From an uncultured Planctomycetales bacterium (lineage in GTDB: Bacteria > Omnitrophota > Gorgyraeia > Gygaellales > Profunditerraquicolaceae): a stretch of DNA of 64,000 bases. The translations under genes and the position numbers were made by a program. The stretch covers positions 46,197 through 110,196 of the forward strand of contig CAYHBB010000037.1 of NCBI GenBank assembly GCA_964354795.1. Reading direction: 5' to 3'. The notes under the pieces are model-generated. The model was given only the letters and a program-made list of their open reading frames with translations. It was not told where the DNA came from and did not search any database. Shown here piece after piece: positions 1 through 64,000 of this stretch. How positions within the stretch are numbered: the stretch's first letter is position 1; each line of letters begins with the position of its first letter.

Positions 1-1625
1 TACGGAGGGGTAAAATTGATTACGGGTTTCCCGAGACACACCGCTTCTAACGCAACTGTGCTCTGCCAATAAATGACAAGCTCGCTTGCCTTCAATTCCT
101 CCTGCAACCCTGCCTTAGAAAGCGAAACATTGCAATATCCCTCTAACGAAAAACCAAAACGAGCAGACAAAGAACTCCATGGCATTGCAGGATGAGGCCT
201 TAAAATAAACTCATAGTTAAGCAACCCCTTCGCCTCTCTTAATACATATTGCAATAAAAATCGAGCTTCCCAAACTCCATCGAGTATGACTAATATCCGT
301 TTATTTCTAACTCTCTCATCCGTAACACTTTTGTAAAGATATTCATATTTTAATGCGCAACTTACAACAACATCCGTTGCCGCATAATCCCCATATTGTT
401 TCAAAATGCTTGATGAAATCGCTCCTGTGGTCAATACTTTATCCGGCAACGGAACGAAAGATCTTTCTTTCGGACTAATAAACATATTCAAGGACGACTG
501 AGGAACAACAGAGTGCTGATATCCCAAAAGCTTCGTCGACGGGCTATAGCGCCGGCACGCCAACATGCACATACGTTCCCAGGGATTGTTTTCGAACGTG
601 AACAAAAACGTTCCTACGCGCAGACGCCGGAGCATATTCCGTGTCGCATCATAATGTAAAAGCTGCGCAATTTGGATTCCGTTTATGGTCCTGGCAAGCT
701 CGTGGCGAAGAATATCAGAAATATCAAGCCCACGAAAAGATACATTCTCTTCAACCGGTAATCGCAAGCTTAGGATTCTCAAAGTCTCTCTGACAATGTC
801 GCTGCCCTTAAGAAAGAATTCAACGGGAAATATTACCAACGCCTTTTCTCGACAGATGTGCTCGATAAACTCCCGGTATCCCTCCCAGTGATAACTCCAA
901 ACAAGAACGTTTCTGTCTTTAGAGAGGACTTGTGGCAGGCACCCGAAGAACGGATCCACATAATCGCCGTTAGCATCCCAAGCTGAAGGATAAGAAAACG
1001 TTTTAATAACATAATATTGTTTTTGCGGCGACAAATACTGCCTGGCCTGATGTCGCAAAGCCCAATGCGCCAACAGCGCCCTCATATAAAAACGTGCGGC
1101 ATAATAAAAAATTCCGCAGAAACGTTTCGATGCGCCCACCATACGTTTCCAAAGCGCATCCCGTATAGCTCCCGGCCAAACAAGGTGCCTACCACGCTTA
1201 GCCATAGCCTTGCGCAATGACGTAAAGATACTGGTCGCAGGAGCAATAATCAACAAAGGTTTTTCCGGGTACATCGAAGCCGCCAGATCAATTTCCCAAA
1301 GATCCTGCACAAGGTCAGGCAAAGGACTAGTGAATTTGCATTTGGTTGAAATATCCGTAGACCACCAAAGAAGTGTGTTTTGATAGCGCCGATTAAGATA
1401 AGCGACGAGTTCAATGTAATCGCGAATAAATGCAGTTCGATCATTATCGGTATAAGGCGAAAAAGAAACGGCTTCAACGGCACCGACCGCTATAAATTCA
1501 TCCAGTCCGTCCTCAGAAGACAAAACTAAGCATACCGAAGCGTTGATGATACATACGAAATATTTCTTAAAAAAGGATGCTGATGCTAACGCGCAGGAAT
1601 CTTTTATCACAAAAACTCGTGCCAT
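1..1625 (-). CDS. 3'-partial CDS: ATG at 1625, open frame continues past position 1, >=541 aa. Missed by the ORF track because it has no in-window stop. GT-B-like C-terminal motifs (LRPHP ... EAxxxGKPVI); putative glycosyltransferase or capsule-biosynthesis-like protein
   Basis: I hand-translated the reverse complement codon by codon from 1625 down to position 1 and found no stop. Protein-like composition. The C-terminal region resembles the HP / GKP motifs of the 15282..16841 product. Confidence 0.45.
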   Translation of the reverse strand, partial: MARVFVIKDSCALASASFFKKYFVCIINASVCLVLSSEDGLDEFIAVGAVEAVSFSPYTDNDRTAFIRDYIELVAYLNRRYQNTLLWWSTDISTKCKFTSPLPDLVQDLWEIDLAASMYPEKPLLIIAPATSIFTSLRKAMAKRGRHLVWPGAIRDALWKRMVGASKRFCGIFYYAARFYMRALLAHWALRHQARQYLSPQKQYYVIKTFSYPSAWDANGDYVDPFFGCLPQVLSKDRNVLVWSYHWEGYREFIEHICREKALVIFPVEFFLKGSDIVRETLRILSLRLPVEENVSFRGLDISDILRHELARTINGIQIAQLLHYDATRNMLRRLRVGTFLFTFENNPWERMCMLACRRYSPSTKLLGYQHSVVPQSSLNMFISPKERSFVPLPDKVLTTGAISSSILKQYGDYAATDVVVSCALKYEYLYKSVTDERVRNKRILVILDGVWEARFLLQYVLREAKGLLNYEFILRPHPAMPWSSLSARFGFSLEGYCNVSLSKAGLQEELKASELVIYWQSTVALEAVCLGKPVINFTPP

Positions 1626-1671
1626 AAATTCACTCTACCCAATAATTGGAGATTTAATCTTGCTATCCATA

Positions 1672-3210
1672 TTAATCCTCTAAATACACATTGATTTTTC
1701 CATTTAAAATCCCATATTCCTTTTTTCCTTCCTGTGTTAACTTTTCCGCTATTTTGATCCTTTCAAGATATTCATCGGGCAAATAAACATAAAGAGGAAA
1801 TATCCGAGATAGGCTCTTGAGATCTTCATGACTCAAGTAGCCAGATTTCAGAAGACTTTCTATGCTCAAATCTGTATTGCTTGTGTAAGAAATAGGATCA
1901 AGTAGACCTTCCGAGACGCAAAGATCGTACAACTCGCATCCTTTAAAAGGCGTAAAAATGAAAATATTGCTTCTGATGCGGTTATTCAACTTAAAAAGCT
2001 GTCTGTTTAACATAATTGTATCATGGATTAATGAGCGCGTTTCAAGGGGAAATCCAATAATATTATTTAAAGATGCTCCCTGGCCGCATTTATCAAGTAT
2101 TTTTATGGACTCGATAATTTTATTGTTCGTGACATATCTTTTTAAATATTTACGCCGGAATTCTTCATTTCCGTGTTCAATCCCGACAGTAAGCCAAAAT
2201 AACCCGACATCTTTAAGTCTTGATATCTTTTCGTATGTTATTGTTTCAGGCCTTGTCTGTATCCAGAAAGGTATCTTTATTTTACTATAGCCATCTATAA
2301 ACCCATTGAATTCATCCTCGCTCATTATAAGAAAACACTCTGTCGCGAAATAAAAGAATTTTGGATCATATTTATCGATGACAGCTTCGATTTCTTCAAA
2401 TAATTTAGCAATTGATTTCTTCCGGAAATAAGAACTGTGTCCGTTGTCATTGTATAGTTTTCGCAAAGATGGAGCCGCACAATAAGTACATTGGTATGGG
2501 CAAGACCTTGAAAGTTCAATTGGAATGGTCTTTAACAGACTCCCCTGCATTGGCTTAAAAAACATATACTTCGCAAATATAGAGAAATCAGGCTGAAGAA
2601 TCAAATCAAGAGATTTGGGCTCTCTTATTTTGTTTTTTATTACTTCGCTATTTCTCTTGATCCATAGGTTTGGAATATTGCTATAATCTTTTTCTTCCCA
2701 AAGACAGAGGCATAGTTCCGCGAGCGCTTCCTCGCCTTCCCCTTGACAAACCATATCAATAGAATCTTCCTCGATGACTATTTCAGGCGCCAGAGTTGGA
2801 AAAACGCCGCCTGCGATAACTTTTACGTTTTTTAAAACATTCTTTGCGTGCCTTGTCAACCTTATGCCTTTCGCAAAAGCACTTTCTACGGCACTTAAAC
2901 CTATAAGATCGGGCCTATATTCATTAAGAACTTTTGTAAAATCTTCCATTAAATCGGTTTTTTTTCTTTCTATGCCGGCGACGGAATAATTAATTCTTTT
3001 TGTCGAATGATAGACTTCGTCCCTTTCTAAATTCTCATCGATCTCTCCCGGATCTTGATAAAGGATCGTATCGAATACTCTGACCTCGATTCCTTTTGAT
3101 TTTAACTCAGCTGCTAAATAAGCTATACCAAGCGGTAAATTAGTCTGCATAAAAAGTCCGGGGTATAAAAATAAAACTTTGAATTTTTTATCATCCATCG
3201 CGCGAACCAT
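1672..3210 (-). CDS. B12-binding domain radical SAM protein (class B rSAM, possible methyltransferase)
   Basis: N-terminal cobalamin-binding-like domain (KVLFLYPG...), then CxxxCxxC cluster motif 'CPYQCTYC'. Confidence 0.8.
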   Translation of the reverse strand: MVRAMDDKKFKVLFLYPGLFMQTNLPLGIAYLAAELKSKGIEVRVFDTILYQDPGEIDENLERDEVYHSTKRINYSVAGIERKKTDLMEDFTKVLNEYRPDLIGLSAVESAFAKGIRLTRHAKNVLKNVKVIAGGVFPTLAPEIVIEEDSIDMVCQGEGEEALAELCLCLWEEKDYSNIPNLWIKRNSEVIKNKIREPKSLDLILQPDFSIFAKYMFFKPMQGSLLKTIPIELSRSCPYQCTYCAAPSLRKLYNDNGHSSYFRKKSIAKLFEEIEAVIDKYDPKFFYFATECFLIMSEDEFNGFIDGYSKIKIPFWIQTRPETITYEKISRLKDVGLFWLTVGIEHGNEEFRRKYLKRYVTNNKIIESIKILDKCGQGASLNNIIGFPLETRSLIHDTIMLNRQLFKLNNRIRSNIFIFTPFKGCELYDLCVSEGLLDPISYTSNTDLSIESLLKSGYLSHEDLKSLSRIFPLYVYLPDEYLERIKIAEKLTQEGKKEYGILNGKINVYLED

Positions 3211-3238
3211 TAATCTTCCTTCGGCCTCTCGTCTCTAT

Positions 3239-5332
3239 TCACGGCATAATACGGCAACTTGCTAGCAATTCCTTACTGGAATAATTGCGGCCCCGTTGAA
3301 TTTTATCTTTGCCCCACCTTTGGGCATAACGTTGTGCCACCTGCTCCATAACATCTTCCGCGGACATTCCTGACCGTAACCCTTCTAAGAGCTCTTTAAG
3401 ATATTCGCTCAAGCGCTGTGCCGCCAATCCATCGCGAAAAGGATCTATGTCATTGATGATAGAAGACCAATTTCCTAAAGCAGGGTTCCCGCCAAGGGTT
3501 TTCCAGTGGTCCTGGCAGGCGTTCCAAAGGCTAAGATGATCTTTAAACACAACACCGGGGCCAAGTTTATACAATGGGCTTTCCGACCATCCTTCCAGGT
3601 CAAGGAATAAAGTCTTTGCGCCAGACAGAGCGGCATCAACCCCTGCCGTTCCCGCCCACAAACAATCGTGGATGGAAATATCCCCGGCTATTGCCGCCGC
3701 CGCCGGAGTAAACATCCCCTGAAAAAGTCCTTCATGAAAGACATAACACCTTCCCGTTCGCTGCGCAGCGCGCAAAAGATCTGCTACGGGCCCTAACCTC
3801 TTGAGCAAGTTCCAAGGTGTTTTAGGTTTAAAAATGATTCCGAGCTTGGGATCTTCAAGAAGTCGGTTTAACCAAAACGTATAGTTCTTACGCAATATTT
3901 TATGCCCCATAAACCAACGCCCATCATCAACGGAAATTTCATCAAAATACGCAATAATGCGCTCGGCTCCCCGCTCAAGAAGCCGACGCCTGATCTCTTG
4001 AGCCAAAGGACGTAAATGTTTAAATCTGTTATCGCCAATATAACCAACCGTAACGTGATATTTGAAATCTGAACCGCTTTTAAGATGGATATCCTGGCTT
4101 GGAGCAGAAAATCCAAAGATCAAATCGCTCCCTACAGCGTAATACGGAGAAGGGTTGGATTCATAGGCCCGCTGATACACGCTTGATATTCCGCCGACAT
4201 CGTTGATAGCATCCGCCATAGCCATATGAACGGCATCATATTTATACCAGGTAGTCCATAACTTAATATTATATCTACGAAAAAAATGGTTCCAATAATC
4301 TCGGGCTTGGCGGTATTCGAATATATAAGCGCGCCAGGCTTCCGGAAATTCATCGATGGAATATGAACGGAACTTATGACGGAATACTGGAACCTTAGAC
4401 TCATCGACTAGGCTAGACTGTACTGTCCGCGCAACAGCCGTGATGCCGCGGTCTGACATCTGGTGCCACTTCGTCTGATCAATAGGATCTACCCTATTAT
4501 TAAAAACAAGACAAACATCTGTTCCCTGGATACCCTGGGGATCAAGAAAAAAAAGGTCCGAAACACACTCGGGACGATCAATATTGAATTGCCCCAAATG
4601 TTCAACCATCATGCGTGCGGGACCAGAAACGTTCCAGGGAACATCGCATAGAGATTCTTTTTTGAAAAACAATCTTCCTGGGTAACGCAACAAACTAAGA
4701 ACCAAACGTAATTTGATTTTTGCGCAAAAAGACCAAATTTTCTTGAAAGCCAGTCCGCGCGCTCGATAAACTCCCATATTATGCGCAATAACACCGCATC
4801 CTTCAGCATAACGCACCAGGACTTTCCAAAAAGGCCTATTAAACATATATAGGTAAATCATGGCAGGGGCTGCTGTAGATTTCTTCCTGTGCCACTGCGC
4901 CATCCTGATCAAAACAAGCGCATGCCATAATTCTGAATGCATGGCATACCCATGGAAATCATAAGAAGAAACTGATGTTTTAGCTAAATACGCCGCCAAC
5001 CTTGCGTCCCCGTCACGACTCTTTAATTCCTCTTGGATTGGCACTTCTTTAAGGATCAATGCCTGCAGACTAACCAGATCATGGTAGCGAACCTGCAAAT
5101 AGACGCAAGCCCCCCGATCATCCCGGGCATCTGCCATCTGAAAGTTGATCCTCTCGACCTTAAAACCATATAGGCGACCAAATACTTGAGACAAAAAAAA
5201 CGCGCTTATTGTCGTATCAAAGACACCCAGGCGTCTTACTCCCGACGATTTTCTTAAGATAGGCAAAATATCTTTAATAAAATATGTAATCGTCAGAAAT
5301 TCAACATAAATAATGATAGGGGCGCTATCCAT
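3239..5332 (-). CDS. Large hypothetical protein (697 aa), Arg/Ala-rich and GC-richer than neighbours; possible glycosyl or nonulosonate transferase, function unassigned
   Basis: Long ORF with no in-frame stops in a coding-dense operon; no motif I can name with certainty. Confidence 0.5.
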   Translation of the reverse strand: MDSAPIIIYVEFLTITYFIKDILPILRKSSGVRRLGVFDTTISAFFLSQVFGRLYGFKVERINFQMADARDDRGACVYLQVRYHDLVSLQALILKEVPIQEELKSRDGDARLAAYLAKTSVSSYDFHGYAMHSELWHALVLIRMAQWHRKKSTAAPAMIYLYMFNRPFWKVLVRYAEGCGVIAHNMGVYRARGLAFKKIWSFCAKIKLRLVLSLLRYPGRLFFKKESLCDVPWNVSGPARMMVEHLGQFNIDRPECVSDLFFLDPQGIQGTDVCLVFNNRVDPIDQTKWHQMSDRGITAVARTVQSSLVDESKVPVFRHKFRSYSIDEFPEAWRAYIFEYRQARDYWNHFFRRYNIKLWTTWYKYDAVHMAMADAINDVGGISSVYQRAYESNPSPYYAVGSDLIFGFSAPSQDIHLKSGSDFKYHVTVGYIGDNRFKHLRPLAQEIRRRLLERGAERIIAYFDEISVDDGRWFMGHKILRKNYTFWLNRLLEDPKLGIIFKPKTPWNLLKRLGPVADLLRAAQRTGRCYVFHEGLFQGMFTPAAAAIAGDISIHDCLWAGTAGVDAALSGAKTLFLDLEGWSESPLYKLGPGVVFKDHLSLWNACQDHWKTLGGNPALGNWSSIINDIDPFRDGLAAQRLSEYLKELLEGLRSGMSAEDVMEQVAQRYAQRWGKDKIQRGRNYSSKELLASCRIMP

Positions 5333-5340
5333 ATATTATT

Positions 5341-6804
5341 TTAACGATTTTTTTTAACCCTCTCATGAATATCTCTAATGGCACTGCAAACCCGGTCAAC
5401 TTCATGTTCCTGCAAGTCTGCCGAACTAGGAAGACTTAATCCCTTCGATGCAAGCTCTTCTGAAACATCTAAATGCTGTCCTGTATTATAAATAGGTTGT
5501 GTGTGTACCGGAGGAAAGAATGGGCGTGTGTCTATATTCATTGAGATTAATTCACTGATCAGATCGTCTCTGTTTATCCCATATTCTTTTTCTACAAGGA
5601 CAGAATACAGCCAATAAACATTTTTGGCCCATTTCGCATGTGGCGGACAAACAATCCCCTCAATACCATCTAATTGTTTTTCATACCTATCTGCAATGCC
5701 TAATTTTGCCTGGATGATCGAGCCGATCTTTTCAACTTGCGCGAGTCCGATGGCGGCCTGGATATTCGTCAGCCTGCAATTATACCCAAGAACAGTGTGC
5801 CAATAACGTCTTGAAGGCAACATGCCATGATCGCGAAGCAACCTCACTCGTTCGGCAATATCGGGACTGTCAGTGACGATCATACCCCCCTCTCCGGTTG
5901 TGATAATTTTATTGCCGTAGAAACTAAACACGCCAATATCCCCAATGCTTCCAACTTTTTTACTCTTATATTCTGCGCCATGCGCTTCCGCGGCATCCTC
6001 GATGACGGCCAACTTATGAGCACGCGCGATTTCAAGGATAGGATCCATATCTGCGGGATGCCCATATAAGTGAACCGGTATAATAGCTTTTGTGTTCGGA
6101 GTGATCGCTTTTTCAATTAGATCCGGATCGATATTCCATGTCCTCGGCTCACTATCAACAAATACAGGTTTAGCCCCTGTATAACTAACCGCATTGGCCG
6201 TCGCGATAAATGTCAAGCTTGGCACTATGACTTCATCACCTTGATGGATACCCAAAGCTAATAAAGCTAAATGCAAAGCCGTGGTCCCATTACTTGTCGC
6301 CACAGCGTATCGCGAACCGCAATAATCAGCGAATAAAGCTTCGAATTTGCCAACATACTTTCCAGTTGAGGATATCCAATTAGAAACGATACAGTCAGTA
6401 ACGTACAATAATTCTTTTTCTCCTAATGAGGGCTCAGCAACGGGCAAGTGAAATCGCTGATCATAAAAAGCTATATCAACGATCTTATTTTCTAGATCAA
6501 GGACTGGAATAACGCGAACATCCTCTCCAAACATTTTAGCTATTTCTTCCGTTTTCATCCCTATGTTTGCGGTTTTAGTTGCCGGCCTTTCAACAAATTC
6601 TATTTTTGCCTCTAGGTTGTTTCCTTTTAATATTGCCCTTCGAATATCACCATCCGTTATAAGACCTAAAAAGCATTTCGTTTGAGCATCGATAATAAAT
6701 GCCGTACCCATTCCCCCTCTATTAATGACCCCCATTGTCTGCCTAATGGTATTATTAGGAGAAATGCACATTTCATCAATTTTCTTTCTATCAATTTTTT
6801 TCAT
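5341..6804 (-). CDS. CBS-pair domain fused to DegT/DnrJ/EryC1/StrS PLP-dependent sugar aminotransferase
   Basis: N-terminal CBS pair (GLITDGDIRRAIL...), C-terminal DegT-type fold (VATSNGTTALHLAL ... FSFYGNKIITTGEGGMIVTD). Confidence 0.8.
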   Translation of the reverse strand: MKKIDRKKIDEMCISPNNTIRQTMGVINRGGMGTAFIIDAQTKCFLGLITDGDIRRAILKGNNLEAKIEFVERPATKTANIGMKTEEIAKMFGEDVRVIPVLDLENKIVDIAFYDQRFHLPVAEPSLGEKELLYVTDCIVSNWISSTGKYVGKFEALFADYCGSRYAVATSNGTTALHLALLALGIHQGDEVIVPSLTFIATANAVSYTGAKPVFVDSEPRTWNIDPDLIEKAITPNTKAIIPVHLYGHPADMDPILEIARAHKLAVIEDAAEAHGAEYKSKKVGSIGDIGVFSFYGNKIITTGEGGMIVTDSPDIAERVRLLRDHGMLPSRRYWHTVLGYNCRLTNIQAAIGLAQVEKIGSIIQAKLGIADRYEKQLDGIEGIVCPPHAKWAKNVYWLYSVLVEKEYGINRDDLISELISMNIDTRPFFPPVHTQPIYNTGQHLDVSEELASKGLSLPSSADLQEHEVDRVCSAIRDIHERVKKNR

Positions 6805-7679
6805 CCGCTAGGCTCCAATTTATTAGGTTGACACAATAATCTGCTGATTATTGATTGCGATAATTTTAAATCAAAGATACCGCTGTATGTCTCGATTGTT
6901 AGCGTCCTATTGTTAAAATCAAATTTTTCTAAAATATTCAAAATATCGGTACTTTCACCAAAAGAACGATTTTGATCATGCGCGCCATTATTATCGCTTA
7001 GATGCACATAATCAGAGATCGGCATCGTTTTGTTTAATTGCTCTACAAAGTCAAGTCCTAAAGAATTTGCGCTTACCCTCAAATGCGCAACATCCAAAAG
7101 TAACTTAAAATCGATCAGGTTTCTTAATTCCAAATATCCGTTGTGATCGATAAGCATAAATGGACTCTGACCTTGAAACGTCTTAATATTGCTATATGAT
7201 AGGACATTGTTTTCTATATACAACTCGATATCGCTTGCCATCTCTTTAAGATGTTTGTATCCAGAGCAGAATCTCTTTATTGCCTTGTCTTTATCGCACA
7301 GCTTATTCAATGGGATATCCCTGCCTATGTCTCTTACATCAAAATCGATAAAAAACCCAGCGTGTAACCCAAATTTCTTCGAGCCTATTCTTTTTGAAAG
7401 TGAAATAGCCTTTTCATAAAACTCGACGGACTTTTTATATATCCCATCGTCTAAAGATGCTAAGTTTAATATAAAATCCTCCTTTGGTGGAGGGAAATAA
7501 TTATGCAGAAGATAATTTAAATTGTACTTATCTTTTAGCGCCAAAAGGTCTTCTTCATATCCCTGGTAATACTTTGTTCCGCCAGAAAGTTCAATATTCT
7601 TAAATCCATTGCGCGCAAGTTCATCAATAGATTCTTTTATTCTTTCATGTTTTACGCATGTCGATGAGACATATATCAT
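6801..7679 (-). CDS. Sugar phosphate isomerase/epimerase (xylose-isomerase-like TIM barrel) family protein
   Basis: Composition and length typical of AP-endonuclease-2 / xylose-isomerase-like TIM barrel; weak motif-level support only. Confidence 0.5.
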   Translation of the reverse strand: MIYVSSTCVKHERIKESIDELARNGFKNIELSGGTKYYQGYEEDLLALKDKYNLNYLLHNYFPPPKEDFILNLASLDDGIYKKSVEFYEKAISLSKRIGSKKFGLHAGFFIDFDVRDIGRDIPLNKLCDKDKAIKRFCSGYKHLKEMASDIELYIENNVLSYSNIKTFQGQSPFMLIDHNGYLELRNLIDFKLLLDVAHLRVSANSLGLDFVEQLNKTMPISDYVHLSDNNGAHDQNRSFGESTDILNILEKFDFNNRTLTIETYSGIFDLKLSQSIISRLLCQPNKLEPSG

Positions 7680-7696
7680 TTAATTCTCCATCCAGC

Positions 7697-8794
7697 TTAT
7701 CTCTCTAAATACGACCAAAAAATGGGCTGATCCTTAGGTATGTCGTGGGTTAATTTCAACCCCAATACTTGATAAGACTCCCCAGCGCAAATCCCCCTTC
7801 CGCCCGTTCTTTTGGCAACAATATTTTCACGAGTTATTTTTTCGCCTTTTCTAAGATCCACTTTAGAAACCAGGCACTTTTGCAGCAATTTTTTTGTTTC
7901 TTTTTCGCTTTCCGCAGGGAATATCTCACTTCTCCCCAATATTTGTTCGACTTTTCGTATTTCCTTAACCCACAAAACAAGCTCAACCGGGGAAAGAGAC
8001 GCCTTATGATCCGGCCCCGGCAAATTTTTATCCAAGGTAAAATGTTTTTCTACAATTTTAGCGCCCAGCGCAACGGCATATGGAGAAACGCCTAATCCTT
8101 CGGTATGATCCGAGAACCCAATCACGGCATCCAAGCTATTTTTCATTGTTACCATAGCCATTAAATTAACCTCGCCGAAACCAGTTGGGTAATTTGAGGT
8201 GCACTTAAGAAGGGCTATTTCCTTACAGCCATTTTCTTTCAAGCATTGATATGCAAGCTCGATCTCTAAAAAAGAACTCATCCCCGTTGACAGGATAACC
8301 GGCTTTCCTTTTTTCGCGACTTTCTCAAGGAACAGCAAATTGGTTATATCCGTAGAGGCAATCTTGATAGCAGGAACGCCCAATTCAATAAGTAAATTTA
8401 AACTTTCTTCTTCATAAGGAGTTGAAAGAAAAATAATATTCCTTTCCGCGCAATATTTCATAAGAGCAACATGAAAGTCTTGATCAATTTCTAACCTTTT
8501 CAACATCTCCGTTTGAGATTCATCTGCGCCCGTTGTCCCCTTTTGATATAAGGCTTTCTCGATATCGTCTAAAATCAGATCTTCCGTCTTAAAGGTCTGG
8601 AATTTAACTGCATCGGCACCGGCTTTTGCTGCGAGATCAATTAATTTTTTTGCCAGATCAAGGCTACCATTATGATTTACCCCGGCTTCAGCAATAATAA
8701 AGCAAGGGTACCCATCGCCGATTATCTTATTTTTAATGTTTATTAAATTCTCCATTAAAAACCCCTCGTCTGAAAAACTTACCAAGCGGTCCAA
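7697..8794 (-). CDS. NeuB-family nonulosonic acid synthase (NeuB/LegI/PseI-like) with C-terminal SAF domain
   Basis: FIIAEAGVNHNGSLDLAKKLIDLAAKAGADAVKFQTF motif; SAF-like C-terminus (KGEKITRENIVAKR...). Confidence 0.85.
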   Translation of the reverse strand: MDRLVSFSDEGFLMENLINIKNKIIGDGYPCFIIAEAGVNHNGSLDLAKKLIDLAAKAGADAVKFQTFKTEDLILDDIEKALYQKGTTGADESQTEMLKRLEIDQDFHVALMKYCAERNIIFLSTPYEEESLNLLIELGVPAIKIASTDITNLLFLEKVAKKGKPVILSTGMSSFLEIELAYQCLKENGCKEIALLKCTSNYPTGFGEVNLMAMVTMKNSLDAVIGFSDHTEGLGVSPYAVALGAKIVEKHFTLDKNLPGPDHKASLSPVELVLWVKEIRKVEQILGRSEIFPAESEKETKKLLQKCLVSKVDLRKGEKITRENIVAKRTGGRGICAGESYQVLGLKLTHDIPKDQPIFWSYLER

Positions 8795-9612
8795 CCGCCG
8801 TCCACTATCAAATTATGCCCGGTAACATAGGATGACGCATCCGAGGCTAAGTAGATAACAGCGCCCGTAACATCTTCTACAGCGGCCTTGCGTCCTAACG
8901 GCACTCGATAACAATAATTTTTTACAAATGCCTCATTTTCGCCTGGATGTTCTACGCCACCCGGAGAAATACAATTAACCCGTATACCGTAACTACCCCA
9001 ATATGCCGCAAGATAACGGGCCATTGAAATATGCGCGCCTTTGACAGCCGCATAGGAAGCATGCGTATAAATCCGCTTGGGCGGTCCTGACTTATCCTCT
9101 CCATAAACCTCCGAAAGATTGGAACCTTCATAAATACGTTGATCGTTACCAACAACGCCGTATATTGAAGAAAGTATAATAATGCTCCCCTTCTTGGCTG
9201 CCTCCATATATTTTCCTACTTGCTGTGTACATAAGAACATGCCATCGAGCTCAGTTTTAATAACTTTCTGCCACCCCTCAAGACTGCATTCCGTATAGGG
9301 ATAATAGAAATCATCAGATTTTGTTGAAACGCTATAAACAAGAATATCAATACATGAATTTTCCTTTATGACATGATCCACTAATTGTTTCACAGATACA
9401 GGATCCGTAACATCAACTTGTTTTTGTATAATATTCTCATTGGCCTTCAAGGCGGCTGCTGCTTTGGATGCTTGAGATTCTACCGGAAGGTCAGCCGAAT
9501 ATACCTTTGCCCCCGATTCAGCGAGACCGGTACAAAAATTCCGCCCCAAATAACCCCTGCCGCCGATAACAATTGCGGTTCTATTTGTTAGATCAAGTCT
9601 TCCCTTTGCCAT
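8779..9612 (-). CDS. Short-chain dehydrogenase/reductase (SDR) family oxidoreductase
   Basis: Rossmann TAIVIGGRGYLGRN, catalytic YAAVK (YxxxK). Confidence 0.8.
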   Translation of the reverse strand: MAKGRLDLTNRTAIVIGGRGYLGRNFCTGLAESGAKVYSADLPVESQASKAAAALKANENIIQKQVDVTDPVSVKQLVDHVIKENSCIDILVYSVSTKSDDFYYPYTECSLEGWQKVIKTELDGMFLCTQQVGKYMEAAKKGSIIILSSIYGVVGNDQRIYEGSNLSEVYGEDKSGPPKRIYTHASYAAVKGAHISMARYLAAYWGSYGIRVNCISPGGVEHPGENEAFVKNYCYRVPLGRKAAVEDVTGAVIYLASDASSYVTGHNLIVDGGWTAW

Positions 9613-9635
9613 TATTTATCCCCTAGTTAAATGAT

Positions 9636-11408
9636 TTATAGCGCAAAATCCACATCCGTTATTTGCCCAGTCTTGCCGGATTTAAATAGCGCGTCCACCA
9701 GGCACAGATCCTGAGCAGCATGCCATACGTCAAAATCATGCCGCATACGCCCTTCAGCTACATATCGCAAGAAAAGCCGTAATTCTTCCTGATACATTTC
9801 GTCAATATCATATGCGCTTTCTTCCCACAAAACCCGAGGGGCATTATTAGGCTCAGATTGGACCATAACATGTGGACGCATCAAATCATAACTCAAACAA
9901 CCCTGCTCAAATGCTATTGAGCCCGACCTGCTCATAGGGCGCTGAATATAATCCATGTGAATCTGGCTAATCGCATTTTTGTCATGATGGATCATGATAT
10001 CAGAGATCGTGTCAACCTCTAATGTGAGTCTTTCCGAACTCGGGAAAAAAGCAACAGCCTTTTTAGCTGGGCCTAATAAGCTTTGAGCGAGGTTGATCTC
10101 ATGGATCATAGTTAACGTAACGCCCCCGCCTAAATCTTTTCTCGCATAATAAGCATTTTGAAATTCCTCATAGGGATGCCAGTCTGGAAGCCATTGCCCT
10201 ACGCGACATTGAAATACGATCGGCTTACCCAAATACCCCTTTTCCATTTCTTTCTTTATGGTCTTTATAATTGGGTGCAACTGCAGGTTATAACCGACAA
10301 ACGTCACAATATTTTTTGATTTAACTAATTCAATAAATTCCTTTACGCCTTCACGAGAATTCGATAAAGGCTTTTCAATAAAAACGCCTTTGACATATGG
10401 CGCGATACGAGCCGCTATGTCTAAATGCAGGCTAGTAGGATTAGCTATTATGGCAATATCAGGCTTGAAATCAATCGTCTCGCCCCAAGTGGATAATTCC
10501 CGAGCTCCCAAATCCGATGGAATGTCTTTAAAATGGCCCTGGCGAGTGCGGAATGAGGCGATTTGGAAATATCCCAACTTGCGAAGATTTCGAATATGCC
10601 GCTGGCCGATGGAGCCGCTTCCAAAAATAATTATCTTTTCAGGGTTAAACCTATGTTTCAATTTAATTTCGGACTGTTTATTATATCTTGATAGATAAAG
10701 GTCTGCACAATTCTTATTAATGTTAATAATATGGGGATTGACATTTAAAAAATCGATTATTTCATCTAAACCGAAAACACTGCCCTCTTTATAAAGCTCG
10801 GAAAAAAGGGCCTTGAAGAAATCATAATCCTCAGGATAATCAAGAGTCATACGTATATCCGGACGGTTGTGTTTCGTATTTTCAATAGGTAAGCGGTACG
10901 TCTCAAAAAGGCCGGTATCTGTAAAATAGCGCCCCCAAACTTCTGTATCCGCTGCGTCTTTAATCTCTAAGATCTTCTTTAAAGCAGAAGGTTTCATGCC
11001 GTGAGTAAACGCTCCATGAGGAAGGTCCATCGCCGTAATAAGATCAGCCCTAGTTTTTTCAAAAGCCTCAACGACCTTATCCGCATAAACAGGATCGACC
11101 AAAGGGCAATCCGCAGTTATGGTCAAAATGTAGTCCAGGCCATATTTTACTGATGCATCGTAGAGTCTTTTAATAACATCGTCTTCGTCTCCGCGGAAAC
11201 ACTCGACCCTATTTCTCTTTGCGCAGTCTTCTAACGGATCGTCCTCCGGGTTTGTCGAAGTACATAACACGATAACATCCGTTTTCCTAGACAGCTTGAT
11301 TCGATCAAACATATGCTCCAAAAAAGGCCTATTCTCTACATTAAGTAATATCTTTTTCGCAAGCCTTGTAGACTTTAGGCGCCCAATAATCAGATAACCA
11401 ACTTTCAT
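9636..11408 (-). CDS. Fusion: N-terminal acylneuraminate-type cytidylyltransferase (CMP-nonulosonate synthetase, NeuA/LegF/PseF-like) + C-terminal Gfo/Idh/MocA oxidoreductase (ptmB-ptmA-like fusion)
   Basis: N-terminus GRLKSTRLAKKIL ... VIVLCTS... cytidylyltransferase fold; C-terminus KIIIFGSGSIGQRHIRNL Rossmann of the Gfo/Idh/MocA type. Confidence 0.75.
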   Translation of the reverse strand: MKVGYLIIGRLKSTRLAKKILLNVENRPFLEHMFDRIKLSRKTDVIVLCTSTNPEDDPLEDCAKRNRVECFRGDEDDVIKRLYDASVKYGLDYILTITADCPLVDPVYADKVVEAFEKTRADLITAMDLPHGAFTHGMKPSALKKILEIKDAADTEVWGRYFTDTGLFETYRLPIENTKHNRPDIRMTLDYPEDYDFFKALFSELYKEGSVFGLDEIIDFLNVNPHIININKNCADLYLSRYNKQSEIKLKHRFNPEKIIIFGSGSIGQRHIRNLRKLGYFQIASFRTRQGHFKDIPSDLGARELSTWGETIDFKPDIAIIANPTSLHLDIAARIAPYVKGVFIEKPLSNSREGVKEFIELVKSKNIVTFVGYNLQLHPIIKTIKKEMEKGYLGKPIVFQCRVGQWLPDWHPYEEFQNAYYARKDLGGGVTLTMIHEINLAQSLLGPAKKAVAFFPSSERLTLEVDTISDIMIHHDKNAISQIHMDYIQRPMSRSGSIAFEQGCLSYDLMRPHVMVQSEPNNAPRVLWEESAYDIDEMYQEELRLFLRYVAEGRMRHDFDVWHAAQDLCLVDALFKSGKTGQITDVDFAL

Positions 11409-12412
11409 GCTATATCATCCTCACGGATTACTTGATGCATTTCAATATCGCGCTTAATCGTTCTATTTATTATTCTGCCTGCTTTATCAGGGGGAATACC
11501 AAGCTCTGCGGCACGTACGAAATTGATATCGGCTTCTTGCAATTGCGTTCCGGCTTTCAAATGGCGCGCGGCAACGATGCTTTTCTTTTGGAATTTTCTG
11601 TATTTTAACTCGTCTTGAGAAAACGCCTTTGGCGCGGACAACCCTTTGGCTAATTCTAATTCTCGGACCATACGGACAAAACATTTGAATTCATCTGGAT
11701 TGAGCGCCGATTGATAATCTACTCCTTTCAATGAACGATCATGGGTGATATGCTTTTCTAAAACACTCGCGCCCATCCCTACTGACAAAGCCGGAATCCA
11801 AAATGCTGCCTCGGTATCAGCATCACAATGATCTTGATAGCCGATGGGCAATTCAAATAATTCGCCGATCTTCTTCATATAATTAAGGTGAATGTCAGAA
11901 ATTGCGATTGGAAAATTTTGGTAACCGTACATAAGAGTAATCTCGGATTGAGACACTTTTCTTATTCGCTCAATAGCTGTCTGGATTTCGGTCAAGGTAG
12001 ACGCGCCAATGCTTAAGTTGATCCTCTTGCCCGTTGCGGCAACGCTATCAAGGACATACGGATTTGATAAGTCAGATGAATTTAATTTATAGCCATCAAT
12101 AGCTAACGATTCAATAAAATCAATACTCTTATGCTCATAAACACAACATAAAATATCCATACTAGGATAGTGCTTCCGCGAATATTGAACTATTTCTTTC
12201 CACTGATCTTGACTTAATTCAATCTTTTTACACACTTCATACACGGAGTGATTGGGCGCCATCATATGAACCAAAGACCATATTTGCAATTGAATTGCAT
12301 CAGCGCCTACCTGACCTGCCCCATCAATGATCTTTCGCGCTAATTCAGGATTGCCATCGTAAGAACATGCCATTTCTGCGATAATATAAACCCTATTATC
12401 CATTTTATGCAT
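11405..12412 (-). CDS. NeuB-family nonulosonic acid synthase paralog with SAF domain
   Basis: VYIIAEMACSYDGNPELARKIIDGAGQVGADAIQLQIW; C-terminal SAF-like segment. Confidence 0.8.
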   Translation of the reverse strand: MHKMDNRVYIIAEMACSYDGNPELARKIIDGAGQVGADAIQLQIWSLVHMMAPNHSVYEVCKKIELSQDQWKEIVQYSRKHYPSMDILCCVYEHKSIDFIESLAIDGYKLNSSDLSNPYVLDSVAATGKRINLSIGASTLTEIQTAIERIRKVSQSEITLMYGYQNFPIAISDIHLNYMKKIGELFELPIGYQDHCDADTEAAFWIPALSVGMGASVLEKHITHDRSLKGVDYQSALNPDEFKCFVRMVRELELAKGLSAPKAFSQDELKYRKFQKKSIVAARHLKAGTQLQEADINFVRAAELGIPPDKAGRIINRTIKRDIEMHQVIREDDIA

Positions 12413-13076
12413 ATACAGCTCGCTTTTTAATAATATCGGTTAATAAGTTAGCAACCGCTTTATGACCGCGATTATTCCAATGAAGGCCGTCAGCATTAAA
12501 ACCGTCCACATTAAGTATCTCTTCTTTTACCCTAATGAAATCGTCATGATAAATATCTTCGATGATTTTATTGTAATCTGCAATGCGTTTCAGCACTCCG
12601 GGACGAGCTCTCTCATAGCCATCCATAGAGCAAATTTCAAGCCAGAATATCCTTGAATCTTCAAAAAGTAATCTTAGTTTTCTGGCTGTCTTCCTAAAAC
12701 TTGTTTTTCTAACTCTAGAGACCTGCCTGAAACCAATTAAAGAAGGATTATTAACAAACTGATTTATCCTAGAAAATAACCGTCCCGAGATCCTAGTAAT
12801 TAGAGTTTTTTGAAACTCCGTGAAAGCTTCCGGTCGCGCATCATTGATACCAGACTGAACAATAATATAGTCGGGATCCCAATTTGAAAGATAGCCAATA
12901 GCCTGATCAATAAGCTGTTCCGTTGTAATATTTCCAAAAGATAATTGCCAAAACACGGAGTCTTTAAAGTTGCTTCTAATTATGTAGGGATAAGTTTCTT
13001 CTAGTTTGGTCATTTCCGTAACGGGAAAAGACCTTGGGTTACCAATAGAATCGGTAAGAATTATAAATTTGCTCAT
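12405..13076 (-). CDS. SGNH/GDSL-family hydrolase (acyl-esterase-like)
   Basis: Block I ILTDSIG (Ser nucleophile), block III QSGINDA, block V DGLHWN (DxxH). Confidence 0.55.
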   Translation of the reverse strand: MSKFIILTDSIGNPRSFPVTEMTKLEETYPYIIRSNFKDSVFWQLSFGNITTEQLIDQAIGYLSNWDPDYIIVQSGINDARPEAFTEFQKTLITRISGRLFSRINQFVNNPSLIGFRQVSRVRKTSFRKTARKLRLLFEDSRIFWLEICSMDGYERARPGVLKRIADYNKIIEDIYHDDFIRVKEEILNVDGFNADGLHWNNRGHKAVANLLTDIIKKRAVYA

Positions 13077-13096
13077 AAAATTAATCTCATCAATAT

Positions 13097-13345
13097 TTAA
13101 CCAAGATAAGCCATAATAGTAGCTCTAATAATTTTATAACTAATGAGTGTTTCTATCTCACATTCTTCAAACTTAATATCAAATTCTGACTCAAGAGCAT
13201 CTACCATCTTTAAATGATTCTTTCCCCTCCACGTCTTTATAGTGCGCGGGGATGCATCTATGTCTATCTCATCAGCAGGCAAGTTAAACACCTTTGACAT
13301 GTTTTTCTTTATCCTGTTTTCAATCTGTGTTTTAGAATCAAGCAT
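13097..13345 (-). CDS. Acyl-carrier-protein-like small protein (82 aa) lacking the canonical DSL phosphopantetheine-attachment serine
   Basis: Aligns by eye to E. coli AcpP over the helix I/II region (MVDALESEFDIKF vs LVMALEEEFDTEI) but the GADSLD loop is replaced by GKNHLK. Confidence 0.45.
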   Translation of the reverse strand: MLDSKTQIENRIKKNMSKVFNLPADEIDIDASPRTIKTWRGKNHLKMVDALESEFDIKFEECEIETLISYKIIRATIMAYLG

Positions 13346-13369
13346 TTCAATACCCTTCCAAGCAATACT

Positions 13370-15313
13370 TTAAAACCACCCCACCAGACTTAGGCTCACG
13401 AGATTCTTAAGGTCAGTACGTTCCTGTCCTGAAACCTCTTTATCGTTGATATAATCATCCGTTAATTTCCTAAGATAACTTAAATTAAAGTGGCTCTCTT
13501 GCAAAACTTCCTCAAATTGATATTTTCTGATGGCCTCTTTAAAATACGGCTTGCCGACTGAACCATACAAAATATCAGCATCACCACTCCAATTAGGATT
13601 AATATCATAAAGATAGGAATGATATCCTGTTTGAATATGATACGGATAATCAACTTTGTTTTTTAACATCCATTTTAGCGGATATTTGGTTGGGTTGAGA
13701 TCTAATCCACGCCCCCACGACTCCGGCATAGCGCTGAGGAATGATTGAATACGGCTATCCCAAAATGGCATGCTAATACCCAGATTATAGTGATCTGATG
13801 CATTTGATAAACCCTTCACTGAACTGCCTTGCCAATGAAAACTATTGTATAGATGGAGGATCCATGAATAAAGGGTATCCGGGGTCGCTTCCTCTATAAA
13901 ATCATTAAGATATGAATCGCGCATGACAGACTGATATCTTTGCATTCCACTTTGAGTAAATAATTTACTATTGAATAGACTTAAAAATGGGATTCGTTGG
14001 CCTGATAAGAAAAAGGACTCAATGAATCTTGCCTTACGTTCTCTGGCATCCATTTTTACCGGATCATCAAATATGGAACCAGACATTCGTGATTTGAAAA
14101 TATTATAGATAAAGTCTTGGTTAGATTCCCCTTTCATCATTCTTGAGAAAAAAGATGGGCCAAAAAGATAGGCCGCCATTTTATCGCTATATTCTCTAAA
14201 ATTAAGATCCGGATGTTCAAGAATGCTAGCGAACTGAGAAAAACCAATATTATGAACACCATCGCTTATTTCACCATTAAATAGCGGATAAACGCCTTGA
14301 CTGTTCTTGGACACGTGTTCCGCTATCCTCAAAGAGTTATAATTAAAGAACGGCGAGTACAAATGGTTCGCCTTTAATGAGTCATGAATTTCTTTCCAAA
14401 AGTCCAAATATTCTTGTTTGGTATAATCAATATCTACAATATCAAGAGGCACTGAAAAATAATCGGCTATTTTTTTAGCTTTATCTACCTCAAATAGATT
14501 ATTAATTCCAGAACTTGCGGAATACTTAACGCGAGCTATCACAGCACGCACCTTTGATGGACCATAAAGTTCGGTAAGAAGCGCAAGTATGCAAGAAGAA
14601 TCCCAGCCGCTCGATAAAGATACCCAGTTACATTCATTAGAGCCTCGAATTTCCACTACAGAATGCATAAGTTCCGAGTATTCATTTAATTTATCATCCT
14701 TATAATCTTGTATCACTATTGGATCAAATCGAATAGGTCTCAGCCCTATCTTACCTTGCTTATATTCAATGTATTCGCCAACCCCCAAGCGATATATTCC
14801 TTCATAAATAGTGTGTTTCTTCGGCGCATAATTCGCATACACATGAAAAATATTTATAAGCGCCTCTTGATTATAAGCTTTTGGCGGACATACGGCTACG
14901 ACCGCTTTTAGATCAGTTGATACGACTAAGCTACTGTCCTTTAAAACATAAAAAATATCTTTGCGGTTATAGATATCTGCAAATATAATAATGTCGCTTT
15001 CGGATTTGATCAACACCCCGGAAAAATGCCCTTCAAGATTCTTAATAATATCTATCGGATGCAACTTGCCAGCCAATTCTCTCAGTAACGGATCCTCGCC
15101 TTTAGACAAATCAAGTTTATACATTGTTCCGTCTTGACGGCGAATCGCATAGACGTGTCCCCAAATAAATAGAAAACGGCCTTCACCTAGAGAAATTTTA
15201 ATTTTGGGAGACATATCAGATGCAACAAGAATGTTTTCTCCTTTATATAGAATTGCGTCTTTATCAAACAAAGAAGAAGAATTAGTTAATTTTTTGTTTA
15301 TATAAATTATCAT
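13370..15313 (-). CDS. Asparagine-synthetase-family amidotransferase lacking the N-terminal Cys nucleophile (PseA-like, candidate amidino-forming enzyme)
   Basis: PP-loop SLSSGWDSS (cf. SGGLDSS); N-terminus MIIY... has no Cys2. Confidence 0.75.
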   Translation of the reverse strand: MIIYINKKLTNSSSLFDKDAILYKGENILVASDMSPKIKISLGEGRFLFIWGHVYAIRRQDGTMYKLDLSKGEDPLLRELAGKLHPIDIIKNLEGHFSGVLIKSESDIIIFADIYNRKDIFYVLKDSSLVVSTDLKAVVAVCPPKAYNQEALINIFHVYANYAPKKHTIYEGIYRLGVGEYIEYKQGKIGLRPIRFDPIVIQDYKDDKLNEYSELMHSVVEIRGSNECNWVSLSSGWDSSCILALLTELYGPSKVRAVIARVKYSASSGINNLFEVDKAKKIADYFSVPLDIVDIDYTKQEYLDFWKEIHDSLKANHLYSPFFNYNSLRIAEHVSKNSQGVYPLFNGEISDGVHNIGFSQFASILEHPDLNFREYSDKMAAYLFGPSFFSRMMKGESNQDFIYNIFKSRMSGSIFDDPVKMDARERKARFIESFFLSGQRIPFLSLFNSKLFTQSGMQRYQSVMRDSYLNDFIEEATPDTLYSWILHLYNSFHWQGSSVKGLSNASDHYNLGISMPFWDSRIQSFLSAMPESWGRGLDLNPTKYPLKWMLKNKVDYPYHIQTGYHSYLYDINPNWSGDADILYGSVGKPYFKEAIRKYQFEEVLQESHFNLSYLRKLTDDYINDKEVSGQERTDLKNLVSLSLVGWF

Positions 15314-16841
15314 TTATTCTCCTCCCATAGTAGAATTCATAAGCGCCATGAAACGCTTTTGCAACACGTTCCATTTCAAATTTTGGGTCATCACCTTCTG
15401 CAACTTTCATAATAAGCTCATTAGAAACGACTAATCCGTATTCAGTTCCTCTATATATGGCTTCGGCATAACGATTGATATCATTCTCGCCAGGAACGAA
15501 TCCATCCATGATCTCCTTCATTGCTTTAATCGCATCTTCAAATGTTTTTATCATAAAAATGCTTTTGCAACCTTGGTACCATGTGCTTCCATAAACAAGT
15601 GCCGGCTTGCCTCTTACTGCTGCTTCCCAACCAGGGGTGCCGCCGATACTACAAACTGCTTGTGAGTTATCAATTAATTTATAATTATCGAATTGAAATG
15701 GAATTATTCTAACGTTCTTATATGAGATTATTTTACGATAAAAATATTCATCTCTCATTAATGAGCCTTTATCTTCTTCTTTAAAAGTATTCGGATGTTC
15801 CTTGTAATAAATCAGCCAATCATCAGGAATGATTTGAGAGATCATGTCAAGGACAAGAAAGACGTCTTCATATATCCCAGCAAAAAGATTGCTAAATACT
15901 TCCGGCTGATACGGAGCTGGAAAATAAACATATTTTTTATTTATCGCTGGCGATTCGGCAATTTTGTTATAAATTTTTTTCACCCTTCGATTCTTACGAG
16001 CTAAACTCTTCTTAAACAGGGTATATTCGAAGTTGGTTAATTTTGAACCATCTGATTCCCAAGGTTTATTATTCTTTTTAAACGACAAGCCGGATTTCTT
16101 GAATGCAGTGCCTTGAAAAATCATTTTAAATATTCGTAAATAGTCTAAGTAACGGATTCGATGAAGCTCATCAAGCTTTTTCCAATATCTCGCTATATAC
16201 TTAGGTATCTGCGGGCTCTGAGAACGCAAGCGTTCCAGATATTTCTTCACGACATCGGAAACTTCCAGACTGGCTTCGGAGAGGTAATTTTCGTTAAATT
16301 TCGATGAAAAATCTTCAAGAGAATTTCCAATGGTAAAATAATTATCGTCCAAGAAAGGCATAGGGTTAAGAAATAATACCGGAATACCATAATAATGTTT
16401 ACACAAGAGGTAAAGGGGATAATCGGATGCCAAATGAGGTAAGGTATCGGCAACAAACAGATCGGGCTTAAGGTTATTAATCACGGTATTCCAATATTTT
16501 AATACGTCGTAGTAATACCTACGCCTCTCGAAGAAGCTGAAATTCCATCCGGTAGTATCCTCCAGCCAGCTAAGATAATTCAATTCATATTTTGAAAGAG
16601 CCCCGATAATCTCCGCATCAAGAGGCGCAGGTCTTCCTAAGCGTGAATAATCAAAAACAGACTGTCTCATTGAAGTCAAATCATGAAATATGGCATTCGC
16701 ATAACGCTCCTTGGCCCATTTTCGCATTCTTTCAGTACCATGGAAGAAGACCGGATTCCAACGATACTCATCATACAGATAATCCACTATAAGCCGACGG
16801 ACATCATTGTTAAAATAAGAATAAATGACCTTCATATTCAT
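15282..16841 (-). CDS. Hypothetical protein, possible GT-B-like glycosyltransferase or capsule-biosynthesis-like protein
   Basis: C-terminal YKEHP ... GGTPGWEAAVRGKPALVYG motif, similar in pattern to the partial ORF at 1..1625; otherwise unassigned. Confidence 0.35.
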   Translation of the reverse strand: MNMKVIYSYFNNDVRRLIVDYLYDEYRWNPVFFHGTERMRKWAKERYANAIFHDLTSMRQSVFDYSRLGRPAPLDAEIIGALSKYELNYLSWLEDTTGWNFSFFERRRYYYDVLKYWNTVINNLKPDLFVADTLPHLASDYPLYLLCKHYYGIPVLFLNPMPFLDDNYFTIGNSLEDFSSKFNENYLSEASLEVSDVVKKYLERLRSQSPQIPKYIARYWKKLDELHRIRYLDYLRIFKMIFQGTAFKKSGLSFKKNNKPWESDGSKLTNFEYTLFKKSLARKNRRVKKIYNKIAESPAINKKYVYFPAPYQPEVFSNLFAGIYEDVFLVLDMISQIIPDDWLIYYKEHPNTFKEEDKGSLMRDEYFYRKIISYKNVRIIPFQFDNYKLIDNSQAVCSIGGTPGWEAAVRGKPALVYGSTWYQGCKSIFMIKTFEDAIKAMKEIMDGFVPGENDINRYAEAIYRGTEYGLVVSNELIMKVAEGDDPKFEMERVAKAFHGAYEFYYGRRINDNLYKQKIN

Positions 16842-16900
16842 CGCTCCAAGCTTATCCTAGGTTCATTTAAAAATATCTTTTGTATTCTTATGTGGCGCCA

Positions 16901-17563
16901 TCATTTCCTTATCTTTTTTGCAGGGTTCCCTGCAACTAACTGATTTCCTTCGATATCATCAATAACCAGTGAATTGGCGGCAATGATAGTATTATCGCCT
17001 ATTGTAATATTCCCCAAAATCTGCGAGTGAGAGCACAAAACCACATCATTTCCTATTTTAGGGCCTTCCTCTATACCCTTTAAGGACCTATGTCCAACTG
17101 TACAGCCCTGGTATATCCAAAAACCCTTGCCAATCTTACATCTTGACCCTATAACTGTTCCCAATCCATGCCTTACAAGAAACCCTTCGCCAATATCCGT
17201 ACTCCAATATATCTCACAACCGCATAAAACTTTCATTAAAAAGTGTATCTGATATTTAAAATCATCTTCATATCCTTGCTTATCCATCTTTCTTGCCAGC
17301 CTATATAAAAAGACAGGCAGTCCTCCGCAATTTCTTAAAATATCAGCTTTTACTTCTTCTTCCGGTATTTCGTGGTAATGATACCGAAAATCTAGCACTG
17401 TTTCTTCAAAAGCCCTCTTTATCAACTCCTCATCATCATTGACCTGACGAGCATTAGGAATTAACTTTTGTAAGCTGAAATTAATAAAGTTTGTGATTTC
17501 CTTCAACTGATCGTAATCCATTCTTTTCTCATCTTCCTTAGAATTAAACAGGCAAACGTTCAA
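16901..17563 (-). CDS. Hexapeptide-repeat (left-handed beta-helix) acetyltransferase, serine-O-acetyltransferase-like
   Basis: C-terminal hexapeptide repeats IGDNTIIAANSLVIDDIEGNQLVAGNPAK. Confidence 0.75.
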   Translation of the reverse strand: MNVCLFNSKEDEKRMDYDQLKEITNFINFSLQKLIPNARQVNDDEELIKRAFEETVLDFRYHYHEIPEEEVKADILRNCGGLPVFLYRLARKMDKQGYEDDFKYQIHFLMKVLCGCEIYWSTDIGEGFLVRHGLGTVIGSRCKIGKGFWIYQGCTVGHRSLKGIEEGPKIGNDVVLCSHSQILGNITIGDNTIIAANSLVIDDIEGNQLVAGNPAKKIRK

Positions 17564-19016
17564 GCTCTCCTTGATTTCTACGAGAATCCAAAGAATATTT
17601 CAAGCTCATTAAATATTCCTTGTCATACTTATCTTTTTTATCATAAATTAAATTGTATTTCTCCTTTACCGAATCATAGTCTTTTGTCCCTTCGAATCGT
17701 TTCAGAAAATTATCGACCCTCTTTCTTGAACGCGTATGAAAATATTGAAACGCAAATCTTCGTATAGCCAGCAAGTCATACCCATTTAAACCTGGGGGGA
17801 CATAAACAACGCCGTATGTAGAGTACTTATCAAAGTTATTGGTTAATATTCCCCCTTCTTTGATTGCTTTTTCCCTGACTTTTGTTTTTGGATATGGAAC
17901 CATATGCTGAAATCCGGGAGAATCAATGTCCAGCTTATCCGGAAAAGTTATCGTTTCCCATACCGTATCGATCGTATCTTCAGGAAATCCGATAATAAAA
18001 CCGGCATAAACTAATAAGTTTACGCTTTTCAAAATATTAACAGCGTTAATTATTTGATCTAAAGATAGATTTTTATTTGCCCTCAGCACTTCCGAGTTGC
18101 CGGATTCAATCCCGATGTTCACCGCTCTGGCCCCAACATTCCTCATTCTTATAAACATCTCTTTGTCTTTAACCGCGTCCGCACGTGTTTGAAAAGTCCA
18201 TTCAATGTCAAGCTTTTCTTTCTCGAGAATATCGCAAAATTCAAACACCCTATTTCTGTCCAGCGTAAAGACTTCATCGGCCATGCTAAAGATATTAATT
18301 TTATATTTCTTTTGGAGCCATCGAATCTCGGAAATAACCTCCTGGAAATCCCGGTTAACGACCTTTCTGTTGCATAAAATATGATTGCTGCAATAAGTAC
18401 AGCTGTAAGGGCATCCTTTGCTGGTAAATACCGAGAATCCTTTCTTCTGCGATCCATAAATACAGGGATGAAGAAAAGGGGTTAAATCAACGTCGCTCCA
18501 ATCAGGCGACCCCATGCTGTCAGAATCTATTTCTCCTCTTGGGACAACTATCATTTTGTCTTTTTCAGCAAAAACAGTTCCTGGGACATCCTTCCGTTTC
18601 GATTGTTTTCTATAGCTATCAACAATCTTTGTCATGGGCTGCTCCCCATCGCCCATAACGACATAATCACATTCTTTAAATAAATCTTCCGGACAAAGCG
18701 AGGCATGCGCTCCTCCGGCAATAAACCAAGCTTGGGAAAACATTCTTTTACTCATATTAATAATACTCAAGGCCGGCTTAAGTGAAAGTGTGAAAGGTAT
18801 TGAAATACCGATGATATCTGGCTGATACTCTTTCAGTTTCAAAAAAAGGTCTTCCAAAGTGTACTGCATAGCTGGGCAATCAAAAACCCTAAAGTCCGCC
18901 GAAAGGTTTTGTTTTCGTAAACCGTTTACAAGATAAGGAAGAGAAAAAAATAATACTTTATGATTATCATAAGGCGGATTAATCAACGCTACTTTCGTAA
19001 GATTTGGCTTTACCAT
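17544..19016 (-). CDS. B12-binding domain radical SAM protein (second class B rSAM)
   Basis: N-terminal B12-binding-like domain, CxxxCxxC 'CPYSCTYC'. Confidence 0.8.
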   Translation of the reverse strand: MVKPNLTKVALINPPYDNHKVLFFSLPYLVNGLRKQNLSADFRVFDCPAMQYTLEDLFLKLKEYQPDIIGISIPFTLSLKPALSIINMSKRMFSQAWFIAGGAHASLCPEDLFKECDYVVMGDGEQPMTKIVDSYRKQSKRKDVPGTVFAEKDKMIVVPRGEIDSDSMGSPDWSDVDLTPFLHPCIYGSQKKGFSVFTSKGCPYSCTYCSNHILCNRKVVNRDFQEVISEIRWLQKKYKINIFSMADEVFTLDRNRVFEFCDILEKEKLDIEWTFQTRADAVKDKEMFIRMRNVGARAVNIGIESGNSEVLRANKNLSLDQIINAVNILKSVNLLVYAGFIIGFPEDTIDTVWETITFPDKLDIDSPGFQHMVPYPKTKVREKAIKEGGILTNNFDKYSTYGVVYVPPGLNGYDLLAIRRFAFQYFHTRSRKRVDNFLKRFEGTKDYDSVKEKYNLIYDKKDKYDKEYLMSLKYSLDSRRNQGELERLPV

Positions 19017-19069
19017 AAATAAATGCCCTTTTAGTTTATCAAGTTACTTCACATAACAAGAAGATTTAT

Positions 19070-20125
19070 TTAACTAAATTTATCGATTACTCCCTTATAC
19101 TCGCTCAATTGCCCTACATCAATCCAAGATTTTTCGGACACCGGAAAAATCCCGATCTTCATGCTGTTATCTTGCGCCTTCCGAATTAGGTCAGGCATAT
19201 CCATATATGTATTTTTGGGAATATACTGCAAAACAGCCGGCTCTAATAGATAAAGGCCGGTATTCACAAGAAAATCATACTGGGGTTTTTCATGGATTGC
19301 CTTTAAAGAACCTCTATTATCGATTTCGCAAACACCGTAAGGAATGATGTATTGCTGCATAGAGCCTACCATTGTCACTGCGTAACCGCCTTTTTTATGA
19401 AAATCATAACAATCACCATAGTCTGTACGGATGATAATGTCACAGTTAGAAACAAAAAAAGAACCATTCATCTTTCCTTCCAATTGCTTCAATGCTCCGG
19501 TAGTGCCGAGTGGCTCATCCTCAAGGATATACTCGATATGATAGGGTAGCTCATGGTCATGAAAATATGCCCTAACCATCTTTTCCTTATACCTCAGAGA
19601 AATATAAAAATTACTCATCCCGAACTTATGAAACTCATCCATAATAACCTTGATAACCGGATCATTACCAAGTGGAATAAGCGGCTTAGGAAGGATTCGA
19701 GTAAAAGGATCTAATCGCGCCCCCTTTCCTCCAGCCATGATAACCACAGGGATGTCCAGAATCCGATTATTGTTGACCTTATCTTTACCATAAAAATTTT
19801 CTACCGTTATAATATCAATTAGCTTGCCATTTTCCAGCACTGGGATTTGCTGAACAATGGTATTAGCAAAAATTTTTTCAACTTCTTCTTGAGAATAATT
19901 ATTCTGCACACTAAAAAACCCCCTGTTAACAATTTTAATTACATTCTCATCGAGTTGAATTCCATTATGTACGGCGCGCCTAAAATCGCCATCCGAAATG
20001 ACACCGATGACATTACCTTCATCGTCAACGCATACACAAAAACCCATGCCCCCTTCATCCATTTGTCTAACTGCATTCCGAATCGAAAAGTGCAATGAAA
20101 TCTTATATTTATCAATTTCCATCAT
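19070..20125 (-). CDS. CBS-pair domain fused to sugar-1-phosphate nucleotidyltransferase (PtmE-like)
   Basis: CBS pair N-terminus (VISDGDFRRAV), then nucleotidyltransferase motif [24 protein letters not shown]. Confidence 0.8.
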   Translation of the reverse strand: MMEIDKYKISLHFSIRNAVRQMDEGGMGFCVCVDDEGNVIGVISDGDFRRAVHNGIQLDENVIKIVNRGFFSVQNNYSQEEVEKIFANTIVQQIPVLENGKLIDIITVENFYGKDKVNNNRILDIPVVIMAGGKGARLDPFTRILPKPLIPLGNDPVIKVIMDEFHKFGMSNFYISLRYKEKMVRAYFHDHELPYHIEYILEDEPLGTTGALKQLEGKMNGSFFVSNCDIIIRTDYGDCYDFHKKGGYAVTMVGSMQQYIIPYGVCEIDNRGSLKAIHEKPQYDFLVNTGLYLLEPAVLQYIPKNTYMDMPDLIRKAQDNSMKIGIFPVSEKSWIDVGQLSEYKGVIDKFS

Positions 20126-20152
20126 TTACTTAACCTTTCTAGTAACTACCCA

Positions 20153-21010
20153 TTAATTATCTTTTTGGCATGTCAATAAAATCCTATTCGAATTTTCTGA
20201 GTCATACGGCTTGCCGTCGTAACCACCATAGAAAAATGGCTCTTTGAATCTGGCTTTTAAAACCATTTTTTCTAATTCAGCTACAGTGTATATCTTTGAG
20301 TAATCTATTTTTTTAGATTCCCCTAACTTATTACGGTGAAGATAGCGACTTTCTATGCACGCTAAACCATCTTGAAAAGAACAATCTATCCTGTATAGGG
20401 AATAAAGGAACTTATTGCTCTCAGGTAATTCTTCCCATTTATAGTAAACCCCTGAATCCTTGCAAAGACGCTTAACGTCTAAAAAACTGGACATCTCCAA
20501 AATAAGCCACCCCTTTATATTTAAAGCCTTGTGGATCCGCTGCAACACTTGGCTAGGCAATCCTGAGTCTACAGAATGAAAAAGATTGAAAGTGCTATCT
20601 AAGATAGTGCATACATCAAATTTCCTGGATTCAAAAGATGCTTTGCGCACATCCATATTGATATTTTCAACCGATTTATATTGCCCATCTCGTTTCCATC
20701 GCTCAGCAAAATCATAACGCGTTTTAGAGATCTCTATCCCCATCCCTCGAGATAAAATGCCCGCATCGTGGAGTGCATAAAGAAAACAACTGCTGCCTGA
20801 ACCAATATCTAAAACAGATACAGGCACTTTGCCCCTAATCTCTTTCCTGAGAAAAGTTACAGCCCCTGAAGCGAAACGCTTGCGTTCCTCCCGATATTTT
20901 TCAATCGCCTCCTTGGATATAAAGGTCGTTAAGTCCTCTACCCCTTTATAAGCTCGTAAATTATGTTCGCAATTATTTAACATATTTTTCCTCAAGATGT
21001 AACAGCTCAT
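20153..21010 (-). CDS. Class I SAM-dependent methyltransferase
   Basis: Motif I VLDIGSGSSCF. Confidence 0.7.
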   Translation of the reverse strand: MSCYILRKNMLNNCEHNLRAYKGVEDLTTFISKEAIEKYREERKRFASGAVTFLRKEIRGKVPVSVLDIGSGSSCFLYALHDAGILSRGMGIEISKTRYDFAERWKRDGQYKSVENINMDVRKASFESRKFDVCTILDSTFNLFHSVDSGLPSQVLQRIHKALNIKGWLILEMSSFLDVKRLCKDSGVYYKWEELPESNKFLYSLYRIDCSFQDGLACIESRYLHRNKLGESKKIDYSKIYTVAELEKMVLKARFKEPFFYGGYDGKPYDSENSNRILLTCQKDN

Positions 21011-22274
21011 TTTTATTATTTAAAACTTTTTTAATTCCCGCGATAAAAACATCTATGTCTTCTTCTGTTAATGGGTAATGACATATTGGTGTTGTAATAA
21101 GCTCCTCAGAGTACATTCTCTCGCAAACAGGGGCTATTCCCTTCGGATAAGATATTACTTTCTTCATATGCGGCCCTCGAAAAGGAAATCCGCTGTCTCC
21201 GTAAGCCAATAATTGCTGATACATTGGCTCCCAATAAATAGGCCTTGTATATCCTGCGAATAGAGGAAGGCCTTCTGCTCTTACCGCTTCCGTAAATTTA
21301 TTTCTATGTATACCGGCTTCTCGTGAATTGAATTTCATTGGATAGACAAAGTATACGTGCTTAGAATAGCTTTTGATTTGCGGAGGGGTAATTATCGGCT
21401 TAAACTGCTGTAACTGTTTGGTTAGATACTCCGCCAAACGGATGCGATGCTGAGTCAGCCTATCTAATTTCTTAAACTGAGCTATTCCTACAGCCGCCTC
21501 TAATTCCGTCATTCTGTAATTATACCCGACTATGCCAGCAATTGTTTTTACAGGGTAATGTTCGACAACAACCTCACCATGATTCCTGATGAGGCTTATT
21601 CTCTTCGCCAATTCATCATCATTAGTAACTACGACCCCCCCTTCCCCCGTTGATATTGTTTTGTTTTGATTAAAACTAAATACTCCAATATCTCCGATAG
21701 TCCCAAGTGGCCTGCCTTTATATGAACACGCGGGCGCTTGCGCGACATCCTCAATAACTCTCAGCCCATTTTCCCCGGCAATCTTCATTATTTCATCCAT
21801 TTCAGCGGGATATCCAAAAAGATGAACTACAATTACTGCCTTGGTTTGCGCAGTTATGGCTTTCCTGAGTTCCTCCGGGTTAATATTGAAAGTGTCTTCG
21901 TCGATATCCACAAATACCGGAATGGCATTATGCATAATAGCGGCAGTTGCTGACGCACACATACTATAGGGCGTTACTAAGATCTCATCTCCGGGATTTA
22001 CATTTATTGCGGCAACAGCAGCGTGCAATCCTGCTGTAGCGGAATTAACGGCCAGCGCATGTTTTACATGATAATAATCCTCGAATAACCCTTCGAGTTG
22101 TTTGACTTTTTCGCCTCCAAAAAATTTCTCTCCAGGTGAAGCGAGAAATCCGGACAGCGCCTTACTGTCTATAACTTCCAAAACTAAGCGTTTTTCTTCA
22201 TCACCAAAATCTTGTTGGGGCGCAAACTCTTTATTCCTGATTTTTTCCCCACCCAATAGAGCTAATTTAGGCAT
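20973..22274 (-). CDS. DegT/DnrJ/EryC1/StrS PLP-dependent sugar aminotransferase
   Basis: LHAAVAAINVNPGDEILVTPYS ... VFSFNQNKTISTGEGGVVVTND. Confidence 0.85.
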   Translation of the reverse strand: MPKLALLGGEKIRNKEFAPQQDFGDEEKRLVLEVIDSKALSGFLASPGEKFFGGEKVKQLEGLFEDYYHVKHALAVNSATAGLHAAVAAINVNPGDEILVTPYSMCASATAAIMHNAIPVFVDIDEDTFNINPEELRKAITAQTKAVIVVHLFGYPAEMDEIMKIAGENGLRVIEDVAQAPACSYKGRPLGTIGDIGVFSFNQNKTISTGEGGVVVTNDDELAKRISLIRNHGEVVVEHYPVKTIAGIVGYNYRMTELEAAVGIAQFKKLDRLTQHRIRLAEYLTKQLQQFKPIITPPQIKSYSKHVYFVYPMKFNSREAGIHRNKFTEAVRAEGLPLFAGYTRPIYWEPMYQQLLAYGDSGFPFRGPHMKKVISYPKGIAPVCERMYSEELITTPICHYPLTEEDIDVFIAGIKKVLNNKNELLHLEEKYVK

Positions 22275-22285
22275 AAAAAATTCTC

Positions 22286-23338
22286 CTATTTTGATTTTAT
22301 TGTCATGTCCCTGTCTTTCAATGGCAAGCTAATCGTCTTATTACCTCCCATTGCCGAAGCGTGAAAGGCACAAATGATTTCCAACGATCTAACGCCATCA
22401 ATCCCAGTACAAGCAGGCATAGCGTTTGAAGACAGGCATTCAACGATATTCTGTGCCGCATTTTTCATTATCGATTTTTGTGTCACCTCGATAGGGCTGT
22501 CCCCCTTAAAGAGCGCTCTATAGCCGGCGCTTTCAGCGCTGTTATGCATCTGCCAATACGCGATCTTAAAACCATTATCCTCGATTCGCAACCTTCCAGA
22601 CGTTCCGTATATATCAAACTCAAATAAACTATAATAACTTGCATCCAAGGATTGGAGCGTAGCGGTCGCTCCATTTTGAAATACAATATAGCCATCCATA
22701 TCCGGATCATCTTTATTGGAATCGCCCTTATACCAAGCACAAACACTTTTAATCTCTCCGAATAACATCCTAAAGACATCAAATGCATGCGAACATGTGT
22801 TAGCTATCCCAGAGGTATAATAACAATTCACCTGTTGGATGCTCCCCATGCGCCCTTCCTTAATAAAATTTCTAATCTTCCTATACAGATCATCCCACCG
22901 GCGGCGATGATTAACAAACAAATGGATCTTATGTTCGTTGGCAATTTCTACCATTCTATCGGCATTGGCTATTGAATTAGAAAGCGGTTTTTCGCAAAAG
23001 ACGACCTTGACATTTCTTTTTGCTGCCTCTTCCAATATTTCTAAGTGTGTCGTATTCCACGTGCAGATACTGAGGATATCGATATTTTCATTCTCTAATA
23101 ATTTTCCGTAATCCTTATACAGCATGTGAACGCCCCAACGTTTACCAAATTTATTCAGCTTCTCATCAGAAATATCAGAAGCGGCGACCAATTCAATATT
23201 TGGATTATCGACATAAGCACCCGCATGAGTTGATATGCCATAGCTTTTCCTCATCAAAGGATCATCATCAAATTCGCTGGCAATCCTACCGCATCCAATA
23301 ATAGCCGCCCTATATTTTCCCAATTGCCCCGCCATCAT
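22286..23338 (-). CDS. Gfo/Idh/MocA family NAD(P)-dependent oxidoreductase (PtmA-like)
   Basis: YRAAIIGCGRIASEFDDD Rossmann; family-typical length. Confidence 0.8.
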   Translation of the reverse strand: MMAGQLGKYRAAIIGCGRIASEFDDDPLMRKSYGISTHAGAYVDNPNIELVAASDISDEKLNKFGKRWGVHMLYKDYGKLLENENIDILSICTWNTTHLEILEEAAKRNVKVVFCEKPLSNSIANADRMVEIANEHKIHLFVNHRRRWDDLYRKIRNFIKEGRMGSIQQVNCYYTSGIANTCSHAFDVFRMLFGEIKSVCAWYKGDSNKDDPDMDGYIVFQNGATATLQSLDASYYSLFEFDIYGTSGRLRIEDNGFKIAYWQMHNSAESAGYRALFKGDSPIEVTQKSIMKNAAQNIVECLSSNAMPACTGIDGVRSLEIICAFHASAMGGNKTISLPLKDRDMTIKSK

Positions 23339-24107
23339 CCCTCCCTGCTACTGCAATGTTACGAACTCTGTTATTTATTCTAAGTAGATCCGGCTGATGC
23401 TCAAATAAACTCAGGATATCGCCATAATCAAAACATGGGTTTTTATCGTACAATTCTTTATATATAATTTCGATCAAATGCAGGTCTTCCTTGTAATCCA
23501 CTACCAATCGTAGATCGGGACGGCGGTATCTGCCTTCCGCTTCAATATTTAAAAGCTTATATCTTTCGGGATGCTCATAAATATATAAAGAAACGTTTTC
23601 CCGATCCGGTGGGTCGGTTGTTAAACTCGCCACTTCTTCTAACGTTTTAGTAGTAAACAGCTTCGCATCCAAACCAAGAGGGAATGTCTTAACTAAATGA
23701 CATCCCACATAATCAACATTATTATCCAAAAAGGTATGTATTTGCATATCAATAATCCCCGGATCAACAACCGGGCAATCTCCGCAGGTTTCAACAATAA
23801 GATCGATTTCATACTTTTGCGCTGCTTTTAATACCCTATCTAACACGTCCTCAGAGCTTCCCTGATAATAGCCTATTCCCATTTCTTTTGCCAAGTCAAC
23901 GACAGGACTATCTTCCGGCTGGTCGGTCGTAGCTAGTACAATTACATCCACTAATTTCACGTTCTTTAATCGTCCTATCATTCTTGCCAACATTGGTTTT
24001 CCATGCAAGAGCTCTAATATTTTTCCCGGAAATCTAGTAGAATTCATCCTTGCTTCGATTGTTATTCCAATTTTTTTTCCTTTATTATGCATTTTCCATA
24101 ACCTCAC
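23310..24107 (-). CDS. Acylneuraminate-type cytidylyltransferase (CMP-nonulosonate synthetase, NeuA/LegF/PseF-like)
   Basis: KIGITIEARMNSTRFPGKIL ... VIVLATTD motif of the CMP-KDO/NeuAc synthetase family. Confidence 0.8.
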   Translation of the reverse strand: MRLWKMHNKGKKIGITIEARMNSTRFPGKILELLHGKPMLARMIGRLKNVKLVDVIVLATTDQPEDSPVVDLAKEMGIGYYQGSSEDVLDRVLKAAQKYEIDLIVETCGDCPVVDPGIIDMQIHTFLDNNVDYVGCHLVKTFPLGLDAKLFTTKTLEEVASLTTDPPDRENVSLYIYEHPERYKLLNIEAEGRYRRPDLRLVVDYKEDLHLIEIIYKELYDKNPCFDYGDILSLFEHQPDLLRINNRVRNIAVAGRDDGGAIGKI

Positions 24108-24124
24108 CAGTAAAAGATTTTCCC

Positions 24125-25189
24125 TTATATATGAATATCGACATCATTCCAAGTTATCACGCAATCCTCAGGAATATCCCGGCCTGCTTTCTTACCTAAA
24201 ATCTTCTCCTTATCTGAAGGCCTTAATCCTGTCCCAGGACGTTTATATGTTAAGTCTTCTTCTTTAATAACCTCTCCTTTAGCAATGTTACGTGTAGTGA
24301 CTAAGCTTCTCCTAAATTTTAATTTTTTTTCTAATTCTTGTTCCGTCAACTCTTTCTCAGATGTCCCCAGTGAATCATATATACGCTTCGATTCTTCACA
24401 AATAATCTTCATTTCCACTGGATTGGCAGAAACTTTATGATCCCAACCCGGCATGTTCTTATCTAAAGTAAAATGCTTTTCAATAACCTTTGCCCCTAAA
24501 GCCACTGCCGCCAAGGAAATAGAATATCCTAAAGTATGATCCGAATAACCAATTTGAAGATCAAATTTATCAATCAATTTCCTCATAAACTGAAGATTAA
24601 CCATTTGATCTTGGGGTGGATACAACGATACGCAATGCAATAAAGTAATATTTTTTCGACAACGTTTAGGAATAATATTATAAAATGCCTCAATTTCAAC
24701 CAATGAAGCTAACCCTGCTGAAACTACCGTTGGGTAGTCTTTCGAAACAATATAATCAAGAAAATCTAAATTATCAATATCCATAGACGCAACTTTTAGA
24801 AAAGATACTTTCTGATCAATCAAAAAATCAACACCGTCCTGCGTAACTACTGTCGACGCATAATCTAAACCTAAGCCTTTTGCAAATCGAAATAACTCAA
24901 TATGCTCATCTTTATATATGGCAAATTTATTCACTTGATCAAAAATGTTATTTAACCCAAGCTCTTTTGTCTTCCATTCCTTTATATTTTCTAATTGAAT
25001 TTTACCGTCATTAAGATCCTGCAGATACTGTTTTGTAAATAAATCTTCTTGTTGCCATAGCTGCAACTTAATAGCCTGACATCCGCAGTCTTTAGCCGCA
25101 AAAATCATCTTTTTTGCAAGCTCAACATCTCCATTATGATTACATCCTATTTCGGCAATAATATAGGGATATCCGTGATTATCCAACAT
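24125..25189 (-). CDS. NeuB-family nonulosonic acid synthase, third paralog, with SAF domain
   Basis: PYIIAEIGCNHNGDVELAKKMIFAAKDCGCQAIKLQLW. Confidence 0.85.
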   Translation of the reverse strand: MLDNHGYPYIIAEIGCNHNGDVELAKKMIFAAKDCGCQAIKLQLWQQEDLFTKQYLQDLNDGKIQLENIKEWKTKELGLNNIFDQVNKFAIYKDEHIELFRFAKGLGLDYASTVVTQDGVDFLIDQKVSFLKVASMDIDNLDFLDYIVSKDYPTVVSAGLASLVEIEAFYNIIPKRCRKNITLLHCVSLYPPQDQMVNLQFMRKLIDKFDLQIGYSDHTLGYSISLAAVALGAKVIEKHFTLDKNMPGWDHKVSANPVEMKIICEESKRIYDSLGTSEKELTEQELEKKLKFRRSLVTTRNIAKGEVIKEEDLTYKRPGTGLRPSDKEKILGKKAGRDIPEDCVITWNDVDIHI

Positions 25190-26054
25190 TATACCTCCTT
25201 ATCCATTGAATTTCTTCTAACCAAAGTGGTGGGCGATTAACTTCCTTTTTGACTAATTCTATATATTGACACCATCCATCCGCTTCTTGCAGTTCTTGCC
25301 TAAGCTGTTCAAGCTGTTGCTTCAATATGTTAAAAGAATCATCTACACTTATCATTTTTGCGAAATGTCTTATTTTAATATCTAATCCATTCTGAAAAGT
25401 AAAAGGCGTTATTTGATCAAGGCTTAATGTATTATAATCATAAAGACGATGATAAGTTTTTGTATCATTTACGAAAACCGCAGAAAAACCCTCTTTCAAC
25501 AAACAAGAAAATAAAAACCAATCTACAGCTATTAAATCATCCCCGAAACGACAACTCTTTAACGCGCTCCCTTTAATTGCCGAATTCCCAAAACCAAAAA
25601 TATTCTTGTTTTTTAGAAAATCAAACCCAACTTCATACCGATGCGGTAACCTCTGCGAAATATACTTTTCTTTTATTAAACAAGAATCCGTATTTACTAA
25701 ATCAAAATCATTTACCACAATATCGTACTTTGTTAGCCAACTTAAACATTTTTCAATTCGGTCCAAGCCATAATAATCATCCGCGTCCCCGAGAATGATA
25801 TCTTCATATTTTTGCCCTGCTAAAAACTGAAATCCTTTCTCGCGATTTTTGACCGGTGTATCTTGAGATTTTATCTCAATGATATTGAGGTGTTGATATC
25901 TTTCTGTAAATTTTCCAAAATTTTCTAGCTTATCATTAACTAAAACTAGATCAAAATCTTTATAGGTTTGATCCTTTAATGATGAAAAAAAATCGTCTAA
26001 ATATTTTTCGACACCGGGAAAAACGACTGAAAAAAAAGCAACTTTATGCGTCAT
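25179..26054 (-). CDS. GT-A fold (family 2-like) glycosyltransferase, putative
   Basis: FSVVFPG ... DLVLVNDK ... GDADDYY (DxD-like). Confidence 0.45.
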   Translation of the reverse strand: MTHKVAFFSVVFPGVEKYLDDFFSSLKDQTYKDFDLVLVNDKLENFGKFTERYQHLNIIEIKSQDTPVKNREKGFQFLAGQKYEDIILGDADDYYGLDRIEKCLSWLTKYDIVVNDFDLVNTDSCLIKEKYISQRLPHRYEVGFDFLKNKNIFGFGNSAIKGSALKSCRFGDDLIAVDWFLFSCLLKEGFSAVFVNDTKTYHRLYDYNTLSLDQITPFTFQNGLDIKIRHFAKMISVDDSFNILKQQLEQLRQELQEADGWCQYIELVKKEVNRPPLWLEEIQWIRRYNVG

Positions 26055-26844
26055 TATCAGCCTTTTTATTCGCGCAAACCATTACCATTTCCTTGGATAT
26101 CCCTAATGACTCAACATCGCTTGAAACTAGTTCTTCGATAGATGGCCGCTTCCCTGTTGCTTGGACAGATTCTTCAAATAGTAATGTTGCTAAGTAATAT
26201 TTTAAAAATTCTTCCTTATTCGGGAAAATTAACTTGATGGGTATTTTTTTCATACTTACTTCCGCAAATTTTTCTTTTAATTGAGGATAAAACTCTGCTT
26301 CAAGACGATCGCTGCGTAAATTTATCCGTTCATCTTTCTTAATGCCAAAAATTTGATTATTAAATTCATAGAGTTCTTCAGCATTATTCCGTGTTGGGCC
26401 AATGAGAGAAACAGAACCAAATGGTTTCAGGAGCCGCTCAAATTCATCAACAATCATTGCTACATTATCAACATAATAAACTGCAAAAGAAGAAATAATA
26501 TGGTCAAAATAAGAATCAATGAACGGCAATGCTTCACTCATGTTCGCTTTAATCAAGGTATAGGGCGTCTGAAATTTTGTTTCTTTCACCTTGGCCAAAA
26601 GTTCTTCAGACTTGTCCAAACCAATAATCATTCCATTTGTGCTCAATTTTTGTGCATAACAAGGGAAAAGATTTCCATTGCCACATCCAATATCTAAAAC
26701 AACGTCTCCTACCTTAAATTGTAGATAACCGTTTAACCAATCCTCCAAATTAAAGTTTGTAAATTTTCTATTTGCCTCAATCCGAATAGATAGCTTTTCT
26801 TGCGTTTCCTGATAAGTTAGCCAATCCATATTTAATTCTCCCAT
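26044..26844 (-). CDS. Class I SAM-dependent methyltransferase
   Basis: Motif I VVLDIGCGNGNLF. Confidence 0.75.
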   Translation of the reverse strand: MGELNMDWLTYQETQEKLSIRIEANRKFTNFNLEDWLNGYLQFKVGDVVLDIGCGNGNLFPCYAQKLSTNGMIIGLDKSEELLAKVKETKFQTPYTLIKANMSEALPFIDSYFDHIISSFAVYYVDNVAMIVDEFERLLKPFGSVSLIGPTRNNAEELYEFNNQIFGIKKDERINLRSDRLEAEFYPQLKEKFAEVSMKKIPIKLIFPNKEEFLKYYLATLLFEESVQATGKRPSIEELVSSDVESLGISKEMVMVCANKKADNDA

Positions 26845-26855
26845 GGCAAATCCTT

Positions 26856-27527
26856 TTACAATATTTCCTGAACAAGCATAAATGCTTCGGCGTATTTTTT
26901 TCCGATACGACTTCCTCTTAATTGCGCTAAAGCTCTTATCGATTCACGACATCGAGGTAATGGAGTCTTCATAATTTCCGATTTATAAACACCCATAATT
27001 TTTAATTTTTTTTCAAAATATAACGATACATCTATAAATACATTAGGAAAGAAAACTGATTCGGGCAATGCCGGAGCGAATTCTGTTTCAGATAAGACTT
27101 CGTACATAAGGATTCGTTCAATAAATGGGTAACGAAAATTTTTTGTACAGCTTAAAGCTGCGTTAAAGGCAATTTGGTGGTCTGTATGAATATCTGAACG
27201 ATTGGGTAGATAGATGATCTGTGGTTTAACCTCGCCAATTACTTTAGAAATAGACGAAATCAGATCTCCAAAAGGAACAAGCTCTAATTGTGCTGTTGGA
27301 TAACCCAAATTAAACGACTTTTCAAATCCATACATTGTCTCAACTTTAGCCATCTCTTTCTGACGACTTAATATCTTCTCTTTCGACCAACCATTTTTTT
27401 GAAAAATATTGGTTATCGTTAGCAAAAAAATTTGATCCTTTTTTGTTTTATGCCTAAGCAATGTTCCTCCGCACCCTAATGTTTCGTCGTCAGGGTGGGG
27501 TGCGACTACTAATATTTTATTGCGCAT
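26856..27527 (-). CDS. PIG-L/LmbE family N-acetyl-sugar deacetylase
   Basis: ILVVAPHPDDETLGCGGTL signature. Confidence 0.8.
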   Translation of the reverse strand: MRNKILVVAPHPDDETLGCGGTLLRHKTKKDQIFLLTITNIFQKNGWSKEKILSRQKEMAKVETMYGFEKSFNLGYPTAQLELVPFGDLISSISKVIGEVKPQIIYLPNRSDIHTDHQIAFNAALSCTKNFRYPFIERILMYEVLSETEFAPALPESVFFPNVFIDVSLYFEKKLKIMGVYKSEIMKTPLPRCRESIRALAQLRGSRIGKKYAEAFMLVQEIL

Positions 27528-27531
27528 AGGT

Positions 27532-28179
27532 TTAACCTTCCTTCTTTACGGGGCGCGCAGGATTTCCAACGTAGACCCCTGCTTTTGTGATAGTCTTCAC
27601 AACAACAGAACCCGCTCCTACGACGACATCATCCGCTATATTAATATTATTAGCAACCACGCTATTGCTTCCAATAAACACCCTGTTTCCTATCTTGCAC
27701 TTTCCATTAATGATACTGCCAGTTGAAATATGACAATGGTCGCCTATTTTTGCATCGTGCTCAATTAATACCGAGGTATTAATGATACAATTCTTACCGA
27801 TATACGCATCGGAATTAACCAACGCCTTGTGCATCACTATAGTTCCTTCGGCAATGCGAGCGCTTCGGGAAACATGCGCCAATGAGGAAATAATCACAGG
27901 TAATTTAGCGTCCAATGCTTTAAGATATTCGAATTTTTCTATCCTTTTACGCGGCTCTTTTATGCTCCCAATCGTAATTAAAAAATATTTATAACTCCTT
28001 ATTAAATTTTGCAAGTCTTTATCAACTGCTGTTATTTTATAGCCTAAAACATCCTGATGTAATCTGTCTTCCGTGTCGATTATTCCAGCTATCTTAAATT
28101 TACCTTCGGCTTCAATAACATCTACGCAGGATTTGCAATGACCGCCGCCACCGATTAAAATTAAGCTCTTCTTAGGCAC
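27532..28179 (-). CDS. NeuD/PglD-family sugar N/O-acetyltransferase (hexapeptide; LegH/PglD-like)
   Basis: N-terminal LILIGGGGHCKSCVDVI (cf. GAGGHAKV), C-terminal left-handed beta-helix repeats. Confidence 0.8.
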   Translation of the reverse strand: MPKKSLILIGGGGHCKSCVDVIEAEGKFKIAGIIDTEDRLHQDVLGYKITAVDKDLQNLIRSYKYFLITIGSIKEPRKRIEKFEYLKALDAKLPVIISSLAHVSRSARIAEGTIVMHKALVNSDAYIGKNCIINTSVLIEHDAKIGDHCHISTGSIINGKCKIGNRVFIGSNSVVANNINIADDVVVGAGSVVVKTITKAGVYVGNPARPVKKEG

Positions 28180-29266
28180 TCAACACCTCTCTAATAATTA
28201 AAGCTGTTTCTTTTATATTGTTTTTCCCATTTACAGTCGAGCTCGGCAGGCAAATCCCTCTATTGTAAATTTCCCATGCATTAGAACAAATCTTCGAGTA
28301 CTTTTTAAAATAAGGCATTTTATTTAATGGCATGAATATTCTCCTCGTTGGAATATTCTTATTTTCTAAGCTTTGAATTAAGTCAGAAATATCAATCTTT
28401 TTGTTTATTTTAATACAGGTAAACCAACAACTCTCTTCAGCGTTGCCATGTTTATCTTGAAAACTGACACAAGGTAAATCGCCTAAAATTTCTTGATATA
28501 TTCCTCTAAAAACCTTTTTCTTAGCAAGGAATTGATCTATTTTCTCAAATTGTGCCAATCCTAAAGCGGCTTCGATATTGGTCATTCTATAATTAAATCC
28601 CATCTCGGAATGAAAACCCGGCCTATCTTTGTCTTTCGCTTGATTGGCTAAATATCTAATATGCTCGGTGCTATCAATATTATTACTAACAACCATGCCC
28701 CCTCCTCCGGTTGTTATTAATTTATTCCCGTTAAAGCTAAAACAACCAAAATCACCGAAAACGCCTGTATATTTACCATTAAACTTTGCGCCTAAACTCT
28801 CAGTAGCATCTTCAATAACATAAAGTTCATTTTCCTTAGCGATATCCATGATCTCCTTCATATGGCATGGATTACCATACAAATGAACAGGGATAATGGC
28901 CTTTGTTTTTTCGGTAATAGCTTCCTTTATTTTTTGAGGGTCTATATTCCATGTCTTCATATCAACGTCAACAATTACAGGAGTCGCGCCAACACAAAGA
29001 ACCGGATTAACCGTAGCTGTGAAAGTTAAAGCCGGCACGATAACTTCATCTCCCAGCCCTATCCCTAATTCGTATAACGACATATAAATTGCCGCTGTGC
29101 CGCTTTGAAGCGCAACCGCCCCTTTAATATTTAAATAATTCGCGACTATTTTTTCAAACTCAGGGATAAAAGGCCCAAAAGTAGAGACAAAACCACGGTT
29201 GATTACTTTATTAAGATATTTTTTTTCTCTCGCTCCTAAACAAGGAGCATCCAACTCTATTTTCAA
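28172..29266 (-). CDS. DegT/DnrJ/EryC1/StrS PLP-dependent aminotransferase (LegC/PseC/PglE-like)
   Basis: VALQSGTAAIYMSL ... FSFNGNKLITTGGGGMVVSN ... NYRMTNIEAALGLAQ. Confidence 0.85.
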   Translation of the reverse strand: MKIELDAPCLGAREKKYLNKVINRGFVSTFGPFIPEFEKIVANYLNIKGAVALQSGTAAIYMSLYELGIGLGDEVIVPALTFTATVNPVLCVGATPVIVDVDMKTWNIDPQKIKEAITEKTKAIIPVHLYGNPCHMKEIMDIAKENELYVIEDATESLGAKFNGKYTGVFGDFGCFSFNGNKLITTGGGGMVVSNNIDSTEHIRYLANQAKDKDRPGFHSEMGFNYRMTNIEAALGLAQFEKIDQFLAKKKVFRGIYQEILGDLPCVSFQDKHGNAEESCWFTCIKINKKIDISDLIQSLENKNIPTRRIFMPLNKMPYFKKYSKICSNAWEIYNRGICLPSSTVNGKNNIKETALIIREVLSA

Positions 29267-30243
29267 TTTCTTTCTCCTAAATCGGGATAAGTATTATAAT
29301 AAATCATATTTTCTGGGTCAGTTATAGAGCCTCCCCTTAGCAAATCTATAACCTCCCTTACTCCATCCTCTACGGTATAAAGATTCTTGAGCCCTAAATA
29401 TTTTTGAAGTTTAGAAAAATCGACTTGGTAGTCCCTTAAATCTTCGCCCTTTTTTATGGTATCAACGACCAAATCCGTTATAAATTTTTTAACTATTTGG
29501 ACTATTTGGATTTTTTGATAATTCTCCCCCTCAAATCCTATATTAAAAACGTTATTTTTTACCTTTTCAAATTTGTTTACAATTTCTAAAACCGTATTAG
29601 CCACATCAAAAACATGTATATACGGTCGGTGTGTATATGGCATAAAAACCTCTAAATATTTCTTAGCAAAAGCGTTCATAGCAAAATCATTAACGGTCAA
29701 ATCGAATCTCATTCTAAAAGAAGGCCCGTAAACGGTTGAAAGCCTGCAGATCACCCAATCTATGTCTTTTGCCTCATTCATCAGATATTTTTCCACATTA
29801 ACTTTAGTTTCAGCATATAAAGAGAGAGGGTTTAAGGGCGATTCTTCGCTGGCTAACCCCTTGGAAATTCCATAATTTGAACATGTGGAAAAGAATATAA
29901 ATCCCTGAACTCCATACTGGGAAGCTTTGGATATCAGATTAACCGCTGCTTTATGATTAATTTGATATGTCAATTCCGGAAATTTTTTACTCGCAGGATC
30001 CCCTACAACTGCCGCAGCATGAATAATAAAATCAACGCCTTCCAATTCTTTATTAATCAATTTATCATTGCAGATATCGCCCTTAATGAACTCATAATTA
30101 GGATTAGCCACATGAATCAAAGGGATTTCTTTCTTAAACCATAAGGAGTCAATTACTTTTACTTTGTAACCCTTTTGCAATGCCAAATTGCTTATAACGC
30201 TTCCGACATAACCGGCCCCGCCGGTAACAAGAATTGTTTTCAC
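29263..30243 (-). CDS. NAD-dependent epimerase/dehydratase (extended SDR; nucleotide-sugar 4,6-dehydratase or epimerase)
   Basis: MKTILVTGGAGYVGS Rossmann; YxxxK present. Confidence 0.75.
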   Translation of the reverse strand: MKTILVTGGAGYVGSVISNLALQKGYKVKVIDSLWFKKEIPLIHVANPNYEFIKGDICNDKLINKELEGVDFIIHAAAVVGDPASKKFPELTYQINHKAAVNLISKASQYGVQGFIFFSTCSNYGISKGLASEESPLNPLSLYAETKVNVEKYLMNEAKDIDWVICRLSTVYGPSFRMRFDLTVNDFAMNAFAKKYLEVFMPYTHRPYIHVFDVANTVLEIVNKFEKVKNNVFNIGFEGENYQKIQIVQIVKKFITDLVVDTIKKGEDLRDYQVDFSKLQKYLGLKNLYTVEDGVREVIDLLRGGSITDPENMIYYNTYPDLGERN

Positions 30244-32060
30244 CCGATTGTCTCCTTATCAATAAAATCATCGGCGGCAATATCTTTTGACATATGAAGA
30301 TCATAATACAGGTTCTTATTCTTCAACAATTCCTCGTGTGTGCCTTGCTCCCTTATTTCTCCTTTTTCTAAAATAATGATCTTATCCGCATTCTGAACTG
30401 TGGATAATCTGTGTGCGATAACCAAAACTGTAGTATGCTTTGAAATATTATTGATCGCGTTCTGAATCTTTCTCTCAGAGATATTGTCTAAGGAGCTCGT
30501 AGCCTCATCGAGGACAATGATTTCCGGTTTTCTTAACATAGCCCTGGCAATAGCGACCCGCTGCCTTTGCCCACCGGAAAGCTTAACTCCGGAATCACCA
30601 ACAACCGTATCATAACCCTGTTGTGTCTCCATAATGAAATCATGGGCATTGGCCAGCTTTGCCGCCTCTTCAATCATTTGGTCGGTACAATTATCTAAGC
30701 CAAATCTAATATTCTCCTTGAATGAAGTGTTAAAAATAAACGTCTCCTGGCTTACATAGCCAATCCTGCTTAAATAACTTTTATTGCTAAGCTCAAAAAT
30801 ATCTACCCCATCTATCTTGATAAATCCTTTGTCTGGTGAATAAAGTTTGAGCAAAAGATTAATAATCGTTGTCTTTCCCGACCCCGAAAACCCGACAATA
30901 GCAGTCATTTTCCGCCTCTCCAAAAAGAAAGATAAATCTTTCAATAAATAATCTTCCATGGAGTTATATTTAAAACACACATTCTCAAAAGTAATTTTAT
31001 CAGTGAATCCTTCAATATTCTTTTTACCCTCAACCGCGGCAGCGAATTTTTGCGAGCACAATTCATGAACTATTTTTATATCCGGCATACACTCGGCAAT
31101 CTGCATAACGGCGCTACCCAGCGAATGGATAGAAGGAAGAAACCGGTTAACCACAACGACAAAAGTTGCCAACACCGGAAGCAGAGAAATAATTTCATTA
31201 GGGGATCTTCGGCTAAAAAATAAACCCGCCGAAGCAATTAGTACGTAAAATAAAAATTTAACAAATGCCTCCGGAAAAACTCTGGCCACCAACATACGAA
31301 ATTGATTGGCTACCCCCCGATCTACCGCTTGCGTGTATCTTTTCTTCCAAGCGTCAACCGCCAAGAATATTTTTATCGTCTTAATTCCTGTTATAAATTC
31401 ATTCAAGATGATATTTTTCCGCTGATTTTCTTCCACACAGACCAAAGTGCATATATTAATAAACTTCTGCATGACTTTTCTGATAGCAATGCCATAGAAT
31501 AGACCTACAAGTATGATGGAAATGGTTGCCTGCCAACTTAAAAGTACGAGCAAAGAGAATAAAAATATAGAATTAATCGAATGGTATGCCAGCGTAATCA
31601 CATAAAGAACAGCGACGGTGGTCCTCTCCGGGGCGGTAGTCCCCGAATATATTAATTTTCCTTGTTGGCTCTTAACATAAAAACCATAATCAGCAGTAAT
31701 AAACTTATCAAATATTTTCTTTTGGGTATCCCCAATAATCCGCGTTAATAATTTATTTGAAAAATAGTTGTAAATGAACTTTAGCAAGATTGCGAGAACT
31801 GAAATAATAATCAAAAGGAAACAGGCCGTCACAAATGAATTACCTGGAGCGATAAATTTTGTGGCTTTCTCAAAATATTGTAAAAAATCATTCTTATTTT
31901 CTAGGCCCAGCCCATAATTTACTATCGGATACAAAGCAGCTAAATTTATTGTATCTATAAATCCTGACAGAAACATAAATACTAATACATAGAAAGACTG
32001 AAGTTTATGCGCGCGAAAAAAATACCAAACAACTTCCAATTCCTGAATATCAATCTTCAT
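30240..32060 (-). CDS. ABC transporter, fused permease/ATPase exporter (MsbA/PglK-like; candidate lipid-linked glycan flippase)
   Basis: Six N-terminal TM helices; Walker A GFSGSGKTT; signature LSGGQRQRVAIARA; Walker B IIVLDEATS. Confidence 0.85.
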   Translation of the reverse strand: MKIDIQELEVVWYFFRAHKLQSFYVLVFMFLSGFIDTINLAALYPIVNYGLGLENKNDFLQYFEKATKFIAPGNSFVTACFLLIIISVLAILLKFIYNYFSNKLLTRIIGDTQKKIFDKFITADYGFYVKSQQGKLIYSGTTAPERTTVAVLYVITLAYHSINSIFLFSLLVLLSWQATISIILVGLFYGIAIRKVMQKFINICTLVCVEENQRKNIILNEFITGIKTIKIFLAVDAWKKRYTQAVDRGVANQFRMLVARVFPEAFVKFLFYVLIASAGLFFSRRSPNEIISLLPVLATFVVVVNRFLPSIHSLGSAVMQIAECMPDIKIVHELCSQKFAAAVEGKKNIEGFTDKITFENVCFKYNSMEDYLLKDLSFFLERRKMTAIVGFSGSGKTTIINLLLKLYSPDKGFIKIDGVDIFELSNKSYLSRIGYVSQETFIFNTSFKENIRFGLDNCTDQMIEEAAKLANAHDFIMETQQGYDTVVGDSGVKLSGGQRQRVAIARAMLRKPEIIVLDEATSSLDNISERKIQNAINNISKHTTVLVIAHRLSTVQNADKIIILEKGEIREQGTHEELLKNKNLYYDLHMSKDIAADDFIDKETIG

Positions 32061-32143
32061 TCTTATCCTTATGATTTAGCCAATTCCTTAAAGATATCGC
32101 TCTAAATAAAAGCCTCATGCCATCTCTCGGGATCAGCATTCTA

Positions 32144-33052
32144 TCACCCGCGAATCTGAGCAGGCAGTTGTCGATCACAGTAAAACCGCTCTAATCCCTG
32201 TTCGACCGTTGGAAGCGCCATGCCTAATGCTTGGCTAAGTTTCAATGGCAACAAACCCAGATTCTTGGAACGCCGCACCTTAAGCGGGAATTGATCAACT
32301 GATACCGGTTCGATTAGATTCTCATCTAGACCAAACAACCGGGCGACTAGCCGAAACAGGTCATATTTGGAAATACTGTTCGCGGAAGCAAAATTAAAAA
32401 TCCCTGCTAAGTCTTTCGCAATAGCCCGTGATAGAATATTGGCGAGATCAAACGTATAAAGGCTCGATGTAATAATATCCGTAAAGCCGCGGATATTCCG
32501 CCCCGCAGACAATTCATTAAACGCCCACTCGGTTAACGAAGCCTTGCCCTGCTTCAGGCTCCAGCCAAAAAAACTCGTCCGAACAATCAAGGCGTGAGGA
32601 CAACGTGCGGCTTCTCCTTCCGCTTGGAGTTTGGTTTCCGCATAATAGTTGAGCGGTCTAACTGGATCATCCTCCCTAAAATTTCCACCCTCGCCACTGT
32701 AAACCGCATCGGTCGATATAAAGACTAATTTACTTTTCTGCTCGAGTAGAGCATCCGTCAAGAACCGAGTAACCTCGATATTATCCCGGTAGGCACTCTG
32801 TCGATCAAATTCACAACAATCGATGTCAGCCAAAGCCGCACAATGGATACAAACATCTGGCCGAAATCTACGAACAACACGCTCACACTCCTGTGGACTA
32901 GTCAGGCCTGCTTTCTCGGTACGAATCCAAGAAGGATTATACGGGTGGGCATGAAACAGCCCTAAAATGTCAAATTCATCCCGAAGGGCGTAGGCTAGAC
33001 TACTCCCCAACAATCCGCTGACACCTGTTATTAAAAGTCGTTTCTTGCTCAT
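32144..33052 (-). CDS. RmlD-substrate-binding-domain SDR reductase (dTDP-4-dehydrorhamnose-reductase-like, CapF/WbjC-like)
   Basis: MSKKRLLITGVSGLLGSSLAYAL; GGAGG RBS upstream. Confidence 0.7.
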   Translation of the reverse strand: MSKKRLLITGVSGLLGSSLAYALRDEFDILGLFHAHPYNPSWIRTEKAGLTSPQECERVVRRFRPDVCIHCAALADIDCCEFDRQSAYRDNIEVTRFLTDALLEQKSKLVFISTDAVYSGEGGNFREDDPVRPLNYYAETKLQAEGEAARCPHALIVRTSFFGWSLKQGKASLTEWAFNELSAGRNIRGFTDIITSSLYTFDLANILSRAIAKDLAGIFNFASANSISKYDLFRLVARLFGLDENLIEPVSVDQFPLKVRRSKNLGLLPLKLSQALGMALPTVEQGLERFYCDRQLPAQIRG

Positions 33053-33157
33053 TTAATCCCTCCGCAAATCCCTGGTTTTCAAACTGGGGATAGGAATTTG
33101 CGAATGTGATTTTTGCTCCGGGGAGGGAGCCTCGGCCTTTAGTCCGAGGGGCTCCAC

Positions 33158-34189
33158 TTATTCCGGCACATCGTCCATGGACCAACGGGAATCCTCAATA
33201 GCATAATCGTCTGCGATCTGTTCAACCAGTTTCTTAAGATCCGAAACAGAAAGCCACGCGTCATTATCGCCGGAAGTATACAAGAACCCTTCCGGACATA
33301 CGCGCCCTTTGCCCTTGACCAGCTCTTTGCGCAGGTCAGTATTAGACTGAACCACGAAACAATCCCTGAACATGACGGCATTACGCGCCTCGTCCTCACT
33401 AATAAGAGTCTCGTGGATCTTTTCGCCGGGCCGAATCCCGACAATCTCAACTTTACACTTAGGCCCTATGGACTTGGCGAGGTCTACAATCTTCATAGAC
33501 GGGATTCGCGGCACAAAGATCTCGCCGCCTTTCATGCGTTTTAATGATTCCAAAACAAAATAGACCGACTGGTCGAGTGTGATCCAAAAACGAGTCATGC
33601 GCTCATCTGTGATAGGTAACACGCCCGTCTTTAAACGCTCCTTAAAGAACGGCACAACCGACCCCCGACTGCCCAAAACATTGCCATAACGTACAACCGC
33701 AAAGCGCGTTTCGCCTTCCGCGGCCGAAAATCCTGCTGCTGTAAACAGCTTATCGGAACACAGCTTGGTAGCCCCGTAAAGATTGATCGGATTGCAAGCC
33801 TTATCGGTCGATAAAGCCACGACTCTCTTGACTTTACAATGGATCGCCGCATCGATAATGTTCATGGCCCCTAAAACATTGGTCTTAATATATTCTTCCG
33901 GGTTGCGTTCCGCCGCCGGGACCTGTTTCAGGGCAGCGGCGTGAATGACATAATCAACTCCCTTAAACACGCTCATCAAGCGGTCTTTATCGCGCACATC
34001 CCCCAAGACATACTGAATGCACGGATATTTATGCGGGTTCCACTTCTGGGCCATCTCGAATTGTTTTAGCTCATCGCGGCTGAAAATAATAATCCGCTTC
34101 GGCTTATATTGCGCAAGCACAATTTGAAGCATTTTTTTACCGAATGACCCTGTGCCGCCAGTCACCAAAATAGTCTTGTTATTAAGCAT
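33158..34189 (-). CDS. UDP-GlcNAc 4,6-dehydratase (inverting; PseB/FlaA1/CapE/WbjB-like polysaccharide biosynthesis protein)
   Basis: KTILVTGGTGSFGKKM ... YVLGDVRDKDRL ... HAAALKQVP ... NVLGAMNIIDAA. Confidence 0.8.
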   Translation of the reverse strand: MLNNKTILVTGGTGSFGKKMLQIVLAQYKPKRIIIFSRDELKQFEMAQKWNPHKYPCIQYVLGDVRDKDRLMSVFKGVDYVIHAAALKQVPAAERNPEEYIKTNVLGAMNIIDAAIHCKVKRVVALSTDKACNPINLYGATKLCSDKLFTAAGFSAAEGETRFAVVRYGNVLGSRGSVVPFFKERLKTGVLPITDERMTRFWITLDQSVYFVLESLKRMKGGEIFVPRIPSMKIVDLAKSIGPKCKVEIVGIRPGEKIHETLISEDEARNAVMFRDCFVVQSNTDLRKELVKGKGRVCPEGFLYTSGDNDAWLSVSDLKKLVEQIADDYAIEDSRWSMDDVPE

Positions 34190-34257
34190 ACGTCTCCTGT
34201 TTTTTATAACCCGTCATTCCAAGCGTTAAAACTTCCCAAGCTTACGCATAACTAGGG

Positions 34258-35373
34258 TTAATTTAAGACCGAAAGAACCATGCCGCGCACCATCGAAGCA
34301 ATAGCCGGTGAAGCGGTAAGGCCGGGAGATTCGATACCGATCAAACTTATCAATCCCCGTAAATTATTTTCGGTCTCATCTTTTACTACAAAATCCCTCA
34401 CTTGCTCTCCGTAACCATAAAGTTTAGGCCGGATACCCGCTTGATCAGGAATTAAATGTTCTTCTTGAAGACTAGGCAATAATTTTGCGGCACCCATGTA
34501 AAAATCACGTTTTTTATTTTCATCGACCTTATAGTCGATTGTCTCAACGTATTCTACATCGGGCCCAAAGCGAAGCCGGCCCGCCAAGTTGAGGGTAGCA
34601 TGAACCCCTAATCCAACTAGCTCCTCATGCGGAACAGGATATACAAGCCTATTGACCGGAGAAGGCATATGATATGAAAAATAGGTACCTTTGCAAAACT
34701 TGATTTTATATTTACTCTCTTTTATATTTACTCCCGCTAGTTCTGCGACCCTATCGCCGAACAATCCCGCGCAATTGATAAGGATATGGGTTTTGAACAA
34801 AAACTCGTCTTCGTTAACGCCAACTACAAAACCATCCCCTATTTTTTCCACCTTGGTAACCTCGCTTTTAAAGGCAAAGATAACCCCGCGATCCCTTGCG
34901 GAATCGTAATAGTGCTTCATTAACGAATGAGAGTCAACGATGCCGGTATTAGGCGAATAAATCGCTTTTACAGCTTTAATATTCGGCTCAAGCTTTGCAA
35001 CGTCATTTGCCCCTAGGAGAGTCAGGCCGTTACCGCAATTTCTTTTGCCTTTCTCAAAAAGATCCTCAAGAGCAGCAACCTCATCTTTCTCAGTAGCGAC
35101 AATAAGCTTTCCTATCCGCTTATGGGGGATATTGAATCTTTCACAGAGCTCATATATTTTCTTCGCGCCCTCAACGCATAAACGCGCTTTCAAAGAGCCC
35201 ATAGGATAATAGATCCCGGAATGAATGACTTCACTGTTACGACTGCTTGTTTCCTGGCCAAAAGTACTATTTCTTTCCAGTACTACAATCCGCTCATAGC
35301 TCTCTGAAAGCTTTGCGGCGATAGCTAAACCTATGACACCAGCACCAATAATAGTGATATTTAATTTTTCCAT
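34258..35373 (-). CDS. FAD-dependent oxidoreductase (DAO family, LhgO-like)
   Basis: N-terminal IIGAGVIGLAIAAKL dinucleotide-binding motif. Confidence 0.65.
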   Translation of the reverse strand: MEKLNITIIGAGVIGLAIAAKLSESYERIVVLERNSTFGQETSSRNSEVIHSGIYYPMGSLKARLCVEGAKKIYELCERFNIPHKRIGKLIVATEKDEVAALEDLFEKGKRNCGNGLTLLGANDVAKLEPNIKAVKAIYSPNTGIVDSHSLMKHYYDSARDRGVIFAFKSEVTKVEKIGDGFVVGVNEDEFLFKTHILINCAGLFGDRVAELAGVNIKESKYKIKFCKGTYFSYHMPSPVNRLVYPVPHEELVGLGVHATLNLAGRLRFGPDVEYVETIDYKVDENKKRDFYMGAAKLLPSLQEEHLIPDQAGIRPKLYGYGEQVRDFVVKDETENNLRGLISLIGIESPGLTASPAIASMVRGMVLSVLN

Positions 35374-35399
35374 GATTACGCAAACCTTTAATTATGTGT

Positions 35400-35765
35400 T
35401 TATTTTGTTTCGTTAATTGTGTGATTGTTTCCGTTGCCGTTACCGTTGACGACAATCTTTTCCCATTCCTCTTTCATCTGGTTATACTCTTCCTCTTTCT
35501 TTTTTAAGAAAAGCTCCATCAGGTTCATCTTATGCTCAAGGCCTTCCTTGGTAAGATAATAGTGAATTTTGCTGATTTTTCCGGATTTGGTGCTGAAATT
35601 CTTGGCTTTGATCAAGCCTTTTTCGAAAAGTGCTTTGAGGAGGTAGTTGGTCTTGCCGAGTGAGATTCCCAGCTTATCAGAGAGCTCGCGCTGGGTCAAA
35701 TCCGGATCAGATTCGATGTGCCTGATTAGGTTTAAAGTCTCTTCTTTGGGGGGTTGTTCAAACAT
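35400..35765 (-). CDS. Winged-helix (MarR-like) transcriptional regulator with an Asn/Gly low-complexity tail
   Basis: LTQRELSDKLGISLGKTNYLLKALFEKGLIK wHTH. The track start at 35792 is TTG inside a palindrome; ATG at 35765 preferred. Confidence 0.5.
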   Translation of the reverse strand: MFEQPPKEETLNLIRHIESDPDLTQRELSDKLGISLGKTNYLLKALFEKGLIKAKNFSTKSGKISKIHYYLTKEGLEHKMNLMELFLKKKEEEYNQMKEEWEKIVVNGNGNGNNHTINETK

Positions 35766-35785
35766 TGAACAAATATAACATACAA

Positions 35786-35813
35786 ACAGCAAATGTCAAG
35801 GTGATTTTGCTGT
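35786..35813 (-). promoter_or_regulatory. 8-bp-stem palindrome ACAGCAAA-N12-TTTGCTGT just upstream of the wHTH regulator start; candidate operator
   Basis: Inverted repeat read directly from the sequence. Confidence 0.3.
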
Positions 35814-35871
35814 TTTCAAGGCTGCTTTTACGCTTGCAACAGACACGTAAGTCAATATAAATAAAGCGAAT

Positions 35872-35908
35872 AAAGAAAAAACGGGTGGAGCATAATTATC
35901 ACACCCGT
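35872..35908 (-). terminator. Rho-independent terminator downstream of the SGNH hydrolase gene
   Basis: Minus-strand ACGGGTG-N14-CACCCGT followed by TTTTTTCTTTATT. Confidence 0.55.
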
Positions 35909-35955
35909 TCAACTACTGAACAACTATTATTCCGCCCTAGAAGTACTTTAAAGAT

Positions 35956-37191
35956 CTACTTTGACGCCCTTCCTTGGCTAATAATCTGCTTAAACAAAGC
36001 ATTACTTAATATCCCCTCTGCCACGCGCTCATGCCCTAGCGCTGTCCAGTGACCATCAAAATCATAATACAATGCTTCTTGGCTATGTTTTAATAAATAT
36101 GGCCATAGATTTAGGAAATTTACGTCATTTGTCCGAGCATACGATTCAATCATCTCAAACGGTACCGACGAATCATAAAGCTCGCCCTCCTTAAGCTGGC
36201 AGGCACCCCTTCCTTCTTTCCAAGCATCCTTACTTACCTGATGGCCAAGGGGGAATAAAGCAAGCATAAATTCACTTCCGCTAGCTTCTGAAACTTCTTT
36301 TATTTTTTTAATCCACTTACTTGAATTATTCCAATAGTATTGAGTGACTTTATTATCGACATTATCCCTAAAGATAAAATACGGGTCTAATTCAGCGCTT
36401 TGGATCGTCGGCTTATCTGCGATCAGTTTTTTTACAGATTTACCCTGAAGAATGCAGCCAATATAATTCTTTATCCCGACTAATCGTATTTTCTGGAACG
36501 ACTTGCTTAGTTTGTTATAAATATGAGAGAAAAAATGGAAATTACTCCTGAGCTGCAGCAAATAATCAGGATGATTGTTAATGTAAAAAGGATTGCAGGC
36601 CACTATCTCATTGTTTTTATCTTTTATCCCATTTTTCTCATATTTAAAATCTTCCGTTAAATCTAAAAAGTTATAAAAAAGAATCACCAGGTTAGGAGAG
36701 TAACTCACCATTTTCTTATTAAGTAACAGATATTCAAGAATAGGCGAATAACTGACAACCCCGCAGTTAATTACTTCGTATTTCTTAGTAGCTGAGGGGT
36801 TGTTTAACTTCTGCTCAAGTAAATAGCAAAAATTTTCCTGGTCATTTACGGCAGTGCCAAAAACAAAAGAATCTCCGAGAACAAGAATGCGGTAGGTCCC
36901 TTGCGGTTTATTTATAGAGTATTCTTTTCCTCTTAATCCCTGACAATTAATTGAAAACGAAGTTGGAAATCCTGCAAACATCTCTGTTACTTTGATATTT
37001 GGGGGATATGAATGGTGGAAGATTGGATCAGGCCTGCCCATATAAATATCCATGGTAAAAGCAGGAACTTTTGGCCTCACTAATCGGAAAATAACTTCTC
37101 CGACGACAAAAACACAGAGAATAACCGATATAAACACCATAATCAACCTAAATAATACTATCTTCTTTTTACTAAGTGGCGGATGTGCCAT
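35956..37191 (-). CDS. Membrane-anchored SGNH/GDSL hydrolase (polysaccharide O-acyl-esterase or acyltransferase-like)
   Basis: N-terminal TM helix, GDS block YRILVLGDSFVFGTA, DxxH block DFDGHWTALGHE. Start moved to ATG 37191 because the track start overlaps a terminator hairpin. Confidence 0.6.
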   Translation of the reverse strand: MAHPPLSKKKIVLFRLIMVFISVILCVFVVGEVIFRLVRPKVPAFTMDIYMGRPDPIFHHSYPPNIKVTEMFAGFPTSFSINCQGLRGKEYSINKPQGTYRILVLGDSFVFGTAVNDQENFCYLLEQKLNNPSATKKYEVINCGVVSYSPILEYLLLNKKMVSYSPNLVILFYNFLDLTEDFKYEKNGIKDKNNEIVACNPFYINNHPDYLLQLRSNFHFFSHIYNKLSKSFQKIRLVGIKNYIGCILQGKSVKKLIADKPTIQSAELDPYFIFRDNVDNKVTQYYWNNSSKWIKKIKEVSEASGSEFMLALFPLGHQVSKDAWKEGRGACQLKEGELYDSSVPFEMIESYARTNDVNFLNLWPYLLKHSQEALYYDFDGHWTALGHERVAEGILSNALFKQIISQGRASK

Positions 37192-37207
37192 ATGACGCCT
37201 TTTACTA

Positions 37208-37250
37208 CAAATAAAAGGGTACACTCTCCGTATTTCGAAAAGTGTACCCC
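37208..37250 (-). terminator. Rho-independent terminator downstream of gap
   Basis: Minus-strand GGGTACACT-N15-AGTGTACCC followed by TTTTATTTGT. Confidence 0.55.
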
Positions 37251-37269
37251 ATTAGAGTAAATACTATGC

Positions 37270-38394
<1,125 letters not shown>

Positions 38395-38437
38395 TCACCT
38401 AACTTTGACTCTTTAACACCCATACAATTTCACGGAT

Positions 38438-39433
38438 TTACGCGTCTCTGAGGTATTTTGCGGCCAATTCAGGCGGGGTAGCAACGAGGTAAAACCCGGA
38501 GCCCCATTCAAAACCTGCAGTCCGTGTAAGCTTTGGCATGAACTCAATATGCCAATGATAACCTTCCATTGCCCCATCTCCGTTTACCGGAGCTGAGTGC
38601 AAAATATAATTATACGAAACATCCGGGAACAATTTCTTTAATTTTGTCACGATGTCGCGCAAAATCTGGGCCAGCGACGGGATCTCTTCAGGAGGCATGT
38701 GCGAGAAATTACCATTATGTTTCTTGGGGATTATCCAGATCTCAAACGGAAAGCGCGAAACAAACGGGCAAAAAGCCAGAAAATGCTTATTTTCCATGAC
38801 CACGCGCTCTGCTTCCTGAGTCTCCTGCCTGATAACATCGCAGAAAATACAACGCTCGCGGTATTCAAAATAATTTTGCGCGCCCTTGATCTCTTCCGCG
38901 GCACTCTTAGGAATCATAGGAAGCGCGATGAGCTGTGTGTGCGGATGCTCTAGTGACGCACCTGCTGCCGCGCCAAAATTCTTAAAAACCATGATATATT
39001 TAAAACGCTTATCTTTTGCCAAATCCAATGCCCGACGGCAATACATATTCAGAAAATTCTCAACCTCATGATTAAGTAAATCACAAATATCCTTCTGATG
39101 ATACGGAGTCTCGATCAAAACCTCATGTGCTCCCACGCCATTAGACATATCATACATCCCAAGGCCGCGGCGTTCGATATCTCCCTCCACCTGAAGCGCA
39201 GGGAACTTATTAGCCACGACTCTCACCTGCCAGCCTGAACTATTGGGCTGAGTATGCGAATCGCGGATGGCTTCGATTTCCGGCGGAGTCATAGACTCAT
39301 TGCCGTAACAAAACGGACAAGTCCCGCCCATATAGACCTGACGCTCATAATCATACTGGTCAGGCTTATGCGGATGGTCAGTGTCGACGATAACCCAACG
39401 TCCGCCTATAGGATCCCTTCTTAATTCCGACAT
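38438..39433 (-). CDS. galT: Galactose-1-phosphate uridylyltransferase family (class I GalT / HIT-like), canonical active site
   Basis: Zn motif CPFCYGNE, active-site HPHTQ. Confidence 0.8.
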   Translation of the reverse strand: MSELRRDPIGGRWVIVDTDHPHKPDQYDYERQVYMGGTCPFCYGNESMTPPEIEAIRDSHTQPNSSGWQVRVVANKFPALQVEGDIERRGLGMYDMSNGVGAHEVLIETPYHQKDICDLLNHEVENFLNMYCRRALDLAKDKRFKYIMVFKNFGAAAGASLEHPHTQLIALPMIPKSAAEEIKGAQNYFEYRERCIFCDVIRQETQEAERVVMENKHFLAFCPFVSRFPFEIWIIPKKHNGNFSHMPPEEIPSLAQILRDIVTKLKKLFPDVSYNYILHSAPVNGDGAMEGYHWHIEFMPKLTRTAGFEWGSGFYLVATPPELAAKYLRDA

Positions 39434-40462
39434 TTAAACCTTTACCTCTCTTAGGAACTTCGCCGCATCTTCCGGAGCAAGCGGGCAGATGTAAAACCCG
39501 GTACCCCACTCAAATCCAGCCACTCGGGTAAGACGAGGCATTATCTCAATGTGCCAGTGAAAATCATTGTCCACACTCTTCCAGTAGTTCCCTTTAGTCT
39601 GACGCCTGAAAGGAGCGGTGTGAATCACGTAATTATACGGAGGATCGTTTAGACCGATTTTTAGCTTAGATAATACCACTTTCATGATACTGCTTAAGCC
39701 CATACGGCTAGCCATGTCAATACTGGTAAAATCCGGGGAATGCTTTTTGGGAAGAATCCAGACTTCAAAGGGAAAACGCGAAGCGAAAGGTGCCACCGCG
39801 ATATACCCGTCGATATCGGCAATAAGCCGATCCTTGGAAGACAGCTCCTGTTTGATCATATCGCAAAACGCGCAGCGCTCATGAAAATCATAGTAGGCGC
39901 GGGCACCTGATAACTCCTCTTTCACGCGCTTTGGATTTACGGGTGTGGCGATAAGCTGGGAACGGGAATGCTTGACTTTGCCTGCCCCGGATTCCACGCC
40001 GTGATTCTTAAAAACCAGGACATATTTAAAACGGCTATCTTTTTCAAGATCGCCGATCCTGTCAATATAACAGCTGATGACCTTTAATATCTGGGCCTCG
40101 CTTAAATCCGACATATTGTCGATATGCTGATTGGTCTCGACGACGATTTCATGGGCACCGATGCCATTCATCAGGTCATAAATGCCCTTGCCGCGGCGGT
40201 CAAGCTCGCCTTCTATGCGTAGGAATGGAGCAATGCTGGGCACAACCCTTAATTCCCAGCCGGGAGTGTTGCGGGGAGTGAATTTCGGCCTTAAAGAGTA
40301 GATTTCGGGGGGAGTTTTAGACTCATTGCCTTCGCAAAACGGGCATGGCTCGCCGCCGAGGGGCTCTTTTTCCGGTCCGGTAAACTGGTCCGGCTTTCTG
40401 GCGCGCTCAGTGGCGATAATAACCCATCTTCCGATAATAGGATCTTTGCGTAATTCAGGCAT
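39434..40462 (-). CDS. GalT-family paralog with nucleophile His replaced (HSRSQ instead of HPHxQ); possible pseudoenzyme or altered chemistry
   Basis: CPFCEGNE Zn motif retained; aligned active-site block KVKHSRSQLIATP. Confidence 0.75.
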   Translation of the reverse strand: MPELRKDPIIGRWVIIATERARKPDQFTGPEKEPLGGEPCPFCEGNESKTPPEIYSLRPKFTPRNTPGWELRVVPSIAPFLRIEGELDRRGKGIYDLMNGIGAHEIVVETNQHIDNMSDLSEAQILKVISCYIDRIGDLEKDSRFKYVLVFKNHGVESGAGKVKHSRSQLIATPVNPKRVKEELSGARAYYDFHERCAFCDMIKQELSSKDRLIADIDGYIAVAPFASRFPFEVWILPKKHSPDFTSIDMASRMGLSSIMKVVLSKLKIGLNDPPYNYVIHTAPFRRQTKGNYWKSVDNDFHWHIEIMPRLTRVAGFEWGTGFYICPLAPEDAAKFLREVKV

Positions 40463-40534
40463 TTTCGTCCTTTTGTATAGATTTTTAGTTTATCACAGGC
40501 AGGGAGGATTGCAAATGTTTTTTTGAAGGAAAAT

Positions 40535-40581
40535 AAAGGGGACGGTTCTAATTTAACGAGAAATAAATAGAGCGTCCCCTT
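40535..40581. repeat. Copy 1 of shared hairpin motif AAAGGGGACGGTTCT ... AGAGCGTCCCCTT (imperfect), downstream of ORF6N gene and upstream of galT pair; terminator-like
   Basis: Seen directly; first ~28 nt identical to the copy at 41184. Confidence 0.5.
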
Positions 40582-40600
40582 ATACGCTTTTCCAGACAAT

Positions 40601-41122
40601 CTATCTTTTTACCCTGAATCCATCAACCACCCGCTTCGCCTCATCAGGAGTAATCCTCAGCTGACGAATCGCTTCAAATATATCGTGAATATTTTTATCA
40701 TGCTTTTCGACCTTATGCTCAAGCTGATTTAACTTAGCAGCAAGCTCCTTATGGGTAGACAAAATCTGACGTAGCCTTACGAACGCGCGCATAACAGCAA
40801 TATTAACCTGAATAGCGTTTTCACTATTAAGAACGGATGACAACATTGCTGTTCCTTGCTCCGTAAAAGCGTAAGGCAAGGTAGAAGAATGTTTCAAAGG
40901 ACTGAACCGGTCGCAAATTGCGACCAGTTCGATTTTCTCAGCCGGCGTAAGCTGAAACATAAAATCTTCCGGAAATCTCCTAATATTCCTTTTCACCTGC
41001 TCATTCAACCTTTTCGTCGGAACACGATAAAGCTCGGCTAAATCTCGATCGAGCATCACCTTCCTTCCCCTTAACACAAAGATGCGTGTAGCTACTGCTT
41101 CTGCTGGGACTAAATTTGACAT
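40601..41122 (-). CDS. ORF6N (KilA-N-related) domain DNA-binding protein, phage antirepressor-like
   Basis: N-terminal ~110 aa (RIFVLRGRKVMLDRDLAELY ... VMRAFVRLR) matches the ORF6N pattern; AAAGGAGG SD upstream. Confidence 0.7.
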   Translation of the reverse strand: MSNLVPAEAVATRIFVLRGRKVMLDRDLAELYRVPTKRLNEQVKRNIRRFPEDFMFQLTPAEKIELVAICDRFSPLKHSSTLPYAFTEQGTAMLSSVLNSENAIQVNIAVMRAFVRLRQILSTHKELAAKLNQLEHKVEKHDKNIHDIFEAIRQLRITPDEAKRVVDGFRVKR

Positions 41123-41187
41123 GGCTTCCTCCTTTTACTTTAATAGACGTAAAAGATGGCGAAATCTAACGAAAATATATGTAAAAT

Positions 41188-41236
41188 AAAGGGGACGGTT
41201 CTAATTTATGGTGAAATAAACAGAACCGTCCCCTTT
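41188..41236. terminator. Perfect 15-bp-stem hairpin AAAGGGGACGGTTCT-N19-AGAACCGTCCCCTTT flanked by T/A runs; bidirectional terminator-like. Copy 2 of the shared motif
   Basis: Seen directly in the sequence. Confidence 0.55.
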
Positions 41237-41261
41237 ACTTATTATTTTGCAGACCTCTATT

Positions 41262-41492
41262 TTATTTCACAAAATTCCCCTTCTTACTACTAACCGCCTT
41301 AGTAAAGATACATATAATTCGATAGACAACATACAATAAAACAAAGAAAATCAATATTAAATACAAAGGAATACCTAGCAATTCTACACCACCCATTAAA
41401 AGTGGATCATTATAAAAACATCTTGCTAATAGAAAAGCAAATAGAAAAAAAATCATTATAATTAACACCTCTCTAATTATACCTCTTCTCAT
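41262..41492 (-). CDS. Small 2-TM membrane protein (76 aa) immediately downstream of the Rhs toxin; candidate immunity protein
   Basis: Two hydrophobic helices; position 53 nt after the toxin stop; very AT-rich. Confidence 0.45.
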   Translation of the reverse strand: MRRGIIREVLIIMIFFLFAFLLARCFYNDPLLMGGVELLGIPLYLILIFFVLLYVVYRIICIFTKAVSSKKGNFVK

Positions 41493-41544
41493 ATTTAATC
41501 CCTTATATAATCCTGTAAATATAAAACCTGATCATATTGTCTAA

Positions 41545-42457
41545 TTAATGTGCATAATGATCAATACCTATAGGCGTAGTTCCTAAGTTTTCTGGCGCAT
41601 TCCCACCTGCCCCATAAATAACGGTATTTACCGCAAAATTACTATTGCAATTATAAAAACTATATGGCGTCCCTACCCACGCAGCTTTAAAAAGATTAAC
41701 AGAGTTATTATAGCCAGCCTGGCTTACCGAAACATTAGACTCTAGAGTAAGCTGAGGGTATTTACTAATATAAACTGATGTTCTCCCAAAAGAACCTTCG
41801 CCATTTAACTCAATAAGTTTTGAGTGAGCATCTGGTCCCATCTCAAAGTGATCAACCTCGCCCCTAATATATCTATGTCTAAATAAGCCAGGCTTATCAG
41901 GCGGACCTAAAGGCCGAGACCCAACTATCGCCGTAGTTTTATCAGCCCTATTTACGCTTAACGCATGAAGTCTCTTTATACCTGACTGATACGCTTGCTC
42001 CCTGCTCATTCCGTGTGCAAAATTCTGCATACCGCTTAAATAACTACCTTCAATTAATCCTCCTACCGCTGCCCCTATGCCAAAGCCTATACCACCAGCT
42101 TTCATCGCGTCACCAAAACTTTCACCAGAACCTAATGCTCCACCAAAGCTACCCCCAAAACCTCCTATGCCCATCTCAGTAGCGCCTACAAGAAAACCAC
42201 CCCCAAAGCTAAAAGCCTTCTTCCCCAGAAAACCAGCAACCTTATCCCCTAAAGCACCACCAGCCCAACCTCCCAAAATACCACCTGCTAACCCACCAGC
42301 AAATCCACCCCAATTCCCTGTCTTAACCGCTGACCCCAAGGAACTAAAGAAATTAAATATTTGGAAACCTACCATCATATTACCGCCACTAAGCACAGTA
42401 CCAACTATTCCCGCAACAACACCAACAATTGCTCCCCAGAACTTGCTAAACCAACTA
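41545..42457 (-). other. C-terminal ~302-aa region after the RHS-core DPSGH motif: glycine-zipper-rich segment (GGFAGGLAGGILGGWAGG...) plus ~160-aa unassigned putative toxin domain
   Basis: Position relative to the DPxGH autoproteolysis-type motif at 42458..42472; lower GC than the RHS body by eye. Confidence 0.5.
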
Positions 42458-45400
42458 TGCCCCGATGGATCCACATAATTTATCGGATTATTCCGACAAT
42501 AACTGTATCGATTAAGACTTTGCGGATCATAAGGCGCCTGGACGATAGTATCTGCAGTAACAAACCGTCCGAGTTGGGCGTCGTAGTAACGGGCGCCATA
42601 GAAGTACAGCCCGCAGGAATCGAGCTCTTTGCCGGTAAACTTATACTTAGGATCATGAGTACCAGACTGGCGATAAACCGAACCATATGGAGTAAACTCG
42701 GTAAAACCAACCTGCTTGCCGGTGGCATCCGTAACTACATTACTTGAGCCAAGATGGTCGGAGTGATAATAAAACTTATTACCCGTGGACTCGACTGCAC
42801 AAATACGGTTTGAGCCGCTAAAAATGTACTTGGTGGTCTTGCCGGAAGAATCTATCTCAAAGAGCGAACCAATATAAACGTTAGAACCTGAAGAGGTACT
42901 CTTCTTTACCCTCCCGCCATCCCCATCATAAACAAACGTAGTATTGGTAGATACACAGGAATTGCTGACCGCCCAGGTGACGCTACTTGCGCAATACAGA
43001 TAATACGCAACTCCAGGCTTAAGCGTAGTAAAATCTTTTTTCGACGAAGAGTATTCCTGATAAGCTCCGGAAGTTTTATTATAGTACAGAACCTTAGAAT
43101 AGTTAACGCCTAATTTAAGCGGTAAAAGCGCGCTCTCAACAGGCGTCTCATCTTTTTTGGGTGAGAAAATTAAGTTACACCCCGGACTTAAAGAAACCTT
43201 CTGGCTGATAGGCAAACTTCCGCTGACCGTCAAGCTCACTGAATCAGAGCTTATAATATAAATCTGATACCCTTTCCCAAAGTCAAAAGTGTTAAACTGG
43301 TCAAACTTGGAATTACCCACATAATTTTCATACTTCTTAGTTAACGGATTATACCGGGAAACCTGGTCATACTTTCCACTGATCCCGGACAAAACCGAAG
43401 CAATCTTGTTATCAACTAAACTTACCGGAAATGAAATAAAATTCCAGCCAGGATTTAGGCTTAAGGTAATAGCAGCGCTCTGTGCAACGGGAGTTGCGGA
43501 GACATTCTCTGACTTAGTTAACCGGTTTTCCGCATCATAAGTCAGCTGCACCGTACCCTTTTTAGTCATATTCCCGTTTGTGTCATACTCAATGCTAGTG
43601 CTACCATATCCAGTAACCGCGTGAGGAAGCAAACCATTCTTGCCGTAAGTCAAACTCACTCCCTCTTTACTCGTCATGTTCCCGATAGAATCATAGTTAT
43701 AGGTAAATGTGCCATAATTTCCCGCAGCAGTCACCAACCGATCCAGATCATCATAATTAAAAGACTGACTTGCGGTATTTACGTAATCGCTAAGATTCTT
43801 GATATTTCCCACGTTGTCAAACTGATAACTTAAATCCTGGATTTTTCCTAAAGGAGACACTGAATTAATATTGGAAAGCCTTAAGGTATTTGGATCATAC
43901 GCATAATTGGTCTCAACGCCATTACTATACTTGATTTTTGCAATCTGTCCCGTGACAGAATAATCAATATCGGTAATATAATTTGCTACACTTGATACGC
44001 CTTGCGGATTATACGTGTAGCTGACTATCTCTGCGTCAGGATATTTGAGGGTCAGCAACCTTCCCAACGCGTCATAAGTACGCTCAACTGAATAAGCGCC
44101 ATAGCCGTTAACGGTCTTCACTGACTTGGTCTCCCTGCCCAGATTATCATAATAAAATTCCGTCGAGCCTGACTGATCAGTGATCTTCGATAGCCGCCCC
44201 ACACAATAATTCTTCGCAACATCATCATAAACATAACTTGCCAACACCTGGCCATTAGACTGCTTACAAATCAACCGGGTAAGCGAATCATAACTAAAAG
44301 TCAAAACCTGGCCCTTGGCATCAGTCTGCTTAATAAGATTACCCATATTATCGTATTCATAATACCAAACCCCCATATCCGGATCATTCATCTTGATCTT
44401 ACGGTTCAAAGAGTCATACCAGATCTGGCTGACATTGCCCTGATTATCAGTAAGCTTGATTAAATTCCCCGCGGTATCATACTCGTAAATCGTAGTATAA
44501 GTTTGCGTACTATTGTGCTCCTCTATCTTTGTAATCCTGCCATAAGCATCATAATACTCGGTTTTATAGTGATTGTTTTCATCGGTCGCAGTTTTCTTAC
44601 CCAGTCCGTAACTTACCTTTGAAGAAGTCGAATCAGGATTCGTTGCCTGGACTAACCTACCCATAGCGTCATAACTATAGCTTGAATGCACAGTCTGAAA
44701 ACTTGGGGTGACATAATTCTCCGAAGAATTAACATAATATGAAAGATATTTTTCTTTGACCTGACCTTTAATATTATAAAGAACACTGCCTGATACAATT
44801 TGCTGGCTATCGTTTTCTGCCATGGATTTACTTTCAATCAAACGCCCCAGGCCGTCATAAAACGAATAAGCCGTATAATATTTAGGTGATGCGGAATAGT
44901 CTACTTTAACTTTCTGCGCAGTCTTTACCGGAAACACGCTTAGATTATACTCATAAAAAGAAGCGGGAGAGTTCTCGGAATCATTCGGCCCGACAACCTT
45001 AACCAACCTACCCATGGCGTCATAATAATTAGTCGAAATTAGCTTATTGGGGTCAATGGTACTTAAGGCCTGACCAGTGGCATAATTATAACTGGTAGTT
45101 ATAGCCTGGCCCAAAACATTAGAGCTCTTGACCGGATAGCTTTGCATCAAAGAATCGTATTCGGTGGTCATTGAGCGGCCCAGAGCATCTGTAGCGCGGA
45201 TAAGATTGCCATAAGAATCGTAGATGTAACTGCCGGAAATCCTACTCTCGATAAGCGTTAAAGGATTATAAAACCATACCTCCTCTTTTGTAAGCAAACC
45301 CTTGGAGGGAGATGTTTCAATTGAAACAGCATTATCGTAATAAAACCACTTTTTTGAAATAACATTGCCGGATTTATCTTTTGCATAAGCGTATTTTGGC

Positions 45401-48186
45401 GCCGACATAATCCAAGCCGGAATATTATAAACATACTCCGTAAGCGACTCCTGCTCATCACCGATTACGCTGATATCGCCGTATGAATAAACCCTTACGG
45501 GATTTCCGTAAGAATCATAATTATAAGTTACCCTGGTTTGCTTAAAATTGGCATTATTGTCGGGGTCAAAAATAAAGCTATCTGTCTGCGATTGATAAAC
45601 AAAGTTTACGCCCGGATAAATCTGAGATGACGCCCAAGTATTCTCTGTTTTTGCATACAGCTTAGCCGCAGCATCACGGATCTCCTGCTTATACATGCGG
45701 CCCTTAAGAATGCCATCCTGCTTAAAATAGTTCTCGATATAATTTCCTTCCACATCCGTAACTTTGACATAGCCAAAGCCGCGAAAATCCCGCTCAGCCG
45801 CATCGAAACATCCGTCTTTATAAGAATAGTTTGTGAAATACGCATTGCCCATTCCGTCACTTAACGCCACTTTTGAAACTACCTGTATAGCAAATGGGAG
45901 TTTTCCTGTAGTATTAGGATAGTAATTATTGTAGGCGGTAGACGGGGTATATTCGATTTGCGTTGAGCCGCCTATACCATTTGAAATATTGGTCAAAAGA
46001 TCAGCTGGCCCTGCCAGATTCAGATACGCTTTCTTGTAACCGTCTTTGGCGATACAAATATCAACCACTCCGTCGCCGTCTAAATCAGCCAGATACCTGC
46101 CTTGATCATAGCCTGAAGAATCCACAAAATCTCCGTCCGGAAGATTAAAAGAATCGTCCCTAACCCATCCTGTTCCCGTATTTATATAAACCGCATGATA
46201 TCCGGCACAAGCAATTACCAAGTCACTCAGGCCATCGCCGTTTATATCAACGATCATCCGACCTTGATCGCGTCCGGATGTGACAAATTCTCCGTCCGGC
46301 AGATTAAAAGCATCGTTCCTGGTCCAACCTGAGCCATTATTTAGATATGTGGCCTTGTAACCATCCGAAGCAATCAGAAAATCAGCTAAACCGTCGCCGT
46401 TAATATCAACCAGACGCCTTCCCCCGTCAGCCGGAACATCCACCCTTCCCACATAAGCCTGATTAGTGTAACCAAAAAAGCGAACATAATAACCATCGGG
46501 CGGATTCCAACGCGAATCCTGCTGCCAGCCGCTTCCGGTATTAATATAGGTATTTATCGTTGTGGGTATCACATCCAGGGGCCGGCTACTCCACTGCATC
46601 CTTTCGATAGCAATCGACAGGTCATTCAAACCATCACCGTTTAAATCCGCAAAACGCCTACCCCCGTCTATCTTATTGCCATAAATAAAATATCCGTCCG
46701 GAAGATTCCAACGCGTATCTTGCGCCCAGCGGGGGTTCTGCGGGTCCGGATATTGAAAAACATATACATTCTTATACTGACCGGTTGAACCTGTATAAGG
46801 ATCCCAGATTGATGCCGCAAGTAACTCAGGAATGCCATCGCCTGTCAAATCCACCAACCTTCTGCCATCATCCCAGCCCTGATAAATAAAATAACCCAAT
46901 GGCACCGGCCACCAATTTGCTGAAGCGCTAAATCCGTCTTTAGAATTTAGATGTGTCGCCCGCAGCCATTGCCTGGTCGATGACTCAGCAGGATCATAGC
47001 GTGAAATCACAAAATCAAACATCCCGTCGCCGTTTAAATCATAGACTCTCCTACCCTGATCTTGAGCCCCTTTTACAAAATCTCCGTCCGGGACATGCCA
47101 TTTAGCCTGATCAGCTGACCAACTTCCCTTATTTAAGCGATACGTAAAAGTAATCGGGTTAGACGCGGTAACGCCGTCTGAGCCATATTCAGTCACTTTT
47201 GACAGAAGGCTACGCTGCGAAGAAGCGCTCGCCGTATATTCAAAAGCATATCTACGCACCAAGCTGTTATCATATAGAACCTCTATTGTTTTCAAGCGCT
47301 TGGTCGTCTTTACTTGATCACCGATTAAATAGTTTAGGGAAATATCCTCCCGGCTTTCATAATTAAACATTGCCTTATACTTTGCCGCCAAACCCATTTG
47401 CTCATTGGCAGTGTAATTGATCGCGGCTGGATACAAGCAATTATCTTCCTTAATATAGGTAATGCTTAAAGAATTGCCTTTCAGATCGACTATTTTATCC
47501 AGTGCCCAGGAGAATGTGCCTTTAGAAATAGTCAGGCGGGAATTATCCGATGAACCAAAGAAAAGTTTTACCCCTGACTTATCTGTTACTTGCCAAGAAT
47601 TATTACTGTAGGTATATTTTACGAATGAACTCTCAATTTTTGCGCGGTATTCGTTATTTCCGATGCTGACTAAATCCTCTCCGCTGGCGGTAAAAATATC
47701 CGCGGAATCATATTTTGGCACACCACGCTTGGTCGAACGTGCAATCGAGCCCAGATCTAAAGACCACCCCACCCCGACAATACCATTGCCACTATTATTG
47801 TTGTAGGTAATACTTAAGGGTGGTGCGATATCTCTTTTGCCTTTAGGCGTAAATATGGGAATTGTAGCCTGGGCCTTGCCGGTAAAAGGATCCGGAGAAA
47901 CCGATTCCAGGATCCGGTTAAACTTATCGCTTGGGGTGTGAGTGTCTTTCTGAAAGAAGCTGCTGACAGTCGAAGACGGAAGCTCGCCTGCGGAAGCATA
48001 CGAAGAATCTGGGCGCTGAACCTTGCCGTGCCCGCGAATATCGGGGATTTTGCCAAGTGCTTCGTAATTGACCTTGGATTGGGGGCTCCTGGAAATACCC
48101 TTAGCAAAAGCAACATCCCGGAAACACACGGTGAATAAATGTATGAATACTAAAATTAAGGAAAGGACTTTGAAGAATATCTTCAT
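41545..48186 (-). CDS. Giant secreted polymorphic toxin (2213 aa): Sec signal + SpvB-like domain + FG-GAP/VCBS beta-propeller repeats + RHS/YD-repeat shell with RHS-core DPxGH motif + uncharacterised C-terminal toxin domain (Tc-toxin TcB-TcC fusion-like)
   Basis: Signal peptide MKIFFKVLSLILVFIHLFTVCF...AFA. SpvB-like GNGIVGVGWSLDLGSIARSTKRGVPKYDSADIF. Six DxNGDG repeats. Many YD repeats (YEYDTAGNLIKLTD, YYEYDNMGNLIKQTD, FSYDSLTRL ...). YYHSDHLGS. Core end NPINYVDPSGHS. Confidence 0.85.
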   Translation of the reverse strand: MKIFFKVLSLILVFIHLFTVCFRDVAFAKGISRSPQSKVNYEALGKIPDIRGHGKVQRPDSSYASAGELPSSTVSSFFQKDTHTPSDKFNRILESVSPDPFTGKAQATIPIFTPKGKRDIAPPLSITYNNNSGNGIVGVGWSLDLGSIARSTKRGVPKYDSADIFTASGEDLVSIGNNEYRAKIESSFVKYTYSNNSWQVTDKSGVKLFFGSSDNSRLTISKGTFSWALDKIVDLKGNSLSITYIKEDNCLYPAAINYTANEQMGLAAKYKAMFNYESREDISLNYLIGDQVKTTKRLKTIEVLYDNSLVRRYAFEYTASASSQRSLLSKVTEYGSDGVTASNPITFTYRLNKGSWSADQAKWHVPDGDFVKGAQDQGRRVYDLNGDGMFDFVISRYDPAESSTRQWLRATHLNSKDGFSASANWWPVPLGYFIYQGWDDGRRLVDLTGDGIPELLAASIWDPYTGSTGQYKNVYVFQYPDPQNPRWAQDTRWNLPDGYFIYGNKIDGGRRFADLNGDGLNDLSIAIERMQWSSRPLDVIPTTINTYINTGSGWQQDSRWNPPDGYYVRFFGYTNQAYVGRVDVPADGGRRLVDINGDGLADFLIASDGYKATYLNNGSGWTRNDAFNLPDGEFVTSGRDQGRMIVDINGDGLSDLVIACAGYHAVYINTGTGWVRDDSFNLPDGDFVDSSGYDQGRYLADLDGDGVVDICIAKDGYKKAYLNLAGPADLLTNISNGIGGSTQIEYTPSTAYNNYYPNTTGKLPFAIQVVSKVALSDGMGNAYFTNYSYKDGCFDAAERDFRGFGYVKVTDVEGNYIENYFKQDGILKGRMYKQEIRDAAAKLYAKTENTWASSQIYPGVNFVYQSQTDSFIFDPDNNANFKQTRVTYNYDSYGNPVRVYSYGDISVIGDEQESLTEYVYNIPAWIMSAPKYAYAKDKSGNVISKKWFYYDNAVSIETSPSKGLLTKEEVWFYNPLTLIESRISGSYIYDSYGNLIRATDALGRSMTTEYDSLMQSYPVKSSNVLGQAITTSYNYATGQALSTIDPNKLISTNYYDAMGRLVKVVGPNDSENSPASFYEYNLSVFPVKTAQKVKVDYSASPKYYTAYSFYDGLGRLIESKSMAENDSQQIVSGSVLYNIKGQVKEKYLSYYVNSSENYVTPSFQTVHSSYSYDAMGRLVQATNPDSTSSKVSYGLGKKTATDENNHYKTEYYDAYGRITKIEEHNSTQTYTTIYEYDTAGNLIKLTDNQGNVSQIWYDSLNRKIKMNDPDMGVWYYEYDNMGNLIKQTDAKGQVLTFSYDSLTRLICKQSNGQVLASYVYDDVAKNYCVGRLSKITDQSGSTEFYYDNLGRETKSVKTVNGYGAYSVERTYDALGRLLTLKYPDAEIVSYTYNPQGVSSVANYITDIDYSVTGQIAKIKYSNGVETNYAYDPNTLRLSNINSVSPLGKIQDLSYQFDNVGNIKNLSDYVNTASQSFNYDDLDRLVTAAGNYGTFTYNYDSIGNMTSKEGVSLTYGKNGLLPHAVTGYGSTSIEYDTNGNMTKKGTVQLTYDAENRLTKSENVSATPVAQSAAITLSLNPGWNFISFPVSLVDNKIASVLSGISGKYDQVSRYNPLTKKYENYVGNSKFDQFNTFDFGKGYQIYIISSDSVSLTVSGSLPISQKVSLSPGCNLIFSPKKDETPVESALLPLKLGVNYSKVLYYNKTSGAYQEYSSSKKDFTTLKPGVAYYLYCASSVTWAVSNSCVSTNTTFVYDGDGGRVKKSTSSGSNVYIGSLFEIDSSGKTTKYIFSGSNRICAVESTGNKFYYHSDHLGSSNVVTDATGKQVGFTEFTPYGSVYRQSGTHDPKYKFTGKELDSCGLYFYGARYYDAQLGRFVTADTIVQAPYDPQSLNRYSYCRNNPINYVDPSGHSWFSKFWGAIVGVVAGIVGTVLSGGNMMVGFQIFNFFSSLGSAVKTGNWGGFAGGLAGGILGGWAGGALGDKVAGFLGKKAFSFGGGFLVGATEMGIGGFGGSFGGALGSGESFGDAMKAGGIGFGIGAAVGGLIEGSYLSGMQNFAHGMSREQAYQSGIKRLHALSVNRADKTTAIVGSRPLGPPDKPGLFRHRYIRGEVDHFEMGPDAHSKLIELNGEGSFGRTSVYISKYPQLTLESNVSVSQAGYNNSVNLFKAAWVGTPYSFYNCNSNFAVNTVIYGAGGNAPENLGTTPIGIDHYAH

Positions 48187-48188
48187 AG

Positions 48189-56677: not shown

Positions 56678-58037
56678 ATCTTTCTATATCGTCTTCTTCC
56701 ACGTAACTGCCGGTCTGCACCTCGACTATTTTTAAAGGGATATTCTTAGGGTTCTCCAGCCGGTGCTTTTTCCCCATGGGCACATAAATACTGTTATTGC
56801 TGGAAACCAACATCTGTTTAGAGCCGATTGTGACTTTGGCGCAGCCTGAAACCACCACCCAATGTTCGGCGCGCTTAACGTGTCTCTGGAGACTAAGGCG
56901 TTTTTTCGGGCTGATCTCGATCAACTTGATCTTAAACCCATCTGAGCTTTGCAGCACTGTAAATGACCCCCATGGCCTTTTCTCGGTCATATGAGTGATA
57001 TGCTCTTTTCTCTTACTTGACTTAAGGATATCCACAACCTTTTTTACATCTTGGGACTTATGCTTATCACAAACAAGCAGGGCATCCGGAGTATCTACAA
57101 TGATCATATCCTTAACGCCGACAAGCGAAATAAGCCTACCTCCCCGACTGAAGACACTCACTCCCCTACTATCCACCCCCAGGCAATCCGCCTGAATGAC
57201 ATTACCAGATTTGTCTTTAGGCAAAAGCGCGTTCATTGCATCCCAGCTCCCCAAGTCAGTCCAGTAGAAAGACGCCGGAATCAGAGCTATTTTATTTGAG
57301 TGCTCCATAATCCCGTAATCTACGGAGATAGGATCGATTTTTGACCAGACTTTTTCAATATCATCAACGGTGCGGATCATGCCAAGAAACGTATGCAACT
57401 TAGGCAGGTATTTACGTGTTTCATCAAGGAAAGTAGCAGCTTTCCAGACAAACATCCCGCTATTCCAGTAAAAACGCTTATCTTTAAAATATGCTTTTGC
57501 CTTCGGCAGATCCGGTTTCTCAAGGAACCTTTCAACCGCAAAATACCCGTTTTTCTTTAGGCCGGTTCTAATATACCCGTACCCAGTGGATGGATCTTGC
57601 GGTTTTATCCCTAAAGTAACCAGTAATCCACGGTTAGCTAACCCTATAGCTCTCTTTAAGCATTCCCTGAATTTATTGATATTTTTGATAAAGTGGTCGG
57701 AGGGTAAAACTATGAGGGTCGCCTCTTTATCGCGCCTGCTGATCAACTGCGCGCACAATCCGATTGCAGGAGCAGTATTTTTTCCCTGCGGCTCCAGAAT
57801 AATATTGGCCTCAGGAATACGGAATGCCACAACCTGATGCTTGACCTCATAGAGATACTTAAAATTAGTTACTATGAAGATATTCTTAGGCGCAACTACC
57901 TCATCGATACGCTTTATGGTATCCTGCAAAAGACTTTTATCGCCGATGATCTGCATGAACTGCTTAGGCTCAAGCTCCCGGCTAAACGGCCAAAAACGCG
58001 TCCCTGTGCCGCCGGCTAAAATCACTGCGTAATTCAC
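56655..58037 (-). CDS. manC: Mannose-1-phosphate guanylyltransferase / mannose-6-phosphate isomerase (bifunctional, with C-terminal cupin)
   Basis: AVILAGGTGTRFWPFSRELEPKQF N-terminus; C-terminal cupin HRLENP. Confidence 0.85.
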   Translation of the reverse strand: MNYAVILAGGTGTRFWPFSRELEPKQFMQIIGDKSLLQDTIKRIDEVVAPKNIFIVTNFKYLYEVKHQVVAFRIPEANIILEPQGKNTAPAIGLCAQLISRRDKEATLIVLPSDHFIKNINKFRECLKRAIGLANRGLLVTLGIKPQDPSTGYGYIRTGLKKNGYFAVERFLEKPDLPKAKAYFKDKRFYWNSGMFVWKAATFLDETRKYLPKLHTFLGMIRTVDDIEKVWSKIDPISVDYGIMEHSNKIALIPASFYWTDLGSWDAMNALLPKDKSGNVIQADCLGVDSRGVSVFSRGGRLISLVGVKDMIIVDTPDALLVCDKHKSQDVKKVVDILKSSKRKEHITHMTEKRPWGSFTVLQSSDGFKIKLIEISPKKRLSLQRHVKRAEHWVVVSGCAKVTIGSKQMLVSSNNSIYVPMGKKHRLENPKNIPLKIVEVQTGSYVEEDDIERFDDDFKR

Positions 58038-58996
58038 CTCAACATCTCCTTAACTTTATCAAAAACTTCTTCTACGCTGATGTTATCAAGCCCCGGTTTT
58101 TCAATGACAGCGCAATTTGCTGCCCAGGGCCCCCATCTTTTAGAAGTCTTGCCGGGAAGATCATTTCTAAATAGCGCTAAAACCGGGGTATTAACGCAAC
58201 AAGCCAGGTGCACCGGTCCACTATCCCCGGAAATAAGCAACCGGCAGCTCTTTAAAACCGCGGCTAGCTGCACCAGATCCGTCTTTGCGGATAAATCAAT
58301 CAGGCTTTTTCCAAATCCGGAGAATAAATCCCAGCTGCGGGCTGCTTCTTCTTTACCGCCGACAATCACCACATTAAGCTTAAGCTCTGAAATCAGTTTC
58401 TCTACTAAGCTGCGGAATCGATCAGGATGCCACTGCTTAACCGGGCCACTAGTCCATGGATGAACCGCAACCAAATTCTCTCGATTACCCAAACCCAGAC
58501 TTTTAATATAACTTATTATTATATCATTATTTAGGGATAAAGATAAGCTTAAATCCTTTGTAGTAGCACCCACCAAACTCACTAAATCAAGGTTATGTTC
58601 CACCTCATGTTTATGGCTTAGGGCCTTTTCGTCCTTTGCCTTTCTGTTCAGCAAAAATCCCCACTTGCGATTATATCCAAGGCGCACAGGTATTGCGGCA
58701 AAAAAACTGATAATATGCGATTCTTTAGAAGGGTTTAAAACCATGCATAAATCGAATTTCTTTCTCTTTAACCTACCGGAGAATTTAAGGACTTCCCCCA
58801 AACCATGTTTCGTATTCTTCCAGCCGATCACCTCATCCACTCCCTCAATGCACTGCGCAAGAGCCACAACATAAGGATCGACTACCAGCGTTAGGCGGCT
58901 ACCTGGGTTAGATACTTTAAGCGCGCGAAAAGCCGGAATGTTAAGCAAGAACTCTCCGAAACGGTCATTACGAAAAACGAGAATATTATTGAACAT
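58034..58996 (-). CDS. Glycosyltransferase family 9 (heptosyltransferase-like), second copy
   Basis: ILVFRNDRFGEFLLNIPAFRALK; GT9 C-terminal half. Confidence 0.75.
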   Translation of the reverse strand: MFNNILVFRNDRFGEFLLNIPAFRALKVSNPGSRLTLVVDPYVVALAQCIEGVDEVIGWKNTKHGLGEVLKFSGRLKRKKFDLCMVLNPSKESHIISFFAAIPVRLGYNRKWGFLLNRKAKDEKALSHKHEVEHNLDLVSLVGATTKDLSLSLSLNNDIIISYIKSLGLGNRENLVAVHPWTSGPVKQWHPDRFRSLVEKLISELKLNVVIVGGKEEAARSWDLFSGFGKSLIDLSAKTDLVQLAAVLKSCRLLISGDSGPVHLACCVNTPVLALFRNDLPGKTSKRWGPWAANCAVIEKPGLDNISVEEVFDKVKEMLR

Positions 58997-60149
58997 ATAG
59001 TTTTAGATATTCGTTTAACAGGTTATATGAAACAATCCCCAAGAATACTATATACGTCCCTGCTAATGGGAGAAAGATAAACTTAACTTTTCTTACCAGA
59101 TAAATTCCTTCTACTATCATATAAAATATGAAAGGCGCGATAAAAAGCGTAGCCCGGCAGCCAGTAAATGGATAAGCCTGCAGCACGCCCAGAACGAATA
59201 ATTCGCCCACCAAAACGGCACAAAGCCCCCGTAAATCAAAAAGCCCTCCCCTATTCTTCTTTAGGGAGCCGATAAAATATTTTACCATCGCTACCCAGCA
59301 AAAAGGCATAAAAACTGTAGCCACCCCCATTGCCCATTTCTTTTCCAGGGACCAACTGACCGTGATATTACGCATACCCTCGGTCAGAGATTTAAAGAAC
59401 TCATACGGCGACTGCGTGTTAATAAAATAATCTTTCCAATAGTCACGCATAGACGGGTTGCCTAGAGAAAAACGCAAATCAAAAATATAGCTAAGAATAA
59501 AACAGCTTAAAGTAAGCGCTAAATAAACACCAAGTAAAGAGAGAGCCTCTGTATTTTTCCTTATAATAACCACAAAATTATACCCCACAATCCAAAGCAT
59601 AAGCACACTTACGTATGAAAAAAACACCAGAAACGGAGTAACCACTACAAAAAACCACAACTTCTTTAAAGCGATCTCTCCTCGGGAAAATGCCGCCTGA
59701 TAATATACAAATAAAGTGATCAACGCAACGGCAAAAAGATCGCAGGAATACTGTTTAAACTCCGCGGCGTAATAAGTGGTAAAGTGGGAACAGGCTAAAG
59801 ACAGGCATAAAAGTATAAGAAAAAACCCAGTCTTAGCGGCGAGTCTATATATTTTTATCCAGATAGCTACACCGGCAAGCATGAATGCCAAGGGAAGGAA
59901 ACGCAAAGCCAGGACATCATAAGAAAATGGCTGGGATACTAGTTTTACCAGCGCAAGATACACTCTTGGGAATACCTGAGTATTCTTTAAAGGCCCAAAC
60001 AGCTGCAAAGAAGAAAAATCCCGGATGTTGGCAAAAAGCAAACCTTCGTCAAGCCATAGGGGCCGGCGCGAGAAATAATGCAGGAAACACAGAAATAAAA
60101 ACCATCCTGCAATAACCGCTATTGCATATTGAATAAATCTATTTTTCAT
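58986..60149 (-). CDS. Polytopic membrane GT-C family glycosyltransferase (ArnT/PMT-like)
   Basis: More than 10 predicted TM helices; first-loop motif PLWLDEGLLF. Confidence 0.55.
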   Translation of the reverse strand: MKNRFIQYAIAVIAGWFLFLCFLHYFSRRPLWLDEGLLFANIRDFSSLQLFGPLKNTQVFPRVYLALVKLVSQPFSYDVLALRFLPLAFMLAGVAIWIKIYRLAAKTGFFLILLCLSLACSHFTTYYAAEFKQYSCDLFAVALITLFVYYQAAFSRGEIALKKLWFFVVVTPFLVFFSYVSVLMLWIVGYNFVVIIRKNTEALSLLGVYLALTLSCFILSYIFDLRFSLGNPSMRDYWKDYFINTQSPYEFFKSLTEGMRNITVSWSLEKKWAMGVATVFMPFCWVAMVKYFIGSLKKNRGGLFDLRGLCAVLVGELFVLGVLQAYPFTGCRATLFIAPFIFYMIVEGIYLVRKVKFIFLPLAGTYIVFLGIVSYNLLNEYLKLYVQ

Positions 60150-61366
60150 TTTTCGGCAACGAGCTTCCTAAGGGACAAAGATACTCCGACTAAATACCAG
60201 AATATCATGGCAACGCGGGCATAATACAGGCTTGTTTCAGTAAGGCCGTTGACCAGAAAAGCGATAAAACAGGCAGCCAAAGATACGGTCACGACCTTCA
60301 GAAACTCATCATCAACCAAGCAGTATGTGCGCAGGTTATCGCGGAACAACACAAACAAAAACAAAAAGAATATCCCAAGCCCGAGCAATCCGGTTTCACC
60401 GGCCATCTGCAGGAAGTGATTATGCGCATACATGGAGTCACTTGTCTTTGCCCAATCCGGCTCAGGCAACTTGTAAGTCAGGTAATTCTTGGAAAAAGTA
60501 TTTACTCCCACCCCCACCACCGGATGGTGCTTGATCATATTAACCGCGTTCTTATAAACGCTGATCCTGTCATCATTAAGCATGAAACGGATAGGGTTGT
60601 AATTGACCTGCGCAGCCCAATCCCTGATATTTTGCGGCATAATAAAAGGAAACACCAAAAACAGGATGATTAAACCTGCAGACAAGACTTTTGATTTACG
60701 CATTAAACAGATAAATAAAACGCTGATATATAAAGCAAGAGCTGTCCCGCGGGAAAACGTCAACACTATGCCGATTACCGCAAAAGCGGCGCCTACCAGC
60801 ATGATGATCTTCTTCTTGCCTTTATAAAAAAACAAGGCCGGCCCGATAATCAGCGGCGCAATAGCGCTTAAATACACTCCGAATACATTGGCATTGGGAA
60901 ACGCCGCTGTTGCTCGCTTTAAGCCGATATTTAAGATCGGCTTAAAACCGCGGATAAAATCCTTTCCGAAAAATATCTGCCACAGCCCGTCGATAGAAGC
61001 AAGCGATGCTCCACAAAGCGCAGCGATTACTATGTGTTGGATGTGTTTCTTGTCTTTTATCTCCTCAGCACAGATCAAAAGTAAAAAGAAATTCTGCATC
61101 AGCCTGACCACTCCATGGACGCTTGACCAGAAATCTATGGTATTCTTAAAGGAAAATAACGCGGCGATGATCAAAAACAAAAGCTGCAGATTTACGGGTG
61201 TGGAGATAAACGGGCGCGTGCGGGTTATGATCTTCTTTAAGATAAATGACGCTGCCAACATCCCCATGAATGTGAAGGTCATGCCCGGCGCGATGGCAAT
61301 AGAGAAAGGAAGCATGACAATCGCCCAATAGAGCACAAAATCTATAACTTTAAGTGTCTTCTTCAT
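60146..61366 (-). CDS. O-antigen ligase (WaaL/Wzy_C) family membrane protein
   Basis: Polytopic; Wzy_C-type motif YAHNHFLQMAGETGLLGL. Confidence 0.7.
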   Translation of the reverse strand: MKKTLKVIDFVLYWAIVMLPFSIAIAPGMTFTFMGMLAASFILKKIITRTRPFISTPVNLQLLFLIIAALFSFKNTIDFWSSVHGVVRLMQNFFLLLICAEEIKDKKHIQHIVIAALCGASLASIDGLWQIFFGKDFIRGFKPILNIGLKRATAAFPNANVFGVYLSAIAPLIIGPALFFYKGKKKIIMLVGAAFAVIGIVLTFSRGTALALYISVLFICLMRKSKVLSAGLIILFLVFPFIMPQNIRDWAAQVNYNPIRFMLNDDRISVYKNAVNMIKHHPVVGVGVNTFSKNYLTYKLPEPDWAKTSDSMYAHNHFLQMAGETGLLGLGIFFLFLFVLFRDNLRTYCLVDDEFLKVVTVSLAACFIAFLVNGLTETSLYYARVAMIFWYLVGVSLSLRKLVAEK

Positions 61367-61370
61367 AGAT

Positions 61371-62081
61371 TTATCCTTTTATGCGGTATTTGATAATGCT
61401 AAAGATTGTGGCGATCCCGTCGTTTATACGGATCTTCTTACCCTCAGCGTAACTGCGCGGAGTATATTCTATAGGAACCTCAACAATACGCCAATTTCTC
61501 TTAAGGGCCTTGGCCACTATCTCAGCTTCAATGGTAAATGTCGAAGATGTAAGTTCGAGGTTCAAAAAATACTCTCTGCGGCACAACTTATAACAAGTAA
61601 AAAAATCATTCAGCTTGACACCGAACATGAAATTAAGGAACCCAGTGAGAAACCTATTTCCCATGCGGGGAACCAGCAGTCCGTGATACCCCTTAGTAAA
61701 TCTTGCGCCCATGACCAGATCCGCAAACCCTTTCTTCATCTCTTCCATCAGCTTCAGATATTCTTCCGGCTTATACTCCAAATCCGCGTCCTGCACGATC
61801 ACATACTCGCCTTTTGCGTGGGATAATCCCGTGATAAACGCAGACCCCTTACCGCGGTTCTTGGTATGATGGATCACCTTTATAATCGGAGAATTAATAC
61901 CCCTAAGGATCTTGCCTGTCCCGTCGCTTGAGCCGTCATCCACGACAACGATCTCTTTGTCGATATTCACCGCCTCCACCCTTTGCACCAGGGCTGCTAT
62001 CGTACTTGCTTCATTGTAAACCGGAATTATCACAGAAAGTAATGGCATGGTTATCCTCTTATGCTCAGAAAAATCGCCCAA
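61371..62081 (-). CDS. GT2 polyprenol-phosphate glycosyltransferase (DPM1/GtrB/ArnC-like)
   Basis: LSVIIPVYNEASTI ... VVVDDGSSDGT. Confidence 0.75.
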   Translation of the reverse strand: MGDFSEHKRITMPLLSVIIPVYNEASTIAALVQRVEAVNIDKEIVVVDDGSSDGTGKILRGINSPIIKVIHHTKNRGKGSAFITGLSHAKGEYVIVQDADLEYKPEEYLKLMEEMKKGFADLVMGARFTKGYHGLLVPRMGNRFLTGFLNFMFGVKLNDFFTCYKLCRREYFLNLELTSSTFTIEAEIVAKALKRNWRIVEVPIEYTPRSYAEGKKIRINDGIATIFSIIKYRIKG

Positions 62082-62749
62082 AGATATAATCTGATATATC
62101 CGGGCAGTAATTTAAATACCCGAAAGCTTGATTTACCCCTAGTCCTTTCTCTCCAGACCGTCGGCACCTCACCTATCTTAAACCCTTGAAAAAAAGCCTT
62201 TAAAGTTATCTCCATGGATATCTCAAACCCCTTAGCTTTTATCTCAACGCTTTGAATGACTTTTTTGCGGTACATCTTAAAAGCATTGGCAATGTCGTGC
62301 GTAGGAACGCCAATCAGATAATACATGGAGCGACCGGCAAAACCGGATAGAATTGCCTTAAAACGCGAACCGCCCAGCCTACCCCCTTCTTTTGCATAAC
62401 GGCAGCCGCAGGCCACGTCAAAACCCTGATTGATCTTATCCCATAACAACTTAATGGTCGATAAGTCATCGCACAAGTCGCCCATAACCGGCATAACTAC
62501 ATCACCACCCGAAGCGTCAAAACCGGTACGAATAGCGTTTGCAAAACCCTTATCGCGCTTATTCTCAACCAGCCTGACATTTTTGTATTTAATGGCCAAC
62601 CCGCTTACAATCTGCGCAGTTAAATCAGTAGAATGATCATTGACCACCACCAGCTCATGCTCAATAGCGACTGAACCTTCGACCTTAGTAATCACATCTT
62701 CGATATTTTCTTCTTCGTTATGCGCCGGGGTAATTATCGATAGCTTCAT
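62051..62749 (-). CDS. GT2 polyprenol-phosphate glycosyltransferase (DPM1/GtrB-like), second copy
   Basis: LSIITPAHNEEENI ... VVVNDHSTDLT. Confidence 0.75.
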   Translation of the reverse strand: MKLSIITPAHNEEENIEDVITKVEGSVAIEHELVVVNDHSTDLTAQIVSGLAIKYKNVRLVENKRDKGFANAIRTGFDASGGDVVMPVMGDLCDDLSTIKLLWDKINQGFDVACGCRYAKEGGRLGGSRFKAILSGFAGRSMYYLIGVPTHDIANAFKMYRKKVIQSVEIKAKGFEISMEITLKAFFQGFKIGEVPTVWRERTRGKSSFRVFKLLPGYIRLYLWAIFLSIRG

Positions 62750-64000
62750 TTCAGGATTTTATAAATACGTATTGTCTGGTTTGAGAACACAGAACTAAAT
62801 TTATCAGGGTGCGCCCTTACCCAGGCATCTTCCATAGGAAATTCTATATCCTTAGTCTGATGCAAAGAATAAACAAAGAGATAATCAGTTTCGCGCCTTA
62901 ATAAATTTGCTAGCCAAACCGAATAACTGCCACTAGCGCGGTAATTACCTTTTTCTTCAAAGCTTTTATGAACGCTAGAAAAGTCTTTTCCCCATCGGTA
63001 AAAGCTTTTCGGAAAGTAGTACAATTTCACCGGATCAGTAAAATTAACCGAAACATAAAAAACATTGTTCTTGAAATGCTCACCATACAGGGGAAACGGC
63101 ACCGGCCTTCCGGCATAGGCAATATTATTCCCGACGGTATTGGCATTCAGCCAATCCCAGGCCTTGGTCGCATCAGGCCAGAATCCGGTATATTTAGTCA
63201 TCTGACAATAGCTCTTAAACTCATTCTTGCTATAGCGGCCTGCCGCAACCCCTAAGACAAAGAGCGCAATAAGGATAACTATTGTAGCAAACCTGCTGAA
63301 GTTATTCTTTAGATATTTGTAACCGGGTAGAATTAGCAAGAATAAAATAAATGTAAGGCCCATAGAAACTCCCAGCTCAAGCCTCCGCGCCATCTCGTGG
63401 AACGCGGTAAACACGCAAACCAGCACCATCCAGCGCACAGCTTTTTTAGAGAAATTCACCCGACTCAGAACATAAAACGCCAAAATATACCCCAAGGCAA
63501 ACATGGGATAAATATAGCGCACATTAGGCAAAGCCACTAGATAGCGATAGGCCAGGAACATAAATATAAAACTTGCCAGCAATATTACTTCATACAATCT
63601 AATTTTTCTTTCCTTAAAAGTTAAATATATCAGCATTATAAGCCCCGGGATAATAAACAGGATCGTCCCGGCACCCATTCCCTCGCCAAAAAGTATATTG
63701 CTGATGCTGTATTCTTCGGGGCTTGCGAATACGGTAAAATTTCCCTTTTCCATGACACCTTTAAATATGACTTTGCCGAACACCTGAAACTCCAAAGGAT
63801 ACAAAGGATTTCCTGTAAGCAAGTAGTTGCGAATATAACTAAAGCCCCCTAGAGCAACTGCGGCAATGACAAAAATAAGCAGCGGCATGACAAAACCTGA
63901 CTCCGACTTATTCTTAAACAAAACATAGATAGAAAATAAGATCAGGATCAGGCTAAAATTCAAAGCAATGGTTTTTGTCCCGGCAAGAAGCCCTACCGAT
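62746..64000 (-). CDS. 5'-partial polytopic membrane protein, GT-C-like (ArnT/PMT-like) with periplasmic C-terminal domain; frame stays open past the right window edge
   Basis: The track start at 63963 is TTG, and the frame has no stop up to position 64000 (…SVGLLAGTKTIA-NFSLILIL…). Many TM helices. Confidence 0.5.
   Translation of the reverse strand, partial: SVGLLAGTKTIALNFSLILILFSIYVLFKNKSESGFVMPLLIFVIAAVALGGFSYIRNYLLTGNPLYPLEFQVFGKVIFKGVMEKGNFTVFASPEEYSISNILFGEGMGAGTILFIIPGLIMLIYLTFKERKIRLYEVILLASFIFMFLAYRYLVALPNVRYIYPMFALGYILAFYVLSRVNFSKKAVRWMVLVCVFTAFHEMARRLELGVSMGLTFILFLLILPGYKYLKNNFSRFATIVILIALFVLGVAAGRYSKNEFKSYCQMTKYTGFWPDATKAWDWLNANTVGNNIAYAGRPVPFPLYGEHFKNNVFYVSVNFTDPVKLYYFPKSFYRWGKDFSSVHKSFEEKGNYRASGSYSVWLANLLRRETDYLFVYSLHQTKDIEFPMEDAWVRAHPDKFSSVFSNQTIRIYKILK

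Follow-up and report, generated by a model that had tools for sequence, protein, structure and literature searches.

The class I galactose-1-phosphate uridylyltransferases (GalT) and their relatives act as dimers, with each active site assembled from two chains. The cis part of a site comprises the HxH nucleophile loop, an essential Ser, and an Asn-containing nucleotide strand; the trans part, contributed by the other chain, consists of the Arg-x-x-Arg arm at the N-terminus and the GFE segment at the C-terminus. E. coli GalT and human GALT are homodimers that share one fold and one ping-pong apparatus, made up of His166, Ser161 (the conserved alpha-phosphate Ser), Gln168, and Asn77 together with the trans residues Arg28, Arg31, and 311-323. 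Human GALT receives Arg48 "from the opposite chain" as seen from Gln188, and in E. coli GalT with bound UDP-Glc the hexose-phosphate is contacted by Arg28, Arg31, Gly159, and Ser161 (PMC5081055). Molecular dynamics on the human structure 5IN3 revealed stable intersubunit contacts (Arg48A-Phe99B, His47A-Pro100B, and Ser45A-Ala101B), a salt bridge between subunits, Asp98A-Arg51B, that persisted under some of the simulated conditions, and Glc-1-P held mainly by Arg48/Arg51 (PMC8513031). The ADP-glucose phosphorylase At5g18200 from Arabidopsis (1Z84/1ZWJ/2H39) is a dimer with its sites between the subunits, a homodimer of a single gene with two equivalent sites and His186 as nucleophile. Ap4A phosphorylases (Apa2, Rv2613c) and the DUF4931 protein BCE0241 belong to the same HIT branch and carry HxHxQ, but differ in architecture and are monomeric or otherwise organised.

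The window analysed here, a stretch of 64,000 nucleotides, contains two adjoining members of this family on the reverse strand. The upstream gene, UP (39434..40462), encodes 342 aa and the downstream gene, DN (38438..39433), 331 aa. An earlier note on this DNA had described two GalT-family genes with zero spacing, and this description held: the UP stop abuts the DN start in the same frame (TAA|ATG, 39431..39436, reverse strand), an arrangement consistent with translational coupling, and full-length comparison of the proteins gives 46% identity (E 3e-117). In public records both genes are named "galactose-1-phosphate uridylyltransferase" or "DUF4931". The Pfam models GalP_UDP_transf and GalP_UDP_tr_C match both above cut-off. 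NCBIfam TIGR00209 (cut-off 102.1) accepts DN (138.2) and places UP below the threshold (92.7), and both genes fall far below the cut-off of 448 for NF008724 (DN 155, UP 113). The GalT label is therefore right at the superfamily level, but both genes lie much nearer to ADP-glucose phosphorylase (UP E 3.5e-71, DN E 1.6e-61) than to E. coli GalT (UP E 1.4e-18, DN E 2.1e-26; E 1e-18 to 1e-26 for the E. coli and human enzymes), and unlike GalT and GALT they have no Leloir-pathway context in the window. E. coli GalT, the reference chosen in the earlier note, was imprecise in this respect, since the pair is of the ADP-glucose phosphorylase type, which is linked to glycogen genes.

The structural model of UP leads to the same assignment. 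An AF2 model of UP built on a diverse alignment of 139 sequences has the two-half-barrel GalT fold (pLDDT 95.4, pTM 0.93). An earlier model from 38 sequences (mostly 74-94% identical, plus DN at 47%) reached pLDDT 61, left the N-terminal half unmodelled, and was discarded. Foldseek matched the UP model to 2H39, 1Z84, 6K5Z, 1HXQ, and 5IN3 (E 6e-32 to 4e-21); its best PDB matches were the ADP-glucose phosphorylase entries 2H39, 1ZWJ, and 1Z84, with TM 0.76-0.87. Matches of the window genes to the Ap4A phosphorylases and DUF4931 were weak, with TM 0.3-0.46 and Pfam Ap4A_phos_N below cut-off. Among characterised enzymes, ADP-glucose phosphorylase rather than E. coli GalT is thus the closest to both genes in sequence and in structure. 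Features shared with At5g18200 are the Zn ligands, an HSHSQ-type motif, an RxxRP arm, and the GFE segment.

The upstream copy had been noted for an HSRSQ motif in place of HPHxQ and for its CPFC motif. Both readings are correct. The motif spans UP residues 165-169 (H165-S-R167-S-Q169, 39956..39970, reverse strand), with the Arg codon CGT at 39962-39964 in the position of the nucleophile, H165 as a Zn ligand, and Q169 kept. Alignment with solved structures removed the concern that the motif had been misregistered and that a His was hidden nearby: R167 falls on the nucleophile of At5g18200, where wild-type 1Z84 reads HSHSQ and the mutant 2H39 reads HSGSQ, and with His166 of E. coli GalT. The structural Zn site is complete, with C40 and C43 of CPFC (40334..40345), H113 (40124-40126), and H165 in UP, and C39, C42, H112, and H163 in DN. 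Other cis elements of UP have been remodelled. In the loop G159-A-G-K-V-K164 (39971..39988, reverse strand) the essential Ser, S161 in E. coli, is replaced by Gly161, one residue is inserted, and basic residues are gained. The segment S76-I-A-P-F80 (40223..40237, reverse strand) stands in place of the invariant N-K-[FY]-P-A strand, which serves nucleotide binding and arm docking; the Asn lost here is the counterpart of N77 in E. coli. The canonical trans arm is kept (E19-R20-A-R-K23-P24, 40391..40408, reverse strand); its R20 and K23 align with R28 and R31 of E. coli, the counterparts of human R48 and R51. With S161 and H166 of E. coli falling on G161 and R167 of UP, this alignment confines all clade-specific changes to a single one of the two composite sites.

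The substitution recurs across the homologues of UP. Among the best 120 database homologues of UP, 119 could be read at the nucleophile position, and these have Arg (110) or Lys (9). R167 is present in 48 of the 50 orthologues from GTDB species, and two orthologues (L030 and L042) keep His167. R20 is found in 50/50, R23 in 47/50, and S76 in 48/50; position 161 is Gly in 36/50 and Ser or Thr in only 13/50, position 164 is basic in 41/50, and Q169, N153, and G159 are retained. The two His-retaining genes were considered as functional intermediates with live second sites, and this was rejected because both already show the S76 change and the loop insertion, and R20 is already missing from their partners. 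Mean identity over 946 genome pairs was 63.4% for UP-UP against 59.1% for DN-DN, and at least 90% conservation was reached in 139 columns of UP against 95 of DN, although the genome loci were retrieved with UP-derived patterns and peptides, which may inflate UP conservation. A slower evolution of UP relative to DN was for this reason softened to UP being at least as conserved; identity ranges were alike in the two unbiased top-120 lists, one for each gene. This record of conservation indicates that UP is under strong constraint, that is, purifying selection, despite its lost catalytic residues. A further suggestion is that UP is a decaying pseudogene or that its Arg stems from an error in sequencing or assembly. 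Nothing but the single substitution speaks for this, and it is refuted by a full-length reading frame, by Arg or Lys in all 119 readable homologues, by conservation at least equal to that of DN, and by a near-identical gene (99%) in the independent MAG L003.

In DN the situation is the opposite. The catalytic loop is canonical (G-A-S-L-E-H-P-H-T-Q, 38933..38962, reverse strand), with Ser160, the Zn ligand His163, and the nucleophile His165, and the strand N75-K-F-P-A79 (39197..39211, reverse strand) provides what would be the canonical partner surface for the UP arm. Across DN orthologues, in alignment numbering, N76 is conserved in 46/46, S161 in 47/47, and H167 in 47/47. The features of the covalent-acceptor His and the alpha-phosphate Ser are present in DN and absent in UP. 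The earlier note had recorded that the downstream copy keeps HPHTQ. This motif (38933-38947) is indeed kept, but the invariant Arg20/Arg23 arm is lost: the corresponding segment reads D19-H20-P-H-K23-P24 (39362..39379, reverse strand), with both arginines gone and the net charge inverted. Only about 1 of 46 orthologues has Arg at position 20, with an arm entropy of 2.5-3.4 bits, as does 1 of 116 close homologues from a sample of 120. In the subclade of the window the arm is conserved as DTDHPHKP, with H20 in 112/116. Independent sampling of 120 homologues for each gene gave the same pattern of loss in UP and DN. DN keeps F317/E318/Y324, its trans residues at the C-terminus, which makes the degeneration of the two genes imperfectly complementary.

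Cis and trans roles were transferred to UP and DN by homology from the human and E. coli enzymes. On that assignment the losses are reciprocal: UP is without the cis His, Ser, and Asn76, and DN is without the trans Arg-x-x-Arg arm. Because the two proteins have lost different halves of a shared active site, they are most likely functional only when paired with each other. A canonical site would be out of reach for a UP2 or a DN2 homodimer; only cis elements from DN combined with trans elements from UP would provide one. We propose, with a probability of roughly 0.7, that UP and DN form an obligate heterodimeric nucleotidyltransferase of the ADP-glucose-phosphorylase/class I GalT type with one catalytic site, DN being the catalytic subunit and UP its non-catalytic partner. 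In the live site, DN His165 would be the covalent nucleotidyl acceptor, assisted by DN Ser160, Asn75, and Gln167, and Arg20/Arg23 of UP would hold the hexose-1-phosphate. The symmetry-related second site, formed by the UP cis elements and the DN arm, would be non-catalytic with its charges swapped. The arm charge is +2.0 in single-copy relatives and in UP and -0.68 in DN; the loop charge is -0.53 in single-copy relatives, +2.4 in UP, and -0.98 in DN. This swap, about +2.4 on the UP loop and -0.7 on the DN arm, would favour pairing as a heterodimer over a homodimer. A duplication, now found throughout the Omnitrophota-type lineages sampled, would have preceded the reciprocal losses. UP would then have lost its cis set through His to Arg, Ser to Gly with the one-residue insertion, and Asn76 to Ser, and DN its trans arm through Arg20 to His or a variable residue and Arg23 to Lys or a variable residue.

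Two readings dispense with the heterodimer. UP might be an independent enzyme, merely co-transcribed with DN, whose Arg serves a non-covalent, single-displacement, or phosphorylase-type reaction or another substrate. Its fold and Zn site are intact and R167, S168, and Q169 are conserved, but N76, S161, and A80 are lost as well and the nucleotide strand is degenerate. Moreover, UP conserves a trans arm that is useful only to the site of a partner, a UP homodimer would set arms of +2 against loops of +2.4, and the loss of the DN arm would be left without explanation. No His-independent class I GalT was found in the literature searched, and the whole reading is improbable. Still less probable are two separate homodimeric enzymes with diverged specificities, that is, subfunctionalised paralogues. 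Tandem paralogues of differing specificity are common, and a double-module protein with two His motifs, P0147, exists in the wider family. Against this, a DN homodimer would be without Arg20/Arg23 in both sites, residues that are invariant in 32/32 single-copy relatives and present in the E. coli, human, Arabidopsis, and P. aerophilum enzymes, and a UP homodimer would be without a nucleophile in both.

Natural fusion proteins also support the heterodimer. Three members of one fusion lineage (P0121, P0391, and P0392), 52-56% identical to each other, join a UP-like module 1 to a DN-like module 2. Module 1 has the invariant ERAKRP arm and the C-terminal half, without CPFC and without HxH; module 2 starts at CPFC, is without the arm, and has GASLEHxHTQ. 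The lineage thereby keeps exactly the complementary parts of UP and DN. With neither CPFC nor HxH, the UP-like module has a degenerate N-terminal half-domain throughout, and its cis site is gone. Of the possibilities raised for the Arg-bearing copy in the earlier note, the fusions and the degenerate nucleotide-binding strand of UP leave little support for a non-covalent mechanism or for a phosphorylase-like reaction at the Arg site. The other suggestion, a pseudoenzyme or partner subunit, has gained strong support, as UP has lost the nucleophile, Ser, and Asn and gained a loop insertion, yet is constrained and lies upstream of DN.

The heterodimer may also be as proposed with a second site that has acquired a role of its own. 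UP S76, the basic loop, and R167, together with the DN arm, could constitute a regulatory site that binds an anionic effector (phosphate or a sugar-phosphate) and controls the live site, a tentative reading that we regard as unlikely but the strongest of the alternatives. The UP-specific residues are fixed rather than drifting, as seen in S76 (48/50), R167 (48/50), and the basic residue at 164 (41/50), and the pocket stays positively charged, the charge having passed from the arm in trans to the loop in cis. Retention of Q169, N153, and G159 in UP points in the same direction. Conservation of S76 and R167 at 96%, with that of the DN arm in its subclade, suggests that the second site may have a function and is not merely dead. 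However, the DN arm and UP positions 77, 78, 80, and 160-163 are variable across deeper lineages (entropy 1.4-3.4 bits), no ligand can be named, and in the fusion lineage the UP-like N-terminal half-domain, with its Zn ligands and loop, is deleted or degraded, so that the second site is dispensable there. Slightly more doubtful is the version in which the Arg pocket of UP is a new, subunit-autonomous anion or sugar-phosphate site, either allosteric on the catalytic site or with its own His-independent reaction. With a functional pocket of this kind, the pair would be a regulated or a bifunctional enzyme at the entry to glycogen and glycolysis in Omnitrophota.

The gene neighbourhood agrees with co-inheritance of the two subunits of the proposed heterodimer. 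UP lies directly upstream of DN throughout. Of the 47 tandem pairs identified, 33 have their genes spaced by -14 to +9 nt, and three UP-only loci end at contig edges; the exception is L083, where no DN lies within 4 kb of the UP-like gene. The order priA-fmt-UP-DN-gap extends across about 47 Omnitrophota-type loci. The downstream neighbour, gap (GAPDH; 37270..38349, reverse strand), is conserved in 42/50 tandem loci, and the upstream neighbour, fmt (methionyl-tRNA formyltransferase; 49265..50203, reverse strand), in 43/50; in the window an inserted island separates fmt from UP. Counts from a scan for promoters and terminators were no higher than in shuffled controls and were uninformative on operon structure.

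Single-copy bacterial and archaeal members (e.g. L050-L082, and the fusions P0168, P0173, and P0226) are 52-55% identical to UP and DN and have the same domain organisation. Unlike the pair between fmt and gap, they consist of one gene with all cis and trans residues intact: R20, R23, N76, A80, S/T161, and H167 are invariant in the 32 relatives from other phyla. These members probably resemble the ancestral state. In a neighbour-joining tree the UP clade had support of 84/100 and the DN clade of 58/100, and the tree did not settle whether the two are sisters, as expected of a single duplication. The gene for glycogen synthase (glgA) is adjacent in 22/32 single-copy relatives and a GH57 gene in 10/32, with some members fused to these genes; neither was found near the UP-DN pair in the 50 Omnitrophota loci. 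Adjacency and fusion of the subfamily to glycogen synthase and GH57 point only indirectly to a possible activity of the At5g18200 type for the pair (ADP-glucose + Pi <-> Glc-1-P + ADP, with ping-pong kinetics). From the observed sequence patterns, their conservation, the synteny, the fusion proteins, and the fold, we infer that UP and DN associate physically as a heterodimer with a single live site, and that the chemistry would be NDP-glucose + Pi <-> glucose-1-P + NDP, as a part of alpha-glucan metabolism.

Complementary losses across a shared interface site offer a testable bacterial case of the passage from a homodimer to an obligate two-gene heterodimer, in which the charge swap should enforce heteromer specificity and the fusion lineage serves as a built-in control. 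The natural Arg and the arm changes parallel the interplay of Q188R and Arg48 in human galactosaemia. The name GalT probably denotes the wrong reaction and does not fit UP taken as an enzyme by itself, a misnaming that affects metabolic reconstructions of galactose use and glycogen in Omnitrophota. The GalT-like ADP-glucose-phosphorylase subfamily, linked to glgA and GH57 in many anaerobic phyla, may represent an ATP-sparing route to or from NDP-glucose. The literature searched contained no prior account of a GalT/HIT pseudoenzyme or heterodimer, of Omnitrophota glycogen, or of glgA-galT linkage, an absence that does not prove novelty.

Obligate heteromers that include a catalytically impaired paralogue and have active sites at their interface are known from Trypanosoma brucei, in deoxyhypusine synthase (DHSc/DHSp) and in AdoMetDC with its prozyme. 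The logic is the same, with duplication, catalytic loss in one copy, and interface-shared sites, in unrelated folds and organisms. The pair described here would differ in that the lesions lie in both copies and are complementary, the subunits are encoded by a bacterial operon, and a fusion lineage exists. Compared with At5g18200, where one gene supplies both halves of two equivalent sites, the locus appears to divide the same apparatus between two genes, one with Arg at the position of the nucleophile and the other without the arm.

The two GalT-like genes lie on the minus strand and, as the earlier note had described, abut without spacing: the upstream paralogue (UP, 342 aa) occupies 39434..40462 and the downstream one (DN, 331 aa) 38438..39433, joined by a TAA|ATG junction in identical frame. 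They share 46% identity over their full length (E 3e-117), and both match the Pfam GalT N- and C-terminal domains. The catalytic loop of DN reads G-A-S-L-E-H-P-H-T-Q, and that of UP G-A-G-K-V-K-H165-S-R167-S-Q, with CPFC retained. The motif register was set by HMMER alignments against solved structures. In these, R167 occupies the nucleophile position of E. coli GalT (His166) and of the Arabidopsis ADP-glucose phosphorylase At5g18200 (1Z84, HSHSQ; 2H39, a mutant entry, HSGSQ), and H165 that of the Zn-ligand His. All four Zn ligands are present in UP (C40, C43, H113, H165). The initial description of an HSRSQ copy with CPFC preceding an HPHTQ copy is thus accurate.

Among solved structures, both proteins are closest to At5g18200 (E 3.5e-71 for UP, 1.6e-61 for DN) and next to the archaeal 6K5Z, with E. 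coli GalT and human GALT far more distant (1e-14 to 1e-26). An AlphaFold2 model of UP, built from a diverse alignment of 139 sequences (pLDDT 95.4, pTM 0.93), has 2H39, 1ZWJ and 1Z84 as its top Foldseek matches (E about 6e-32, TM 0.76-0.87), with Ap4A phosphorylases and small HIT proteins much lower. DN scores above and UP below the cut-off of NCBIfam TIGR00209 (galT), neither comes near that of NF008724, and in public records both genes go under the name 'galactose-1-phosphate uridylyltransferase' or 'DUF4931'.

The 120 database sequences closest to UP share 74-94% identity with it and belong, wherever labelled, to Omnitrophota/Omnitrophica; H-[SATC]-[RK]-S-Q is found in all 119 that are readable. 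A locus scan with one genome per GTDB species yielded 80 loci, the best of which (99% protein identity) comes from an Omnitrophota MAG of Lac Pavin sediment (JAPLLR010000069.1) and assigns the source organism to this lineage. UP-type and DN-type genes stand in tandem in 47 loci, a count that takes in two loci fetched besides the scan, and contig ends truncate three further UP genes. Each of the other 32 loci has one canonical gene (singletons, G-A-S-L-x-H-x-H-S-Q). One of them, L048, is from a MAG labelled Omnitrophota; other labels include Anaerolineales, Verrucomicrobiota, Ratteibacteria, Margulisiibacteriota, Ignavibacteria, Zixibacteria, WOR-1/3, Thermodesulfobacteriota, Elusimicrobia, Auribacterota and a Thermoplasmata archaeon, and several loci keep the deposited label 'uncultured Planctomycetales'. 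In 34 of 48 UP orthologues R167 is encoded by CGY, a single transition from CAY. Among loci retrieved with UP-derived peptides, mean identity over 946 genome pairs is 63.4% for UP and 59.1% for DN, UP is the better-conserved copy in 86% of the pairs, and 139 columns in UP and 95 in DN are at least 90% conserved. Since such retrieval may favour UP and the unbiased top-120 lists have similar identity ranges, the safe conclusion is that UP is at least as constrained as DN. UP is not in decay, and its Arg is fixed and no accident.

Comparison of 32 singletons, 50 UP and 46-47 DN sequences (UP numbering) reveals reciprocal losses. UP alone departs from the residue common to singletons and DN at columns 76, 77, 80, 161, 163, 164 and 167, and DN alone in the N-terminal arm. 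Asn76 (32/32 singletons, 46/46 DN) is Ser in 48/50 UP; Lys77 (31/32, 44/46) is Ile, Val or Leu; Ala80 (32/32, 46/46) is Phe, Leu or Val; and Ser/Thr161 (32/32, 47/47) is Gly in 36/50. An insertion at 163 is present in UP and absent from the others, position 164, mostly Glu in singletons and DN, is Lys or Arg in 41/50 UP, and His167 (32/32, 47/47) is Arg in 48/50. The net charge of loop 160-167 is -0.53 in singletons, +2.4 in UP and -0.98 in DN. Within the arm, Arg20 is invariant in singletons (32/32) and UP (50/50) and occurs in about 1/46 DN, where His is in the majority; Arg23 (32/32 singletons; 47/50 UP, the rest Lys) is replaced in DN by Lys, Gly, Leu and others. Across arm residues 17-23, entropy is near 0 at 18, 20 and 23 in singletons and UP and reaches 2.5-3.4 bits at 17, 20, 22 and 23 in DN; the arm's net charge is +2.0 in both former groups and -0.68 in DN. 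The pattern recurs when 120 close homologues per protein are sampled independently, with R20 (120/120), S76 (117/117) and R/K at 167 (119/119) for UP, and the nucleophile His (116/116), Asn76 (120/120) and a position 20 of His (112), Asn (2), Arg (1) or Lys (1) for DN. The complementarity is only partial, because DN keeps the C-terminal trans residues F317, E318 and Y324. Two UP-clade orthologues, at loci L030 (5998-7032) and L042 (5983-7017), have His167 (HAHSQ and HAHTQ; codon CAT), with the UP-type inserted loop and S76 already present and partner DNs already without R20; they are either relics of the substitution order or reversions. In NJ bootstrap analysis the UP clade receives 84 and the DN clade 58, and UP-DN sisterhood is unsupported.

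Both class I GalTs and At5g18200 form dimers with active sites between the subunits. In the E. coli UDP-glucose complex, the hexose-phosphate is contacted by Arg28, Arg31, Gly159 and Ser161, and, seen from Gln188, human GALT Arg48 comes 'from the opposite chain' (PMC5081055); Ser161 is the conserved Ser binding the alpha-phosphate under nucleophilic attack. Simulations of human GALT started from the crystal structure gave stable intersubunit contacts (Arg48A-Phe99B, His47A-Pro100B, Ser45A-Ala101B), an intersubunit salt bridge Asp98A-Arg51B stable under some simulated conditions, and Glc-1-P held mainly by Arg48 and Arg51 (PMC8513031). By alignment, the counterparts of UP R20/K23 are R28/R31 in the E. 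coli and R48/R51 in the human enzyme, those of S76/I77 are N77/D78 and N97/D98 respectively, and that of G161 is E. coli S161. These mapped contacts point to the arm as a trans element: that of one chain would dock on the partner chain's 76-81 strand and reach into the partner's HxH site. By homology, the UP-specific (76-80, 160-167) and DN-specific (17-23) changes would then all fall in one composite site, and the other, formed by DN cis residues (N75-K-F-P-A and the HPHTQ loop) and the UP arm (E-R-x-R-K/R-P), would be canonical at every position. The nucleophile would be missing from a UP homodimer, and both arginines from both sites of a DN homodimer. Because neither would supply a complete site, and only UP:DN would, one per pair, the homology implies that the two proteins probably form a heterodimer with one complete site.

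Independent support for the heterodimer comes from gene organisation and from three proteins of about 600 aa in which both modules are fused (P0121, P0391, P0392; 52-56% mutual identity). Module 1 has an invariant arm (M-S-E-L-R-K...V-E-R-A-K-R-P) and retains its C-terminal half (...L-T-x-V-A-G-F-E-W-G-T-G...), without CPFC or HxH. Some 18 linker residues later, module 2 starts directly at C-P-F-C, and is therefore arm-less, and bears N-K-F-P-A-L and G-A-S-L-E-H-x-H-T-Q. With the UP cis site and the DN arm discarded, this lineage keeps exactly the parts that the heterodimer model needs. The P0121 gene (L086 5001-6800, GCA_003558915.1) has gap-pgk-tpi downstream and a phosphoglucomutase gene upstream. 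In the tandem loci, UP stop and DN start are -14 to +9 nt apart in 33/47 pairs, with fmt upstream in 43/50 and gap downstream in 42/50. The context MGDG-synthase-priA-fmt-UP-DN(-gap) is shared by the deeply divergent His-less variants P0125 (HVRSQ), P0149 (HSRSH) and P0183 (RVSSH).

Other arrangements are found in the wider family. P0147 (871 aa) has two complete GalT-like modules in one chain, HxHSQ in both, and is a separate duplication that stayed two-sited. At L083 (1704-2708), an orphan UP-like gene (P0127; motif HCSSR, arm GRRR) follows fmt; no DN-type gene was found within 4 kb downstream, where an uncalled 850-nt gap follows P0127. The nucleophile His is absent from about 15 of 150 family representatives (50%-identity clusters), with V, Y, C, I, L and S as replacements; these include P0130, P0133, P0143, P0145, P0189, P0193, P0203, P0233 and P0256, and some also lack the Arg arm. 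Further His-less lineages or pairings may exist.

In the window, a variable island (40601-49255) separates fmt from UP. It comprises an ORF6N-domain gene (40601..41122), a 2213-aa Tc-toxin/RHS protein with SpvB, TcdB_mid, FG-GAP and RHS repeats (41545..48186) and two small ORFs without Pfam match (48189..48722, 48815..49255). In a closely related MAG (L003), an unrelated 2.3-kb segment replaces this 8.7-kb island between flanks of 89-94% DNA identity; in most other Omnitrophota loci fmt and UP lie within about 300 nt. For gap, the listed ORF start is GTG 38349, but a 15-letter protein stretch starts at an ATG near 38322. Between the DN stop and this ATG lies a GC-rich hairpin (CCGGCCTT...AAGGCCGG, 38354-38375) that may be an attenuator or RNA-stability element. 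The minus strand carries all substantial ORFs of the 64 kb, over which GC skew stays negative from end to end (cumulative -4.7). A low-GC stretch at about 12-32 kb (0.34-0.41) is followed by two sugar-nucleotide epimerase/dehydratase-type genes, RmlD-like (32144..33052) and Polysacc_synt_2 (33158..34189), and by FAD oxidoreductase (34258..35373), MarR-like (35400..35792) and SGNH/AlgX-like (35956..37224) genes; together they look like a large polysaccharide-synthesis region.

Singletons have glgA as a neighbour in 22/32 loci and a GH57 gene in 10/32, and GlgA-GalT-like and GH57-GalT-like fusions occur among family representatives (P0168, P0173, P0226). Outside Omnitrophota (L050-L082) the subfamily is a glycogen-cluster gene, and this adjacency and the whole-gene fusions suggest that singletons provide an under-studied Glc-1-P/NDP-glucose route, which may replace or complement GlgC. 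The same linkage and the relationship to At5g18200 lead to a putative role to which we give about even odds: within alpha-glucan metabolism, the pair would interconvert glucose-1-phosphate and an NDP-glucose (probably ADP-glucose) in a ping-pong reaction via DN His165. The Omnitrophota pair has departed from the glgA neighbourhood: glgA stands beside it in 0/50 loci, and it precedes gap, as the fusion lineage precedes gap-pgk-tpi. Glycogen synthesis has been reported as encoded in Omnitrophota MAGs (PMC8542988).

The second composite site, of UP cis residues and the DN arm, is probably non-catalytic, and it is not merely drifting. S76 and R167 are each fixed at 96% in UP, whose loop is basic; the DN arm is acidic or neutral and is conserved as D-T-D-H-P-H-K-P within the window's subclade. 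About two to three positive charges have left the trans arm for the cis loop, which is read as an electrostatic latch. UP:UP would set a +2 arm against a +2.4 loop, in DN:DN both arm and loop would be negative or neutral, and UP:DN would be charge-complementary at both interfaces. The main rival holds that the second site serves as a regulatory anion-binding site; the fusion lineage, having discarded UP's cis site, has lost it, which argues that it is dispensable. An electrostatic latch would echo the Arg188-Arg48 repulsion proposed for the dominant-negative effect of Q188R in human GALT (PMC5081055).

The literature searched gave no account of a His-less GalT-family paralogue, a GalT/HIT pseudoenzyme or a heteromeric class I GalT. 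A dead paralogue that completes an interface active site is a concept familiar from other enzymes; what we rate as new is a conserved variant of a normally homodimeric enzyme, with two genes and a predicted single site, the two-gene form being present in every tandem-bearing Omnitrophota-type locus sampled.

Follow-up and report, generated by a model that had tools for sequence, protein, structure and literature searches.

The C-terminal tip of an RHS-type protein encoded in the window (the whole 64,000-nucleotide stretch analysed here) carries an unannotated domain family. We propose, with moderate confidence, that the tip is a membrane-tethered acyl hydrolase of the Ser/His type that acts in the periplasm, has Tox-Act1 and TseH as its nearest counterparts and is carried as the exchangeable effector of a Sec-signal-bearing SpvB/TcdB/RHS cage, probably of Omnitrophota-like origin. 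According to structure prediction, the tail of the tip is a permuted papain-like (NlpC/P60-LRAT-PPPDE) domain with an invariant serine at the position of the catalytic cysteine. Moreover, comparison with an orthologous locus shows that the tip and its candidate immunity gene behave as one mobile cassette, which takes the place of other tips at the DPSGH junction.

An RHS-type gene with an exchangeable tip

The rhs-type gene lies at positions 41545-48186 on the minus strand, the strand of every feature described below, and encodes a protein of 2213 aa (open reading frame and translation; Pfam and NCBIfam domains). Its domain order is an N-terminal signal-like segment, SpvB, FG-GAP repeats, TcdB_toxin_midN, many RHS/YD repeats, an RHS-associated core and a variable tip, with Pfam matches that include PF03534, PF12256, FG-GAP and PF05593. 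By Pfam, this is a TcB-TcC-type layout: SpvB, TcdB mid/N, a β-propeller and an RHS cage with C-terminal cargo. The RHS repeat-associated core (aa 1831-1910; 42457-42696) matches TIGR03696 over positions 1-76 of 76 (E 4e-21) and ends in NPINYVDPSGH, which fits the PxxxxDPxG[LH] autocleavage-type motif; DPSGH itself spans aa 1906-1910 (42471-42457). What follows DPSGH, together with the stop codon, fills 41545-42457, as the preliminary description had correctly placed it, and the position directly after the TIGR03696 core and DPSGH upholds its reading of this stretch as the C-terminal toxin tip of an RHS protein, glycine zipper included.

Directly upstream of rhs, a gene at 48189-48722 encodes a 177-aa secreted protein that has no Pfam match and is also kept upstream of the orthologous rhs gene in the metagenomic contig L001 (E 1e-58 in a phmmer comparison with the ORF found there); this protein may be an accessory partner. 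Ten neighbouring genes scanned on both sides, covering part of the window, comprise fmt, priA, glycosyltransferases, GalT, GAPDH and two small proteins of unknown function, with no TcA-like gene among them.

The orthologous rhs gene of L001 encodes 2219 aa. Between window positions 47960 and 42467 its DNA is 66-68% identical to the window, and homology ends at the latter position, which falls within the DPSGH codons; the end of the core at 42457 marks the border between conserved and variable sequence. Beyond the junction, L001 has another tip, followed by a gene for a PD40-like secreted protein. About 1.5 kb downstream of its rhs gene, L001 also carries an orphan cassette (P0001) with 71% DNA and 68% protein identity to window positions 42096-41553. 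This cassette has the whole tail domain but no more than the final ~33 aa of the zipper, and is followed by its own gene for a 119-aa four-TM protein. The break in homology, the different tip found there and the orphan copy downstream bear out the displacement of a toxin/immunity cassette that had been suspected from the window by itself. A closer relative, L007, is 93% identical to the window across 44443 to 41180, including the 76-aa ORF that follows rhs, and L006, L017 and L021 each hold two or three family cassettes in tandem.

Base composition gives a mixed picture of the earlier impression that the tip and the downstream ORF are AT-rich. The raw GC content of the tip (0.443; zipper 0.478, tail 0.41) is not below that of the RHS body (0.432), the zipper being GC-rich because of its GGN codons. 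At third codon positions the impression stands, with a GC3 of 0.31 in the zipper and in the tail against 0.434 +/- 0.031 in the body (minimum 0.36; 150-codon windows), as it does for the 76-aa ORF (GC 0.27, GC3 0.23), which lies in a stretch, 41100-41544, with a GC content of 0.29. The step in GC3 at the DPSGH junction agrees with the tip being of foreign origin.

A conserved tail domain with an invariant serine

The AF2 model and the family alignment delimit a C-terminal catalytic-type domain of 161 aa (aa 2053-2213; 41548-42030). It has no Pfam or NCBIfam match even at E<=1, in agreement with the preliminary description of a ~160-aa tail without an assignable family, and searches of PDB sequences with phmmer and with an hmmsearch profile returned only spurious matches to an ECF transporter and an S-layer protein. 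Word-indexed protein searches recovered very few relatives (2, 7 and 1), and an exhaustive search of 1.84 billion cluster representatives recovered 51 (clusters at 50% identity), 24 of them at E<=1e-10. The domain sits at the extreme C-terminus of every family member found, and each long member that was scanned proved to be an RHS or SpvB-TcdB-RHS protein.

We aligned 42 domain sequences that are 26-96% identical to that of the window (alignment A1; domain numbering plus 2052 gives protein numbering). R39, H52, G65, Y123, N129, S130 and N131 are invariant in all 42, D30, P66, T84 and Y139 are nearly so, and position 63 is Glu in 36 of 42; the tail is under purifying selection, with a dN/dS of 0.11. 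H52 corresponds to His2104 (41875-41877), which lies in strand β2 of the AF2 model and is the proposed catalytic base; it is followed by Glu2115 (41842-41844) and the invariant Gly2117. Asn2181-Ser2182-Asn2183 (41638-41646), invariant in the alignment, lies at the N-terminus of the last helix. The family box reads N-S-N-[YF]-A, with Ser in 42/42 sequences and no Cys of the kind found in the PPPDE N-C-N-x-F box, and we propose Ser2182 as the nucleophile.

An outlier that is not an RHS tip (P0048) has Asp at the position of this serine. Two other readings of the tail were dropped. An LRAT-like H...NCEHF enzyme would use the Cys of NCNSNF, C2180, whose column holds H, Y, C or R in different family members; the invariant residue is the Ser two positions on. 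For an ART-type R-S-E reading of RHR...SxS, alignment A1 has no conserved Glu beyond the SxS stretch.

AF2 predicted the structure of the tail from the 42-sequence alignment with a pLDDT of 87.7 and a pTM of 0.84. The elements run helix, four strands, helix, strand, helix, helix, with H52 in the second strand and S130 opening the last helix. Structural neighbours (scores in parentheses) are PPPDE/DeSI 2wp7 (7.2), the T6SS effector TseH 6v98 (7.0), PLAAT4 (5.8), CLN5 (5.8), Aichivirus 2A (5.4), YiiX (5.1), MARTX RID (5.0) and the cysteine peptidase 3kw0 (4.1). The top Foldseek match was likewise TseH, at a level that is not significant (E 0.06, TMq 0.43).

At the sequence level, PF05903 (PPPDE/Peptidase_C97) weakly matches 3 of the 42 members (best E 0.0034), and the window's own domain is below the gathering score, with nothing at E<=1. 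Comparison by hhalign with a single human DeSI sequence, checked against 3ebq, sets N-S-N on the N-C-N that contains the catalytic Cys108, aligning only this C-terminal motif (E 0.021); a forced global hhalign of the tail and DeSI gave no alignment. The two also share a Gly 13 residues after the His (H38/G51 in DeSI, H52/G65 in the tail) and a Tyr 7 residues before the nucleophile (Y101/C108 and Y123/S130, respectively).

The preliminary description had suggested a possible new toxin fold and a remote-homology check on a predicted structure. With PPPDE/DeSI and TseH as its neighbours, the model instead belongs to a known fold class without a curated sequence family: the predicted structure falls within the permuted papain-like superfamily, which already holds TseH and Tox-Act1. 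Overall, the tip is neither a new fold nor a new kind of system.

A glycine-zipper module as constant partner

Between the core and the tail, GxxxG statistics and AF2 define a glycine-zipper module (aa 1911-2052; 42031-42456). Such a segment after DPSGH had been recognised before, at a length of ~130 aa that we revise to 142 aa. The module is 31.7% Gly and contains 22 GxxxG motifs, a density of 15.5 per 100 aa where the RHS body has 0.26; shuffled sequences of equal composition yield a mean of 13.5 (P about 0.001). Its first ~30 aa are strongly hydrophobic. AF2 run on the whole tip predicts five helices in the zipper with a low pLDDT of 34-64, too uncertain for helix packing.

A Gly-rich GxxxG spacer separates DPxG from the tail domain in ~30 of the 34 family members with enough sequence, and measures 124-158 aa in the 15 members where DPxG was found and the length was measurable. 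This recurrence makes the zipper a constant partner module of the tail rather than a low-complexity accident. The same kind of zipper also precedes the main tip of L001, whose tail looks unrelated and emerges from hhalign as a distant sister of the window tail (93.6%, E 2e-7). This sister tip and P0054 share an N-C-I-G-F box near the position of S130, with the Cys aligned ambiguously relative to S130 by MAFFT.

Downstream genes point to action at the envelope

The 76-aa ORF (41262-41492) begins 52 nt past the rhs stop codon and encodes a protein with two or three predicted TM helices. It is kept directly downstream of the three closest toxins: besides that of the window, those of L007 (87% identical) and L008 (59% identical). 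The part that is nearly invariant is the central segment, FLLARxFYNDPLLMGGVELxGIPLY, and the flanks drift; the dN/dS of the ORF relative to its closest homologue is 0.76, a value that counts against the model and comes from only 15 changes. Given this location and conservation, the 76-aa protein is a likely immunity protein. It has no detectable homology to the 119-aa membrane protein of L001.

On the 3' side of the ORF, at 41183-41240, an inverted repeat forms a strong hairpin (dG -33.4 kcal/mol, z -8.8) followed by the U-rich tail UUUAUUUU. This is probably the terminator of the rhs-immunity operon, which a simple terminator scan missed because of the long loop. The hairpin sequence also belongs to a repeated palindromic element.

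We counted 21 distinct loci of the family; the contig of one (L004) ends before any downstream gene. In 20 of the 20 loci that have a downstream gene, its product has a signal peptide, a lipobox or TM helices. These products comprise the 73-76-aa TM hairpin, the 119-aa four-TM protein (L001), a secreted or lipoprotein ~100-aa domain (13 loci, alignment A6), PD40-like propellers with signal peptides (L006, L022) and a lipoprotein (L010). The PD40-like protein encoded after P0043 is homologous to the one encoded after the Cys-type sister tip (E 1e-31). The ~125-aa secreted immunity candidates have no PDB relative, and their reading as PepSY domains was unsupported (1/13 matched PepSY at E 0.13 and 1/13 matched Tli4_N at E 0.015). 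Since the downstream genes all encode a signal peptide, a lipobox or TM helices, their sequences point to a toxin that would act in the periplasm or at the membrane rather than in the cytoplasm.

Proposed mechanism and alternatives

In the mechanism that we propose, the RHS core would cut itself at ...DPSG|H, as its canonical motif suggests, and free a two-module tip of ~300 aa. The five-helix zipper would then insert into, or anchor on, the periplasmic side of the target's cytoplasmic membrane. There, His2104 and Ser2182, probably aided by Glu2115, would make up a catalytic centre that hydrolyses or transfers acyl groups of membrane lipids; by analogy with Tox-Act1 and TseH, the enzyme would most likely cleave acyl esters in phospholipids or lipoproteins of the membrane, thereby damaging the envelope. 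That the substrate is a lipid acyl ester we infer entirely from this analogy. The co-transcribed 76-aa two-TM protein would shield the producer, and its invariant inter-TM segment would contact the toxin at the membrane surface, with FYNDPLLMGGVEL predicted to touch the active-site face.

A bolder version of this model, which we hold as less likely than not and advance tentatively, is that the system represents an undescribed class of RHS-delivered envelope toxin. Its zipper would plant a Ser-nucleophile permuted NlpC/P60 acyl-hydrolase/transferase in the inner membrane of the prey, and a tiny two-TM protein would block it through its inter-TM segment. The enzyme would be the first functional Ser/His permuted papain enzyme, and the toxin a weapon typical of the Omnitrophota, which are ultra-small and putatively predatory. 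Conversely, the tail could be a non-catalytic binding module, because papain-like families with Ser in place of Cys are known and activity is proven for none of them (PMC10318531).

Several alternatives accept parts of this evidence. With the same fold and location, the enzyme could instead cut cell-wall peptide or isopeptide bonds, our second choice, which would make the tail a peptidoglycan amidase or endopeptidase or a hydrolase of the lipoprotein-peptidoglycan link. We consider this unlikely: characterised permuted NlpC/P60 members act on fatty-acyl linkages, TseH has phospholipase activity and cells intoxicated with Tox-Act1 retain their sacculus (PMC12994826), and in the window the immunity candidate is membrane-embedded and the toxin has a membrane module. 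Another proposal, distinctly unlikely in our judgement, assigns toxicity to the zipper itself, which would form pores or depolarise the membrane in the manner of Tse4, Ssp6, EsxX, CdzC/D or the CDI ionophores, leaving the papain-like domain as a dead scaffold or targeting module. The dense GxxxG helices and the loss of the catalytic Cys from the tail would suit such a toxin, as would the small polytopic membrane immunity candidates of the window, L007, L008 and L001, which resemble ExiCD-type protection against EsxX (PMC12744356). Yet seven polar/aromatic tail residues are invariant in 42 sequences down to 26% identity, under the purifying selection described above; the orphan cassette P0001 keeps the whole tail and an immunity gene with only a remnant of the zipper; the L001 main tip combines the same kind of zipper with a different tail and a different immunity gene; and most immunity candidates of the family are soluble secreted proteins rather than membrane proteins.

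The zipper might instead carry the enzyme through the inner membrane of the target to a cytoplasmic substrate, as proposed for Tde1. There is precedent for an enzymatic toxin that carries a GxxxG-dependent module for translocation (PMC10240207), and Rhs repeats are described as usually fused to cytoplasm-acting effectors (PMC12994826, for Salmonella T6SS effectors). This idea seems to us very unlikely, as none of the ~20 downstream immunity candidates is plainly cytosolic and the nearest relatives that have been characterised show no toxicity there (PMC4453574, PMC12994826, for the cytoplasm). Finally, the SpvB, TcdB_midN, FG-GAP and RHS layout is that of TcB-TcC, and PPPDE and RID are among the structural neighbours of the tail, so that the protein could be the BC subunit of a Tc-type anti-eukaryotic toxin, delivering a deSUMOylase/deubiquitinase-like or Rho-acylating (RID-like) cargo to a eukaryotic host. 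The scanned flanking genes, which are housekeeping genes and genes for small secreted proteins, do not include a TcA-like gene; dedicated immunity-type genes lie downstream, orphan cassettes stand in tandem arrays, and the family is concentrated in Omnitrophota MAGs, all of which makes a Tc toxin highly improbable.

Distribution and significance

A search of loci and genomes seeded with seven close sequences found the tail domain encoded in 16 species-representative genomes, of which 13 are Candidatus Omnitrophota MAGs, two have Planctomycetes-type labels and one is assigned to Elusimicrobia. Omnitrophota are ultra-small bacteria for which predatory lifestyles have been proposed (bioRxiv 10.1101/2023.11.21.568195), and the tail family gives this group its first concrete candidate for an effector of cell-cell antagonism. 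Six of the GenBank contigs that carry the tail family were looked up, and none of them appears in the accessible part of the homologue tables of permuted NlpC/P60 toxins (PMC12994826).

What is new here is an unannotated domain family with a changed putative nucleophile and a fixed zipper partner; the toxin system and the fold superfamily are known. If the tail is active, it would show that catalysis on the permuted papain (NlpC/P60-LRAT-PPPDE) scaffold can be based on a Ser/His pair, a question left open by PMC10318531, and the family would constitute a third, sequence-unrecognisable branch of the newly recognised lipid-targeting NlpC/P60 toxins beside Tox-Act1 and TseH. The fixed pairing with a long zipper offers a tractable case for how RHS cargo reaches a membrane substrate. 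Moreover, the unrelated candidate immunity solutions for one toxin fold (two-TM hairpin, four-TM protein, secreted ~100-aa protein and PD40-like propeller) are a useful natural experiment.

Comparison with known systems

Tox-Act1, encoded with the Salmonella SPI-6 T6SS, is a permuted NlpC/P60 enzyme whose toxicity is confined to the periplasm; it removes acyl chains from PG and PE and is countered by an immunity protein with two TM helices (PMC12994826). The Tox-Act1/Imm-Act1 pair resembles the window system in its two-TM immunity protein, and Tox-Act1 homologues also occur as RHS C-terminal tips. Tox-Act1 acts from the periplasm, as we propose for the window tip, which by analogy would likewise have a lipid acyl ester as target. 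Tox-Act1 uses His43/Cys151, whereas the window family has an invariant Ser at the Cys position; Tox-Act1 relatives match Pfam DUF4105, whereas the window tail has no DUF4105 match and its best weak signal is PPPDE. Finally, Tox-Act1 is a T6SS effector, whereas the window tip has no T6SS context and adds the conserved glycine-zipper module.

TseH (Vibrio cholerae VCA0285, PDB 6V98; immunity protein TsiH) is also toxic only in the periplasm and is related to Peptidase_C97 by HHpred (PMC4453574), and it is phospholipase-active on liposomes (PMC12994826). It is a 223-aa T6SS effector of the Cys/His type that stands alone and lacks a glycine zipper, and its likeness to the window tail is structural only, with 10-12% sequence identity in the structural alignment.

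PPPDE/DeSI proteins (Peptidase_C97, PF05903; PDB 2WP7, 3EBQ) share with the tail a permuted papain fold and a His ahead of the nucleophile helix. They are eukaryotic or viral cytosolic isopeptidases with a catalytic Cys and 14% identity to the window tail, and compared with them the window family has an additional helix at the N-terminus as well as an inserted β-α unit. The LRAT/PLAAT (H-RAS-like suppressor) phospholipase-acyltransferases, which are not toxins, have an NCEHF box with a Cys and with His as third residue; they are anchored by a single C-terminal TM helix, whereas the window tip has an N-terminal five-helix glycine zipper. DUF2145, DUF2272, DUF3750, menin and APC5867 have a conserved Ser in place of the catalytic Cys and retain the His, as the window tail does; none of these Ser-type papain-like Pfam families matches the window tail, and none is reported as a polymorphic-toxin tip (PMC10318531).

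Glycine zippers can permeabilise membranes and are required for delivery of the effector Tde1 (PMC10240207), and in EsxX the zipper itself constitutes the toxin (PMC12744356). The N-terminus of Tde1, EsxX, CdzC/D, Tse4/Ssp6 and the CDI ionophores share hydrophobic GxxxG helices with the window zipper, and some of them have membrane-protein immunity. In these known systems, however, the zipper is either a short translocation motif, as in Tde1, or the whole toxin, whereas in the window a 142-aa zipper is joined to an enzyme-like domain within an RHS cage.

Secreted candidate immunity proteins downstream of family toxins

Thirteen toxins of the family are followed by candidate secreted proteins or lipoproteins of ~105-135 amino acids (4874-5233 in locus L005, with further members in L009, L011, L012, L014-L021 and L023). 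These proteins, aligned as A6, share the motif DG[VI]xKEEAIIIAQN...W.V.F...V.[VI][DN]KKTG.[IV] and gave no significant Pfam or PDB match; they look like an unannotated immunity family. At three loci, the downstream gene encodes a PD40/Tricorn-like beta-propeller protein with a signal peptide, following Ser-type family members in L006 (2171-3205) and L022 (623-1591) and the Cys-type sister tip in L001 (8551-9609). Since the L001 and L006 propellers are homologous to one another (E 1e-31) and follow Cys-type and Ser-type tips, respectively, the same PD40-like immunity type seems to span the Cys/Ser divide.

In locus L013, the signal-peptide protein at the immunity position downstream of a family toxin (6513-7007) is a toxin-domain homologue (E 8e-19) that ends ahead of the N-S-N helix. 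The non-RHS homologue P0048 carries N-D-N in place of N-S-N. Each of the two could be an inactive derivative of the toxin that serves as a decoy or immunity protein, or else a remnant.

Features within and upstream of the rhs gene

Just ahead of its core, the RHS shell contains an insertion of ~188 amino acids (residues 1562-1749; window 42940-43503) that is kept in the orthologous RHS protein of L001. It contains two similar-looking units, LNPGWNFISFP...GKGYQIYI and LSPGCNLIFSP...GVAYYLYC; BLASTP detected no internal repeat, and the insertion has no Pfam match. It may represent a surface or receptor-binding insert. Opposite the DNA encoding the glycine zipper, the plus strand holds open reading frames for 133 amino acids (42077-42478) and 128 amino acids (42361-42747); both are most likely spurious, reflecting how rich the coding strand is in GGN.

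Immediately upstream of rhs lie genes for two small, uncharacterised proteins with signal peptides. One (177 amino acids; 48189-48722) matches part of a protein of >645 amino acids encoded upstream of the orthologous L001 rhs (E 1e-58), and this shared position and similarity suggest that it is a conserved accessory partner. The other (146 amino acids; 48815-49255) is a low-complexity repeat protein rich in Ser, Gly, Asp and Phe.

A possible variable island downstream of rhs, and tandem cassettes

A palindromic element of ~56 nt (AAAGGGGACGGTTCT...AGAACCGTCCCCTTT; dG -33 kcal/mol) brackets the ORF6N gene (40601-41122) on either side, with copies at 41183-41240 and 40530-40585. The related contig L007 carries copies at ~3212-3262, 4334-4388, 4960-5014, 7107-7216 and 7741-7767, and insertions between them bring in extra genes, one for a BrnT toxin and one for a second ORF6N. 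The palindrome may be a terminator-type REP element marking insertion points of a variable island 3' of rhs.

Three loci carry two or three same-family toxin cassettes in tandem: L021 (3..1838, 2267..3712 and 4807..6450), L006 (2..757 and 1162..2175) and L017 (561..4061 and 5128..6489), each cassette followed by its own small secreted protein. This arrangement is that of a classic orphan array, yet built from paralogues of one family.
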